Positions 1 through 64,000 of a stretch of DNA of 64,000 bases are shown piece after piece. The notes below the pieces were generated by a model. The model did not search any database. It was given only the letters and a program-made list of their open reading frames with translations, and was not told the origin of the DNA. Origin of the DNA: Octopus vulgaris. Taxonomy: Eukaryota. A program made the translations under genes and the position numbers. Position 1 is the stretch's first letter; each line of letters starts with the position of its first letter. The stretch spans positions 110,422,001 to 110,486,000 of the forward strand of contig OX597817.1 in the NCBI GenBank assembly GCA_951406725.2, written 5' to 3'.

Positions 1-530
1 TTTTTTCTTCTTTTCCCTTTTTTGTTTTTTTTTCAATCAAATGACAAGTGACATTGAAACTGTTGACCTAATGAATACCTTACCAAAACATTTATATAAA
101 TGAATCTGTCATCTTGAAAACTATATTAAAAAAATGTATAAACACAGAAAGTTCATGGTAGAAACACGCAGCAGGTGCATGAACAACAAAGACAGTTTCA
201 GTGGGAACTGGAACTAAAGCAAGAGAGGAGGCAAAGGTGATAAAAAATTAAGGGAAGGAAAGACAAGCCACCAGTGTGTGAGACTTTACATGGTGTGATC
301 CACTTGCTAAATTTACACCTTACCAGCTCAAAGAAGGAAATAACACATTATATAGTTCTGTGCAGTTGTAATAATATGGGATGATCACAGTTGAAATATC
401 TTTAACTCTTTGATACCAACCTGCCCTTGGTTAAATGGCACCAACTTTTTGTTTTAAAGAGAACTGAATAAAATTTCCCTAGAAAATTTCATGCCAATTT
501 GTTTCAAACATCATCTTAATAACAAGGTTT

Positions 531-584
<54 letters not shown>

Positions 585-1152
585 AGACTTCTTACAGTTT
601 CCATCTACCAAATCCGTTTACATGGCCTTGGTCAGCCCAAGGCTATAGTAAGAAGATACTTGCCCAAGGTGCCACTCAGTGGTACTGAACGCTTGACTGC
701 ATTGTTGGGAAGCAAGTTTCTCAACCTCATAGTCATGCCTCTACCTCTGTGTGTGTGTGTGTTTATAAGGCTGCCAATTGACTGTTGTTAGACCATCAGG
801 TAGATTTCTTTGCAGTACCCATTCTGGCTCTCTGTGCTCTAAGTTCAAACTCCCCTGAACCCAACTTTGCCTTTTATCCTTTTGAGGTCCATAAATAAAG
901 TACTTGGCCTGTATTGGGATTCATTCTTCTCTCTCTTACTCTACAAATTTGCTGTGCCAAGACACACCTTATGTTATGATGATGCCTTATGACACCATCA
1001 AGAAGAGCCCAAGGCAAAACACACACACTTCGATTTTTTTGTTGGGTAAGAAATGTAAATTGAAATTAATGAGAATAAAGCTGATTAGCCCATTCTTCAA
1101 CAAATTAGGAATCTCTGAAGATCCCTTACACTTTTTTTTTCTTCCTTTCTAG

Positions 1153-1462
1153 ATGCTTGTGCCTTCATTTGACCTCATTTGCTTCTTGGAGCAGTAAAAT
1201 TGGTGCCTCTTTCTAGTTTGATATTTATGGTACTTAACTGAGCTATATTGTGAAATGTTGTTGGTGGAGACACAATGTCTGAATGAGGTTCATTATTGTA
1301 AAGATTTCTTCAGATTTTAAAATGTAAATGGTAGCTATATTTACAACAAAGTTTCCTTTATGTGACTACAGCTGTGCTGATAATGGTACTAGCTCTGGTT
1401 TAGAGCTGGTGCCAGAGTGGGTGTTTCCTCTGCTAGCTCCTTTGCAGTAACAACAACAAATG
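1153..1462 (+). other. Candidate upstream (5' UTR) exon ending in ATG|gtaag, containing short uORFs
   Basis: Strong polypyrimidine tract and AG at 1151-1152; non-repetitive sequence; caacaaATG at 1460-1462 directly followed by GTAAGC. Confidence 0.4.
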
Positions 1463-1613
1463 GTAAGCACTAACAAAATTCAAGCTAGTGATACTTAACA
1501 AAGCTAAAATTAAAATCTAGAACTGAATAGGTGTGTGTGTGTTTGTCTGTTTAAAAAATATGTAAATGTGTATAAATGGGAGACAGAATACTCAATACAT
1601 GTAACTGTATATT

Positions 1614-1660
<47 letters not shown>

Positions 1661-2758
1661 ATATATACACACACTCGCACACATATATGCAAACTTATAC
1701 ACACACATCATATAAATATGTACATACATATTCTCTTATGTGCATGGACATGTATACAATTTTCATTACATAATTTGGGGGTTCTGTCTGGTTTCTGCTT
1801 CTGTCTTAGTTTGCTACTTCTCTTAAACAAATCAAGAACCCCATGGAGGACAGAGAGACTGTTTCAAAGTCATCTGATTACAGGTATCTCATTCATTTTG
1901 GTTATTTTCACTTCTTTTTATCATTTTACTTTATCCAGCTTTACCGTGTTGTCATGGTACTGCCAGTGAATAGTGTTTGGTACAACTAAGTTTGCAAATA
2001 TCTCATTCCAGCTAAAACAAGTGGTCAAGACCACTTCTCCAAATAAATTTCCAGGCTGAAGCATCTCACAAAAAGATCAGATGGTAAATTCTGTAGAATA
2101 AAAAATAATATTCTTGATGTGAGAATTTTATGAACCTACAAGAGAACATGAAATAATTGTTTCTTGCAATATTGGTTCCCAAGGCACACATAAAGCTATA
2201 AATAATAGTAATATTTTCATTTAAAGTGTGAAATGTATTTCAGGATCACCATTGAAAAAATAAACTTTCTTTATCCTGATAGTGTTTTTTATACACTTAT
2301 TTTTAATTATCAATTTAATAACTTTAACAGTATGGTTGCATTTCTCCATCTTTAGCATGTCAGATTTATCTATTGTATGTATATCAGACAAGGTATTTTC
2401 TCTATTTCCTCTTATATAATTTTTTTTTTATAGTCTTGCTGTACTATACTCTCCCTGCGCCATATCTGAAAATCTTGATTCTCTCTTACTGGTTTCAATC
2501 ATTAGATGTGGTTGAACTGGGTACTGCCTTTTGCATTTTTGTCGATTACATAGATTTCCCCTCTTCACCTCAATATTCATTTATCAGTCTCAGAAATGTG
2601 AAAGGCAAAGCAGTCTTGGGTAGGAGCTAAGTTCAGAACATAAAGGAACGTAAGCAAATACCACAAGATATTTTGTCTTTTGTTCCACTGATTCTATCAT
2701 TCACCAACCAATATATATATATCCAAAATAAGCAACAAGAATGACTCCGGGTTGATAA

Positions 2759-2791
<33 letters not shown>

Positions 2792-2810
2792 TTATATATA
2801 TATTTTTAAT

Positions 2811-3335
2811 ATAGTGGTTGTATACTGTCAACTCAATGTGACAGTCTCGTAAGGGAATTACACCACCGCCATCTAGCCCTAGGAAACATTGACGTTTCCT
2901 GTTGGCTTTGACACATTTTCTGTGTCCTTATATTTGCAAAGGGGAGGCAATCACTCCCGCCAGCTGGGACTAAGCACCTGAAGACATATGTTTCTGAGTG
3001 TATTGCTCGTCATCAGTTCAGGGTAACCTGCCTCGCTCGCTGAGATGACTGCAACCTCTCTGCAAATATATCCTATTTTCAGTAGAATTTATTTACTGAT
3101 CATCAAAATTAGAAATATTGAATTTCTAAATGTCTCATGAGTGGTGGTGGAGTGATATAGTGGTTGTATACTGTCAACTCAACATGACAGTCTCGTAAGG
3201 GAATTACACCACCGTCATTTAGCCCTAGGAAACATCGACGTTTTTTCCTGTCACGTTGAGTTGACAGTTTACAACCACTATATCGCCCCACCACCACTCA
3301 TATCTCTCTGAGACATTTAGAAATTCAATATTTAT
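2811..3335 (-). mobile_element. Non-coding Penelope-like terminal-repeat element with hammerhead
   Basis: 2811-2900 is repeated directly at 3157-3250, and about 3113-3190 is inverted at about 3249-3333. This partial-tandem plus inverted arrangement is typical of PLEs. Contains an HHR. Confidence 0.7.
2977..3022 (-). ncRNA. Minimal type I hammerhead ribozyme
   Basis: Minus strand reads CCUGAA-CUGAUGA-C-GAG(CAAUACA)CUC-A-GAAAC-AUAU-GUC^UUCAGG: 6-bp helix I, intact core, palindromic helix III ACAUAUGU. Confidence 0.8.
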
Positions 3336-5507
3336 AATATATATTTAATATTATATAGATACATCCCAGATGGTACACTGGCAGGTTCATTAGCATGCCA
3401 GACAAAATGCTTAGCAGCATTTCATCCCTCATTACATTCCAAGTTTAAATTCCACTGTGGTCAACTTTACTCTCCATCCTTTTGGAGTCAGTAAAATAAG
3501 GACCAGCTGAGCACTGTGATTGATCTAATCAACTTGTGCCTTCCCTACAAAAATTTCAGGCCTTGTGCTTTTAGCAGAAAGGATTATGTAGATTTTTCCA
3601 ATAGGCTTTCTGCACAAATTCTCTTTGCCAAATTTTGTAATACTGTAGTTGATCTGAGTTTGTGGGATCAAACTTGCTTGCGCTCGTGTATACTTCAAAT
3701 GTTCAATACAGTTAGCTGATATTTTTCATTTATTGTTCTGTAGTTGCTAATAATTGTTTAGCTCCATGTCATCCTTGTTTGTGCAGAACTTTTGATCAAA
3801 GGCATTCCAGCTGTGACTATCTTGTCTTTCTTCTTGGCGCAGTGCATTTTGGCTGTCATTATCTGATGAATTTTCCTTTCTGAGATAATAGTGTGATTTG
3901 AAAGAAGATTTGGCTGCTCTTGTCCTTGCCATCAGTGTTTTAATGTCCATTGCTGATGGCAGCAGTGTTTTAATGTTGTTGTGATTTTAGTTTTGATCAC
4001 GTGACTTCGATTGTCTTGATTGCTGTTATTTGCCTGCAGTGCAACTGCGCATAGTTCTGTTCTGTTTACAGCACGTGTTCAGCGTTAGTTTTTAGTTCGT
4101 CAAGACTGTAGCAACTCACTGCATAAAACTGTTATTGCGTCGAAGTTTAGTTTTGCTTACAATTTAACAATCTTTGTTTGTATTGTAGATTACTGTATTT
4201 TTAGTTGATTAAAATCTTTTAAACTTAGATATTCCACTTTATGTTTATAACGAATGTCTATTGCTGATGGCAGCAGTGTTTTAGCATTTATATTTCCATG
4301 CTTGCATGGGAAAAACAAAATATGTTGACATAGATTTTTCTGCAACTGGATGCTTTTCCTGTCACCAACTTTCATCTACTTCCAAGCAAGATTATATTAC
4401 TCCATGACCAAAAATGTTTTCATAGAAGAATGGAAATGAGGGACACCACTTTGTATGATGGTGACACTTGTTCACAATTACTGTGTGATATCAGAACAAG
4501 GTAACACACATGCTCATATGCATACATACATAAATCATTGTTTAATGTCTGCTTTCCATGCTGGTATAGGTTGGACGGTTTGACTATGGACTGGCAAGCC
4601 AGAAAGCTGCACCATGACAGAAGCATAGCTATGCAGTTAAGAGGTTCTTTCCAAACCACATGGCTTAGGTTCAGTACCACTGCATGGCATCTTGAGCAAG
4701 TGTCTTCTACTATAGACCCAGGTTGGCCAAAGCCTTTATAAATGGATATGGAAGATGGAAACTGAAAGAAGTTTGTTCCCTAACCACATGGTTTTGTGTT
4801 CAGTCCTACTGTGTGGCCTTGACAACCAAAGGCTTGTGAGTGGATTTGGTAGATGGAAACTGAAAGAAGCCCGTCATAGATATATATTATATCTATATGT
4901 GTGTGTGTCTTTGTGTATGTGCTTGTCCTTCACCATTGCTTGATAATTGCTATTGGTATGTTTACATCTCTGTAACTTAGCAGTTTGACAAATGAGTCTG
5001 ATAGAATAAGTGCAAGGTTTTACAAAAAATAAGTAGTAGGGGTGATTTGTTTGACTAAAATTCTTCAAGGTTGTGCCTCAGCATGGCTGCAGTTTAATGA
5101 CTGAAACAAGAGAAAACATGAATGAATGAATGCGTGTGTGTGTGTTGTGCCAGTGGCACGTAAAAAGTACCATTCAAGCGTGGTTGATGCCTGAACCGCC
5201 TGACTGGGCCTTGTTCTGGTGGCACGTAAAAAGCACCCATTCTTGGAGTGGTTGGTGTTAGAATGGGCATCAAGCTGTAGAAACCTTGCCACCAGGCTCC
5301 AATCTAAAAGCCATGTGGTTAGGGAGCAAACTTCTTGCAGTTTCCATCCTCCATATCCATTTATAAAGGCTTTGGCCAACCTGGGTCTATAGTAGAAGAC
5401 ACTTGTTCAAGATGCCATGCAGTGGGACTCCAAGCCATGTGGTTTGGAAAGAACCTCTTAATTGCATAGCTATGCTTCTGTTGTTGTTTATTATTTAAAA
5501 GATTTAA

Positions 5508-5725
5508 AGCAGTGAGCTGGCAGAATCATTAGTACAGTGGGCAAAATGCTTAATGGCATTTTGTCCATCTTTATGTTCTGAGTTCAAATTCCACCAAAGT
5601 CGACTTTGCCTTTCATCCTTTCGGGGTTGATAAATTAAGTACTAGTTGAGTACTGGGGGTGATGTAATAGACTACTCACCTCCCCACAAATTTCAGGCCT
5701 TGTGCCTTTAGGAGAAAGAATTATT
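5508..5725 (+). mobile_element. Second SINE family (also about 3380-3587 +, 43745-43970 -, 51352-51570 +, 62795-63007 -)
   Basis: A-box-like gagctggcagaatc, B-box gagttcaaattcc, conserved gtcgactttgcctttcatcctttcggggt central domain. Confidence 0.75.
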
Positions 5726-6654
5726 TAAGAGATAACTTAGCTGTAATGTTGCAAAAGTGATATAAAAAAATGAAGAAAAAACAGATACAAATGCATGTTG
5801 CTTACAAAAATTGTCATTGTTTTTCTCTAATTCATTTTATTTTCTTTATGGCATAATCATTAGAGCTTTGGAGAAAATGCCTTGAGGTATTTCTTCTGAT
5901 GTTTTATATTCCTAATTCAAACCATGCTGAGGTTAATTTTGCTTTCATTTTTTTTTTAGGTTGATTAAATAATGTACTACTCAAGTACAAGGTCAATAGT
6001 ATCAACTAATACCCACTTCCATCAGTGGTCAAAAAATATAGAATTTTCTCTTTAAGATGGAGCTTTTAATCTTAGTAAAGAGAAATTATTTTAATTTACC
6101 TATTTTAATGTTATACCTTTTTCACTATGACATCATTAGTACTATCTTCCTTTTTATCATCATCATCATCAAGAATACTTTTACATAATATAATTTTTCT
6201 TTTTTTTTTTTTGGTATGAATAAATCTCAACTTAATCACCGCATTCAGTTATTCCCAGCTCTGACTGACAAGTTTAAAATATTTGCATAACTGTTCCCCT
6301 ACCCCTAATGGCTTTCCAATAAAACAAAATGTTTAAAAAAAAATAGAAAGAAGAAATCTACAAAAGCAGATAGAGAGAACAGGAATGTAATATATATGGA
6401 GAGAGATAGAGAGTGAGAGAGAACTGTCTGTTAACTTTCTCATTATTATTGTATTTTATATTAGACCTTTTAGCCTTTATGACATTTGATGAATAGTATA
6501 TTTAGCAGTAGAGATTGGCAGATGTTTACCTCCCCTCTGTCACAGCTTCAGCTGCAGATGGTGGTATGAAATAGAAATAAATATGTATATAAAACAAAAA
6601 TCTCTTTAAAATTGATGTCTATTTTCATTTGTTTCTCTCATTGACAACACACAG

Positions 6655-6755
6655 CAGATAAACTTCAATAAGTAGCACGAAATAGCAAATAACACTGGCT
6701 CTCAGAGCAGTGAAGGACTTCCTTTCTAATGCCTAGCTACTACATAGATAAAGAA
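6655..6755 (+). other. Candidate non-coding 5' UTR exon
   Basis: Pyrimidine tract then acacag acceptor; GAA|gtaagt donor; unique sequence. Confidence 0.25.
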
Positions 6756-7862
6756 GTAAGTGCTTTTAACTTCTCTTGTTTTTCTCCTTGCTTCAGTTTA
6801 AATTATTGTTATTCAAAATATAGAATAAATAAACTACTTAAGGCTTTTGATAATAGAATAATAGAAGTACACATTTAGCAGCTTATTTTCAAAATATTAT
6901 TTCTTACATATTTTTTTTTCACATATTTTCACAAAATATTTTTCTCACATATGTAAAAAAAACTTTGCTTATAAGCAAGATGAAAAAAAAATGACCAGGA
7001 GTGAAAAATATTTAATGTAGTGTTGATAATACTCTTTGTTATTACCAAGTATTACTGATCTCTGATGTATACACTCATACATTGAAATATCTATATATAT
7101 GTATATATATATATTTCACTAAACTATGATGCAATCTGTTTGTGTATGTGTTCATCTAAGCATCTGTCCCCCACTATCTATTTCAATCTTTTTTTTTTAT
7201 GTGTCTATCCATCTTTACCTGTATTTACAACTATGCAATTCATTGACTTATGCATATGCATCTGAACTCGTATGAACTTGTATCTGCATTTGCTAATCAT
7301 ATAGTTACCTATTTATCTTGTTGTGTCTGGGGAGAGTTAGATTGTCTTAATACCTTATTATCTAACACATTTACCAGTTTGATTTCCACTTATTATATAT
7401 ATATATATATATATATATATTTCTTTTATTTCTCTCTTTCTCTCTCTACCTTGCCAGCTCCTGTCAAACTGTCCAACCCATGCCAGCATGGAAGATGGAC
7501 ATTAAATTATAGTATGTATGTACATATATATATATGTATATGTATAAAAGTTAAAGAGAAAGTAATAGCCCAATTAATTAGGAACAGAATTAGGCTAGAT
7601 GAAATGCAGTTTGGCTTTGTGCTGGGGAGAAGCACTACTGACACTATTTTCATAGCCAAGCAACTGCAAAAGAAGTTTATAACTAAGAATAAGTTGGAGT
7701 AAAGATTGTTTGCCAACATAACATGGCAGTCGTGGTTTAGGATGAATGTTACTATAATTTAACCCTAGGAGACAATCATCTTCAGCTGGCTATTCATCAC
7801 AGTCTGTGTCCTTATATTTTCAAAGAAGGGAATCTAGCATCCCCACTCAGCTCAAAACAATA

Positions 7863-7907
7863 TCTATGTATTGCAATTTCCTGGTTATTTCCCTTCATCA
7901 GCACAGA
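7863..7907 (-). ncRNA. Minimal hammerhead ribozyme
   Basis: UCUGUG-CUGAUGA-AGG(GAAAUAA)CCAG-GAAAU-UGCA-AUA^CAUAGA; 6-bp helix I, palindromic helix III AUUGCAAU, weak helix II. Confidence 0.65.
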
Positions 7908-8096
7908 ATAATTGTTCAGCTTGAGGTGAATTCTTTATTATGATTATACAATCAGTACACAGATGGGACATTACAATTACAAAAATGTTGAGTTCAAATG
8001 GACGTTTAAAAATTTTAATATAATATATATGATTGACTTAACTTTTAAAGTATCTTTTTTCTTAAAAAAAAAAGAAAAGAAATAAAAGAAGCAAGT

Positions 8097-10855
8097 TCAA
8101 ACTTCATACCCAGCAACTAACTTTTTCCTTTCATTGATGAATAAGCTGGGTTTACTGACACCCACCTTTCTCATCACATCCTTCTGTTTCTCATACTCTC
8201 TTAGCAGCAGGGTCTTCCTCTCCAACCCCATCTTGCTCTTCAGATGGTATCTGAAGTAGGTTAACAAACCTGGGCCAGAGACGAAGGAACCTGTCACGAA
8301 ACCTTCCATTCTAGCTTTCCAGAGATGTCTCAGCCTCAACACATGTCCGCACATCATTAACCAAGGCATTCCCAGCCTGCCCTTTAACGGTTCCTGGCAG
8401 CAAATGGAGTGCCTTACAAGTGGCTTTCCTCCCTTCCACAAATAGCGGAAAAGGAGTTGTTTCCACTTGTTTAGCCATGAATCGGGGCAAGGGACAATGG
8501 TCGGGCAGTAAGTGATTACAGATGCCATAAACACCTGTATCACCTCCACCCTTCCTTTCAAGGTCAGAGCCCTTCCGGACTACTTCCATACTATGGCCTC
8601 TACCTTGTCTGCCACCTCACTCCAATTCTTCTCCATCAGAGAGTCTGGGCCAAACCTAACTCCAAGCAACTTAACATCTGTCCAGTGACTCACAAAAGTG
8701 GACGATATCGACTTGCTCCTCCAGATGCTGAGGTGCAAGCCGATGGACTTGTCCTTATTAACTTTTGCCCCTGCCACTGCTTTGTATCTTCTGAGAACAT
8801 CTTCACAAGGTAGCTGTGCTTTGTTAGACATGATGAAGGTGACGTCATCCGCATAAGCAGAAACAGACTTACTGCATCCGATTTCATTAGGGTTGCTTCC
8901 CAACTTCTCCAACTTCTGCAGCAATGGCGCTAGAGCCAATACATACAGAAGCGGAGACAAGAGACACCCTTGACAAACTGAGCACTTGATCGAAAACGGC
9001 TCCATCAGGTAACCGTTTATCTGGACTGTGGACTTGATGCCACTGTACATAGCGGAGATCCACCTGCGAAATCCAGGGCCCTGCCCAGCTGCTTTGAGGA
9101 CCACTGCTAGGTACCGATGGTCTACCTTATCAAATGCTTTACTTCAGTCTAAATGGACCATTGCCCCTCCTTTGCCAGCTAATTTCCCAACCCTGTCTAA
9201 AGTGTAGCAGAGAAGGTGAAGATTATCCTGGATTGACCTGCCTGAGATTACACATGTCTGTGCCTTCCCTACAAGTTTCTCCACAACAGCCATCAACCTT
9301 TTCGCTAACACCTTGGCCAAAATCTTTAACTCTACATTAAGTAGAGTTATGGGCCTGTAATTGCTAATATTATCCCCCTTGCTCGAGTTTTTCTGGACCA
9401 GCGTCACCACTCCCCGGCTCACACAACTGGGAACCTTCCTATTCTGTTGCCAGTTTGCATAGACGCCTGCCAGTATATCTCCGAACAAGTCCAGCATACA
9501 ATGATAATACTGATAGGGCAGACCATTCAGCCCCGGCGACTTTTCCCTGGCACACTCGGCTAACGCCTCTCTTACCTTTGTGGGAGTGATCCGTCCTTTA
9601 CAGTACTCCACCTCACGTGCCAAGAGTCGCTGCCCACCAGCTAGGAAGACCTTCCCACGCTCAAGCGAACCGCCCACCCCCACCCCCGAACAACTGGGTG
9701 GAATGCTGGTGAAAGACTTTCTGCATCTCTTCCTGTCCATAGATCTTATGCCCCCGTTCGTCCATTAAAGACTTTTTACTTCTCTGACTCTCCACACAAC
9801 ATGCCCATCCGGCAATGTTAATGTCTTTTCATTTCCCTGCACATAGCTTAGCTCTAACTTTGCTACCTTCATGCTTGGAGTTGAGGTGATGGTACAAGAC
9901 CATTCTCGTCACCTGCACTCTAGAGGCAGAGCCAGATTCCATCGCCTTGTCTAAGTTCTTAACTAAATCACCCTCTATTCTAGTCCTATCTAAACTTAGC
10001 TGTTTGCTAAATCTAATGGACTCCAAACAGATGGCTCTTTCAAGAGCGTGCCACCATCTATTATTAATGATGGTGCCACATAATGCCCTCTGTACTAACA
10101 CCTTTATCCGGGTACGAAAGGTTTCACACGTCAAAATAGACTTCTTCATCTTCAAGTATCCGGGTCCCTGTCTCTGATATTTATCTACATGTAACTCGCA
10201 CGTCACAAGTTTGTGATCCATGTAAGGCACAATACAAAACTGTGAATAACTAAAAGTATTCTTATCTCTTTCCCTAACGGCTACCCTATCTAAGCGTGAG
10301 CTGTCGTTGTTACTCCACGTCCACTGTGGAACGCTTGGCTCATCCAGTCAGTAACAGTCTACTAGATTAAAGCTGTCTAGTAGACTCTTGAGGCTAGGAT
10401 TCCCTTTCCTATCAGTTGAGCCAACACTATCGACCCACGTATCGAAGATAGTGTTAAAATCCCCTACCAGAACTACCGTTTTTGACATCACTAGAAAGTG
10501 CTCCAGGTCTTGAAAAAGAAAACTGACTGCCCATGCTCGTTAGGAGTGTAGACAGCTACTAACCTGAAGGATTGCTTACTCACATGGGTCACATCCAGGA
10601 TGACCAGCCTACCTTCTGGGTGCAGAAAGACAGTACTTTCCTGATAAGGAATGCCACGCCCACTCCTCTTCCCCGGCTAGGAGAAATAAATTTCTCGTAA
10701 CCATTCAGAAGAGGCGAGAATGCTTGAGGTCTGCTCATCTTGGACTCAGTTGCAATAGCCACATCTATTCTATGTGTCCTGAGGTCATCCAGGAAACAAG
10801 CCTGTTTCCATTTCAACCCCATTCCATGCACATTTACACAGCCTAACTTAATCAT
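8097..10855 (-). pseudogene. L1/Tx1 ORF2 (AP endonuclease + reverse transcriptase), frameshifted
   Basis: MIKLGCVNVHG...IATES (APE N-terminus), DHKLV, KSPGLNGLP, NYRPITLLNVELKILAKVLAKRL, QGCLLSPLLY and AYADD motifs across several frames. Confidence 0.93.
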
Positions 10856-10929
10856 AGATGAATGAAAAATATTCTACTGGCGGTTGAGAGAGAAAGCATG
10901 ACAGTTTTTGTCTGCCCGCTTCCTCGACA

Positions 10930-12299
10930 CTCCCCGTAGCTGCTAGGCTTTTCACCGGCGTTGCCACCAGGCTCTGGGTTGGTGTGGCTAATGATTAGTT
11001 TGCCCGCTATCACCTCTTAGGTAACGTCTTTTATATCATTGTCTTTTAAATGTTCTTCAAGGAGTTTTTCCTTCCATTCCTCCTCTCCAACTTTTGCAAA
11101 GTGAACATCAGACCCACTGTCCGCCGTTTTATTAAAAAGTTTTATCTTTGGTTGAAATTTTATATATCGTAAAACCTTCTCGTTTTTTTTTGTTAAAGAT
11201 GATGTTATCAGTTTTTTTAAACCCTTTTAAATTTGGTGGGTGTGGTTTGGTGAACTGTTGTCCAATTAACGTAGTGCCAGTGGGGTGGGATTGGGGAATT
11301 TTTTTGTGTTGTTTGTCTGTAGTTGTATTTTTTTTTGGTTTTGGTGGGTGGGGAGTCCAGAGTGTTTGATTTCTTCTGTTTGTGCGTTACTTGGGTAAAC
11401 TCCATCTCTTCTGTTGCCTCTTGTGTGTTTTCTTTTGTTTGTTTTTTTTTTCATTTTTTTCCTTTCGTTGGTATTATTTCCACTTGTCTGTCTTTCTCCA
11501 TGTTTTGAGGAGAGGCTTCATTCTCTTTTTCTTAGTACACTTAGAGCGAACATGGCCCTTCTGCCCACATTTAAAGCATCTGGGCCTACGTCCCTCTACC
11601 GATACACAAATTGTATGCCCCTCCCCTACAAACACTCTATCAGGCTAATTTTCTAGTGTCGCGTTGTCTGCTTGAATTACCATTTCTAAAGCTTATCCAC
11701 TCCAGTTCACCAGTTCCTTTTTCCTCATTTGCAGGATTGTGATTTTCCCTTCCATGTCGTACACTACTGCCCCTGCTACCTACATTACTTTGTACCCTAC
11801 CAGAATTTCCTCTACTGTCACCTTTGTGGTCCTGTGATCCAAGTATGTGGGCAGCAGCATAATTTCCTCATTCTTCAAAGTCTGTGTCGACATATCCTTG
11901 GCTATGCTAGCCGACTCGAAATGTGCCTCAATTGTGGCACTTCTTACTCCTCAGCTAACGTAACATATTTTATTCCAAATAGGCGCCATGCACCTTTCCA
12001 TTACTTCGTTTTTTACCTCTATTATTCTTTTTTTTTAAATATTGTAAACCTTGTAGATAACTGTTTTTTCCTTTATTGCTTGTACAGTTTCAGGGGGTAG
12101 CACCAACTTGGTCTCCTCTCCACTTTTTCAATTAAACTCCTAAACTGGAATAGTTTGTCCATAGCTACTTCAAGTTCAATAACGTTTCCACCCACATTGG
12201 CCAAAAAACTCTGATTTTCCCTGGTATCCTTAAATTTTCACTCGGTTTTCCTTCTCCCACCTCAGGAAAGTCCTGTTTTAATGCAAGGTCAAAATCCAT
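10930..12299 (-). pseudogene. L1/Tx1 ORF1 with CCHC zinc knuckle, disrupted
   Basis: Minus-strand translation of 11537-11578 gives CFKCGQKGHVRSKC, preceded by VSVEGRRPR. Probable ATG at 12299; the 3' end is approximate. Confidence 0.75.
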
Positions 12300-12764
12300 G
12301 TTGAAACTTGTCACAAATGACGAGAAAAAATTTTCAGTAAAATAACCCGTAAAGGTTAACAATAAACAGTTCACAAAAATTATGACAATATTCAGAAATT
12401 TTTTGCCCCGTAGGGCAAAAATTACTGTTTGTCAAACGACAACAATTCAAATCCACATAAAGTATATCACAATAGCACAAATGTACAAAAACACAGACAG
12501 AAACGAACTCACATAATGTTGGGTAGCAAAAATTAAAAAATTGATGTGTCGCAAAAGAAAAATTGTTCAACTAGAGGTGGCGCTGCCAAATTCCTGTTCG
12601 AAATATATAGTTTTCAAAGTAACAACTTGTCACTGATCTATAAATAAAAAATTACTATTTGTAAATCTCACAACGAGATATTTGGCAACAGTACTTTGAA
12701 GTAAAGATTGTTTGCCAACATAACATGGCAGTCCTGGTTTAGGACAAATGTTGCTGTAATTTAT

Positions 12765-12809
12765 TCTGTGCTGATAAAGGGAAATAACCTGGAAATCGTG
12801 ATACACAGA
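12765..12809 (+). ncRNA. Hammerhead ribozyme copy with mutated core
   Basis: UCUGUG-CUGAUAA-AGG(GAAAUAA)CCU-G-GAAAU-CGUG-AUA^CACAGA; inverted paralogue of 7863-7907 with G8 changed to A. Confidence 0.6.
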
Positions 12810-13899
12810 CATTGTTTTGAGCTAAGTGGGGGTGCTAGATTCCCTTGTTCAAAAATATAAGGACACAGACCATGTTGTATAGCCAGCTGGAGATGTTGTC
12901 TCCTAGGGCTAAATTACAGCAACATTCATCCTAAACCAGGACTGCCATGTTATGTTGGCAAACAATCTTTACTCCAAAGTACTGTTGCTGAATATCTCTC
13001 ATGAGATTTACAAACAGTAATTTTCTAAGAATAAGTTGTTGTACTTGGCATTTGTTGATCTGGAGAAAGTCTTCGACAGGGTACCTCTGTAAAGAGTACA
13101 CTCTATAAAGGGGGTTGGTGTTAGAAAGGCTATCCAGTTGTAGAAACCATGCCAAAACAGACAATGGAACCTGGTATGGCTCCTAGCCTTGCCAGTTCCT
13201 GTCAAACTATCCAACCCATGCCAGTATGAAAATCAGATGTTAAATAACGATGATGTATAAATGTGTGTATGTGTGTAAAATTAAAATCAACATCACCATC
13301 AATCTATTTCACTATATACTTCACTGAGGTGATCTAAGGAGACTGAAATGTGTCCATTGCGTTCATCTGTCGACTAAATGATGAAATCCATTCGAATTTG
13401 TATTATCTTTACTTGTTTCAATTATAGGACTGCAGCCATGCTAAGGCACTGCCTTGAAGGGTTTAGTCAAACAGATTGACCTCAGTATTTATTTTTAAGT
13501 CTGGTACTCATTCTATTAGTCACTATTTTGCCAAACTACTTAGTTATGGAGACATAAACAAGCTAACACTGGTTGCCAAATGGTGGGGTCACACACACAC
13601 ACACACACACATTTATATGATGGGCCTCCACACTTTCCATCTACCAGATTCATTCACGAGGCTTTAAGTCAGCCCATGGCTATATAGGGTATGCTGTAAA
13701 GAATTCCTAATTATTTAAATAAGTTTATTTTATCAAATTTAGTTTGAAATTGCAGAAAAATAATTAAAATGCACTCCTCGGTGATTGTTCATGTACACTC
13801 CATTGTTTGTTTACATTCGGTGAGTAAAACATTTCAAAATGGCTGCTAATAGGCCAAAAAAGTAAAGCACATTCACAGGCTCAGTGTTCACTGGGTATG

Positions 13900-14898
13900 T
13901 AATCAATGAGAGAGACAGAAGATGGAATATATGAGAATCTTTATTGATTACTACAATCATTTTGTCCTATCAAGCACTGATCTCTCGTGGATGGGCTACA
14001 GTAATCACTTGCCATATCATGGTTCACCTATCAGACCTTCAGTACATTGCTGATTTTTCTGGTTAATATATATAAATTTATATCATGGACTCCTCAGTAT
14101 TTTGCAGGTTTCTGTGGCCAGTAGGTATTTATATTTTTTTTAGATTTTAATTATTTCTAAAAATTAATATATTAGTAAATAAAAATACAGTACAGTACTG
14201 CACTGTATAACACATTAGTTAAAATATATTAAAAGAAAATATGTAGTGTACCATAGATGAGTAAACAAAGAATCGCACATACTGTATGGAAAATGAAACT
14301 AGGGACGTAAAATAAGAGAAGACACAGGTACCCCTAAGAGTGTAGGGAGAGTTTATAAAAGCTTAAATATATTTGAAAAATAAAATAAATATATACAAAT
14401 TATAAAAATAATTTTTAAAATATACAGTTCAGTACTGTTTCTACTTCACGGATTTTTGCATATCGCAGGGCTTTTTGGGACATAATACCTGTGATAGTTA
14501 AGGGATTACAGTACTGAACAGCTGGTTTATTTGTAGCTCTGAGTGTAGATGTGTCTCCTCAGGTGATTTCAAGAGGTATTCCATTAAAATAAACTATATT
14601 TTACTCAACCTATTACTGCATGTTTACTTTTTGGGCTTGCTAGATAGGAAAGGTAAATTGACGGATACTGCTTCATTCTTATAGAAGATCATTTACAAAG
14701 ATCAGATACAAAAAAGAAAGAAATATACAATAAAGTGAAAAAAGTAAACATGCAGTAATAAGTTGTGCTAAACAGAGCCCATTTGAATGAGACACTTCTT
14801 GAAATCACCTGAAGAGACACATCTACACTGAGAGATACACCTAAACCAGTTGTGCAGTATCCCGCCCACGAAGGATTGATGCTAAGATGAGTTGAAAT
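13900..14898. mobile_element. PLE-like repeat with long-helix-II hammerhead (inverted partial copies), interrupted by a pogo/Tigger-like MITE at about 14045-14512
   Basis: About 14516-14590 is inverted relative to about 14780-14855. Homologous to 50509-50690. AUCAC-CUGAAGA-GACACAUCU...AGAUGAGUU-GAAA at 14804-14897. Confidence 0.55.
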
Positions 14899-17800
14899 AT
14901 ATATATAAACACATACACACACAGGTTTCCTAAAGTTTCTATCAACCATTTCCATTCACAAGACATTGGGCAATCTGAAGCAATAGTAGACATTAACTGG
15001 CAGTGTCATGTCCTGTAAACAAACCCTAAAGTTCTTAACCAAATGGTGATGTTTGTGCCTTTGCACTGTAGAATGCTCTCTTCATAGGCTGTTGATTGGA
15101 AATAAGAATGGTTTTGGTATTTCCCAACTGTATTCCTCCTTCTTGTGGTGCCAAGTAGCATCTATATTATAATGGAGAAAGCTGCTTATTAATTAGGTAT
15201 GTAACAGTTACTAAAAGAATGCAATTATTAAAGGCTTAACTGTCTGGAAATTATTTTATAAATTCATGTTCCAAGAAATTTCTTATAATTTTGATTAATG
15301 AAATTTATTGAATTTTTGAATTCCAATTTTTCACAAATTTAAATATTCGTTGCTTCACTGCTTCCACTTGCAAAGTCTATCACTCACTATTTCAATGTTT
15401 TCATTTCAAGTTTTAATTTGCTATTTACAAAACCTACTGTTTATTTTATATACGTAATGTAAAAATATTCATTGAATGAAAATTTTTTTTTTTTAACTTA
15501 GACAATTATTTAACTTTAGAAATTCTGTGCAATTATTTTCCATTTCTAATTTTACCGTCATTGTCATCATCATTACCATCATCATACTGGTATAATTTTT
15601 GTAAAAAAAATTAAGAAGTGATTTTGTTCTTATGGCTGTTTGGTATGCTATAAGCCTTACAATAACAACTATCCAGACTGATTTTGGCCATTTTTCTTTT
15701 TTAACTTAAAAAAAATGGGAGGAGTCTTTTCAGTTAAAATAACAAAACAAAATTGTAAATATTTTCAGAGGAGCTGTTATTTCTAATACAACCCAAACCA
15801 CCCTCTGTTTTCATTCTCATATGTATTGATGTCTTTTCAATATTTTTCTCCCATTAAATACATTTTATGGAATGATTCTGCCGAAGTATGTGTGGTCCAT
15901 TTGTGGAATATAAGCAACAAAAAAATATTGTAATCTAAATTTTTACCCCACCTGAATCAAACAAAGCCGTCTGTATAAGAAAAATCATTTTCTAACAGAG
16001 AAGTATGCTATTAAAATGAATTATCGTTTATGTAACTCTTTTTTAAAATCAGTGTGGATAAATGCCAGCAATGACCTTCTCAGGCTTTCTAATATTTTAA
16101 ATTATAAACAGCAACAATTGGGGGCAGGGAGTGGGGTTGCAAAAGAAAAAACATAATTTTTCAAATTTTATTTTTTATAGCATGTAAATGTATTTATGGG
16201 AAGAAAAATATTGGAAAACACCAATACATGCGGGAGTGATAAAGAAACGAGGAGGGTTGTCTTGGAATGTGCTAGAAATAACTGCCAAACCTCCATTAAA
16301 TCAGTCACTTTTCCCTCTGAAAATATTAACAATTTCTTAAATTTTTTTACTGAAAAGGCTCCTCTCATGGTTTTGAAGTGCAAAAAAAAAACAAATTGGC
16401 CAAAATAGGTCTGGAGTGGGATGATGAGGGAGAGGAGGAAAAAATTTTCAAAACATGTTTCGTACAACGATGCCCCCTCCTCCACCCCATCATTTTGAAG
16501 GCTGTGGTTTTTAAAAAAATGGGGAAAATCCCCATCAAAACAGTAGTTCTAATTTATTTGGTGTTCCTGATTCGAAACTCCGGTTGTACCAAAACCCCTT
16601 TCCCCACCCCGTCAGAAAAAATTTTCACCACAAATTTCTTTATAATCATAACCTATGCCATTTGAAAGGTATTTGTATAAACTTCCATTTAAAGATACCC
16701 ATTTTCCTGAAAGTTATGAGGGAGAAAAGTCTGATCATGTGAATTTTCCAAAACTCTTCAGAAAAATTTTTTCCTATAAATCCCTATATACTCTGAAGCT
16801 GCAACATCTAAGCGGTTTTTGTAGAAAATTTTGTTAAAAAGTATCCATTTTTCTGGATGTTATGAGGCAACAAAATCAGGGGCATATACATCTGTAGTTA
16901 TGCCCTTTTATTTATATGATTTTTTTCATTTCATGTTTATTTCATTCATTGTCTGCAATGTTCTCTCTCACACATACACAAATGCACACTGCCAAGCTTA
17001 CAGATGGGCTGCTGAATTGAAATCTCTATGTTGCTATGAGGGGAAGTTAAAACTTGACAAACTGCTCCCCTCTCTGTAGTTGGACTACCTTGATGTTTGT
17101 TTAAAAAAGAGAAATTACAACTGTGATAAAATAATGAAAGCATAATTTACTAAGCAAGTAAACACTATTATACAAAGAGATAATTGGACATAAAATATAA
17201 AAATTATTAGAATTGGGAATCAAATGTGAAAATATTATCAAGTGGCTGGCAGAAAACTGCCTGGAGGGCAGTCTTTCTGCTAGTCAAAATAATTATAATT
17301 ATTAGGGAATATCTGGTTTCTTTTGGTCTACACTGTAGCATGCATTTCACTCCATCTTCCATGAAACTACCTCAGCTTGATGCAACTGTAATCACATCAA
17401 CAGGCTGTGTGTTTAAGAAACCTGCTTCCAAACCATATAGTCTCAAGTTCAGTCCCACAGCACAGCACCTTGGACAAATGTCATCTACTATAGTACCTGG
17501 GTGACTGAAGCCTTGAGTGGATTTGGTTGTTGGAAACTGAAAGAAGCTCATTGCATGTGTGTGTGTGTTTGTGTACATGTATCTTTCTCTTGACAACATG
17601 ATTGTAAATTAGTGTTACTACCATACAAGTTGTTCATTTCCAGTTTTCCATGAAAATGTGTGGTCATGGGGAAATATTACTTTGCTTGGAAACAGGTGGG
17701 GGTTGGCAACAAGAAGAACATCCAGCCATAGAAAATTTACCCCAACAAATTCCATCTAAACTATGCAAACAAGGAAAAGTGGTCATTAATAGATGATGAT

Positions 17801-18379
17801 AATATTCACTGAGAATTTTTACTTTGCTCTAAGCTTTATTCTCTCTTTGTCTTACATGTCTGCCATACATCTATGATGAAGAATTCTTTGCTTCCCTTTC
17901 TATTTCTCAGTTCATTACTCTGCCATATGTCTTCAGTCCACTGCCAGTGAGGCAGGACATAATGGGTCTGACTAAAGATCCACTTCATTCTACCTCTGCT
18001 AGAAGCATCATACATGTTATTCTCATGTCTTACACAACTCCCCAAGTCCTTCATATTTTAGGTTTTTCTTTTTCTATTATCATTTTACATCACTTTTCTA
18101 TGCTAGCATGGGTTTGATGACTGTTTCAGCATCTCTGACATGTTTTTTTTTTCATGGTTGGATGCCTCCCTATTACCATCCACTTAACAATGTGGACTTT
18201 GGGTATTTTATCATGCCACTGATAAAGGTAATCTGAAAAGTTGATTGCATGCAGTTTGCAGAGTTCATATCTCTTCCATTTGAACATGTAGAATTCATGT
18301 TCGCATTTGATCTTTACTTTTCAAAAATTTAAGTGTCGATAACTTTAGTTTTTAATTATTTTCCTTTCATGTTTTTCAG

Positions 18380-18540
18380 CTTTTTTTTTACTGTAAACAA
18401 TTAACAACTGTATGGATGATGTTACTTCTCTGTTAAACATTCTGAAAGGCCCTCAAAGATGAGACAGAAACTATCACGCCGAAGACGGCACCAGAAGCTT
18501 AAGCTTTATGGCATTAATGCTCTCAGCAGTGAAAAAAAAA
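18380..18540 (+). CDS. ACVR1: Candidate first coding exon of the receptor (ATG 18459: [27 protein letters not shown])
   Basis: Acceptor tttttcag|18380 and donor 18540|gtaagt. The open frame ends in phase 1, matching exon 21050. It encodes no hydrophobic signal peptide, so it is tentative. Confidence 0.5.
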
Positions 18541-21500
18541 GTAAGTTGATGCTTAATTCATTTGTTCAATTCTTGTCATTCCAATAAGTGGTAAGAAATA
18601 TCTGTGTAGTTGAAGAGGCACAATTGATCAGAAATATACTCGAGTTCTTTTGATTGTACTTTATTTGAACATCTTTCACTATGGAATCTTGTATACAGTA
18701 ATTTGATTTTGTAGTTAAACTTTGTTGAAGTTTATCCCATCTTTCACAATATTAAGTATTTTTTGCCATTAAATGCTGCCGATGTGCCAAGCAATGAACA
18801 GTTAGTATCTCATGGGAAATTTCACACTTTAGGAGAGATGAAAAACCTTTGTATCTTCCTGTCATCGAAGGGGATTTTGTAAGAAATATCTATAAAACTG
18901 AATGGCTATGGGGGTCCCCCAGAGTAAAATGGTAATCAAAGTGGTCCATAGATAGCAAATGGTTGAGAACCACTACTTTAGTTAAACAGTCTCTTAGTTG
19001 CTAACGTTTCAGTTGACTTCCTGTGAAATTTCCTGTTATTAGAGAAGAAATATTTTTTAAAATGATATCTGAGAAACTGTTTTATTGTGGTGAGCAGATG
19101 CAGTTACATTCTGAATTCAAATACCGCCAAGATCAACTCTGCCTTTCATTCTTCCAAGGCCAATAAAATAAAGTACAATTTAAGTACTGGGGTTCATATA
19201 ATCAATTAACCCTTGCCCCCAAATTTCTTGCCTTGTATCTTTATGAGAAGTCATTGTTAAAATAACCTTTTAAAATTCTGTTATTATTGATACATTTATT
19301 TCTATAATAGTTAACAATATTTTTTTTTTATATGGGCCAACAAGGATGTTCTTATATGGTTGCTCACTGTGCTAGAAAGAACAGCTGGATCTTGCAAATC
19401 ACACCGTATAACTCTATCGCTTTTAAACAAAAGGGAAGAACATTTTGAATTATGCATTTGATCATACAGCTCTTTGATTAGTGCCGTCTTGGGACCAAAC
19501 ATCAATTACCATCTTTTTTATATATAACTATCAGTTTTTTAAAGTTATTACGACTTCACTTGAAAATTAATTATCTATTTATGATCAATTATTGATTAAA
19601 ATAGAAATGCATCAACTACATCAACTGAGCCTGAAAATGTTTAGCCAGTGTTATTAAAATAAGAACGGTTTCAATATGTCAAAGTAAATACTAAGCACCA
19701 TCTGTGGATTGATGAGGACAGTTGCATAAAGAAGTGCCAATCCCTTTAAGTGGAAGGGATTGTAGAAGAGGTACTCCAGGAAGACATGGGATGAAGTATT
19801 GAAGGCCAATCTCAAAAAACTGAACTTTACAAAGAAGCTGACAAAGGACCAAGATATATGGTGCATTGTTGTACTTGAGAAATTCTGCCCGGCACTGCAG
19901 AATTGAAATCTTAAAACCAGGGTGTCACTTAAAAAGCATTGGTGTGGGTGCTGCTACCATGTAAAAAGCACCCAGTACACTCTGTAAAGTGGTTAGCATT
20001 TGGAAGGGCATCCCACCATAGTAACCAAACCAAAACAAACTATGGAACTTGGCCTTGCCAGTTCCTCTCAAGCCGTCCAACCCATATCAGTATGGAAAAC
20101 TGATGTTAAATGTTGATATTGATGATTATGATGATGATCTGATTAGACCATGGCCCATGTATACAGAATAAAGTTTATAGAAGGAAAATTATATGATGAA
20201 AAATTTAATAGATACAGGTACAAATTAACACACTTTGAAAGCAGAGTATGTTTAATATCTACTTAAAAAGATTAAGCTACAAAACTATTTTTAACATACT
20301 GTATGAAGACTGTTCTTATGATACAAGGATGTTTGCAAAAGGGGACATGAAGGCCTGCAACATCAATATTAGTAACTGGGGAGCAGTTGCCAGCAACCGT
20401 GGAGATAGGCGACATACCGTAAAAGAGGGAACACAATGGAATGACAAGAAACTATGACATTACAACCAGCCAGGCAAAGTCTTCGCTACATTTGCGGCAC
20501 TTGCCAGAGGGAGTGTTTGTCCAGGATAGGACTACACAGCAACAGCAGGAGATGTATTAGGACATGAACTGTAAAAGCCGGAATAGATTATTCTATGCGC
20601 AACTCCATTGTCTCCCGAGACAAAAAGGATGCCAACAATGCAAATTAACTAACATAGTAGCTGCACAGTGAACTTCAGCTAGTCCATGAAAATCAAAACT
20701 ATCACTTTCAAAAATAGCTGGGGTTTTTTTTTCTTTTTTTTTTTTTCCTTTGGTAATTCTGGATTTCTGGAAGCCTGTTATGAGTCTGGTATTGTAGTTG
20801 GATTTCATAATTCAGAGTTAAGCATCTCTACTAGTGTCACAGCTCTTTGTCATAAACCTTCAACCAGCTGAGGTCAGTGTTACTTTGCCTAAGATGAGTT
20901 ACAACTTTCAGTAGAAGCACAAAGTTTTTTGAAAATTATATTTGTAATGAAAAAATTGTTTTAACAAATTAAAAATGAAGCATCATAATATTTACAGTGA
21001 AATATTGAACTTGTTTTTTTTTTTTTCTTTTTTCTTTTTTTATATAAAGGCAAAAATAAAACTATTTCCTGCTTCTGTGATGACTGCCTAAATTCCTCTT
21101 GTCAAACCTCAACTGTTGTAAGTTTTCCTTTTTTACTCTTAGTTTTGTTGCTTTTATCACTAAAAGTTTCATTTTGATTGAAGGTTGCAGCAGAATTTCA
21201 ACTCTGGATCAGGGATAGGAACTGAAACAAATAAGTTTATGATCTGTAAATATATTGCTTTCAAATTTTGGCACACAGTCAATAATTTTGGAGAAGTGAG
21301 TAAGTCAATTATATCAACCCCAGTGCTCAGCTAGTACTTATTCAGTAATTCAGATGCAGGCATTGCATCTGAATAAAATGCATTGCAATAGGTGCAGGCG
21401 TGGCTTTGTGGTAAGAAGTTTGCTTCCCAACCACATGGTTTCTAGTTCAGTCCCATTATGTGGCACCTTGGGCAAATGTCTTCTACTATAGCTCCAGGCC

Positions 21501-24500
21501 AACCAAAGCCTTGAGAGTGGATTTGATAGCTGGAAACTGAAAAGAAGCCTATCATATCTGTGTGTGTATGTGTGAGTTACTGTCCCCTTACTTTGATGCT
21601 ACTTGATGTTTGTAAATGGGTGTCACAGCAAGCGGTGTCCTTTGTTTCCAGTCTTCTGAGACATGTCTATTCAGAGAGAAATATTATCTTGCATGGAAAC
21701 AGGTGAGGGTTGGTGAAAAGAAGAGCATATGACCATAGAAAATATGCCTCAACAAACTCCATCCAACCCATACAAGCATGGAAAATGTGGACATTAAAAT
21801 GACAATAATTTAAGTTTTGTTCCTCCACATTCTTTTATGATTTAATATCAGCTGGGGCCAACTTTACCTTTTAGGTCAATAATTATGTTCTATGACTGTA
21901 TTTTTCTTCTACAAATTAGTGATCATGTATTAATATAAATTAATATTGTAAAAATTTGGGGCATAGGTGTTTTTTTTTAATCATGATTTTATGGATGCAG
22001 TCTGTGAAATATGGCATCATGCCATCCTAGATATGTGAGCAGTGCTTTAAAATTGGGCACATTTGCCAATGTCATTCATATTCCTGATTATCTTGGCATC
22101 TGATTTACCAATCTGGCATATGCTGGATGGGCACCATAATATGTTTTCATGTATCGTTTATCTGTAATACTTTACTTTGTATTATCTGGATGGTCTTCAT
22201 ACTGTTTTTTTTTTCTCTTTAATTATCTCTCTCCTACCTGTTTGTTTCTACATGTAGCTCACAATATCTAACATCATTGCCATTCATGGAGCCTTTAATA
22301 CTTGCAACCAAATCTGGAATCACATGCTATAATTTGAAATATAGAAGGAATCATAGATAATGTAGTTCTTGACCAAAAGTGGATGGGGAAGCTGTAACTG
22401 GAATGTATTACATCATACATCTGCTCACAATCAATTTACTTTTTTGACATCAACTTGTCTGAGACCATCCCTTATTTTGATATGAACTCTCTGTTTTAAA
22501 GTGATCTAAATCAGAACCTTTCTTCAAAATTTCATGTTAATTTATTTTCTAAACATTAGCTTAATAATGACAAAGCTATTTTACAAACATTTTCTTTATT
22601 TTAAAAACTAATTCAAACAAAAGCAGTGTATGTCTACAGAAACATGGTAACAAAAGGGTTAAACAAGTCATCCACTCCAAGGCAATAATTTGTTGTTGGC
22701 AGAATATAAGGCTACAGATTGTCAAATTGTGTCAAAATCCTCATCCTAGTCAAATGCTGTTTTCTCAGCATGAACCTATTGTCTATGATTCTAAACTCTG
22801 TAACAATGTCATATTCTTTATCCCATTTTAATTTTATCTTATTCTGTCACTTCCATATGATTTCTTTTCTGCTATTTTTAATCTGTATAAATGTTTCAGG
22901 ATACAATTTCCAAACCAGCATAAATTAAACTGCTTAGTCTTTATTCTTTCTTCTGTTAATCCTGACCTTTCTCCCTTACAAGTTACTTTTATTGGATTTT
23001 ATTCCGCTATTATATTTCATGAACTAACAACACTTTATTTGTTCCTAAAGCTTCTAAACAGTATTTGCTGATACCCATTAAGGCAAGGAGTAAATAGAAA
23101 ACTATAAGAAAGTAAATTTTTGTCAAAATGACATAGTGTAGAGTAGTAGATGGGATTATTCGAACCAACCAACTGGCCTAGACAGTTGTGGAAAGGAGTG
23201 ATATCAATATGCTCGATGGCACCAGGAAGAAGATGCAGACAGTAGATTTGTTACTCTTCTGTACAGTGAGGTTGGGCAATGTGAAACTTTGCAAGGCAGC
23301 ATGTTCATATGATCAAGGATGTCTTTTGACGAGAAGCGCATTTGAAATAACAATGGCACAATTGTCTCCAATGATAGAGAAGGAAAGATACATAGAAATG
23401 TTGTTATGAGAAATTATTGAGAAAGGAATTTGGCTGAGGCAGAAAGTGATTACTCCACTTAACCCAGTTATGGTTGGTAAGGCAATAACGGAAGCAACAG
23501 GAGTAATTGTTGAGATGTTCGAAATTTCAGGTTATACTGGCTACTCAGTTAAGTTGTTAAAAAATAATTAATTGCAACACAAGCAGTATTAAGACCAAAA
23601 GGTAATATTTACACAACTTAAAAGTGGATGTTGTATTAGAACACAGAATACTTTGATAGTTACCACGAGAGAAACTTTCATTTGGTTTTGTGGTACATAT
23701 AAGCACTCTTGTTCACATCACTAGCAGGAGACAATCACTACCATCAGTGCTGCCAGGACATTATCAATGGTAGACACTTAACCAATGGAAATAGCAGTGA
23801 CTGCTATGCTAGTGATATACATGAGATCACAGTGCCTAATCAGGCTCTGGTGTTGTAAATAATCAGTGGGCTTATTAAAAAATGATAGCGACAGAAGCAC
23901 TCACTATTAATACCAAAAGGTAATATTTATCACCACTTAGAATACTTTGATAGTTACCATTAGAGAACCTCACATATGGTGTTGTGGTGCATATAAGCAC
24001 TCTTGTTTACATTGCTAGCAGGAGACAATCATCACCATTGCCAGGACTACCAGATCATGTTATTTCGGCCTTCTTTGGCCTTGTCATTGGTAGATGCCTG
24101 ATGGTTGGAAATAACAGTGACTGCTTCCACTAGCACTGTAAACGACTGCTTATATGCACCACAAAACCATATAAGAGGTTCTCTCATGGTTACTATCACA
24201 GTATTCTGTGTTTTAACACATCCACTTTTCAGTTGTGATAAATATCACCTTTTGTTAGGTTGTTGTTTAACCCTGGGTCAGCCATGATCAAGCAGACTAC
24301 AATCAAAGACATTTCAGCCACAACGTTCTGTCATAGTGGTGTGTAAGATTACATTATCCAATGAGTCCTTTCCTTAGAGCAGTAGGTTGTGTGATGTGAG
24401 GGAGATTTGATTGCTATTTCTAGTGTAGACCACCATTTAGAAGCTTCTATGATGGGTCATGCAGGAAGATGTTATCCTCAAAGGACTGACATTGAGTACA

Positions 24501-27500
24501 ACCATCAAGTAACACTAGAAAGCATCAATTACAGAAGCTTCAAATTACTGAAGGTTTTGCTGTAGCTAATGTCGATAGAATTAGATTGGAAAAGATGCTG
24601 TTACGGTTTGTGTCATGCTGTTAAAAAACATAAATACCATATTTTTTGCTAAACCACTTCAGAAGCTTAAACTAACCATTTCACTTCGCATTAACTGGTC
24701 TGAAGAAGGCCTTTCATACTAGGTACATGTAAATTACTTATGAGAACCATTTAAGCTATGTACTTTCCCAACCACATGGTTCTGGGTTCAGTCTCCATTG
24801 CATACCACTTTGGGCAAGTGTTCTCTATTACAACCTGAAGCTGACCAAAGCCTTGTTAGTGGATTTGGTAGATGGAAACTGAAAGAAGCTTGTGTGTGTG
24901 TGTGTGTATGTGTTTGTATGTGTTGGTCCCTATCACTGCTTGGCAACCAATGTTGGTGTGTTTACATCACCATAACTTAGCAGTTCAGCAAAAGAGATTA
25001 ATAGAATAAGTTCCTGGCTTTAAAATAAAAAATACTGGTGTTAAGTCATTTGGCTAAAAATTCTTCTAGGCAGTGCCCCATCATGGCTGCAGTCTAATGA
25101 CTAAAACAAATAAAAGGTAAAAGATACTAGTAGGTGTTCAGCTGGGACATACCTTTGGCTCCCTTCCATTCAGTATAGTACTTGGGGCTATAATACTAGT
25201 GTTCTTGGAAATTTTATATATACTGATGAAAAAGAAAAAGGTCTGCATTCCAAAGGTCTAAAGGTCAATACAACAAAGACCAAAATGTTAGCAGTAAAAA
25301 GTTTAAAATACCAGAGAAATATGCTACAGTTTTTTTTCTTTTTCCACTATGTTTATAGTTTCCCTGTTATTGTTATTCATTGTAATTACAAATTTATTAT
25401 TCATACAAAAGAGAAAAAGACCCATATTCATGTCTGGTCAGTAGTCTTTAGCATATGTTTCTATTTAGCGCAGAAAGAAACAAATATACAAACCTTACTG
25501 TAGAAAAAAATAAAAGGGTGTAAGGAGAGTTTTATTATACATGTTTTAAATTCTTGTCAATAACTTTATCTCCAACCTTCTTTACAGTGTTTTTCTTCCA
25601 TCACTCGTGAGCGAAATGGGGAGTTAATCCATCAAAAAGGTTGCACTGAACGACCAGAACTGCTTAGTTGCAACCCAAGTCGGAGTGTCACGTATTTAAT
25701 TAAATGCTGCAATGAAAGTTGGTGCAACACCAATATGACCCTTTCACTATCTCCTGAACCTACTCCAGGTAATTTATGTACACTAAAACATTCTTTGTTT
25801 TATTCGATATTGCTATGTATTGCTATTGTAATGGTGGTGCAGCTAGTAGAGAACTGGATTTGATGTTGATGCTTTTTATGGTACTCACTATTTGATACTT
25901 TGTAGTCATCTGCTCAAAATATTCAGTAGTTCTTTTCATTAGTACCTGTCCAACAATGATTATAAGAACAACTTCACTACTTCAACTATGATTATAAAAA
26001 ATACTTCTCGTGATTTTAGCAAGAAGGCATTTCTTGTTGAAAGAACCCAGTGTTCCTGTTCCTCACTGCTGCTAAGACAACTGAGTAGATTAGGTTATTT
26101 ACAATATTCAGGTTTGGGTTTGTTTCTCTGGAAAGAATTTCTTGGGCGTTCTAGTTATATTTAGCTTATTGAATTAGAGAAGTGCTCCTTGACTTTCTTC
26201 ACTTGCAGTACACTTATATTCTTTTCAAAATTCAGTAACACACCTGAACTAAAAATATAACTAAAAGTATATGGAAAAAAATTTTGTTCAGGTGTCTTTG
26301 TAGCACACCTAGCATCATCTCATGACACACCAGTGTGTCGCAGCATACCGGTTGCAGAGCACTGACTTAGAGGAGAAAGGGCAGCAACCAAGACCCTTTT
26401 CAAGACCTTTATCTTTACAATTTCTTCCAACTCACCTCTTTCACTGGCTAAATATCAATAGTTGTTTCATGAAGTTATATCCAGTTCTAGTTAACTCCTT
26501 GACAACGGTTGATGCAAATATGCGATCACACTTTCGCTTGCCTACCCACGATTAACATAAATATACAACGCTATGTTATTGTAATGGTGAACGTAAATAG
26601 GCGCAAGCTTGTTGGCACTTGTGTGTTTGTGTGGCCTCATTAGATAAAAAAAAATCCCAGAGCAGTGTCTCGCATGCTTCGGGTAATACTGGCGTCAAGG
26701 GATTAATATGTTATCATTAAGCCAGAACAGGCTTTTCTCCTGTTACAATGATCCAATACTCTATAGAAGTGAAGTAGTTTCTCTGTGCCTTAACAGTGGG
26801 ACAAAGAAGTTTTATCATTTATTTCCGCTACAATAATGTAACCCTATTAGATTTGTTTCATCTATATTCTTATCACTGAAAATTTGAATTCTTTTGTAAT
26901 TGCTTTGTATAGTCAGGTCAGGGATTGTCTCATCACAGGCTGATGAGACCTGCTACTGGTACCATGTAGACCAGAACTACTTGTTCCACGGTCAAGTGGT
27001 CCACAACTAAACTAGCTCTCCCACTTGAATAGCTTGCTACTCTTGTGAGGAGGGTGGATAAGCTCCTTGTGGGTCAATGGCTGTTCAGTTGGGGAAGGCA
27101 ATAGCAAATCACCCCAATATCTCTATGAGGAAATCCAAATGAGGCAGTGCTATGAATTCATTTAATGGGAGAACTTGCTTAATCTGGAAGCCTTTTGTTG
27201 TAGTGTCATCATGCTGCAAAGCATACAAATACATGACAACAATGAATTGCTTCCATAATTCTAAATGAAAAGCCATCACCAAATGTTTTTTTTTTTTGAC
27301 TGCTAGACTTGTATTAAATTTGATAGAAATCTTACTGAGGTTATTCAAATGACAACCAAACCCCGTTTCTGTATTACACAACAATGAATATTCAGTATTG
27401 CTTGGATAAACAATATTTTGAGAAACTGAAAGAAAATTATAATACAACTAGAGCTAACAGAAAAAAAATTAACTTTAAAAGGACTCTAATATAATAACTA

Positions 27501-30473
27501 TAGCTCATATATGAAATAGTTTCTCCATACCATTCAATTACATGAACCAGTGAATTATTTCTCAAGGACAATTGGTGCAGCAGGAATAGTTCCAAATATA
27601 TATACTTATAACTTCTTACATCCAGTCATAGATTTCCTTGTCATTAACCAACTTCATAAAATCTAACCAGTTTTGTATTTGATATTTTTGAAGTTAATAA
27701 TAAAAAAAAAATGACATAACATCCAGTATAAAATTACAATTGGAAACAAAGTTTCAACTCTGGTTGTTAGACCAGTGAACAATAAAATGGAGATTTACGT
27801 TTACCTGTTTTATTTATGTTCTTGTAGCTCTAGCCTAATGCAACTTGTATTTGTCAACAGTCAACTAGTATTCTAAAACCATTCTGTTTCCCTAAACAAT
27901 ATTTGTTTCTTTCATTAAACAACAGTAAAGAATCCTTCACTTGTGCTTCTATTAAGCATCCTCATACTTATTGCTCTGTTTAATGCTGCAATACTGGCTT
28001 TCATTGCTTATATTCGATGGAAGCACAAATGTCGAATGGAGGATTTTGGTGCACGAGAACCATGCCTTTTAGAAGATAGTGAACGTAAAGCTAGCAAGGA
28101 TGAGAAGGGTTCACTGAAGGTAAGCAGAATTTATTCAGTTTGAAATATTTTATCTATTTATTATTATAAAAAATAAAAAAATAATAAATCCGATTGAGAT
28201 TGTGTAATGTATTTGAATACTGATCATAAGAATTAACTGTTCAAAACATGGCTACAATCTTGGGCACGGTATGACTATGTAGTTAAAAAGTTTACTTCAC
28301 ACCAATGTGGTTTTCTAAGTTGATTCCAATTATGCCCAACTCTGTGTAAGTGGCTTTGACCATAAACTCCGGTTGACCAATACCTTGTGATTGGAATTTG
28401 TGACAGAAACTGAATGAAAGTTTATTGTTTGTGTATGTGTATTGGGTCCTTTCTAGAAAATAGACTCTGGTCACCCACCCATAATTTTTTAAAGTTAATA
28501 AATAATATTAGCTAAAGGATATCTAGTTTGTCATCGAATAACAATATTTTTGGTTATGCAGGCCCCCAGCTATAATTAAATATTAGAGTCTAGTGGATTC
28601 AAAAACAAGATAATTCACGTTCTTCATCCCTGCTATTTCAGACTAAGATGAAATGCTGTCTGATCAGCTGGTTTACTTCTTTTTTTAATCAAAAAATTTT
28701 TTTTGTTTAATGTTATGTCCAATATTACCAAGAAATTACTAGTGTTAGTTGATAAGCATTTCTCTATTAACTATAGTTACAAAAAGATATTTAATATGAA
28801 CATTCTTAAACTGAGTTTCCATTATACTATTAATATGAAGAATCTAATCACTAGTAAATTATTAAGGCTATCTATACATGCAGGAATATTAATGCATGTC
28901 CATTCAATCCATCATAATTCTGAAGTAGTAGTTATCTTCACCAAACTTTAATGTAATGCCAAAACACTACATAGATATGACAAAAGGTAAATTTTGATAA
29001 AAGTACTTCATCCATACTTCTTTATTTGGGCATATAAAAGAATTGAGGTATGTAGCAAAATTGCATAATATCTTGCCTTTGAAAGAATATGCTAATGATT
29101 TCAGTATCAACTAGAAAATTTTTGAGATGTACAGGATTTTTAAAGGTTGGACCAAAAATACAATTTCCTTCCAGTTGAGAAACACCTAATATTAAAAAAA
29201 ATACTTTCATTATTCTGTCTAAATGCAATGTTTGAAATTTTTACAAAATGTTAGCACTTTGACAGTGTCTAGAGAAAACTGAAATTTGTTACTACCATCT
29301 ATTTATACAATTCCACATGTAATTTTCACCTGCTTTTCACATATCATTTACGTTTCTACATAATTGAGTAAATTTTTCCCCTTTTTGTTTTGATCTAAAT
29401 GAATCCTCCATATATGTCGAACTGTCTTTGTGCTGGACAGTTCAACAGCATCTTATAAGCCAGAGGACTGGGTTAGACTCTAGTGACTGCTTTGACATGA
29501 TTTCTACAGCTGGATGTCCTTCCTAATGCCAGCCATTTTATAAAGTGTACCAGTTATTTTTTTCCATGGCACTGGTTCAAGTGAGGTCACCAAGTAACTC
29601 ACAACACAAAACCACTCAACTGAGTTGGGGTATAGTATTGAGGGAGATGACTGTATGTAAGGTGTTGAAATGTTAAATATGATAGTGATAAGAACAAGTG
29701 TCAGCTAGCTGGAAAGAGAGAAAACAGATAGTGGTGATGACATGTCACAAAGTGAATGTATAAGAGAATAGGAATGGGTTTGTAGTATAATTATTTTATT
29801 GCCTGTTGAATATTGGTTTCCTCCTTAACAAGCAGAATTTAAGCATGAAGAACAACAGCAAGGTTATATGGTATTTCCAGCCATTAAAGGGAAAGAACTC
29901 ATTTAAATTTATGAATTGTGCCCCATTTAATCTGCCACCATCTGTCAGTATGCTGCTACTGGAAACCTTCTTTATCCAGAACATTTCAACACTTTTGGCT
30001 AATGTTTATTGTCTGATTGCTTAATTATTTCATTAAGCATGAACTCAAACTTAAAATCTATTTTCTGTAACAAACTGTATTGCTTATATATGCACTGACA
30101 TAGCCATGCGGTTAAGAACTTTATTGCTAAACTATGTGGCTTCCAGTTCAGTCCCTGGGTGCATCCCACCTAACAAGTGTCTTCAACTATTGCCTCATGC
30201 TCACTAAAGCATTAGAAGTGAATTTCGTAAACTGAAACTGACAAAGAGGCCTGTTGTTGGTATGTGCATCTTCTTGTCTTGACCTAGTGTGCTAATTGTA
30301 AGTAAACACTACCACCATACAAGTAGCGCCACTTGTTTGCAATCTTTTGTGTAACATGTCCAACCTAAGTTAAAACATCACAGGTGATGGTCGGGGACAG
30401 GAAGAGCATCCAACTTTTAAAAAAAGTTGCCTCCCAAAATAACAAGCATGGAAAAGTAGACATTAAAATATTG

Positions 30474-30512
<39 letters not shown>

Positions 30513-30612
30513 CAGCTGGATGCCCTTCCTAACACCAACCACTCATAGGAGCCAGTCAGGCAGGACTGGCATCGACCACATTCAGATGGTGCTTTTTAGA
30601 TACTACCAGCAC

Positions 30613-30652
<40 letters not shown>

Positions 30653-33600
30653 TGAAGTTACTGGGATGTAAACAAATCAACAACAGTTATCAAGCAGTGG
30701 TGGGGCATAAATACAATACATGCACAAAGACCCACACATGTGTATTTGTATATAACAGCCTTCTTTCAGTTACCCACTACCAAATCCACTCACATGTCAG
30801 TCAGCCCTGAGCTATGCTAAAAGACACTTGCCCAGAGTGCCACGCAGTAGGACTGAACTTGGAACTATGTGGTTAAAGAGCAAACTTCTTACCACACAGT
30901 CATGCTCATGCTATTAAACCAATATCCTGACCATTCAGCAAAGTGCAATTTTCAGTTTTATGTGATGGTGTGAGAGTAAATTCAGATTGAAAAAATAACA
31001 GTTCATATCAAGTAACCATATTAAACTAGACATTATAGTTATGTTGTGATATGTTTTTGTTGCTTTAAAACCAAAGATTGTGCAATATATTTGTGTTTTT
31101 ACAGGAGCTTTATGAACAATCAGTAACATCTGGAAGTGGATCTGGTTTGCCTTTTCTTGTTCAAAGTACTGTAGCCAGACAAGTCATGATGGTTGAAATG
31201 ATTGGTAAGTATTGTCAAGCTTGACTCTATATGGTTTAATTATATGCATAAAATTACCAAAGAACATTGACATATATAACAAAAATGGCCAGCTGTCTCT
31301 GTTGCTGTGTATGTTAGATGAAAACCAATGAGTGGACAGTGGGATGCTATGATAGATATCAAATCCATGCAACTATGGAAAAAAATGGGTATAAAATAAT
31401 GATGTCAGTGGCTGTGATCTGCCTGCCAACACCATCTGTGGTTCTCTGTGAAGTAAATGGATGTCTGTCAGTTTCCCCAATGAAGATTAAGTTGTTTGGT
31501 CAGCCGATACACCTTTTTATTGAATTAATGTGTGATTGGCTGAATACTTCACAGGTATGTGTATCCTTAACATAATTCTCAGGTGGAATCAGTGTGACAT
31601 GATATGTTACAAGATTGTACCTTTGACTTGCAAGTTCAGTCTGTTCAGTGGGCTTCCTAACAGTTTCCATCTACTGAATTTTATTCACAAGGTCACAAGG
31701 TTTGAATTGATCCAATGGGTAGAATATCTGAGCTGGGTATGGTCGGTTTAAATGCTGAAGGGTTAAGTATCCTCTGCTACACATTTGCTTGTGTAGTAGA
31801 GGATTTTACTTTTGGTTTGTCTCTTCTGTCACCTATGTGTAAGAATCTATTCACATTCTGCCCCTCCCACTACTACACACATACTAGGCACCACTCTATG
31901 TATATATGTGAGAATCTAAGAAGATATGTGAAAAATAGAAAATGTCAATCATCTAACTTAATGATTATGGTTGAAGGTGCTGGATGATATCTAGCAAAGA
32001 CTGAAAAGCTACTCTGAGCACCAATGTGATCTAGTTGAGCACCAGATCACATTGAGTGAAAAACAGCGCATTTAAATCATCAATTAACGATGAAAATTTA
32101 CCAAACTATTAAGCAGTTACTAAAATGTTGATTTTAAATACCTCCGTATGGTTAAAATTGTTTAGATAAAAATATGTAATTAGAGTGTGAGTAAGTTGTA
32201 AAATTATTTGTTAATGTCTTGAATTTGTGTCGTTTTGTTGACTTTCTACAAAAATATGGCTTAGTAACAGTGTGGAATATAATTTCTTGTAATACTGTGT
32301 ATACTGCTATTCTTAATAATCCTTTGCATTGGGTAAAAATCAGGAAAGAAATGATGTTAAATTGATAGGTGAATATGTTTATTTTTATTGTTATAAACAT
32401 TTAGCATTCAGATTCTCCTGTCAAATGTAAAGTTTATTTATCCACATTGTTTTGAATTAATTGTGCATTATCTCATAGCTTCAAGATTTTGATGATGTGA
32501 TTGTCTATTTTTAGAATGACATTAAAAGGTAGGTGTAAAATGTTGGATCAGGCCAGTTTGAGCATAAAACAGACAGAATATTTTGGTCAGATATGGCCAG
32601 TTTAAATACTAAAGTGTTAAAAGAAAGTGGAAAGACAAAATTTTTAGAGCAAAGGTAGTTAAAGGGCAAAAATAGCCAGGGAAAATACCTTGTCTATATT
32701 CTGACTCTAAAGCTTGTCGGGATTGACTTTGCTTTTCACCTTTCTGGGTGCTGGGCATTGATTCAATTCATTACACTCCCTCCCATAATTGTGTGGTTTT
32801 ATGCCAATATAAGAAATTATATTAAATTAACAAATTTTGTTTTGATTTCAGGTAAAGGACGATATGGAGAAGTGTGGAAAGGAACCTATCATGGTGAAGT
32901 TGTTGCTGTCAAGACATTTTCTTCTCGAGATGAAGCCAGCTGGGATCGTGAAACTGAAATTTATAACACCGTTTTACTACGTCATGATAATATTCTTGGA
33001 TACTTAGCATCAGACATGACCAGTCGTAACTCATGCACTCAGCTATGGCTCATCATGCACTACCATGTCAATGGCTCCCTCTATGACTACTTACAGAGAG
33101 TAGTTTTAAACCATCAGTCGATGCTACTTCTGGCTTATTCAGCAGCAGCAGGTCTTGTTCACCTTCATTCAGAAATTCTTGGAAAACAAGGAAAGCCTGC
33201 TATTGCACACCGGGATATTAAATCAAAGAATATCCTGGTCAAAAAAGATGGTTCCTGTTGCATTGGTGATCTTGGACTTGCTGTCATACACAGTCAAACA
33301 ACGAACACCTTAGATCTTGGAAACAACACCAAGGTGGGGACAAAACGTTACATGGCACCCGAGGTCCTTGATGATCATTTGAACACTTATCTATTTGAGT
33401 CATTCAAATGTATTGATGTGTATGCCTTTGGTCTGGTTCTCTGGGAAATAACACGCCGTTGTGCTCTTGGAGGTAATTCAACTTCTTTTATTTATTTTTT
33501 TTTTAAGTTGTACCAATTCTATTATGTTCAGAATATTTCTGAATATATATTAATGTTTACTTGTTTATTGCTGAGTACGTTTTGTTTATTGAAGTATGCA

Positions 33601-36600
33601 TGTGTGTGTAAAGCTTGATGAGTTTGTATTTTGAGATATTCATGAGTTCTGCCCTAAATGCACTTAGTAATGCAATCAATTTTCAAATCATTGCTCACTT
33701 CAAAATAAGAAAATATCTTAGTATAAGCAAATGGAGGAGCCTTAGAAGTTATTCAAGCAGAGCACTGTTTAAAAATATTATTTGAGGTTTTAGAAAATCA
33801 ACACTAATGCTTGAGTATCTTGAAAAACAAACATCTTATTCATAAATTTGTTATACACATGTGTGATCTATAAAATAAGGTAAGCAATATTTTTCTAAGT
33901 TTTTGTCTCTCTATGCAAAGTGCAGCATTAACTTTTTATCTGATCCCCAGTGCATCAGAAAATAGAAAAAATGTTAAGAACCACTGCAATATGTGGTTGA
34001 CCTACTCAAAATAGCAGTCGTTTTTGATTTGTCTGTTAAAAATCATACCCTACCACTAGAAAAGATGCAATGATCACAGCTAGAAGCTCTTTTCATTATT
34101 TCTGTTCAGTCTAAACTGATCTAGAGCAAACAACAACTATCCAAATTTAGGGTGAAACTCTACTCTTATTCTTGATATTGATAAATTCTAAAAATAGAAT
34201 TTTGTATTTATATATATAAAAAATATATATATTTAAAAGAAATGTGTCATTTATTTTATACAATCTATGTTGACCTATTAATGCTTTTTATGAGTTTGGA
34301 GTAAAATATTTATTTGAAAAATGAATAGAAATGTATACATGTGTGTAACATGAAACATAGCATGTAATTATTTAAGTACTAAATAATTAGATCTATTAAA
34401 ATATTGAAAGAAAGGAACATTTCCTATTTGCTTTACCACGCTGACAGGTTAGTCAATATTTATCAGAATTTTTCCATAGAGCCTATTTTATGAGTTATCT
34501 ACCCTTATGCGGTTAATTTTCATCCTCGCTTCTTTTGAAATTAACTGAAGTGAAATAATATAAGGTAGGTTTCCCAACGACATAATGTGGTTTCTAAACT
34601 ATAAACATATAAGTAAAAATATTGTATTAATTAACCCTTTTGTGGCCGCATTTTCAGTGAAATACCCTATATACATATATTTTCTATCACTTTGATAAAT
34701 AATTGAAAACTTAAGGGATGTTTTTAAACTAACTTCTCCATTAAGTTTGGTGTTTGTAAACTTAACAAAAGTTTCTTACATAGAGTCACGATGGAATTTA
34801 AAATTTAGGTATGAATATTTTATGAAAGTGATAGTTTTGTGTTACAGAAGCAGAGATTGTCTGGGGCAAGTTGGTATCAAGAGATGATATTACTTTCAAC
34901 AGATTTCTGTTCATTTTCAGTTATTCTTATTCAAATGCATCAATGCTCTATGGCAAATACTTTTAACATTTGCTCTGCAATAGCTGATGCTATAGAGATA
35001 AAAAGTACTTTATGGTAGAATGCTATTTTGTGCCTAGGTCTTAATTAAGATAATTCAGAAACACACTTGCTCAAAAGTGTCAGCATTATAATTCCAGTTT
35101 CTCCTATCCTTAAAGTCAATAAGTTTGTACTTTTCTAAGTCATATATCTCTTACTACAAAGAGTCAAGCAATCAATTTTTTTTTCTTTCTTATACTTATT
35201 TCAGTAAGTCATTAGACTATGGCCAAGCTGGAGCACCGCCGTGAAGAATCTTTAGTTGAATGAATCGATCCCACTACTTATTTTAAAATTATTTTTTTGA
35301 TAGGCCTGGTACTTATCCTGTTGGTCTCTTTTGCCAGATCTTTAAGTTATGGGGACATAAACACACTAACACTGGTTGTCAAGTGGTGGTGGGGTACAGA
35401 CACACAATCTCACACACATATATGGCAAGCTTCTTTCAGTTTCTGTCTCCCTAATGCACTCACAACACTTTGGTCGGCCCAAGGCTTTGTTGAAGACAAT
35501 TGTCCAGGTTCCAAATTTCTTATTTATTTCACACGTCCATGATACAAATTTTAATGTAATTATTCAGGTCAATAATACTGATGAATAATTTTCTCTTCTA
35601 TTCTGCAGGTATTTCTGAAGAATACAAGCCACCATTTTGGGATGTTGTTCCAAGCGATCCCAGTTTTGAGGATATGAGAAAAGTAGTTTCTGTTGATCAG
35701 CAACGACCCATAATTCCAAACAGATGGACTACTGATCCTGTAAGTATATTTTAGGTTTAGAGAAAGCTTTGTGTTAATGAGCTATGTGATGTATTACAGC
35801 ATTCAAGTTTTGTGCTTCACTACAGTCAATATCTTTCAGGATCAGTGTAGCCAGTACCAGTGCTATAATGAGATTGTGAATCAGTAATACCATCAGCTTT
35901 ACTAAAGTAGACAAACAGTGTAGGAGCCTTTATGTGGTTGCTCACTTCTAGATACAGCAGTCAATCTCCTTCAGTTGTGCATTAACTCTGTTAAAGAAAA
36001 ATGACACATTGGATAATTTTTGCTTCAGAAAGATATTAGTGTTCTGAGTTCAAATCTCAGTGGAATCAGTTTTGCTTTTTTATTCTTCCAGAGTCTGTAA
36101 AATAAGTCTCTATATACAGGTGTTGATTCATTTAAAACTTTGTAAAAAAAAAAAAAAAATCATTGATTTTGTGTTCTGTGAAGTACCTACAATGGAAGAA
36201 ACTGGCTGTCAGATTAACATACACATGTAACAGTTTGTGTACTTTAAATTGTGCTATTACATTCTTGAAATCACTGCTCACTGAAATTATGCAATATATT
36301 ACTTTGAAGAATCTTAGATTAATTCAAATGATTTTTTTCAAATATTTTGGAGATGGAGTTATATATCAATTATATATATTAGTGACAAAGGCAGTATTAA
36401 TGCTGAGAGGTAATAATTATCCCACTAATATGTGGATGTTCTGTTAAACGGACTATACTGTGGTACATATCATGAGAGAAGTTCTCATTGGCTTTTGTTT
36501 ATCTCCCTGCTAGTGATATAAACAAGAGTGCATTTTGCACCAAAAGCCAATATGAAAGTTTTTTACCACAGTAAAGTTTGTTCTTACAGACCATCCATAT

Positions 36601-37512
36601 TTAAGTGAAGATAGCCATAAAAATCAGCCTCAACACACAGCTGGAGTCTGGACAGCTCCCTGCTAGCCAGCTATATGTAAAGCCGTCCTACACATACCAG
36701 TCTGGAAAGTAGACATTAACATTAAACGATGATGATGATGATCTAGTATATCTTAAGAAACCACTTTTCTATTTTACTTGCACATCATTCTTTAATTGGT
36801 TTCTCTGTGCTAGAAATAGGAGCCAAATTTCCTTCAAATCACATCCAACTACGTTAAAAGGAAATATATATTTGATAATATAGCTCAAGTACAATATTCC
36901 AGACAAAAAGACAGGCTGCACATAGCTTGTGTTCCTATGATCATATGTTTGCTTGATCAAAGCTAATTTGGGTTAAGCAACAAAAGAAAATGCTGAAAAA
37001 GAGGTAATCCAAAAATTGTACACACACACACGCACCAGTTATATACTCTGAAGATTGCTTCCAGGTTAATTTTTCTCCTAGATGTGTTATGTACCAAATT
37101 GATTATTTGCACTTATATTGTTCTATGAATATATTAATATGTAACGGAAGTTTATGAATGTCTGTTTAAACTACAGTTGTTGACTTTTACATGTTTTACA
37201 ACTCCTGTATATCATAGATAACCATCTCTGGTACTTACTACCAACTGTTTAGTATGAAGATAAGTAAACAATTCAAGACATTGCTTGATCATAAATTTCA
37301 GATTATATATTTAACCTTATTTTAATAAATGCATTAAAATCTTTGGAGATCTTTTTTAAAGAATAATGTCATTATTTTTGTTGCAGATTCTCAACCAGAT
37401 GGGCAAATTAATGAAAGAGTGCTGGCGCCATGAACCCAAAGCCAGACTGTCAATGCTGCGTGTTAAGAAGAATTTACAGCGTTATATGGATAGACCTGAA
37501 GATGACAATTAA
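18459..37512 (+). CDS. ACVR1: Activin/BMP type I receptor Ser/Thr kinase (ACVR1/ALK2/saxophone-like), spliced gene model of about 500 aa
   Basis: Exons 18459-18540 (tentative), 21050-21117, 25588-25768, 27926-28119, 31105-31204, 32852-33472, 35609-35739 and 37387-37512 all have AG/GT boundaries and join in phase (1503 nt). Translation gives a Cys-rich ectodomain with CCxxxxCN box, a TM helix, the GS box [13 protein letters not shown], and a kinase with the ALK1/2-type L45 loop [14 protein letters not shown]. Confidence 0.93.
19690..20137 (+). mobile_element. RTE LINE 3' end (ORF C-terminus plus 3' UTR tail ending in (GAT)n)
   Basis: [31 protein letters not shown], followed by the tail shared with many repeats in the window (...ggaagggcatcc...tccaacccat...gttaaatg). 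Confidence 0.65.
20300..20638 (+). mobile_element. RTE-clade LINE 3' fragment, second family
   Basis: [12 protein letters not shown]...ASNR, then [23 protein letters not shown], then the tail ccattgtctcccgagac...ggatgccaaca. Confidence 0.7.
21050..21117 (+). CDS. ACVR1: Ectodomain exon ([22 protein letters not shown])
   Basis: Long poly-T tract then aag acceptor; gtaagt donor; CxC..C..C pattern typical of the start of a type I receptor ectodomain. Confidence 0.85.
23580..24255 (-). mobile_element. PLE-like tandem plus inverted repeat with degenerate hammerhead at 24047-24093
   Basis: About 23590-23810 is repeated at about 23905-24130 and inverted at about 24145-24255. Minus strand CUACCA-AUGACAA-GGCC(AAAGAA)GGCC-GAAAU-AACAUG-AUC^UGGUAG. 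Confidence 0.6.
25588..25768 (+). CDS. ACVR1: Ectodomain exon ([19 protein letters not shown]...[22 protein letters not shown])
   Basis: tttacag acceptor, G|gtaat donor; contains the Cys box CCx4CN. Confidence 0.93.
26495..26702. mobile_element. TTAA-flanked MITE (piggyBac-like)
   Basis: TTAA at both ends; imperfect TIRs ctccttgacaacggt / actggcgtcaaggga. Confidence 0.45.
27926..28119 (+). CDS. ACVR1: Transmembrane/juxtamembrane exon
   Basis: aacag acceptor, AAG|gtaagc donor; hydrophobic [25 protein letters not shown] followed by basic RWKHK. Confidence 0.92.
28465..29230 (+). pseudogene. Penelope-like element ORF relic (RT thumb, linker, GIY-YIG endonuclease)
   Basis: SGHPPII...[12 protein letters not shown]...SSGFKNKI; [15 protein letters not shown]...[13 protein letters not shown]; [10 protein letters not shown]...HTSLFGH...DFSIN*KIF. 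These match PLE C-terminal motifs from memory; many stops and frameshifts. Confidence 0.7.
31105..31204 (+). CDS. ACVR1: GS-domain exon ([34 protein letters not shown])
   Basis: ttttacag acceptor, G|gtaagt donor; canonical GS box. Confidence 0.96.
32852..33472 (+). CDS. ACVR1: Main kinase-domain exon
   Basis: [26 protein letters not shown] and GTKRYMAPE motifs; tttcag acceptor, G|gtaat donor. Confidence 0.98.
35609..35739 (+). CDS. ACVR1: Kinase C-lobe exon ([43 protein letters not shown])
   Basis: ttctgcag acceptor, gtaagt donor; closely matches the type I receptor consensus. Confidence 0.96.
37387..37512 (+). CDS. ACVR1: Last coding exon ([41 protein letters not shown])
   Basis: ttgcag acceptor; MKECW..P.ARL..LR.KK motif; TAA at 37510-37512. 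Confidence 0.95.
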   Translation: MLNQMGKLMKECWRHEPKARLSMLRVKKNLQRYMDRPEDDN

Positions 37513-37860
37513 TTACAATAAATAAGACTTTCCAGTATAACACTTGTCAGAGACTTAACAGCTGTGTACTATAGAGAGGCAGATTCTGCACACACTATCA
37601 TTACTGACATGTGTACGAGTGTGTATGCACTTACGCTTACATTTTTACAAACAAAAATATGAATTCATATACACTCTCTGTGAGTATACATATGTATGAA
37701 TACATGAGTGAAAGAGAGTGTATGTGTGTGCACATAACATGCATGTGTGAGTATGTATATATACATACACAAACATCTATGTACATGTGTATTATATATT
37801 TGTGTGTTTATGTATACATATGTATATATATATATATGTACTTTTGTGTGTACATGTATA

Positions 37861-37918
<58 letters not shown>

Positions 37919-37972
37919 AATGCATGCATGTATATCTGCATGTGTACATGCATGTACACATGCATGAGTGGG

Positions 37973-38018
<46 letters not shown>

Positions 38019-38287
38019 GATATGCATATCTAAATATATAATCTATACAGACAGACCTCATTCAGCAATATTTTTGCGATACATCATTAGAGTTTCATAG
38101 TTTTTACTAAACCAATCATCAATCTTGTGAAAGGATTCATTCACACATGTTGTCTATACCTTTTCATTATATTAACTTTTTTTTAACATATTTTTTAGTC
38201 ATTGACCACTTGTATAAAACCTGAATAATGTTTGATTCATCCCTTTCCTTCCCTACTAACCATATTTTCTCCCACCTATAAGATATA

Positions 38288-38323
<36 letters not shown>

Positions 38324-38358
38324 GCTATCCATATATATGTATATCTCCCCCTCTCTCT

Positions 38359-38398
<40 letters not shown>

Positions 38399-38451
38399 GT
38401 TTAAATATTTGTTGTGCAAGATTTTTTATGTAAAGTCGTGTGTTGAAACAG

Positions 38452-38760
38452 ATATTGTTGTATTTAGGAATGGTCATTTTGCCAGTTTAGCCAATAAAAA
38501 CACACGCACTATATATTTGGTGTTACTTTGCTTCAGTGTTATTTATTTTTTACATTTGTGTTTCTCTTTACTAACCGTCACAAATAAGTAAGAAGAAAAC
38601 AAAGGACCACTGATGCTGTCACAGGAGTGTGACGAAAGAACTCTGGCCGAAATAAGATTAAGATTAATGTAAAAAATAAATAACACTGAAGCAAAGTAAC
38701 ACCAAATATACAGTGCGTGTGTTTTTATTGGCTAAACTGGCAAAATGACCATTCCTAAAT

Positions 38761-38770
<10 letters not shown>
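38452..38770. repeat. 105-bp-arm inverted repeat enclosing a hammerhead-like motif (PLE-like)
   Basis: 38452-38556 and 38666-38770 are near-perfect reverse complements; the spacer carries an HHR-like motif. Confidence 0.85.
38604..38648 (+). ncRNA. Degenerate hammerhead ribozyme
   Basis: GGACCA-CUGAUGC-U-GUCACA(GGAG)UGUGAC-GAAAG-AA-CUC^UGGCC; perfect 6-bp helix II, A9 changed to C. Confidence 0.55.
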
Positions 38771-38815
<45 letters not shown>

Positions 38816-39108
38816 CCATAATCCATTTCAGTAGAGAATTATGTGTGCATTTTCTCATGTGAGTGTGTGTTTTTGCAATACAAGTTTAAAGCTGATAAAC
38901 TCTGAATGTTTTTCCTTGGCAGGTAGGTATGGTCATTTCAAAGAATTTTTTCACTAATATGCAGTCATTTTAAATCTGCAATTATTTGCATTTTCCTTCA
39001 TTAGTATTTTTCTGTTTATTTTGTTTACATGTATGTACATGTGTAAGTATACATACACAAACACACATATACATGTTTATGTATGCATATTATGTATTTT
39101 CATATATA

Positions 39109-40373
39109 CAGGGTGTCCTAAAATTAAGGCAAGCAAATTTTTTCTATTTTGCCAAAACAAAATGTTATATTTTGCAATGCAATGGTAAAGGAAACACAAT
39201 TATGACACTACCACATTTATTCAATATGACCACCTCTGTTTCGAATCACAACCTTAAGTCTAAGTGCAAATGCTTCACATGCTGTACACAGCTGTTCTTA
39301 GAGAATCGAAACCCATTCTTGGTACAGTTTTGCTTTCAGAGCATCTAGCAAAGCAACATCAGTGCTCTTGACCCACCCTCATCTCCAAAATGGACCAAAC
39401 AAAAAAGTCCAATGGATTTACATTGGGGCTTCTTGAGGACCATACATCCTTGCCTATGAACAGCAGAATGTTTTTCTGAATCTAGTGTTGTGAGTGTTTG
39501 GTGCTGTGGGATGGTGCTGAGTCCTGTTGGAGGCTCAAAGGTGCAACTTGAAAGCATTCATTCACCCATGGAAGCAGTTCAGCTTCCAGAATGTTGCTGA
39601 TGTATTGTTGGGTGTTAATTTTAACACCTGAGGACACAAAAATGAGGTGAGACCTTCCAGTGGCTGTCACAGCTGCCCAAACCATAACTGACTGGATTTT
39701 GATGTCCATTTATGAATCTACTCTTGACGGGGCCAAATACACTCCAAAATCGGTCATTCCGGTGGTTTACTGTCTATTCGTTGTCAAATTTCTTCTCATC
39801 GGTGAGCACTAGGTTGGGCAACATATTTTCAGCAATCTGACACAGGATAAGATGACTTCTCTCCAGTCTCATAGCCTTATAAACTTGCATGAGCTCATGA
39901 CAGCTGATCATCTTGTAGGGATGGAACCTAAGTATCTCTTTCAGCACTTGATACATCAATGTTTAGTTTACTTTTGCTGTGGCAACTAGTTTTCTGACAG
40001 AACGACAATGATTTCGCCATATCTTTTCTATGATACTTTTGATAAGCTGAGGGGTCTGCACATTTCTTTTTCGGCCATGTCCAGGTTGATCAGTGGAGGA
40101 ATCAGTTGCTTGAAATTTCTTGACAATTTTCCAGACTGTTGTTTAGTTAATTTGAAGTTTTTTTGCTGTATTACTTTCACCTCCTTTGTGGAGGGTTATG
40201 ATAGTATTTTGGTCTATAGCCATTATCTAATTTATAAATCTGAATTTTTTTAGTATGAAACAAAAACAAGATACACTAAGTTTTTTATAATGATGTATAC
40301 TTTTTCATATCTTATATTCATTTATAGTTATTAAACCCCGAAACTTAACTTGCTTTAATTTCATGACACTTTG
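39109..40373 (-). mobile_element. Tc1/mariner DD37D (maT-type) transposon relic, 1265 bp
   Basis: TA-flanked imperfect TIRs (cagggtgtcctaaaattaaggcaag / cttgctttaatttcatgacactttg). Transposase motifs LTDEKKF, VMVWAA, QQDSAPSH and SPNVNPLDF, with exactly 37 codons between the 2nd and 3rd Asp. Stops and frameshifts present. Confidence 0.9.
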
Positions 40374-43084
40374 TATATATGTGTGTGTTTCTCTTTCTCT
40401 CTCTCTTTCTTTCTCTCATATATATATATATATATATATATGTATTTGTATATATAAATGTAGGTGTGTGTTTATATGTATGTGTATAGTATGTATACGC
40501 ACACACATAAATATATGTGTATGTGTGTGTATTGCAATTTTTCAAATCAGAAATCATTGTCTGAATTTCTATCCCCATATAACAGACAATGAGGTTCCTG
40601 CTTTTTGTTCATAATTTTTACTCATTACAATCATGTTCATAATCTTTCTTTAATGACCTTTTTGAATTGATACTTGTTGACATACAGTCTCCCTTCTTAA
40701 ACAATTTTTTTAAAAAAACTGTCATATGAACTTAAACTAATATCTAAGCTATTTCTATAATTTCCTTGAATTGAAACAGTAATTTGAGTGGCTACTTTGA
40801 AACCCTAATGTTTCACTGTGGATGTTCCCAACTTTTTTCTTGTAACATCACATTTTTAGTGACTTACTTGGTATAAAATAGATTTCATAAGTAATAAATA
40901 TATTTCCAAACATACAATCATATAAGTACCTAACCCTTTTTATACCAACCTATCTAAGACCACTCCTGTTTCTATGATACAAAAACATCATTTTAAAAAA
41001 ATGTTTATACAGTATTTAGATTAAAACTTTCCATCATAATTTTATGTAAACTCATTATTTGTTTTGTTCTAAACACCAGCTAAACTCTTTAGCATTTAAA
41101 CTGGCCATACCCAGCCTAAATATTCTACTTGTTTTATGCCAGATCTGACCTCTCACACCTAGACTACAATGTCATTCTAAAAATATACAACCAAACCGTC
41201 GGAATCTCAGAGCTGTGGGATATAGCATGATTAATTTCAAACAATATGAGTAAATAAGTATTACATTTGATAGAGTAATCTGAAAGCTAAAGAGTTAATA
41301 ATGACAAAGTTATTTTATTAAATCCATCCCACCCACCAAATCTTGACATATTTTCAGAAGTAATGGTAGCTCAGTACATTTGATTTGGAATATGACCATG
41401 AAATATTGTATTCTGTACTCAACTGATGCTTTGTTCTGAAGCATATGTATCAGTATCGTTAATCACAAGTGAAATAATGACATATATATATGTTTTTCCT
41501 TTTATATCAGATTGTAGGTATACTAGGGTACCAATTTGAAAGAATTAGTCAATCAAATTGACTCCAGTACTTTTGTTTTTTAAGTCTAGTACTTATTCTA
41601 TTAGTCTTGGTTTGCCGAAACACTAAGTTATAGACACAAACAAACTCACACCATTTGTGAGTTGGTGAGACACACACATATTCATGATGGGCTTCCACAC
41701 AGTTTCCACACCATATCCACTCACAAGGCATTAAATAATCTGGAGCTATTGTAGAAGACCTCTGCCCAAGGTGCTGTGTAGTGAAGCTGAACTCAAAACC
41801 ACATGGTTGCAGAGTGAATTTCTTTGCTTCATTGCATTGCTTAAAAATCTAATACTTCTTAATTATCACTTTGACTCACTAGAAATAGCAACCAAATTTC
41901 CCTGAAATCACACTTAACATCTTGATAAAAAGAGTGACTCGTTGGATAATCTGGTTATTGACACACTGAGTAAAAGACTTGGATGGTCATAGCTGTAATG
42001 CCTTTGATCTTAGGTCTGCTCAATCAAGAACATCCTGTGATTAAACAACAGCCCATATATATTAAACTAGTGATAAAATTATTACATCCTTAACTATTCT
42101 CGTAATTTCAGTCATCCTCAAGATTTTTCAATCATTTGTATTCATCAATTGCTTTGATTTATATTTTTCATCTTTTGCATCAGTCATCACATCAATGCAA
42201 TTTTACCATTTTAATATGTTATCCATTTTACTGTTTAATACAACAACCATTCGGTTACATGCTTGAACGACAGTGTTGTTTTGGGTCAGTTTAATGAAAT
42301 CTCCATTATTTTTAACAAAATAATTTTTTTTTAGTTTCCTTTTATTTATTTTTGTAATGTTTATTTTATTTTCTCTTTTTATTCTTATTTTGTTTTTAGA
42401 TAGATAATGATGTCTTATATCTTGTTCAAAGTTGCTTTTAATGTCTTTTGTCATTCAGAACATTTATCCAGATTTAACTGCCATCCACTTCTAAACTTTA
42501 TACATTTAATTCTTATGGGATTTTAATATTTCATAAGGGTTATGCATCATCATAGAAAATGTATAACTTTGTAATAAAAATGAAAATATGCTGTAATTTT
42601 TCTTCATTAATTCTTCCATAATTTCTTTCCTCTTTCGTTTCATGGATATATGATCTTATTTTTATAAAATCATGAATGTTTAAGTGAATTAGACTGCTTA
42701 CAAAACCTGGTAGAGATAGACTGTTATTGCTATTTTTATTATTTGTGCTTCCATGTCTGACCTTCCATATTTTAAATGCTAACTGTATATTGCTTTCCAC
42801 TAAATGAAATTACCTTTAAAAATTGTTGATATTGAAACAAGAGGATCAACAAAAGACCTACTTTTGTCTCAGCAAACCCTTATTTGAAAGAAAAGCAAAA
42901 ATAAAAGAATTAATACTTTTTCTTGTGCTTTTTAACCTTTTCTTACAAGTTGTAGTGTATAAGAAGCTTATTGTTTTTCTGCCTAATAACCAAGCAAAAT
43001 TCAGTAAAATTACTAATTGATGTTTTTTAATTGAAAATCTCAAAAATTTAATTGGTTGGGATTTACTTTTAAAATAAAATATCA

Positions 43085-43237
43085 GTTAGATAATTAAATA
43101 AGTTAAGTTAATTTTTTGGCTCTAAAAGCAAAAAGCAAGGCCATGTAGGGGGACATGGAGTTATGTACAGGGAGGGTGTTCAAGAGAGACTTTGAACCGA
43201 GCGGTCGTCGGCATCTTCACTATCTCGTCCGGCAGCT
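43085..43237 (-). mobile_element. CR1/L2-like LINE 3' end
   Basis: Minus-strand KLPDEIVKMPTTARFKVSL resembles the CR1-group C-terminal motif, followed by a short 3' UTR. Confidence 0.55.
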
Positions 43238-44469
43238 TATTAGAAATAAACTTTATTTTTTGACTATCTGTTCCCCTTTTAATTCACCTATAATAATTCT
43301 TTCTGCTATATGCACAAAGCCTGAAATATTTTGTTGGATGAAGTGTGGGGATTAGTCAAGTTCATTGACCTTAGTGCTGAACTGGTACTTACTTTATTGA
43401 TCCCAAAAGGATGGAAGACAAAAGACAACCTTGGCAGTGTTTGAACACAATGTCAAAAAGAAGATATGCCACTAAGCATTTTGTCTGGCATTCTAATAAT
43501 TCTGCTAGCTTGGTGCCTTATTCAGTTATAATGGTAACTGATTTTTCTTTAATTATTCTGATGCCTCATCTAAACATTGCATATTAGATACATCAGAGTT
43601 TGTCATCTTAAAGAATTCATTAATTTTCATGAAGTTACATCCTGGTGTAAAAAGAAAAACATCTCACTGATAAGCAAATCTGCTTAAATACCAGTTATGT
43701 GTACTTCACTCCAGATTTCTTATGGAATGTTTACTTTCTTCCACTTGTATTGATTTCAAATTTTAACACAAGGCCAGCAATTTAGAAGGAAGGTCTAAGT
43801 CAATTAAATTGACTGCGATATTCAACTGGTACTTATATTATCAACCTCAAAAAGACGAAAAGCAAAGCCAACTTTGGCAGAATCTGAACTCAGAACATAA
43901 AGACGGACAAAATACCGCTAAGCATTTTTCCTGACATGTCAATGACTCTGCCCACTTGCCACCTTTACTTCCACTTATACTAATATCTATACTGTGTTTC
44001 ACTTCATATATCTTGTACTAAACGCATCTAGTCTTTAATTTCAGTGAACTTCTCTTCCCTAGCAATGTCTTCTCACCTAATACCATTATCGTACAATTCA
44101 AATTGATATAGATTTCTAGGCACTAAACAGGTAAAAAGTTAATTGTTCTAATTTCATTCAACTATCTCCCTGCCACCGTTCCATAATGGGTTCATAGGCA
44201 TTGTATTTGCTCTTCACAAATTCCAAATTCCACTTTCATGATAAGTACATTTGAAATACAAGTAAATCTATAGATTATCAAGTTGATGACTTGTATTATA
44301 TATTCTGCTGGCAATGTATTAGTACATCATAAAAGTGATGAATGTCTATATAAACTACAGCTAAGAAATAACTTTCATTCTATACACATATTACATGATA
44401 GTCCTTAAACATAAGAGTTAAAAAGTCCTGAAAATAGTTTTTACATTAAGGGGTGGAACATACAATTTC

Positions 44470-44680
44470 CTGTAAGTCAGACTGTCTCTCATGGTCCTAG
44501 CAGACAAAATGGAAAAGGCATTGCCCTGCAGGATGGCTAGGGAGATGAGCTGGAACAGCCACTCTGATTTGTTGAGCTTATATTTGCAGACAGCCACCTC
44601 CACCCCGATGGCAGGGACCAAGAATGGCAGAGGTCTCCACTGCCACAAGCTCAACCATAAACCTTTTGTATATAAAAGCT
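44470..44680 (-). mobile_element. CRE-like (RLE-type) non-LTR retrotransposon C-terminal fragment
   Basis: LVAVETSAILGP...SEWLFQLISLAILQGNAFSILS resembles the PLAVET...FQRxSxAIQRGNA motif of CRE elements. Confidence 0.55.
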
Positions 44681-46213
44681 TATAATTAGTTGCTTAATCT
44701 GCAGTTAAAAGTTCTTAAATGGGGAGATTTTTTTCAAGTGGTGGTGAATTGTGGGATAGGTCTTCTTGGCCCATTGTACTGTATTACTTAGTAGCTTCTG
44801 ATTCGGTTAAAACATGAAACTATAATTCACCAAACCATACATCAAACTTTTGATCATTTTTCTTTTACACTTTTTATATACTTTTGAAATACCTATTGTG
44901 AAAGTTAAAGTAATATGGTAAAAATATAGAGTATGTTGTATATTGAAATTTTTCCATTTTTTTAATTTGTTAAAAAAAAATTCATAAGTTTTCGGTTTTA
45001 GAGTTAGCTAAGTTATCTCCCTTAATCTTTAGTCTTCTGAATTCACACCATTTAATTTTAACACATTTTTTTCCTTTTGGTCTATTTTCAAGAGTTTTTT
45101 TTGAGAAACTTGGGTTCAATCTCTCAATAAAACTTAGTATATTAGTGGTACATTGGAATGTTGAAAGAAAATTTATTCTGGTAAAATTCAAACTTAGGAC
45201 ATGTGAGGGCTGATTTCAGTTACTGTCAACAGTCACAAATTCAAAATTTCTTAAGTCATTATATTACTAAAGCACGTTACTTTGTTTGTCTCAAATAACA
45301 ACTTTCATTTTCACAACTGATTAGTTAGAAACAGACTTCGTGTCCAACTATAAAACTCAATATCCTGACAAATCAATCAGACAACCTCTACATAGTCACT
45401 TTCAAATCACACTACCATCTTTCAAATATAGGGAAGGGCATATTATGTTATATAGTCAGAGATAAATTATGTAATGTAAATGGAATGTCTTTGACCACAG
45501 GTCTGCTTGATCAGTGATGACCTAGTGCTAAACAGCTCAATGGTGCCAACAGTATTTTACTATCATTTACATAAGGCTGATGGATTGATAGAACTATCAC
45601 AGAAAAATAGCTTTTGCTTCAACTGGTTCAAATTATTGCAAAGAGTTAGTTAAAAGCTTGAGCAAATGTTGACCATCATGCTATCCCTAAAGGAATTAGA
45701 GCAATTTTTGTGAAACAAGTTGTAGCCAGTCATACTTAAAGCACCATTGCAGAGTACAGAATGTGCTCATGTTTCAAGATTGTTATGAAATTGGGGCCAA
45801 TATTTTTAATGTAAGAGTCAAAATTGTTACAGTGACAGATAGGGACGCCTTGCAGTAATCTATTCCATGTTCATATCCCACCTCTCGTAAGAAAAGTAAA
45901 AAAAAAATTTTTAATGTTGACATTTCATTCAGGTGTTGCAATCAACAGATAATATCAGTGATGAGAAAATTAATGGGAACATGATTTCTTTGGTTTTATC
46001 AGAAGATCAATCAGATGCAATGCAATTCTGACATAACTTTGGACAAAATGTTCATGCATAAAATTATAATTGATGGTCATAATTTAAAATATGAACTTTA
46101 AAAATGATGTTTCATTTCATGGTACCAAAGCAGTCTCAAGTGAGTTGATTTCAAAAGAACTAATACAAAATGCAGACTGCTGATCATAAAATATTTGTTT
46201 CTAATTATCTCAG

Positions 46214-46273
<60 letters not shown>

Positions 46274-48589
46274 TGTTATAATTGGCTAAGGAACAAATAC
46301 AAAATGCACTGGTTGCATAACTGTTGTTATCACATATCATGGAGCTGCAAAGTAAAAGAAAAATATATTGTCAATCGAGAAGACTTATACTTGCATAATG
46401 ATGGATCTTGCTTTATAGCATAAACACTATCACAATAGTTCTTTTAACTTTAATTTCACAGCTATTGCACCTATTATTAAAATGTTTGTCAAATGTATGA
46501 CTCAAAGAGGAAACCTGCTAGAAATAGCAACCAAATCTCCATCAATCTACAAACTACTATCTTAAAAAATAGGAAGGAAGGAGACTTGGGGTAATATATT
46601 CCTAGATACCCTTAGAAAGATAGTATGGAAGCTTTTTTTAGCCATAGCTTGATTAAGGCTGATTTGAGGCTAAACATCTTGTCTTATTCAATGTCATTTG
46701 TATAGTATTAAAACAGAATCATACTCACATACACAATCATCACCATTGTCATCATCATATAACATCCTATGTTCTATGTTGGTATGGGTTTGGTGGGTCC
46801 AAGGACCCACCATGGTTTATGCAGCTGGATGCCCTCCTTAATGCCAATCACTTTACGTGCATTGGATGCCTTTTTTATACCACTAACACTTTTGATGGTA
46901 TAAAAAAAAATACCCAGCACATGCTGTAATGTAGCTGGCATTGGGAAGGGTTCAACTGATATCTCTTTAACCCTTTGATATACACTCACCTGAGATTACT
47001 GAAGTCCATGTAGTACACAGTATAAACACTCAAACATTCACTATCTTTCCAAATCCTGCGGCATTTCACATGAAATTTTTTGTCCTAAAACATCATCTTG
47101 GTATTTAAGTCAATTTACTGGTTTTTTTTTGTTTTGGTTATTAATTTTGGTCTGAAAACTTGAACTTGTGTATCAGAAAATGTGGTATATAACATTCTTA
47201 CAGAATGTAAACAGGTAAGAAAAACCAACAGTTTCTCTCCACAAACAAAGAGCAGAATTTATGATGCCTGTATGAGAAGTAGGGTATGATGCAATATGGG
47301 CAATAAAAGCCAGGTGCCTGTAGCAAACAATATGAAATATTGGTAGTGAAAATAGTCAGACTGAACAAAGGAAGGGCTGCACCTCATGACGCATTTCAAT
47401 GCTGGCAACAACTGGGAGCTGGAAGGATGTTAGACAGGAGATCTGGCTTTGATGCTTGCAATAGAATGAACTGTGATATAGGAACCAAAGAGTCAAGAAG
47501 TGATGTTAAACCTAGCAACAGCTTTAAGTCTAACATTCAAGAATATGTCTTTCAAATTTCACTCTTATGGCTACAATAACAGACACTTGCTTAATACTTA
47601 AGTTGAAAACTTGAAAACATGCATCTCCAAATTAAACAAGATTGCACATGAGACATCAATATTATGCACACATTGGTTTCAAATTTTGGCACAAAACCAG
47701 CAGTTTCAGAAGAGGAGGTTAGTTGATTCAACTGGTACTTATCTTATCAACCCTGAAAGGGTAAAAAGCAAAGTCAATCTTGGTGGAATTTGAACTCAGA
47801 ACTTGAAGAAGAACGAAATGCTGCTAAGTATTTTGTCTGGTATGGTAATGATTCTACCCGCTTGCTGCTTTATATTACGCACACATATATTGAAGCACAT
47901 GTACTCTTACTGGACATCCATCTCAAACTATGCATCACAAAATCTGCAGCACATTACTCCATATTTGCAATGAATAACCATATCAACCAAGACTGAAATC
48001 AAACAACTTTTTCTATAGATTCTATACTATATACATCCTACTACTACAATAGAAATGACAGTTAAATAATCAAATGCTTTCCAAGCAATGCACACATGAA
48101 CACACATCATAAACTTTCAATACAACAAAGCTATGGCAAATTAACAGTCATTAGAACATTGGACAGAATGCCTTGTGATATTTGTTCTGACTCTCTGAGA
48201 CCCGAGTTCAAATCTTGCCCAGGTCAACTTTGTCTATCATCCTTCCAGGATCAATAAATACCAGGCTGCAGTTTTTTTCCAACCAAGTGACTATGTAGAG
48301 GCTCCCTTGTTGGCTCAGTTTGAAAGGTTCAAAATGTGATGGCATCACATTCTGCAGAAAATACAAATCATTTATACTTTAATATGCTGACTAAGTTACC
48401 ATTTTCACTTTTATTTTTGACTATCTATTCTGCCCCTTTGTTTTAAATAATAGGGTGTAATTTGAAGGAGATTTGGCTGTTACTTCTAGCAGGTCAAGTA
48501 TCTCCATAGAGCCTTCTCTCTGAAGTGTTCAGTATAATAAATATATTTGTTTTCCTTATAATATGTTGCACACTGAGGTTAGCTTTGCA

Positions 48590-48930
48590 TTTCATCTCCT
48601 CCGAGATCCTGCAGCGCAAGTTGACCAAAATTGAGAGTATGATAGAAGAAGGCTTGCTCTTCATTCCGCTGAAAAAAAAAAACAAATCAGACCATGTTAA
48701 GACCAAAAATTATTTACATCAAAAAGTTACTTTTTTTTCTAAGAAAATCCCTATTTTTTACGATTATTTGACTGCTGTGTCGCCATTTTTCTGTGTATTT
48801 CAACCAGAAAAAAATGTTCACTTAAAGAGAATAACAAACTACATAATGCAAAATTTTTACTTTTCAAAAATTCCAATTCTAAAAGATCGAAAAGAAAACA
48901 AACCCAAGCAATGCTGGGCTATACTGCTAG
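48590..48930 (+). mobile_element. Non-autonomous Helitron, 3' part
   Basis: Ends in hairpin CCCAAGCAATGCTGGG...CTAG|T; inverted homologue of 55804-56193. Confidence 0.65.
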
Positions 48931-49494
48931 TCTATATCTAAAGAACTATGATCAGCTTTTCCTAGTACACTTCTTCCAAAATCTGTAACCTCATGCTAGT
49001 GTTAGAAATTACCTGTCTACATATATTGATATTTTAAATATTTTTGGTTACTGTCATTGTGAAAGGTTGTAAGGATATGCTAAAATATATTCTGTGATGG
49101 TGGTGTCATATTTTGTTGAAATACAAAACAATTGAAATATAATACTTGACAGCTCATTTTTATTTTATAGCTTTCTGCATTAAATTGTCTCAATATCAAC
49201 GCAATGTTACCAAAAAACTTTCATTTGGTGTAATCTGGTGTCAATGCATATATCGATGTAATCCTTTATTTACACTGCATTCTTTTAAAAGTGCATTAGC
49301 TGAAAGATTTACTTTATTTTCAAACAAAACTATCCAAGGAGGATCGATTTTGTGGATGAGCATTTCAATGGGTGAGGGGATGAAAATTAATACACCCTCA
49401 CTCCCACCCAATCACAGAGTAATGCATATATGAGTATATATATGTATATGCATATATACATAAATATATATTCATACATAAGTATATATATATG

Positions 49495-49563
<69 letters not shown>

Positions 49564-49639
49564 GCACATATATAAGTATATATTTGCACATATATAAGTA
49601 TATATATACACATATATAAGTATATATATATATATATAT

Positions 49640-49845
49640 AGTTTACTCCAAACATGAACAAAGAAAAAAAACAACGCAAGGACGTGGAACAAGTATAGTG
49701 TTATTGGACACTCAGGAAAGGAAAGAAAGAAGGAGGGTTTAACGTTTCAAGCAGAGCTCTTCGTCAGAAACATAGAAAAAGGAAAGGTCCAAGGAGGGGA
49801 AGACGGAGAAAGAAAATGGCCAGCGATACACATGCGGTCACATAT
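49640..49845 (-). mobile_element. Short PLE-like repeat with minimal hammerhead (49737-49771)
   Basis: GUUU-CUGACGA-A-GAGC(UCU)GCUU-GAAAC-GUU^AAAC; second copy at 61020-61222. Confidence 0.6.
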
Positions 49846-49889
49846 TGAACATATATATCTATAAATATATATATTTTATAATTATATAC

Positions 49890-50105
49890 ATAATTATAAC
49901 AAGGGCTTGGCTTGCGCCTCACCACGCACTGAAAAATAGACGTCAAAAGACACTATTGCCACCATAAATTCTCTGAGAAAAACACACTACATATAGGCCT
50001 ATGTGTAGTGTGTATTTCTCAGAGAATTTATGGTGGCAATAGTGTCTTTTGATGTCTATTTTTCAGTGCGTGGTGAGGCACAAGCCAAGCCCTTGTTATA
50101 ATTAT
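49890..50105. repeat. 216-bp spacerless palindrome centred on AGGCCT
   Basis: Position x pairs with 99995-x with only a few mismatches. Confidence 0.92.
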
Positions 50106-50534
50106 AAAATATTTATATTATATATCAATTTACCTACAAGGTTTTATTTTCGTGTTGACCACTTGGTAAAACTCATTTATGGTTTCACCCTTTATTATTA
50201 TTATATATAGGGATGATTAAGTTTAGCTTTAAACTCCCCATTCTTCATGTGTGCACCAAACCACATGTGTGTGCATACTTACATTTTTATGGATGCTTGT
50301 ATGTGTGAGTGTGCACATGCCATGCAACTTGTATCCATATATGCACCCATATATGTTAACGGTTATTTTTAATACTTTTCTCACTGTATTGCATGTTCAT
50401 TTATTTTTTGCATCTGTGATTTTATTTTTGATCTTCTATATAAATTAAAATATTTCTTTTGTTTTGCTGCTTTTCTTTCTACAAAATGAGAAGATACATC
50501 ACGGAACTGTTATTTGAACAAGTTGTGTCTATCT

Positions 50535-50640
50535 ATCACCTGATAAGACACATCTTCACTGTTGGATGCTCCTGAACCAGTTGTTAAGTGCCCCACCCAT
50601 GAGGGATTGATGCTAGGTGTGTTGAAACAATCGTTGTGAT
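50535..50640 (+). ncRNA. Hammerhead ribozyme with extended helix II (59-nt insert), core G8 changed to A
   Basis: AUCAC-CUGAUAA-GACACAUCU-[59 nt]-AGGUGUGUU-GAAAC-AAUC-GUU^GUGAU. Confidence 0.6.
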
Positions 50641-50688
50641 TAATAATAAAAATTCTCATATACTCCATCTTCTGTCTTTCATTTACCA

Positions 50689-50720
<32 letters not shown>

Positions 50721-53700
50721 CATATATATGTATATACATATATATACATATTTTACAAGTTCAAGAAATGAACAAAAATGCTAATAATAATGAAGAAATA
50801 AAAAGATTTTCTTTCCAAAATTCTGACGACCTTTTTTCTCAACATATCATCATCATCATCATCATGTGTGTGTGTGTGTATGAATGTATGCATGTGTTGT
50901 GTGTTTGTGTGTGAACAAAGGTCTGCGAATGTTAATATTCCACATTTGTCACTGCTTCAGTGAAATGGCAGTGATGTTGACAGCATGATTGGCTGCTCTC
51001 TATTTTCAATAGGACTCTGGAATAAAAAAAAACTGCTCCCTCACTCAAAGAATATGTAAAGATTGGCAGCAGAAAGAGCAAATGGCTGTAAAATTTTGCA
51101 CTAAATAAATCCCCACCCCCACCCCTACACACACACTCCATCTAGCACATGCTAGTATGAAAAATGGACATTAAGTAAATGAATGAGTTAACAAATATGA
51201 TTACTTTATAGATTGAAGGAGGTAGTTATTGAGGTGGAAGTACTGGGGAAAATTATCAATACATTAAATCTCAATTGAAATACTTTGTCAGTTTTAAATG
51301 TTCCAAGTTTCTATACTTAGTAACTTTGCCAACATTATTATTTATTAGAGTAAGGTAGCAAGCTTGTAGAATCGTTAGCGCACCAAGCAAAATGCTTAGC
51401 AGTATTTCATCCGTGTTTACATTCTGAATTTAAATGCCACTGGGGTTGACTTAGCCTTTCATCCCATTCAGGGTCAATAAAACAAGCACCAGTTGATCAC
51501 TGGGTTCAATGTAATCAACTTACTCACCCCACCCTGAAATTGCTGGCTTTGTGCCAAAATTTGAAACCGTTATCATTTATCAGTGTTTGGAGCTAGTAAC
51601 AGAATTTCTTACCTTTTTTCTCTCGACTTCTTTCAGTCATTGAACAGTGGCCATGCTGGAGCACTGGTTTGAAGGGTTTAGTTGAGCAAATCAATACCGG
51701 TACCGTCTTTAAATTCTGGTACTTATTCCATCAGTCTCTCTCTTGCCAAACTGCTAAGTTACAGGGATGTTTACGAACCAACACTGGTTGTCAAGTGGTG
51801 GCAGGGGACGAACACAAAGACATACACACACACACTCACACATATATATGCATGTATATGTGTGTGTATATAGATATATATATATATATGTTGATGGGCT
51901 TCCACACAGTTTCCATCAACTAAATTCCCTCACACAGTATTAATTGACCTGAGGCTATAACAGAAGACACTTGTACAAGATGCTGTGCTGTGGGACTGAA
52001 CCCAGAACTACATGATTGCAAAGCAAGCTTCCTAACCACACAGCTATGCCTGTGCCTATGTTATTAGATGGCACAAAAGTCCTTTATTTTGTGAAAACTT
52101 AGTTGTTTGCTTTAGATTGAACATTGGTAGATCATCTTTCAGATGGAGTAACTTGTTAGAATTGGTCGAGCAACAGGCAAAATGGCATTTAGACTGATTC
52201 TAAGTTTGAATTTAAAGTTGATTTTGCGTTTCATCATTCTAGAGTCGATTGAATAAGTACCAATTGTTGTATAGGCCATGGCAACCCTGATATAGAGCAG
52301 ACTAATGGTGAAAGATGTTCCTACTGTTACCATGCCATCTTTTATTTCCAGACAATGTATTTTAAACTGGATTATCTAATGTTCTCTCTATTATTTAACC
52401 TTTTAGCATTTAAATAGGCCATATCCAGCCCAAATATTTTATCTGTTTTTTTATTCAAAATGACAAGATTTGGCCTCTCACACCTACCCTCCAATGTCAT
52501 TCCAAAAGTAAATAATCATGTCATCAAAATCTCAAAACTATGAGAAAATGCCCAATTAATTCAAAACAACGTGAATAAATAAGCAGTACTTTTGATAGAT
52601 TAATGTGGATACTAAAGGGTTAAGGTGATTAGAAGTAGATTTGGCTAGTATTTATAACAGATTGATTGACAATACATGAGTTCTCTCAGTGACATTGGAT
52701 GCCATACAAGCATGATCTCACATGGTTAGAAAAGAACACTGAATCAAATCTCTGAAATAGGTTGTTCAAGGTCTCAATAGAATACATATGGGAAACAGAT
52801 TGACAGATGTTCCTATATGTAATTTTCAACGATCTTGCAAGCAAGATTGTTGAAAATTGCATCAATTATAGAGCTCATAGAAGTGTTAACTACAGAGTGG
52901 ATAAATATGGATCAATCTGTCATTAATAATCTAATCAAATCTATGCTTAGTGATACCAGTGAAGTACTGAGGCTAATATAACTAACTTTTCTCCCTACCA
53001 TGTTACTTAGAGTTTCTATTAGCAATTATTATTTCTTTTGAGAGTTTTGACATGCATACAACATTGGGTGATGACATTTGTTATATATGGTTGATTAATA
53101 TATATACTGGCACTCTGTTGGTTATGACGAGAAGGGTTCTAGTTGATCCAATAAATGGAACAGCCTACTTGTGAAATTAATGTGCAAGTGGCTGAGCACT
53201 CTACAGACATGGAGCAACATGAAATAAAGTGTCTTGCTCAAGGACACACCACATTGCCAGGAATCAAACTCATGATCTTACAATCATGAGCTGAATACCC
53301 TAACCACTAAGCCAGGTGCCTTCACACAATATCTATAATACATATATATCGTACATTAATAATACATATATATATATATAGTTCATTAATATATATAATA
53401 CTATATTTGTTAGAGCAATGGGAAAAATACATTGTGATATTTAGTTAAGTTGCTTTACATTCTAAATTCAATAATATGGTTGACTTTGCCTTCCATCTTT
53501 ATTGAGGTCAATAAAATATAGCACCATTCAAACCTTGGGTCCATGTAATCAATGATACCCTTATCCTCCCTTTAACCTGTGGCTATGTGCCTATGTCAGG
53601 AACAAATATATACTGTTACATAAATAATTCAAACACTGTAAAGGAAACATGGATGTGAAAAATAACAATAATGCACATGTACATACACACACAAGTTCTT

Positions 53701-54937
53701 TTTTATCATCTATGTTCTACTAGAAGGTGGATTTCTACCAGTGTAAATGGTATGATACTTCAACCATTATCAGTTTACAAATGCAGGTTGGTGAAAGACT
53801 GTATTCAAAATGCTGGACTCCTCTTCTTACTCATGTCATAAAACATATTCCACTACTTATAATTACTTATTGCTGATGCAGAATACCTCTAATTTCATTG
53901 GTTTCTACTGTTTGTTATTTAGTACAAATTACAAGATTAAAGTGTTTACTGCCAAAAGTTTACAAGTATAGATTTAAATGAAGCAGTAATTCATACAGAA
54001 AGAAATAATAATTTTCAATTGCAACATTCATAAAGATGTGTGCCAGTGCCATGTAAGAGACACTTGTGCTGGTGCCACATAAAAGTGCTCATGTCGGTGC
54101 CACATTTGAAGCACTTTGCACACACTGTAAAGTGGTTATCATTGGGAAGGGCATCCAGCTGTAGAAGCCATGCCAAATCAGACTGGAGCCTAGTGCAGCT
54201 CTCCAGCTTGCAAGCTTTGGTCAAACCATGTCCAACCCATGCCAGCATAGAAAATAGATGTTAAAGGATGATGATGATGATAATTCATGAAGATGGTTTG
54301 GGTTAAATATTTTGCAGGAGCTAGTGCTATGCATATGTTCTGGAAATAAAGAGTAGATAATGACCAATTCCACTCTAGCTGAGTCCTGTACAGAGAGAGA
54401 AAGAGAGGTCTGAGTTCTGCTTAAATAACCTGTGCATAGCTAAGAGATACCTTTCTCCCATTAAGTCTGATAACCTGGTAAATAATTATGAGTAACCAAA
54501 GCTTCACCTGATTCTACGAGTGTCACTACAACAGAATAAATTTTATGATTTGAGAAAGAGGCCTATCATTTCAGGCTGATGAATGGTTATGCTGAAAATG
54601 TTAGGCTTTTCTTGTTCATGACATAAAAGATATTTCCACAATTTGAATTACTAGTATTACTTTTCTGATGTAGAATGCCACTAGTTTCATTGAAACCTAC
54701 TGTATGTTATTTAATCCAAATTGGAAGATTAAACTTGGTTGATATTGTTGATATCTCTGTTTTCTTATAGTTCTATGAATCATAGATGTAAGTAAAATAA
54801 TGAGAATATTGCAGTGATTGATGCTATGGTGACTTGAGTAGTTCTAAAATTAGTTTCTTATTTAAGATCAATGACACAAATTTCTAAGAAAAGAAAATGA
54901 AGAAATGTAAGCTATCATATCTCTACAATATTAACAG

Positions 54938-55099
54938 GTGCAAGAGTGGCCGTGTGGTAAGTAGCTTGCTTACCAACCACATGGTTCTGGATTCAGTCCC
55001 ACTGCATGGCACCTTGGGCAAGTGTCTTCTACTATAGACTCGGGCTGACCAAAACCTTGTGAGTGGATTTGGTAGACGGAAACTGAAAGAAGCCCATTG

Positions 55100-55132
<33 letters not shown>

Positions 55133-55355
55133 ATGTGTTTGTGTGTCTGTGTTTGTCCCCCCAACATCGCTTGACAACCGATGCTGGTGTGTTTACATCC
55201 CCGTAACTTAGTGATTTGGCAAAAGAGACCGATAGAATAAGTACTAGGCTTACGAAGAATAAGTCCCGGGGTCGATTTGCTCGACTAAAGGCGGTGCTCC
55301 AGCATGGCCGCAATCAAATGACTGAAACAAGTAAAAGAATAAAAGAGTAAAAGAG
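54938..55355 (+). mobile_element. tRNA-derived SINE, best-preserved copy of a family with many copies here (e.g. about 583-745 -, 21391 +, 51625-52058 -, 60130-60290 -)
   Basis: A-box TGGCCGTGTGG, B-box-like GGATTCAGTCC, MIR/CORE-like caccttgggcaagt, internal microsatellite and (taaaaga)n tail. Confidence 0.8.
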
Positions 55356-55477
55356 CAGATTTCAAATGAAAAGTTGCCTAAAATGTGGTTTATTTATTTT
55401 ATATCACATTTGTGAACAATAACATTGTTTACAAGTTTCCAATGGACCAATCTACTTACTTTGCTTTCATTAATTAA

Positions 55478-55685
55478 CCCTTTAGCATTTAAACTAGCCA
55501 TTTTCAGCTCAAATACTCTATCCATTTAATGTTCAAACCAACCAGATCTGGCCTCTCACACCTACATTGCAATGTCATTCTAAGAATAAACCATCACACT
55601 ATCGAAATCTCAAAGCTATGAGCTAGTGCATGATTAATTCAAAACAATGTGAATAAAATACGCATTAATTAGCGAGAGTAAAGGG
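55478..55685. mobile_element. piggyBac-like MITE (other copies about 52399-52599, 41085-41295, 32400-32617)
   Basis: TTAA|CCCTTTA...TAAAGGG|TTAA termini; multiple homologous copies. Confidence 0.75.
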
Positions 55686-55803
55686 TTAACTACTCTCCAA
55701 GAACTTTTTCCTTACTTTCTGGACGATAAAAACCATTCTAAAACATTGTTACTGGAATCCTGACCTTTGTCAGTAAAGGTGATATTACTTAAATATCCTT
55801 ATA

Positions 55804-56193
55804 CTAACAGTATCGCCCGGCGTTGCTCGGGTTTGAATTGGAATTTTAGAATTGGAATTTTTGAAAAGTAAAAATTTCGCATTATGTAGCTTGTTATTCT
55901 CTTTAAGTGAACATTTTCCTGGTTGAAATACACTGAAAAATGGCGACACAGCAGTCAAAAAATCGTAAAAAATAGGGATTTTCATAGAAAAGAAGCACCT
56001 TTTTGATGTAAATAATTTTTGGTCCTAACGTGGTCCAATTTGAATTTTATCTTCTACGGAATAAAGAGCAAGCCTTCTTCTATCATACTCTCAATTTTGG
56101 TCAACTTGCGCTGCAGGGTCTCGGAGGAGATAATATTAGTTGAAGGTTACCAAACCTGCCACACACAGACAACTTCAGCTTTATATATATAGA
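55804..56193 (-). mobile_element. Non-autonomous Helitron
   Basis: Minus strand A|TCTATATATATAAAGC...CCCGAGCAACGCCGGG hairpin...TTAG|T (CTAG in the 48930 copy). Confidence 0.75.
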
Positions 56194-56617
56194 TTACCTA
56201 AGTATTCTTTTTCTTACAGTAAACTTGAGATTATAGTGTTAAATGTTTCCACCTGTCAAGGGGCCAACAAATTTTATTGCATTTTTTTTTAGAACTCCAC
56301 CTGATAGCTTATCGTTTTTATAATAATAGACACAAGTACAGCTGTATAGCTAAGAAGCAGTGCCAGTTACCCAGGGACCCTATGATCTAGGGGCCCAATT
56401 CTGGACTGTGTATGCCTTGCTGTCAATGAATAAATACTATAGTGCCCAGTACATTGATTTGCCTGGCGGGGCCTACAGTGCTGGTGCGTTTACTTTACAG
56501 TTACATGGTTCTTGTTTCAGTTTCACAGCATGGCATATTGAATGAGTGGTCTATACTATAGTTTCAGACTAGTCTTGTGAGTACCTTGCAATTATGATTT
56601 CCAAGACTGAAACAGCA

Positions 56618-56666
<49 letters not shown>

Positions 56667-57214
56667 TGTGTGTTTGTGTACGTGTTTGTGTGTTTGTGTG
56701 TGTGTGTGCATGTGTGTGCGTGCATGCACGCTTATATCTGTGTATTCACACATATGTATATGTGTGTACGCTGCACTCCCAAGTGAATGTGATATGTACA
56801 TGTACGTGTGACATATGTGTGTGAGTATGTGTGTCTGCATTTGTGATCATATATGTGTGCATGAGTTTGTTAGCTTTTGTGTGCTTTTGAATGGACACTT
56901 GTTCCACAGTGATGATGTTATTATGAGCTACGTATACAAAAATTCCTTCAGCTCAGCAGTTTGGTGAGCAATGACATGAAATAAAAATACTTTACTTGAA
57001 AACAAGGCAGAGTTAATGACAAGAATTACTGCCTCAAAACAAGGCAGAGTTAATGACAAGAACTACTGCCTCAAAAATTCTTATCCAACCCATGCCAGCA
57101 TAGAAAAAGTAGATGTATAAATGAAGGTGATGACATTCTGATCAAATGTGTATTGATTAAAATAATGCTGGACCGTCTATATATATGCAAGATCATCTCC
57201 TCTTGATACTTATG

Positions 57215-57834
57215 GGGCATAACCAGCCCACTAATGCATACTTTTTCCTTCTTTGGACACTAAACTCTGCTTGCGAAGACCTGTTGAGATAAGTGAAATC
57301 AAAATCAAATTCGATGACTGGAATCCATGCTAGTTGGGTGCAAAGAGCACCATACGAGTGTGATCGTTGACGGAGCGGCTAACCGGCTTCTGTGCCAGTG
57401 GCACTTAAAAGGCACCATTTGAGCATGATCGTTACCAGCGTCGCATTACTGGCACTTGTGCCTGTGCTAGTAGGGTGCTAAGAACACCATCCGAGCGTGA
57501 TCATTGCCAGAGCAGCTAACTGACTTCCATGCTGGTGGCACGTAAAAGGCACCATTCAAGCGTGATCGCTACCAGTGTTGCCTTACTGGCACCTGTGCCG
57601 GTGGCATGTGTGAAAAGATTCGAGCGAGGTCATTGCCAGTACCGCCTGACTGGCCCCCGTACCGGTGGCACGTAAAAAGCAGCCACTACACTCTCGGAGT
57701 GGTTGGCGTTAGGAAGGGCATCCAGCTGTAGAAACTCTGCCGGATCAAGATTGGAGCCTGGTGCAGCCATCTGGTTCACCAGCCCTCAGTCAAAATCGTC
57801 CAACCCATGCTAGCATGGAAAGCGGATGTTAAAC

Positions 57835-57870
<36 letters not shown>
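57215..57870 (+). mobile_element. RTE-tail repeat with an internal array of six units of about 65 nt, ending in (GAT)n
   Basis: Units start at about 57325, 57391, 57462, 57528, 57593 and 57658, followed by the conserved tail and a GAT microsatellite. Confidence 0.75.
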
Positions 57871-57871
<1 letters not shown>

Positions 57872-59564
57872 GCAATTGTTGTTGGATTATGCCAATCAGT
57901 TTTACTGATGTATATCTTATACCAATGAGGTGACCAATGACATTAGTTAGTATTTTTATCTATGGTTAATCATCTTTATTGTAAGCAAATTGTCCTAAGC
58001 TTTTGGATACAAACTTCATAAATTTGTTAAATTTGAAATTTGAAACTTAAACATATGTTCCCACTTCAACAGACTGTTGGGACAATATTTTTATAGGTAT
58101 TTATTTGCTACATGAAGCAGATTTAGAGATTTAGTGACTTCTTAGAAGTACCCTGTATTATTGTTTGTTGTTGAAGTAGTATTTGAATTTATGAATGAAA
58201 ATTAGCATCTACGACATATGGCTTATTAATTCATTATAAATGTATTATTTCTTATTAAGTTAGATTTATAAACTTGAAACTGGATAGCACTTAATGATTA
58301 TAAAAGTATTACATTTTGTTACCATATAAGTGATTAAATACAATTGTAACAGAAGTTATGTTTATTTAAGTTAAAAATTATTTAAATTTAACTAAATCAA
58401 AGAATAATGTATAATATTACACACCATTATTTCTCTTTTTATTTATTGTCATTTTATTGTTGGCCTGGCTGTTTGAACCAAACATGTCAGTAATTTTTAA
58501 ACATAGTTTCTGCATGACAGAAGCATAAACACTTACACATGTATATATAAAATATATAAACATACAGAAATGTTTCAGAATCCAACAGTTATTGTCACTA
58601 GAGTTAGTAAAATATGTTGTTACTAGAAAAAAGTGGGTTTGATATATGCACTAATGCGTTGAAGGATGAAATGAGCAAAAATAGTTTTATTCTTACAAAT
58701 CTCCTCCTTCACCTATCAAATAGCTGGATACTATGAATTAATGCTTTTCACATCTCAGTTGTGTTATGCAATGCAAATATATCCTCATCATTTTACCTTC
58801 TCAAATGTCTATAGTCAAATAATGTTAGAGTTAATATACCAGTTTAGTTCTTTATTTACATATGTATACAACAAGCCTTGTGGGGCTGCCTCCTATCTGT
58901 CTCTTCAGAGTTCCTACTGATCATTCCCTTCCTCCCCTACTAAAAATGTAAATAACCATGCAGCTCTTCTACAAGAACCTGCTCTGCATCACCTTCACTT
59001 CACCCACACTCTAATACTTCATCCCATGGCATAAAACTGATCCTCATTCTTCAAAGGGTTCTCAAAGCTGCATGGCAACCTCAGTAGTGCTGGTGGCACA
59101 AAAAAGAAAGCACACAGTACCCCCAGTAAAGTGGTTGGTGTTTGGAAGGGCATCCAGCCATAGAAACCATGCCAATATATACACAGGAGCATAGTGCAGT
59201 CTTTGGACCTACTGGATCCAGTCAAACAGTCCAACCATAGTCAGCATGGAACATGGATGTTAAATGATGATACTGATTATGATGTGAGTGTGAAGGCATA
59301 TGTATGCTTTACTTTGCTGTCAATAAATAAACACTTTAGGCCCCCCCACACACACATACATACATATAGGTAATTTTTTTGGACTAATAGGTATACGTCA
59401 ATTAGTGTGCTGAGCAAAGCATATTCACAGTTTGGGCTACCTGGTATCATCTATAGTTGGGGTATATTTATGCTGGATCTACTTTAGGAATTACGCAGTG
59501 TTAGTTAAGATAATAATAATCGATGAATGAAGTGGAAAATGGATTTGGCATTAGTCTTTATCCA

Positions 59565-59669
59565 GTACAATGATTGTTTCGACCCTTCCTGCAACTGTCC
59601 TTTATGGGTGAGATATTGTGCATCCAATTGTGCTGTATTGATCAGTACAGTCTGGGTGACATCAGGTAC
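59565..59669 (-). ncRNA. Degenerate extended-helix-II hammerhead (diverged relative of 50535)
   Basis: GUAC-CUGAUGU-CACCC-[long insert]-GGGUC-GAAAC-AAUC-AUU^GUAC. Confidence 0.45.
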
Positions 59670-59677
59670 ATGCATAC

Positions 59678-59797
<120 letters not shown>

Positions 59798-61118
59798 TTA
59801 TATTAAATTAGAGATAAAAACACTATTAGGCAAAACTTTAATTTAAATATTTTAATTTAGAATTTTATATTTTATATTTTTTATATTTATATTTTATATT
59901 TTTTTTTATTAATTTTTTTCTATGTATTGACTTATGATTTTCACTGTTTGATTTGCCTAATAGTGGTTTTATCTCTAATTTGATATAATATATATTTATA
60001 CTATAAAATTAGATTTAATCCTAAATCTAATTTTCCCTGTAAGTTTGGATTTACTCCCTAATATTATTATTATATATATATATATATATATATATACATA
60101 CATACATATATATATATATGCATACATTGGGCTTTTTTCAGTTTCTGGTCTACCAAATCTACTCACAAGGCTTTGGTCAGTCTGAAGCTATTGTAGAAGT
60201 CACTTGCCCAAAATGCCATGTAGTAGGATTGAACCTGGAACCTTGTGGTTGGAAAGCAGGCTTCTTACCACACAACCAAGCCTGTGCCTGAAAGCCATGG
60301 AAACCAAGATATGCTACAGCTTAATGAGCCTGTTGATTCGATAAACCTAAGAATGTGTGTGTGTGTGTGTGTGCATGTGCATGCATGCATGTGTGTCTGT
60401 GTCCACATGTCTTCACATTGATGCTGCTTTCAAAGTAATGATTCAACATATGTTGCAAATAAGGAAAATGACCTGTAGTTTGGCAGTTCAACATGTGAGA
60501 ATGTGGAATAAAAATAACTTGAAAACGTGTAGAAGTTGGTGAAAAAACTCCATCATAATAAACTGGAAAAAAAACACATAAAGAATACAAGTAACTTTGT
60601 ACAATTATTGTAAGATGCATTGGTAACTAAATCAATGAAACTTAAGTAATTTTTAGCTAATTTATCTGTTACATGTGTCAATCACTGGACTGCTACTATG
60701 CTGGAGCATTTCCTTGAAGAGTCTTAGTCAAAACAAATTGATTTGTATGCTTATTTTTTAAAGTCTTGTATTTATTCTTTCATTGTGAGGATGTAAGCAA
60801 ACCAACACCGGTTTTCAAGCAGTGTGAGGAACAAGTAGAAAATATAAAAAACAACTTTTCGGAGCAATAGTGGTTTATTGAGGCATACAGTTGTGGATTT
60901 TTTCCATATCAAAGTATTTTAAGCTGAAAAAAATTGTTTTAATATTTCACAGTAGACAGCCAGGGTTGTCTAGTATGTGAATAAAATACAAGAGTTAAGG
61001 AATTGAGTAGATAATATCTTGTTAATCCAAACATGAACAAAGAGAAAACACAACAATGCAAGAACGTGGAACAAGTATAGTGTTATTGGATACTCAGGAA
61101 AGGAAAGAAAGAAGGAGG

Positions 61119-61153
61119 ATTTAACGTTTCGAGCAGAGCTCTTCGTCAGCAAC
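61119..61153 (-). ncRNA. Minimal hammerhead ribozyme (helix III absent, AACGUU palindrome)
   Basis: GUUG-CUGACGA-A-GAGC(UCU)GCUC-GAAAC-GUU^AAAU; helix I is short and imperfect. Confidence 0.55.
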
Positions 61154-61874
61154 ATAGAAACAGGAAAGGTCCAAGGAAGGGAAGACGGAAGAAAAAAATC
61201 GCCAACGATACACACACGGTCATAGACTCCCACATCACAATTTCCATCAAACAAATTCACTTATAAGGCATTGCTCGACCTGGAGTTATAGCAAAAGACA
61301 CTTACCCAGAATGCTATGCAGTGGGACTGAACCAATAATCACAATGTTCCAAAGCAAGCATTTTTAACCACATAGCCATAATGCTAATAAATTTTTGCAA
61401 GAGATGTCAATGAAAGCTGACATTGAAAAGTAATTATAATAATAGCTGAATAACTCTGATGTGAATGCTGAACCTATAATAAAAAGAAAAAGGTTTCAAT
61501 TAAAAATAAACCTCTGACTTTATAGGATATATATTTTTCTTAAAGTTTGTATGGCTTCTCCATGCCATACACTAATACAGCATCTCATAAGCTATTATAA
61601 GCTAGTATACACATATAGTGTTTCACCTTCCCGTCATGTTTACTGTAACATCCTTCTGCTTCCCATTGGATACATTTACTTTTATTCCTTTACTTGTTTC
61701 AGTCATTGTAGTGTGGCACCATCTTGAAGGAGTTTTAAACAAATTGAATCCAGAAATTGTTTTTTAAGTCTCTTTTTGCATTGTAAGTTATGGGTACCTG
61801 AGAACAAACCATCACCAGTTGTCAAGCAGTGAGGCACAAACACAAACACAAACACAAACACAAACCCCACCCCC

Positions 61875-61921
<47 letters not shown>

Positions 61922-62122
61922 TACTTAGCGTTCCATTAAATAATAAGTTAAAAAACATAATAAATGCACAAACAAATGGAAAACAGATACAGGAGGTCAC
62001 CAAATCTTCACCTGTTATCAACCAGAGGGTCAAATGCAATTTCATGCCTTCAAGCACCAATTTGCATTTGAACCTCTGACCCTTGTTTTCCATTTGCTGA
62101 TGCATTTATTATATGTTTTTTA

Positions 62123-62339
<217 letters not shown>

Positions 62340-63088
62340 GATGGGCTTTTGCACAGTTTTTAGTTACCAAATTCACTTTCAAAGCACTGATTGCTTTGGA
62401 ACAATAGTAAAAGACACTTGTCTAAGATGCCATGCAGTGGGACTGAACTCAGAATGACTTTGTTGTGAATCAAACTTCTGAACCACACAGTCATGTCTGC
62501 ACCTTTTTTTCCCTAACATGGCTACACTTTGGAGTTCTTATTATGCATATGGTCCTTATATCTTAAAAAAAAATAGTTGTTCACTTCACCTATATAAACT
62601 TGTCAGTAACCACCTGTTTTCATGGTAAATGAAACTTCCATAAGTGATAGATTCAACCTTTGAGCATTTAAATACACATTGAGCTTGGTAGGATTTGAAC
62701 TCAGAATGTAAAGGGCCAATACATATACCACAAAGCATTTTTCTAATGCTTTAATAATTCCACCAGTCCATCATCTTAATGAAGGTTATAATAATAATCC
62801 TTTCAATAATAGATACAAAGTTTGGAATCTTAGGGAAGTGGTTTTGCCAATTACATCAATCCTAGTACTTGACTGGTACTTGTTTTATTGATCCCAAAAG
62901 AATGAAAGGCACAGTCACCCTCAGCAGCATTTGAACTCAAAACATAAAGACATATGAAATGCTGTTAAGCATTTTGTCTACTAATGATTCTGCCAGTGTG
63001 CTGCCTTAAAGATAGTAATAATAAAACATGATACTATAGATTAACTTTATTCTATTTCACCTTTCCTCCAATATGTTAGTGATGTAAA

Positions 63089-63526
63089 TCTATATCTATA
63101 AAACAGTCCTTGGACGAAAAATGTATGCACATTTTGCTTTGACAGTTAATGGCAGCCAAACCAAGGTTAGGATCAAATTGAAAATTGGCAGGGATACTAA
63201 ATGCGTGGTGAGGATGAGACCCACAATGGTTAAAATTCGCAAGCTATAAAGATGTGGTTGCTATGGCAAAAAGAGTGATTCAAGGTTTGTGTGATTGGCT
63301 TTTAATGCCCAGTGGCATGCACTGCAGGCTGTTGTGCTTAATAAACATACATTTTGTCGCGAAATTCCGGCTACTAGGAAACGATTTTTTATTGTGAAAA
63401 AACGAGTGCTTTTTGCCCTCATTTTCTTTCTAATTTTTAATAAAATTTCGGTTTTTTTAAAAAAAAATTCCTCATCTTTAAAATGTGGCCCGAGTAGACC
63501 CGAATGAAATCAGGTTATAATACTAG
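63089..63526 (+). mobile_element. Non-autonomous Helitron, second family
   Basis: A|TCTATATCTATAAAAC 5' end; subterminal hairpin ACCCGAATGAAATCAGGT; CTAG|T 3' end. Confidence 0.65.
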
Positions 63527-64000
63527 TCTAAAATATTCTGAAATGTTCTACATTGATTTTGTACAGTATGGAGTATAATGGTAAACTATGTAAATATCAC
63601 AATGTAGGAAGAGTGTATGGAAAATAACAAAAAGACTATTTAAATTTTAGTGCAATGTTTTAATTACTGCAATTTCTAGTTAACAAAATATTGAATTGGA
63701 AACCAGTCAGCATATTTTTGTAGTTACTTGGTAGATACATAATTTCCTTTGAGGACTGCATGACAACCCCCATGTAGAGGGCTACAGATTGCCAATCAGT
63801 GTTCCTAATCCCTCATTTGAGGGATTTATATTTTCTTATTAAAAAATACATTACAAATGTTTCACCTGGGGTTTTCCAAGATGCTATTAAAATCTAGATA
63901 TTATAAGAAAAGTAACTAAATATAATTGAAACAAATCTATCAATATCAGTATCAGATAGATATACAAATTCTTATTTTCTAAACTGACGTACTAAGGTTT

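Follow-up and report, generated by a model that had tools for sequence, protein, structure and literature searches.

A Tx1-like LINE family of Octopus vulgaris with probable targeting of snRNA-type start sites in hammerhead retrozymes and U1/U2 genes

The window, the whole stretch of 64,000 nucleotides of Octopus vulgaris DNA that was analysed, contains three mobile elements nested in one another. The original prediction described a LINE next to a hammerhead, inside a repeat that splits a reverse transcriptase (RT) frame, and both target duplications and the rejoined host frame establish that this three-level nest is real. The host is only a fragment of about 220 bp of an RT, presumably RTE-type by its motif, with a left half at 7541..7696 and a right half at 13027..13089 (both plus strand). 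It is interrupted by an exact 14-bp duplication (7683..7696 and 13025..13038), across which the frame is continuous. Amino acid identity to the uninterrupted RTE-type RT copies at L124, L133, L137 and L192 is 61-66% for the left half and 70-80% for the right half.

Judged by its sequence, the inner repeat, which made the 14-bp duplication, is a hammerhead retrozyme of 350 nt, a length that is also the unit spacing in the tandem L301. It has the features of non-LTR retrozymes, namely tandem non-coding units (150-450 bp), a type I hammerhead in each unit and a long duplication. The unit downstream of the LINE (7697..7909, minus strand) consists of a head, a hammerhead and a body that stops after about 213 nt; it has a 90% identical inverted match at 12761-12977, and family copies are 88-93% identical. 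The tail of a preceding, 5'-truncated unit lies at 12645..12763 (minus strand; 92% inverted match to 12910-13027) and gives a partial tandem. Sequence comparison also identifies an inverted retrozyme copy at 12761..13024 (plus strand), with a second, inverted hammerhead at 12765-12809 (plus strand) that is recognised by its core motif but has a mutated core. The partial tandem and the inverted 5'-truncated copy are Penelope-like traits, and the legend of Fig. 2 in PMC8557442 gives the same tandem-plus-inverted arrangement. With its hammerhead-bearing tandem units and long duplication, the inner repeat resembles the non-LTR retrozymes and PLE pseudo-LTRs described in sections of PMC7229834, bioRxiv 10.64898/2026.07.22.740005 and PMC8557442. 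The earlier label "PLE-like" therefore fits the structure, but no linked PLE reading frame was found: of the 137 flanking ORFs the 80 longest were examined, and they included no autonomous partner with an RT plus GIY-YIG ORF joined to a pseudo-LTR. The lone GIY-YIG match in that set was rejected as the partner, as its family has a 3' region without a hammerhead core at 12 loci and repeats unlike the targeted repeat in L139.

The hammerhead beside the LINE (7863..7907, minus strand) is a minimal type I hammerhead with predicted cleavage at 7869, identified from its core motif; a comparison against 32 family copies shows substitutions in helices II and III, which are decayed. The hammerhead call rests on the core motif because an Rfam search of the window gave no family at the gathering score; its predicted fold lacks the canonical three-way junction. 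Its placement was predicted correctly. Read as 7907-7863, helix I begins 3 positions from the LINE duplication, the hammerhead is on the same strand as the LINE, and the cleavage position is 60 nt past 7929.

The LINE itself (7930..12560, minus strand) is, by its RT domains and its relatives, a Tx1-like element of the L1 clade. It is full length except for a deletion of about 600-620 bp at about 8320, which explains why it measures 4.63 kb and full-length relatives 5.2-5.5 kb, and its ORFs are broken. The ORF1 remnant, placed by homology to full-length relatives, occupies 10860..12299 (minus strand; start at 12299, end approximate), and the ORF2 remnant, placed by its RT domains, occupies 8097..10855 (minus strand) with the endonuclease and RT but with the C-terminal part deleted. 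As predicted, an AATAAA (7934..7939, minus strand) lies 4 nt from the 3' end and is not followed by poly(A), and none of 71 family ends has an A run of 6 or more. In the 5' UTR a GTGAGT motif that resembles a 5' splice site is found at 12507..12512 (minus strand); most of the full-length copies compared conserve it 64-94 nt from where the duplication begins, and a role in splicing is putative. The duplication claimed for the LINE at 7910-7928 / 12561-12579 is present with a 17/19 match, but its length of 19 bp is doubtful since sister copies suggest 20 bp, with a C>T difference at 7929/12580. The 3' copy (7910..7929, minus strand) constitutes the first nucleotides of the retrozyme head and is single in empty sites, and the 5' copy (12561..12580, minus strand; from sequence comparison) holds the predicted +1 A at 12578.

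The window element has decayed, but the large family to which it belongs retains intact ORFs and tandem arrays, the arrays being spaced by the host head. The intact relative L188 has an ORF1 with a zinc knuckle (zf-CCHC) and an ORF2 with an APE endonuclease, an RT and a C-terminal zinc motif (EN-RT-zf-RVT), which are the domains of the Tx1 clade of the L1 group, and the family shares with that clade a target-sequence preference with duplications. The best solved-structure match is human L1 ORF2p (E 4e-66), with R2 at only 4e-23. Named Tx1 references are absent from the list of 120 homologues and from the 10 clusters examined, and the RT tree is within-family only.

The flanks of other family copies show that the same site and an adjacent hammerhead recur. 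A hammerhead core follows 17/46 family 3' ends under strict matching and 0.7% of random positions, an enrichment of about 50-fold, and 25/46 ends under relaxed matching (6.7% of random positions). The strict count includes the window's own match, scored at the wrong register, and the relaxed count a spurious, wrongly oriented match at L107; both omit 6 of the 30 loci of one locus set, namely the self-match and five without a recognisable 3' end. A core also lies in a wider interval at 16/25 anchored 5' ends, window included, a figure that is without a matched control and is not relied on. The retrozyme families hit are several and unrelated, and every insertion has its own duplication of 12-22 bp, as do the 5'-truncated LINE copies of 1448, 1136 and 551 bp. 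Empty sites with a single copy of the duplicated stretch were found for 9/29 other family loci and in three tandem units of L301. Insertion site and strand are constant across many independent retrozyme insertions.

Retrozymes are not the only targets. A whole U2 gene (model positions 1-192) directly follows L200, L212 and L302, of which L200 and L302 share a cluster and are possibly duplicates of each other, and a whole U1 gene follows L300. Rfam applied to 34 flank sources returned only U2 and one 5S gene, the latter away from the insertion site. The U2-inserted copies differ by at most 0.5% in the RT from the retrozyme copies L183, L207 and L211, and in the RT tree the target head sequence tracks the subfamily. 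At L200, L212 and L302 an extra 14-nt head is present between the U2 duplication and the LINE. This head starts at the predicted +1 and matches the retrozyme head of L204, which suggests that the U2-inserted copies were once transcribed from a retrozyme promoter.

The two kinds of target have an upstream motif in common. ATCAGT is present 57-61 nt before +1 in 48/48 U1/U2 loci, which are cluster copies that represent about 8 promoter types. The same core lies at -54..-63 at 20/35 duplication-defined insertion sites (several of which share a retrozyme family), window's included, as against 1.3% in the control, and six more sites have a two-mismatch variant at -59. In the window the PSE-like core ATCAGTG is at -59 (12631..12637, minus strand), and a putative TATA-like AT-rich box (12601..12609, minus strand) is about 30 nt before the predicted +1. 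Most motif-bearing sites have a distance of 57-60 nt, counted from a +1 that was defined as the first A of the duplication, which means that the distance was not tested blind. Nine rows had been removed from the set, of which five were tandem junctions, two were simple repeats, one was doubtful and one was a duplicate; five others had been added. Characteristic of snRNA-type (PSE) promoters is an element that is conserved about 60 nt before +1 and, as here, is common with the host U1/U2 genes; a passage in PMC4494074 states the same upstream position for the vertebrate PSE. Against the promoter reading, 9/35 sites have neither the motif nor its variant at the -59 distance, and the targets of a young clade (L189-L192, L194, L196, L219) are of other kinds. 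RNA reads of a related organism, compared with an intact LINE copy and an empty retrozyme, were unstranded and mostly less than 95% alike and gave no usable start or end; reads like the retrozyme family are present but have no informative ends. The one read pile-up, at L068:1744, was rejected as a transcript end, being the edge of a locus-specific rearrangement.

We consider it probable, with some reservation, that the window element belongs to a target-specific family of Tx1-like LINEs whose insertions lie 2-4 nt upstream of the predicted +1 of snRNA-type promoters, both in U1/U2 genes and in many families of hammerhead retrozymes, and whose copies likely owe their transcription to the promoter behind which they sit. 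The data suggest that the LINE likely borrows the snRNA-type promoter rather than the ribozyme. The claim that the family targets the ribozyme repeat is supported, as many independent insertions agree in site and strand, but the feature common to most targets is an snRNA-type start site and not the ribozyme. Retrozymes place the hammerhead 26-34 nt after the unit start, which is why it adjoins the LINE, and it is likely not needed. A chimeric RNA with a host head of 14-20 nt would start at the host promoter and would continue past AATAAA into the duplicated host head. The endonuclease would nick a similar head elsewhere, where the read-through tail may pair with the nicked strand, instead of a poly(A):T pairing, and reverse transcription would begin at the element end. 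Pairing of this kind is a model from other target-specific LINEs. The pairing of the tail with the nicked head would explain why subfamilies keep to heads of their own sequence, and new masters would arise only from insertions at live start sites.

A tentative extension, which we hold to be possible but not probable, is that the lineage targets a promoter class and not a sequence. It would be tethered to the snRNA initiation complex, cut at the +1 of any PSE-driven unit (U1, U2, circular-RNA retrozymes), swap 5' heads and lately have moved to other start sites. As a mechanism, tethering appears unlikely; a LINE protein would bind SNAPc or the open start site, and its cut would fall a fixed distance away, with sequence of little weight. 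The sequences that flank the nick vary by subfamily while the motif distance is steady at 57-60 nt at most motif-bearing sites, and at L192, a target without a PSE, a TATA box lies about 30 nt upstream, where a start site would have it; yet the head sequence follows the subfamily. Control DNA often contains the short 8-nt head motif (241 sites on both strands of 258 kb, 4 of them with the upstream core), whereas the 10-nt version in the window head occurs once in the same 258 kb, so sequence alone could suffice. The L204 insertion is at a unit with the motif at -50, after a 9-nt deletion that may post-date the insertion, beside an unoccupied, normally spaced unit.

That the ribozyme is targeted and that its cleavage about 60 nt downstream makes the 3' end in place of polyadenylation is quite improbable. 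The shared strand, the fixed core distance in many copies and the tail-less ends are what this proposal expects, and cleavage could trim read-through RNA to leave a target-like tail. However, the 3' ends are fixed 2-4 nt after AATAAAGA, new sites receive no retrozyme sequence there and none of the 71 ends includes the 60-nt stretch that leads to the cleavage site. AATAAA is retained throughout, and the young subfamily is also at U2, with relatives at U1 and in tandem arrays, where no hammerhead lies downstream. The hammerheads are minimal and that of the window is decayed; weak hammerheads can need a dimer, according to a passage in PMC7229834. Joint movement of LINE and hammerhead as a composite unit, or a single insertion by chance, has only the appearance of this one locus in its favour and is refuted by the empty sites, the separate duplications in unrelated retrozyme families and truncated copies, and the enrichment over the control.

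According to parts of PMC4640811 and PMC4494074, one 3' flank is common to Keno, a U2 snRNA-specific family of the Tx1 clade, and to Utopia, and in Utopia it begins at U2 nucleotide 39. Keno is likewise an APE-type LINE at a fixed U2 site, with tandem insertion and a precise 3' boundary as here. However, the flank of Keno and Utopia comes from within U2, whereas the window family cuts before nucleotide 1 so that the whole of U2 or U1 follows, and most of its sampled targets are retrozymes. PMC4494074 describes, in the sections consulted, Tx1 families in other transposons (Tx1L in Tx1D, Tx1-Mar in Mariner-N4, Tx1-9_AMi in Harbinger) that resemble the window family in their multicopy transposon targets and in 5'-truncated copies that show independence. 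Some Tx1-Mar copies have U1/U2-derived heads; flank transcription is proposed there for such families, and co-transcription with the target can strengthen targeting. Unlike these, the window family uses several unrelated hammerhead retrozyme families as well as U1/U2, and what links these targets is a promoter motif at a constant distance. A term search of the accessible text of PMC7229834 and bioRxiv 10.64898/2026.07.22.740005 found neither a promoter nor a LINE parasite of retrozymes. Targeting of this kind was not found described in the openly accessible literature searched by title and abstract opening. Newt satellite 2 is a hammerhead repeat transcribed from an snRNA-type promoter (Coats et al. 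1994, as cited in a passage of PMC2220036); that promoter was shown by experiment in a vertebrate, whereas the present one is predicted, in an invertebrate, for many families.

The motif provides a candidate promoter for animal retrozymes of many families, common with snRNA genes, of a type not known to have been demonstrated before except in newt satellite 2. The LINE would persist by passing between snRNA genes, which are essential, and a decoy that is abundant, dispensable and equipped with the same promoter. A section of PMC4640811 asks how specificity for low-copy targets is maintained, and the present case is relevant to that question. Since intact young copies exist, endonuclease specificity versus promoter tethering is open to direct test. 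Head capture may be a route to snRNA-headed retroelements such as SINEU.

The nest of three elements at 7683-13038 of the window was borne out on rechecking in all the coordinates of the original prediction. The outer 14-bp duplication (7683-7696 and 13025-13038) is exact and divides a short reverse transcriptase (RT) fragment, presumably of RTE type, both halves of which are alike to an uninterrupted RTE-type RT elsewhere in the genome. The fragment is flanked by dispersed SINE-like repeats (families D17 and D20; 7445-7526, 13098-13264 and others). The duplication around the L1 (7910-7928 and 12561-12579) is identical at 17 of its 19 positions. The L1 itself, a Tx1-like LINE at 7930-12560 on the minus strand, has broken reading frames and, compared with sister copies, a deletion of about 600-620 bp at 8320.

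Without the L1, the inner repeat consists of 350-nt units in partial tandem together with a truncated copy in inverted orientation. Every unit has a minimal type I hammerhead, a structure that agrees with the non-LTR retrozymes described in PMC7229834. This abundant family gave 3362 candidates at first look, 40 of which were scored, and it forms 350-nt tandems at another locus, L301. In 9 of 29 other loci the L1 site is empty and the head, the first nucleotides of the retrozyme, is single. The window hammerhead is altered in helices II and III compared with 32 family copies. A short fragment at 2871-2941 is a diverged relative of this retrozyme family. Non-LTR retrozymes have been argued to come from PLE pseudo-LTRs (bioRxiv 10.64898/2026.07.22.740005). 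A PLE ORF linked to the inner repeat was looked for and none was found; an abundant GIY-YIG PLE family with many open frames of 775 aa (L139:999-1580, minus strand) had no canonical hammerhead core 3' of the ORF in 12 loci. In the retrozyme copy at L062 (about 1950-1985) the target head is shortly duplicated with no LINE in between, possibly an aborted insertion. Over the inverted retrozyme at L068:1400-2300, RNA reads from a related organism are enriched in A>G and T>C differences, which is compatible with A-to-I editing and not separable from species differences.

The LINE family is large, with 16698 candidates in the 2.8 Gb and 227 contigs searched. Among the best 150, which were scored, many have an open ORF2 of 1130-1166 aa, and tandem arrays with a spacing of about 5.3 kb occur. 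An intact relative encodes a zf-CCHC ORF1 and an EN-RT-zf-RVT ORF2; its nearest solved structure is human L1, and the nearest named protein homologue among the matches listed is from Argonauta hians.

When LINE copies were picked by their own sequence, ignoring flanks, a hammerhead core followed 17 of 46 3' ends with a strict descriptor and 25 with a relaxed one, in nearly all cases 26-34 nt downstream, versus 0.7% and 6.7% of random positions in 200 kb. Among these hits, the relaxed one at L107 is spurious owing to a wrong orientation, and the strict one of the window itself was scored out of register. In the window subfamily, the repeats 3' of 8 of 9 copies were judged by eye to carry hammerheads; they belong to at least four families, and some are degenerate. 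Both full-length and 5'-truncated copies lie between duplications of 12-22 bp, and poly(A) was found at 0 of 71 recognised ends (81 loci). The predicted targeting of the ribozyme repeat is supported. The enrichment refutes a one-off chance insertion. A composite L1-hammerhead unit moving as one is likewise refuted, since truncated as well as full-length copies are bracketed by duplications and several hammerhead families are hit.

It had also been proposed that the LINE uses the hammerhead to form its 3' end, for which no support was found. The 3' junction always lies 2-4 nt past AATAAAGA and then runs into local target sequence. The 60 nt that separate this junction from the cleavage site thus never travel with the LINE, and the same subfamily is found at U2, where there is no hammerhead. 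Cleavage could trim read-through RNA, although nothing in the data requires it.

A whole U2 gene lies 3' of two intact LINE copies and of a third copy, and a whole U1 gene lies 3' of another relative; in a U1 cluster, tandem LINE copies are spaced by U1 heads. On a midpoint-rooted RT tree without outgroup, built from 35 copies whose RT is nearly complete, the U2-inserted copies are at most 0.5% from retrozyme-inserted ones. In 48 of 48 U1 and U2 loci the core ATCAGT is present upstream, at -57 to -61. It is also found at -54 to -63 in 20 of 35 duplication-defined insertion sites, versus 1.3% in the control, and at -59 in the window; a further six sites, which belong to a single family, have a variant with two mismatches at -59. 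In empty retrozyme units the pattern was matched 15 times, each time with a spacing of 58-59 nt. The PSE, the known core element of snRNA promoters, lies about 60 nt upstream (PMC4494074), and newt satellite 2 runs on an snRNA-type promoter (as cited in PMC2220036). Target-specific Tx1 elements, including those in U2 and in transposons, are already known: Keno occupies an internal site of U2 (PMC4640811), and others insert into transposons (PMC4494074). Unlike Keno, the LINE here sits at the predicted +1 and the whole U2 follows. A LINE that inserts at +1 of U1 and U2 genes as well as many families of retrozymes was not found in the literature searched (titles and abstract openings for papers other than those cited, Repbase aside).

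What selects the site? The favoured reading is recognition of the sequence combined with a read-through tail that would pair with the target, because target heads track subfamily on the RT tree, a 10-nt head motif occurs once in 258 kb of control DNA (both strands), and at L204 a LINE is inserted at a unit whose upstream motif is displaced to -50, a displacement that may predate or postdate the insertion. These same points weigh against tethering, in which a LINE protein bound to the snRNA start complex would pick the site. Tethering is the less likely reading but keeps some support, because an 8-nt head motif is common (241 sites in the same control, both strands, 4 with an upstream core) and the distance from motif to site is kept across unlike heads. 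Two observations count against any single rule. The motif is missing from that distance in 9 of 35 sites, and a young clade nested among retrozyme-targeting copies has other targets.

One target of this clade carries a TATA box near -30. Another is a multicopy non-coding repeat of about 1.15 kb (L284:951-2135; 1458 candidates) that bears a 38-bp inverted repeat close to its ends; its portion 3' of the insertion site is similar to the 5' part of a different LINE. The members (L189-L192, L194, L196, L197 and L217-L220) are gone from PSE targets and have an intact ORF2 of 1138-1166 aa and long tandem arrays. The copies compared lack GTGAGT, a 5'-splice-site-like motif conserved in the LINE 5' UTR (12507-12512 in the window, minus strand), which, speculatively, might allow a long RNA to avoid termination of the snRNA type.

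The U2 insertions also bear, indirectly, on whether the LINE borrows the promoter of its target. RNA reads from a related organism, which were unstranded, gave no usable transcript ends. At L183:1307-1323 the 5' and 3' duplication copies differ at 2 of 17 positions, although the element shares about 99% identity with its sisters; the RNA head may be the source of the 5' copy. In all three U2-inserted copies an extra 14-nt head separates the U2 duplication from the LINE; this head matches the L204 retrozyme head and begins at the predicted +1. The simplest reading of this sequence is that the master of the U2 copies sat in a retrozyme and would have been transcribed from the retrozyme start.
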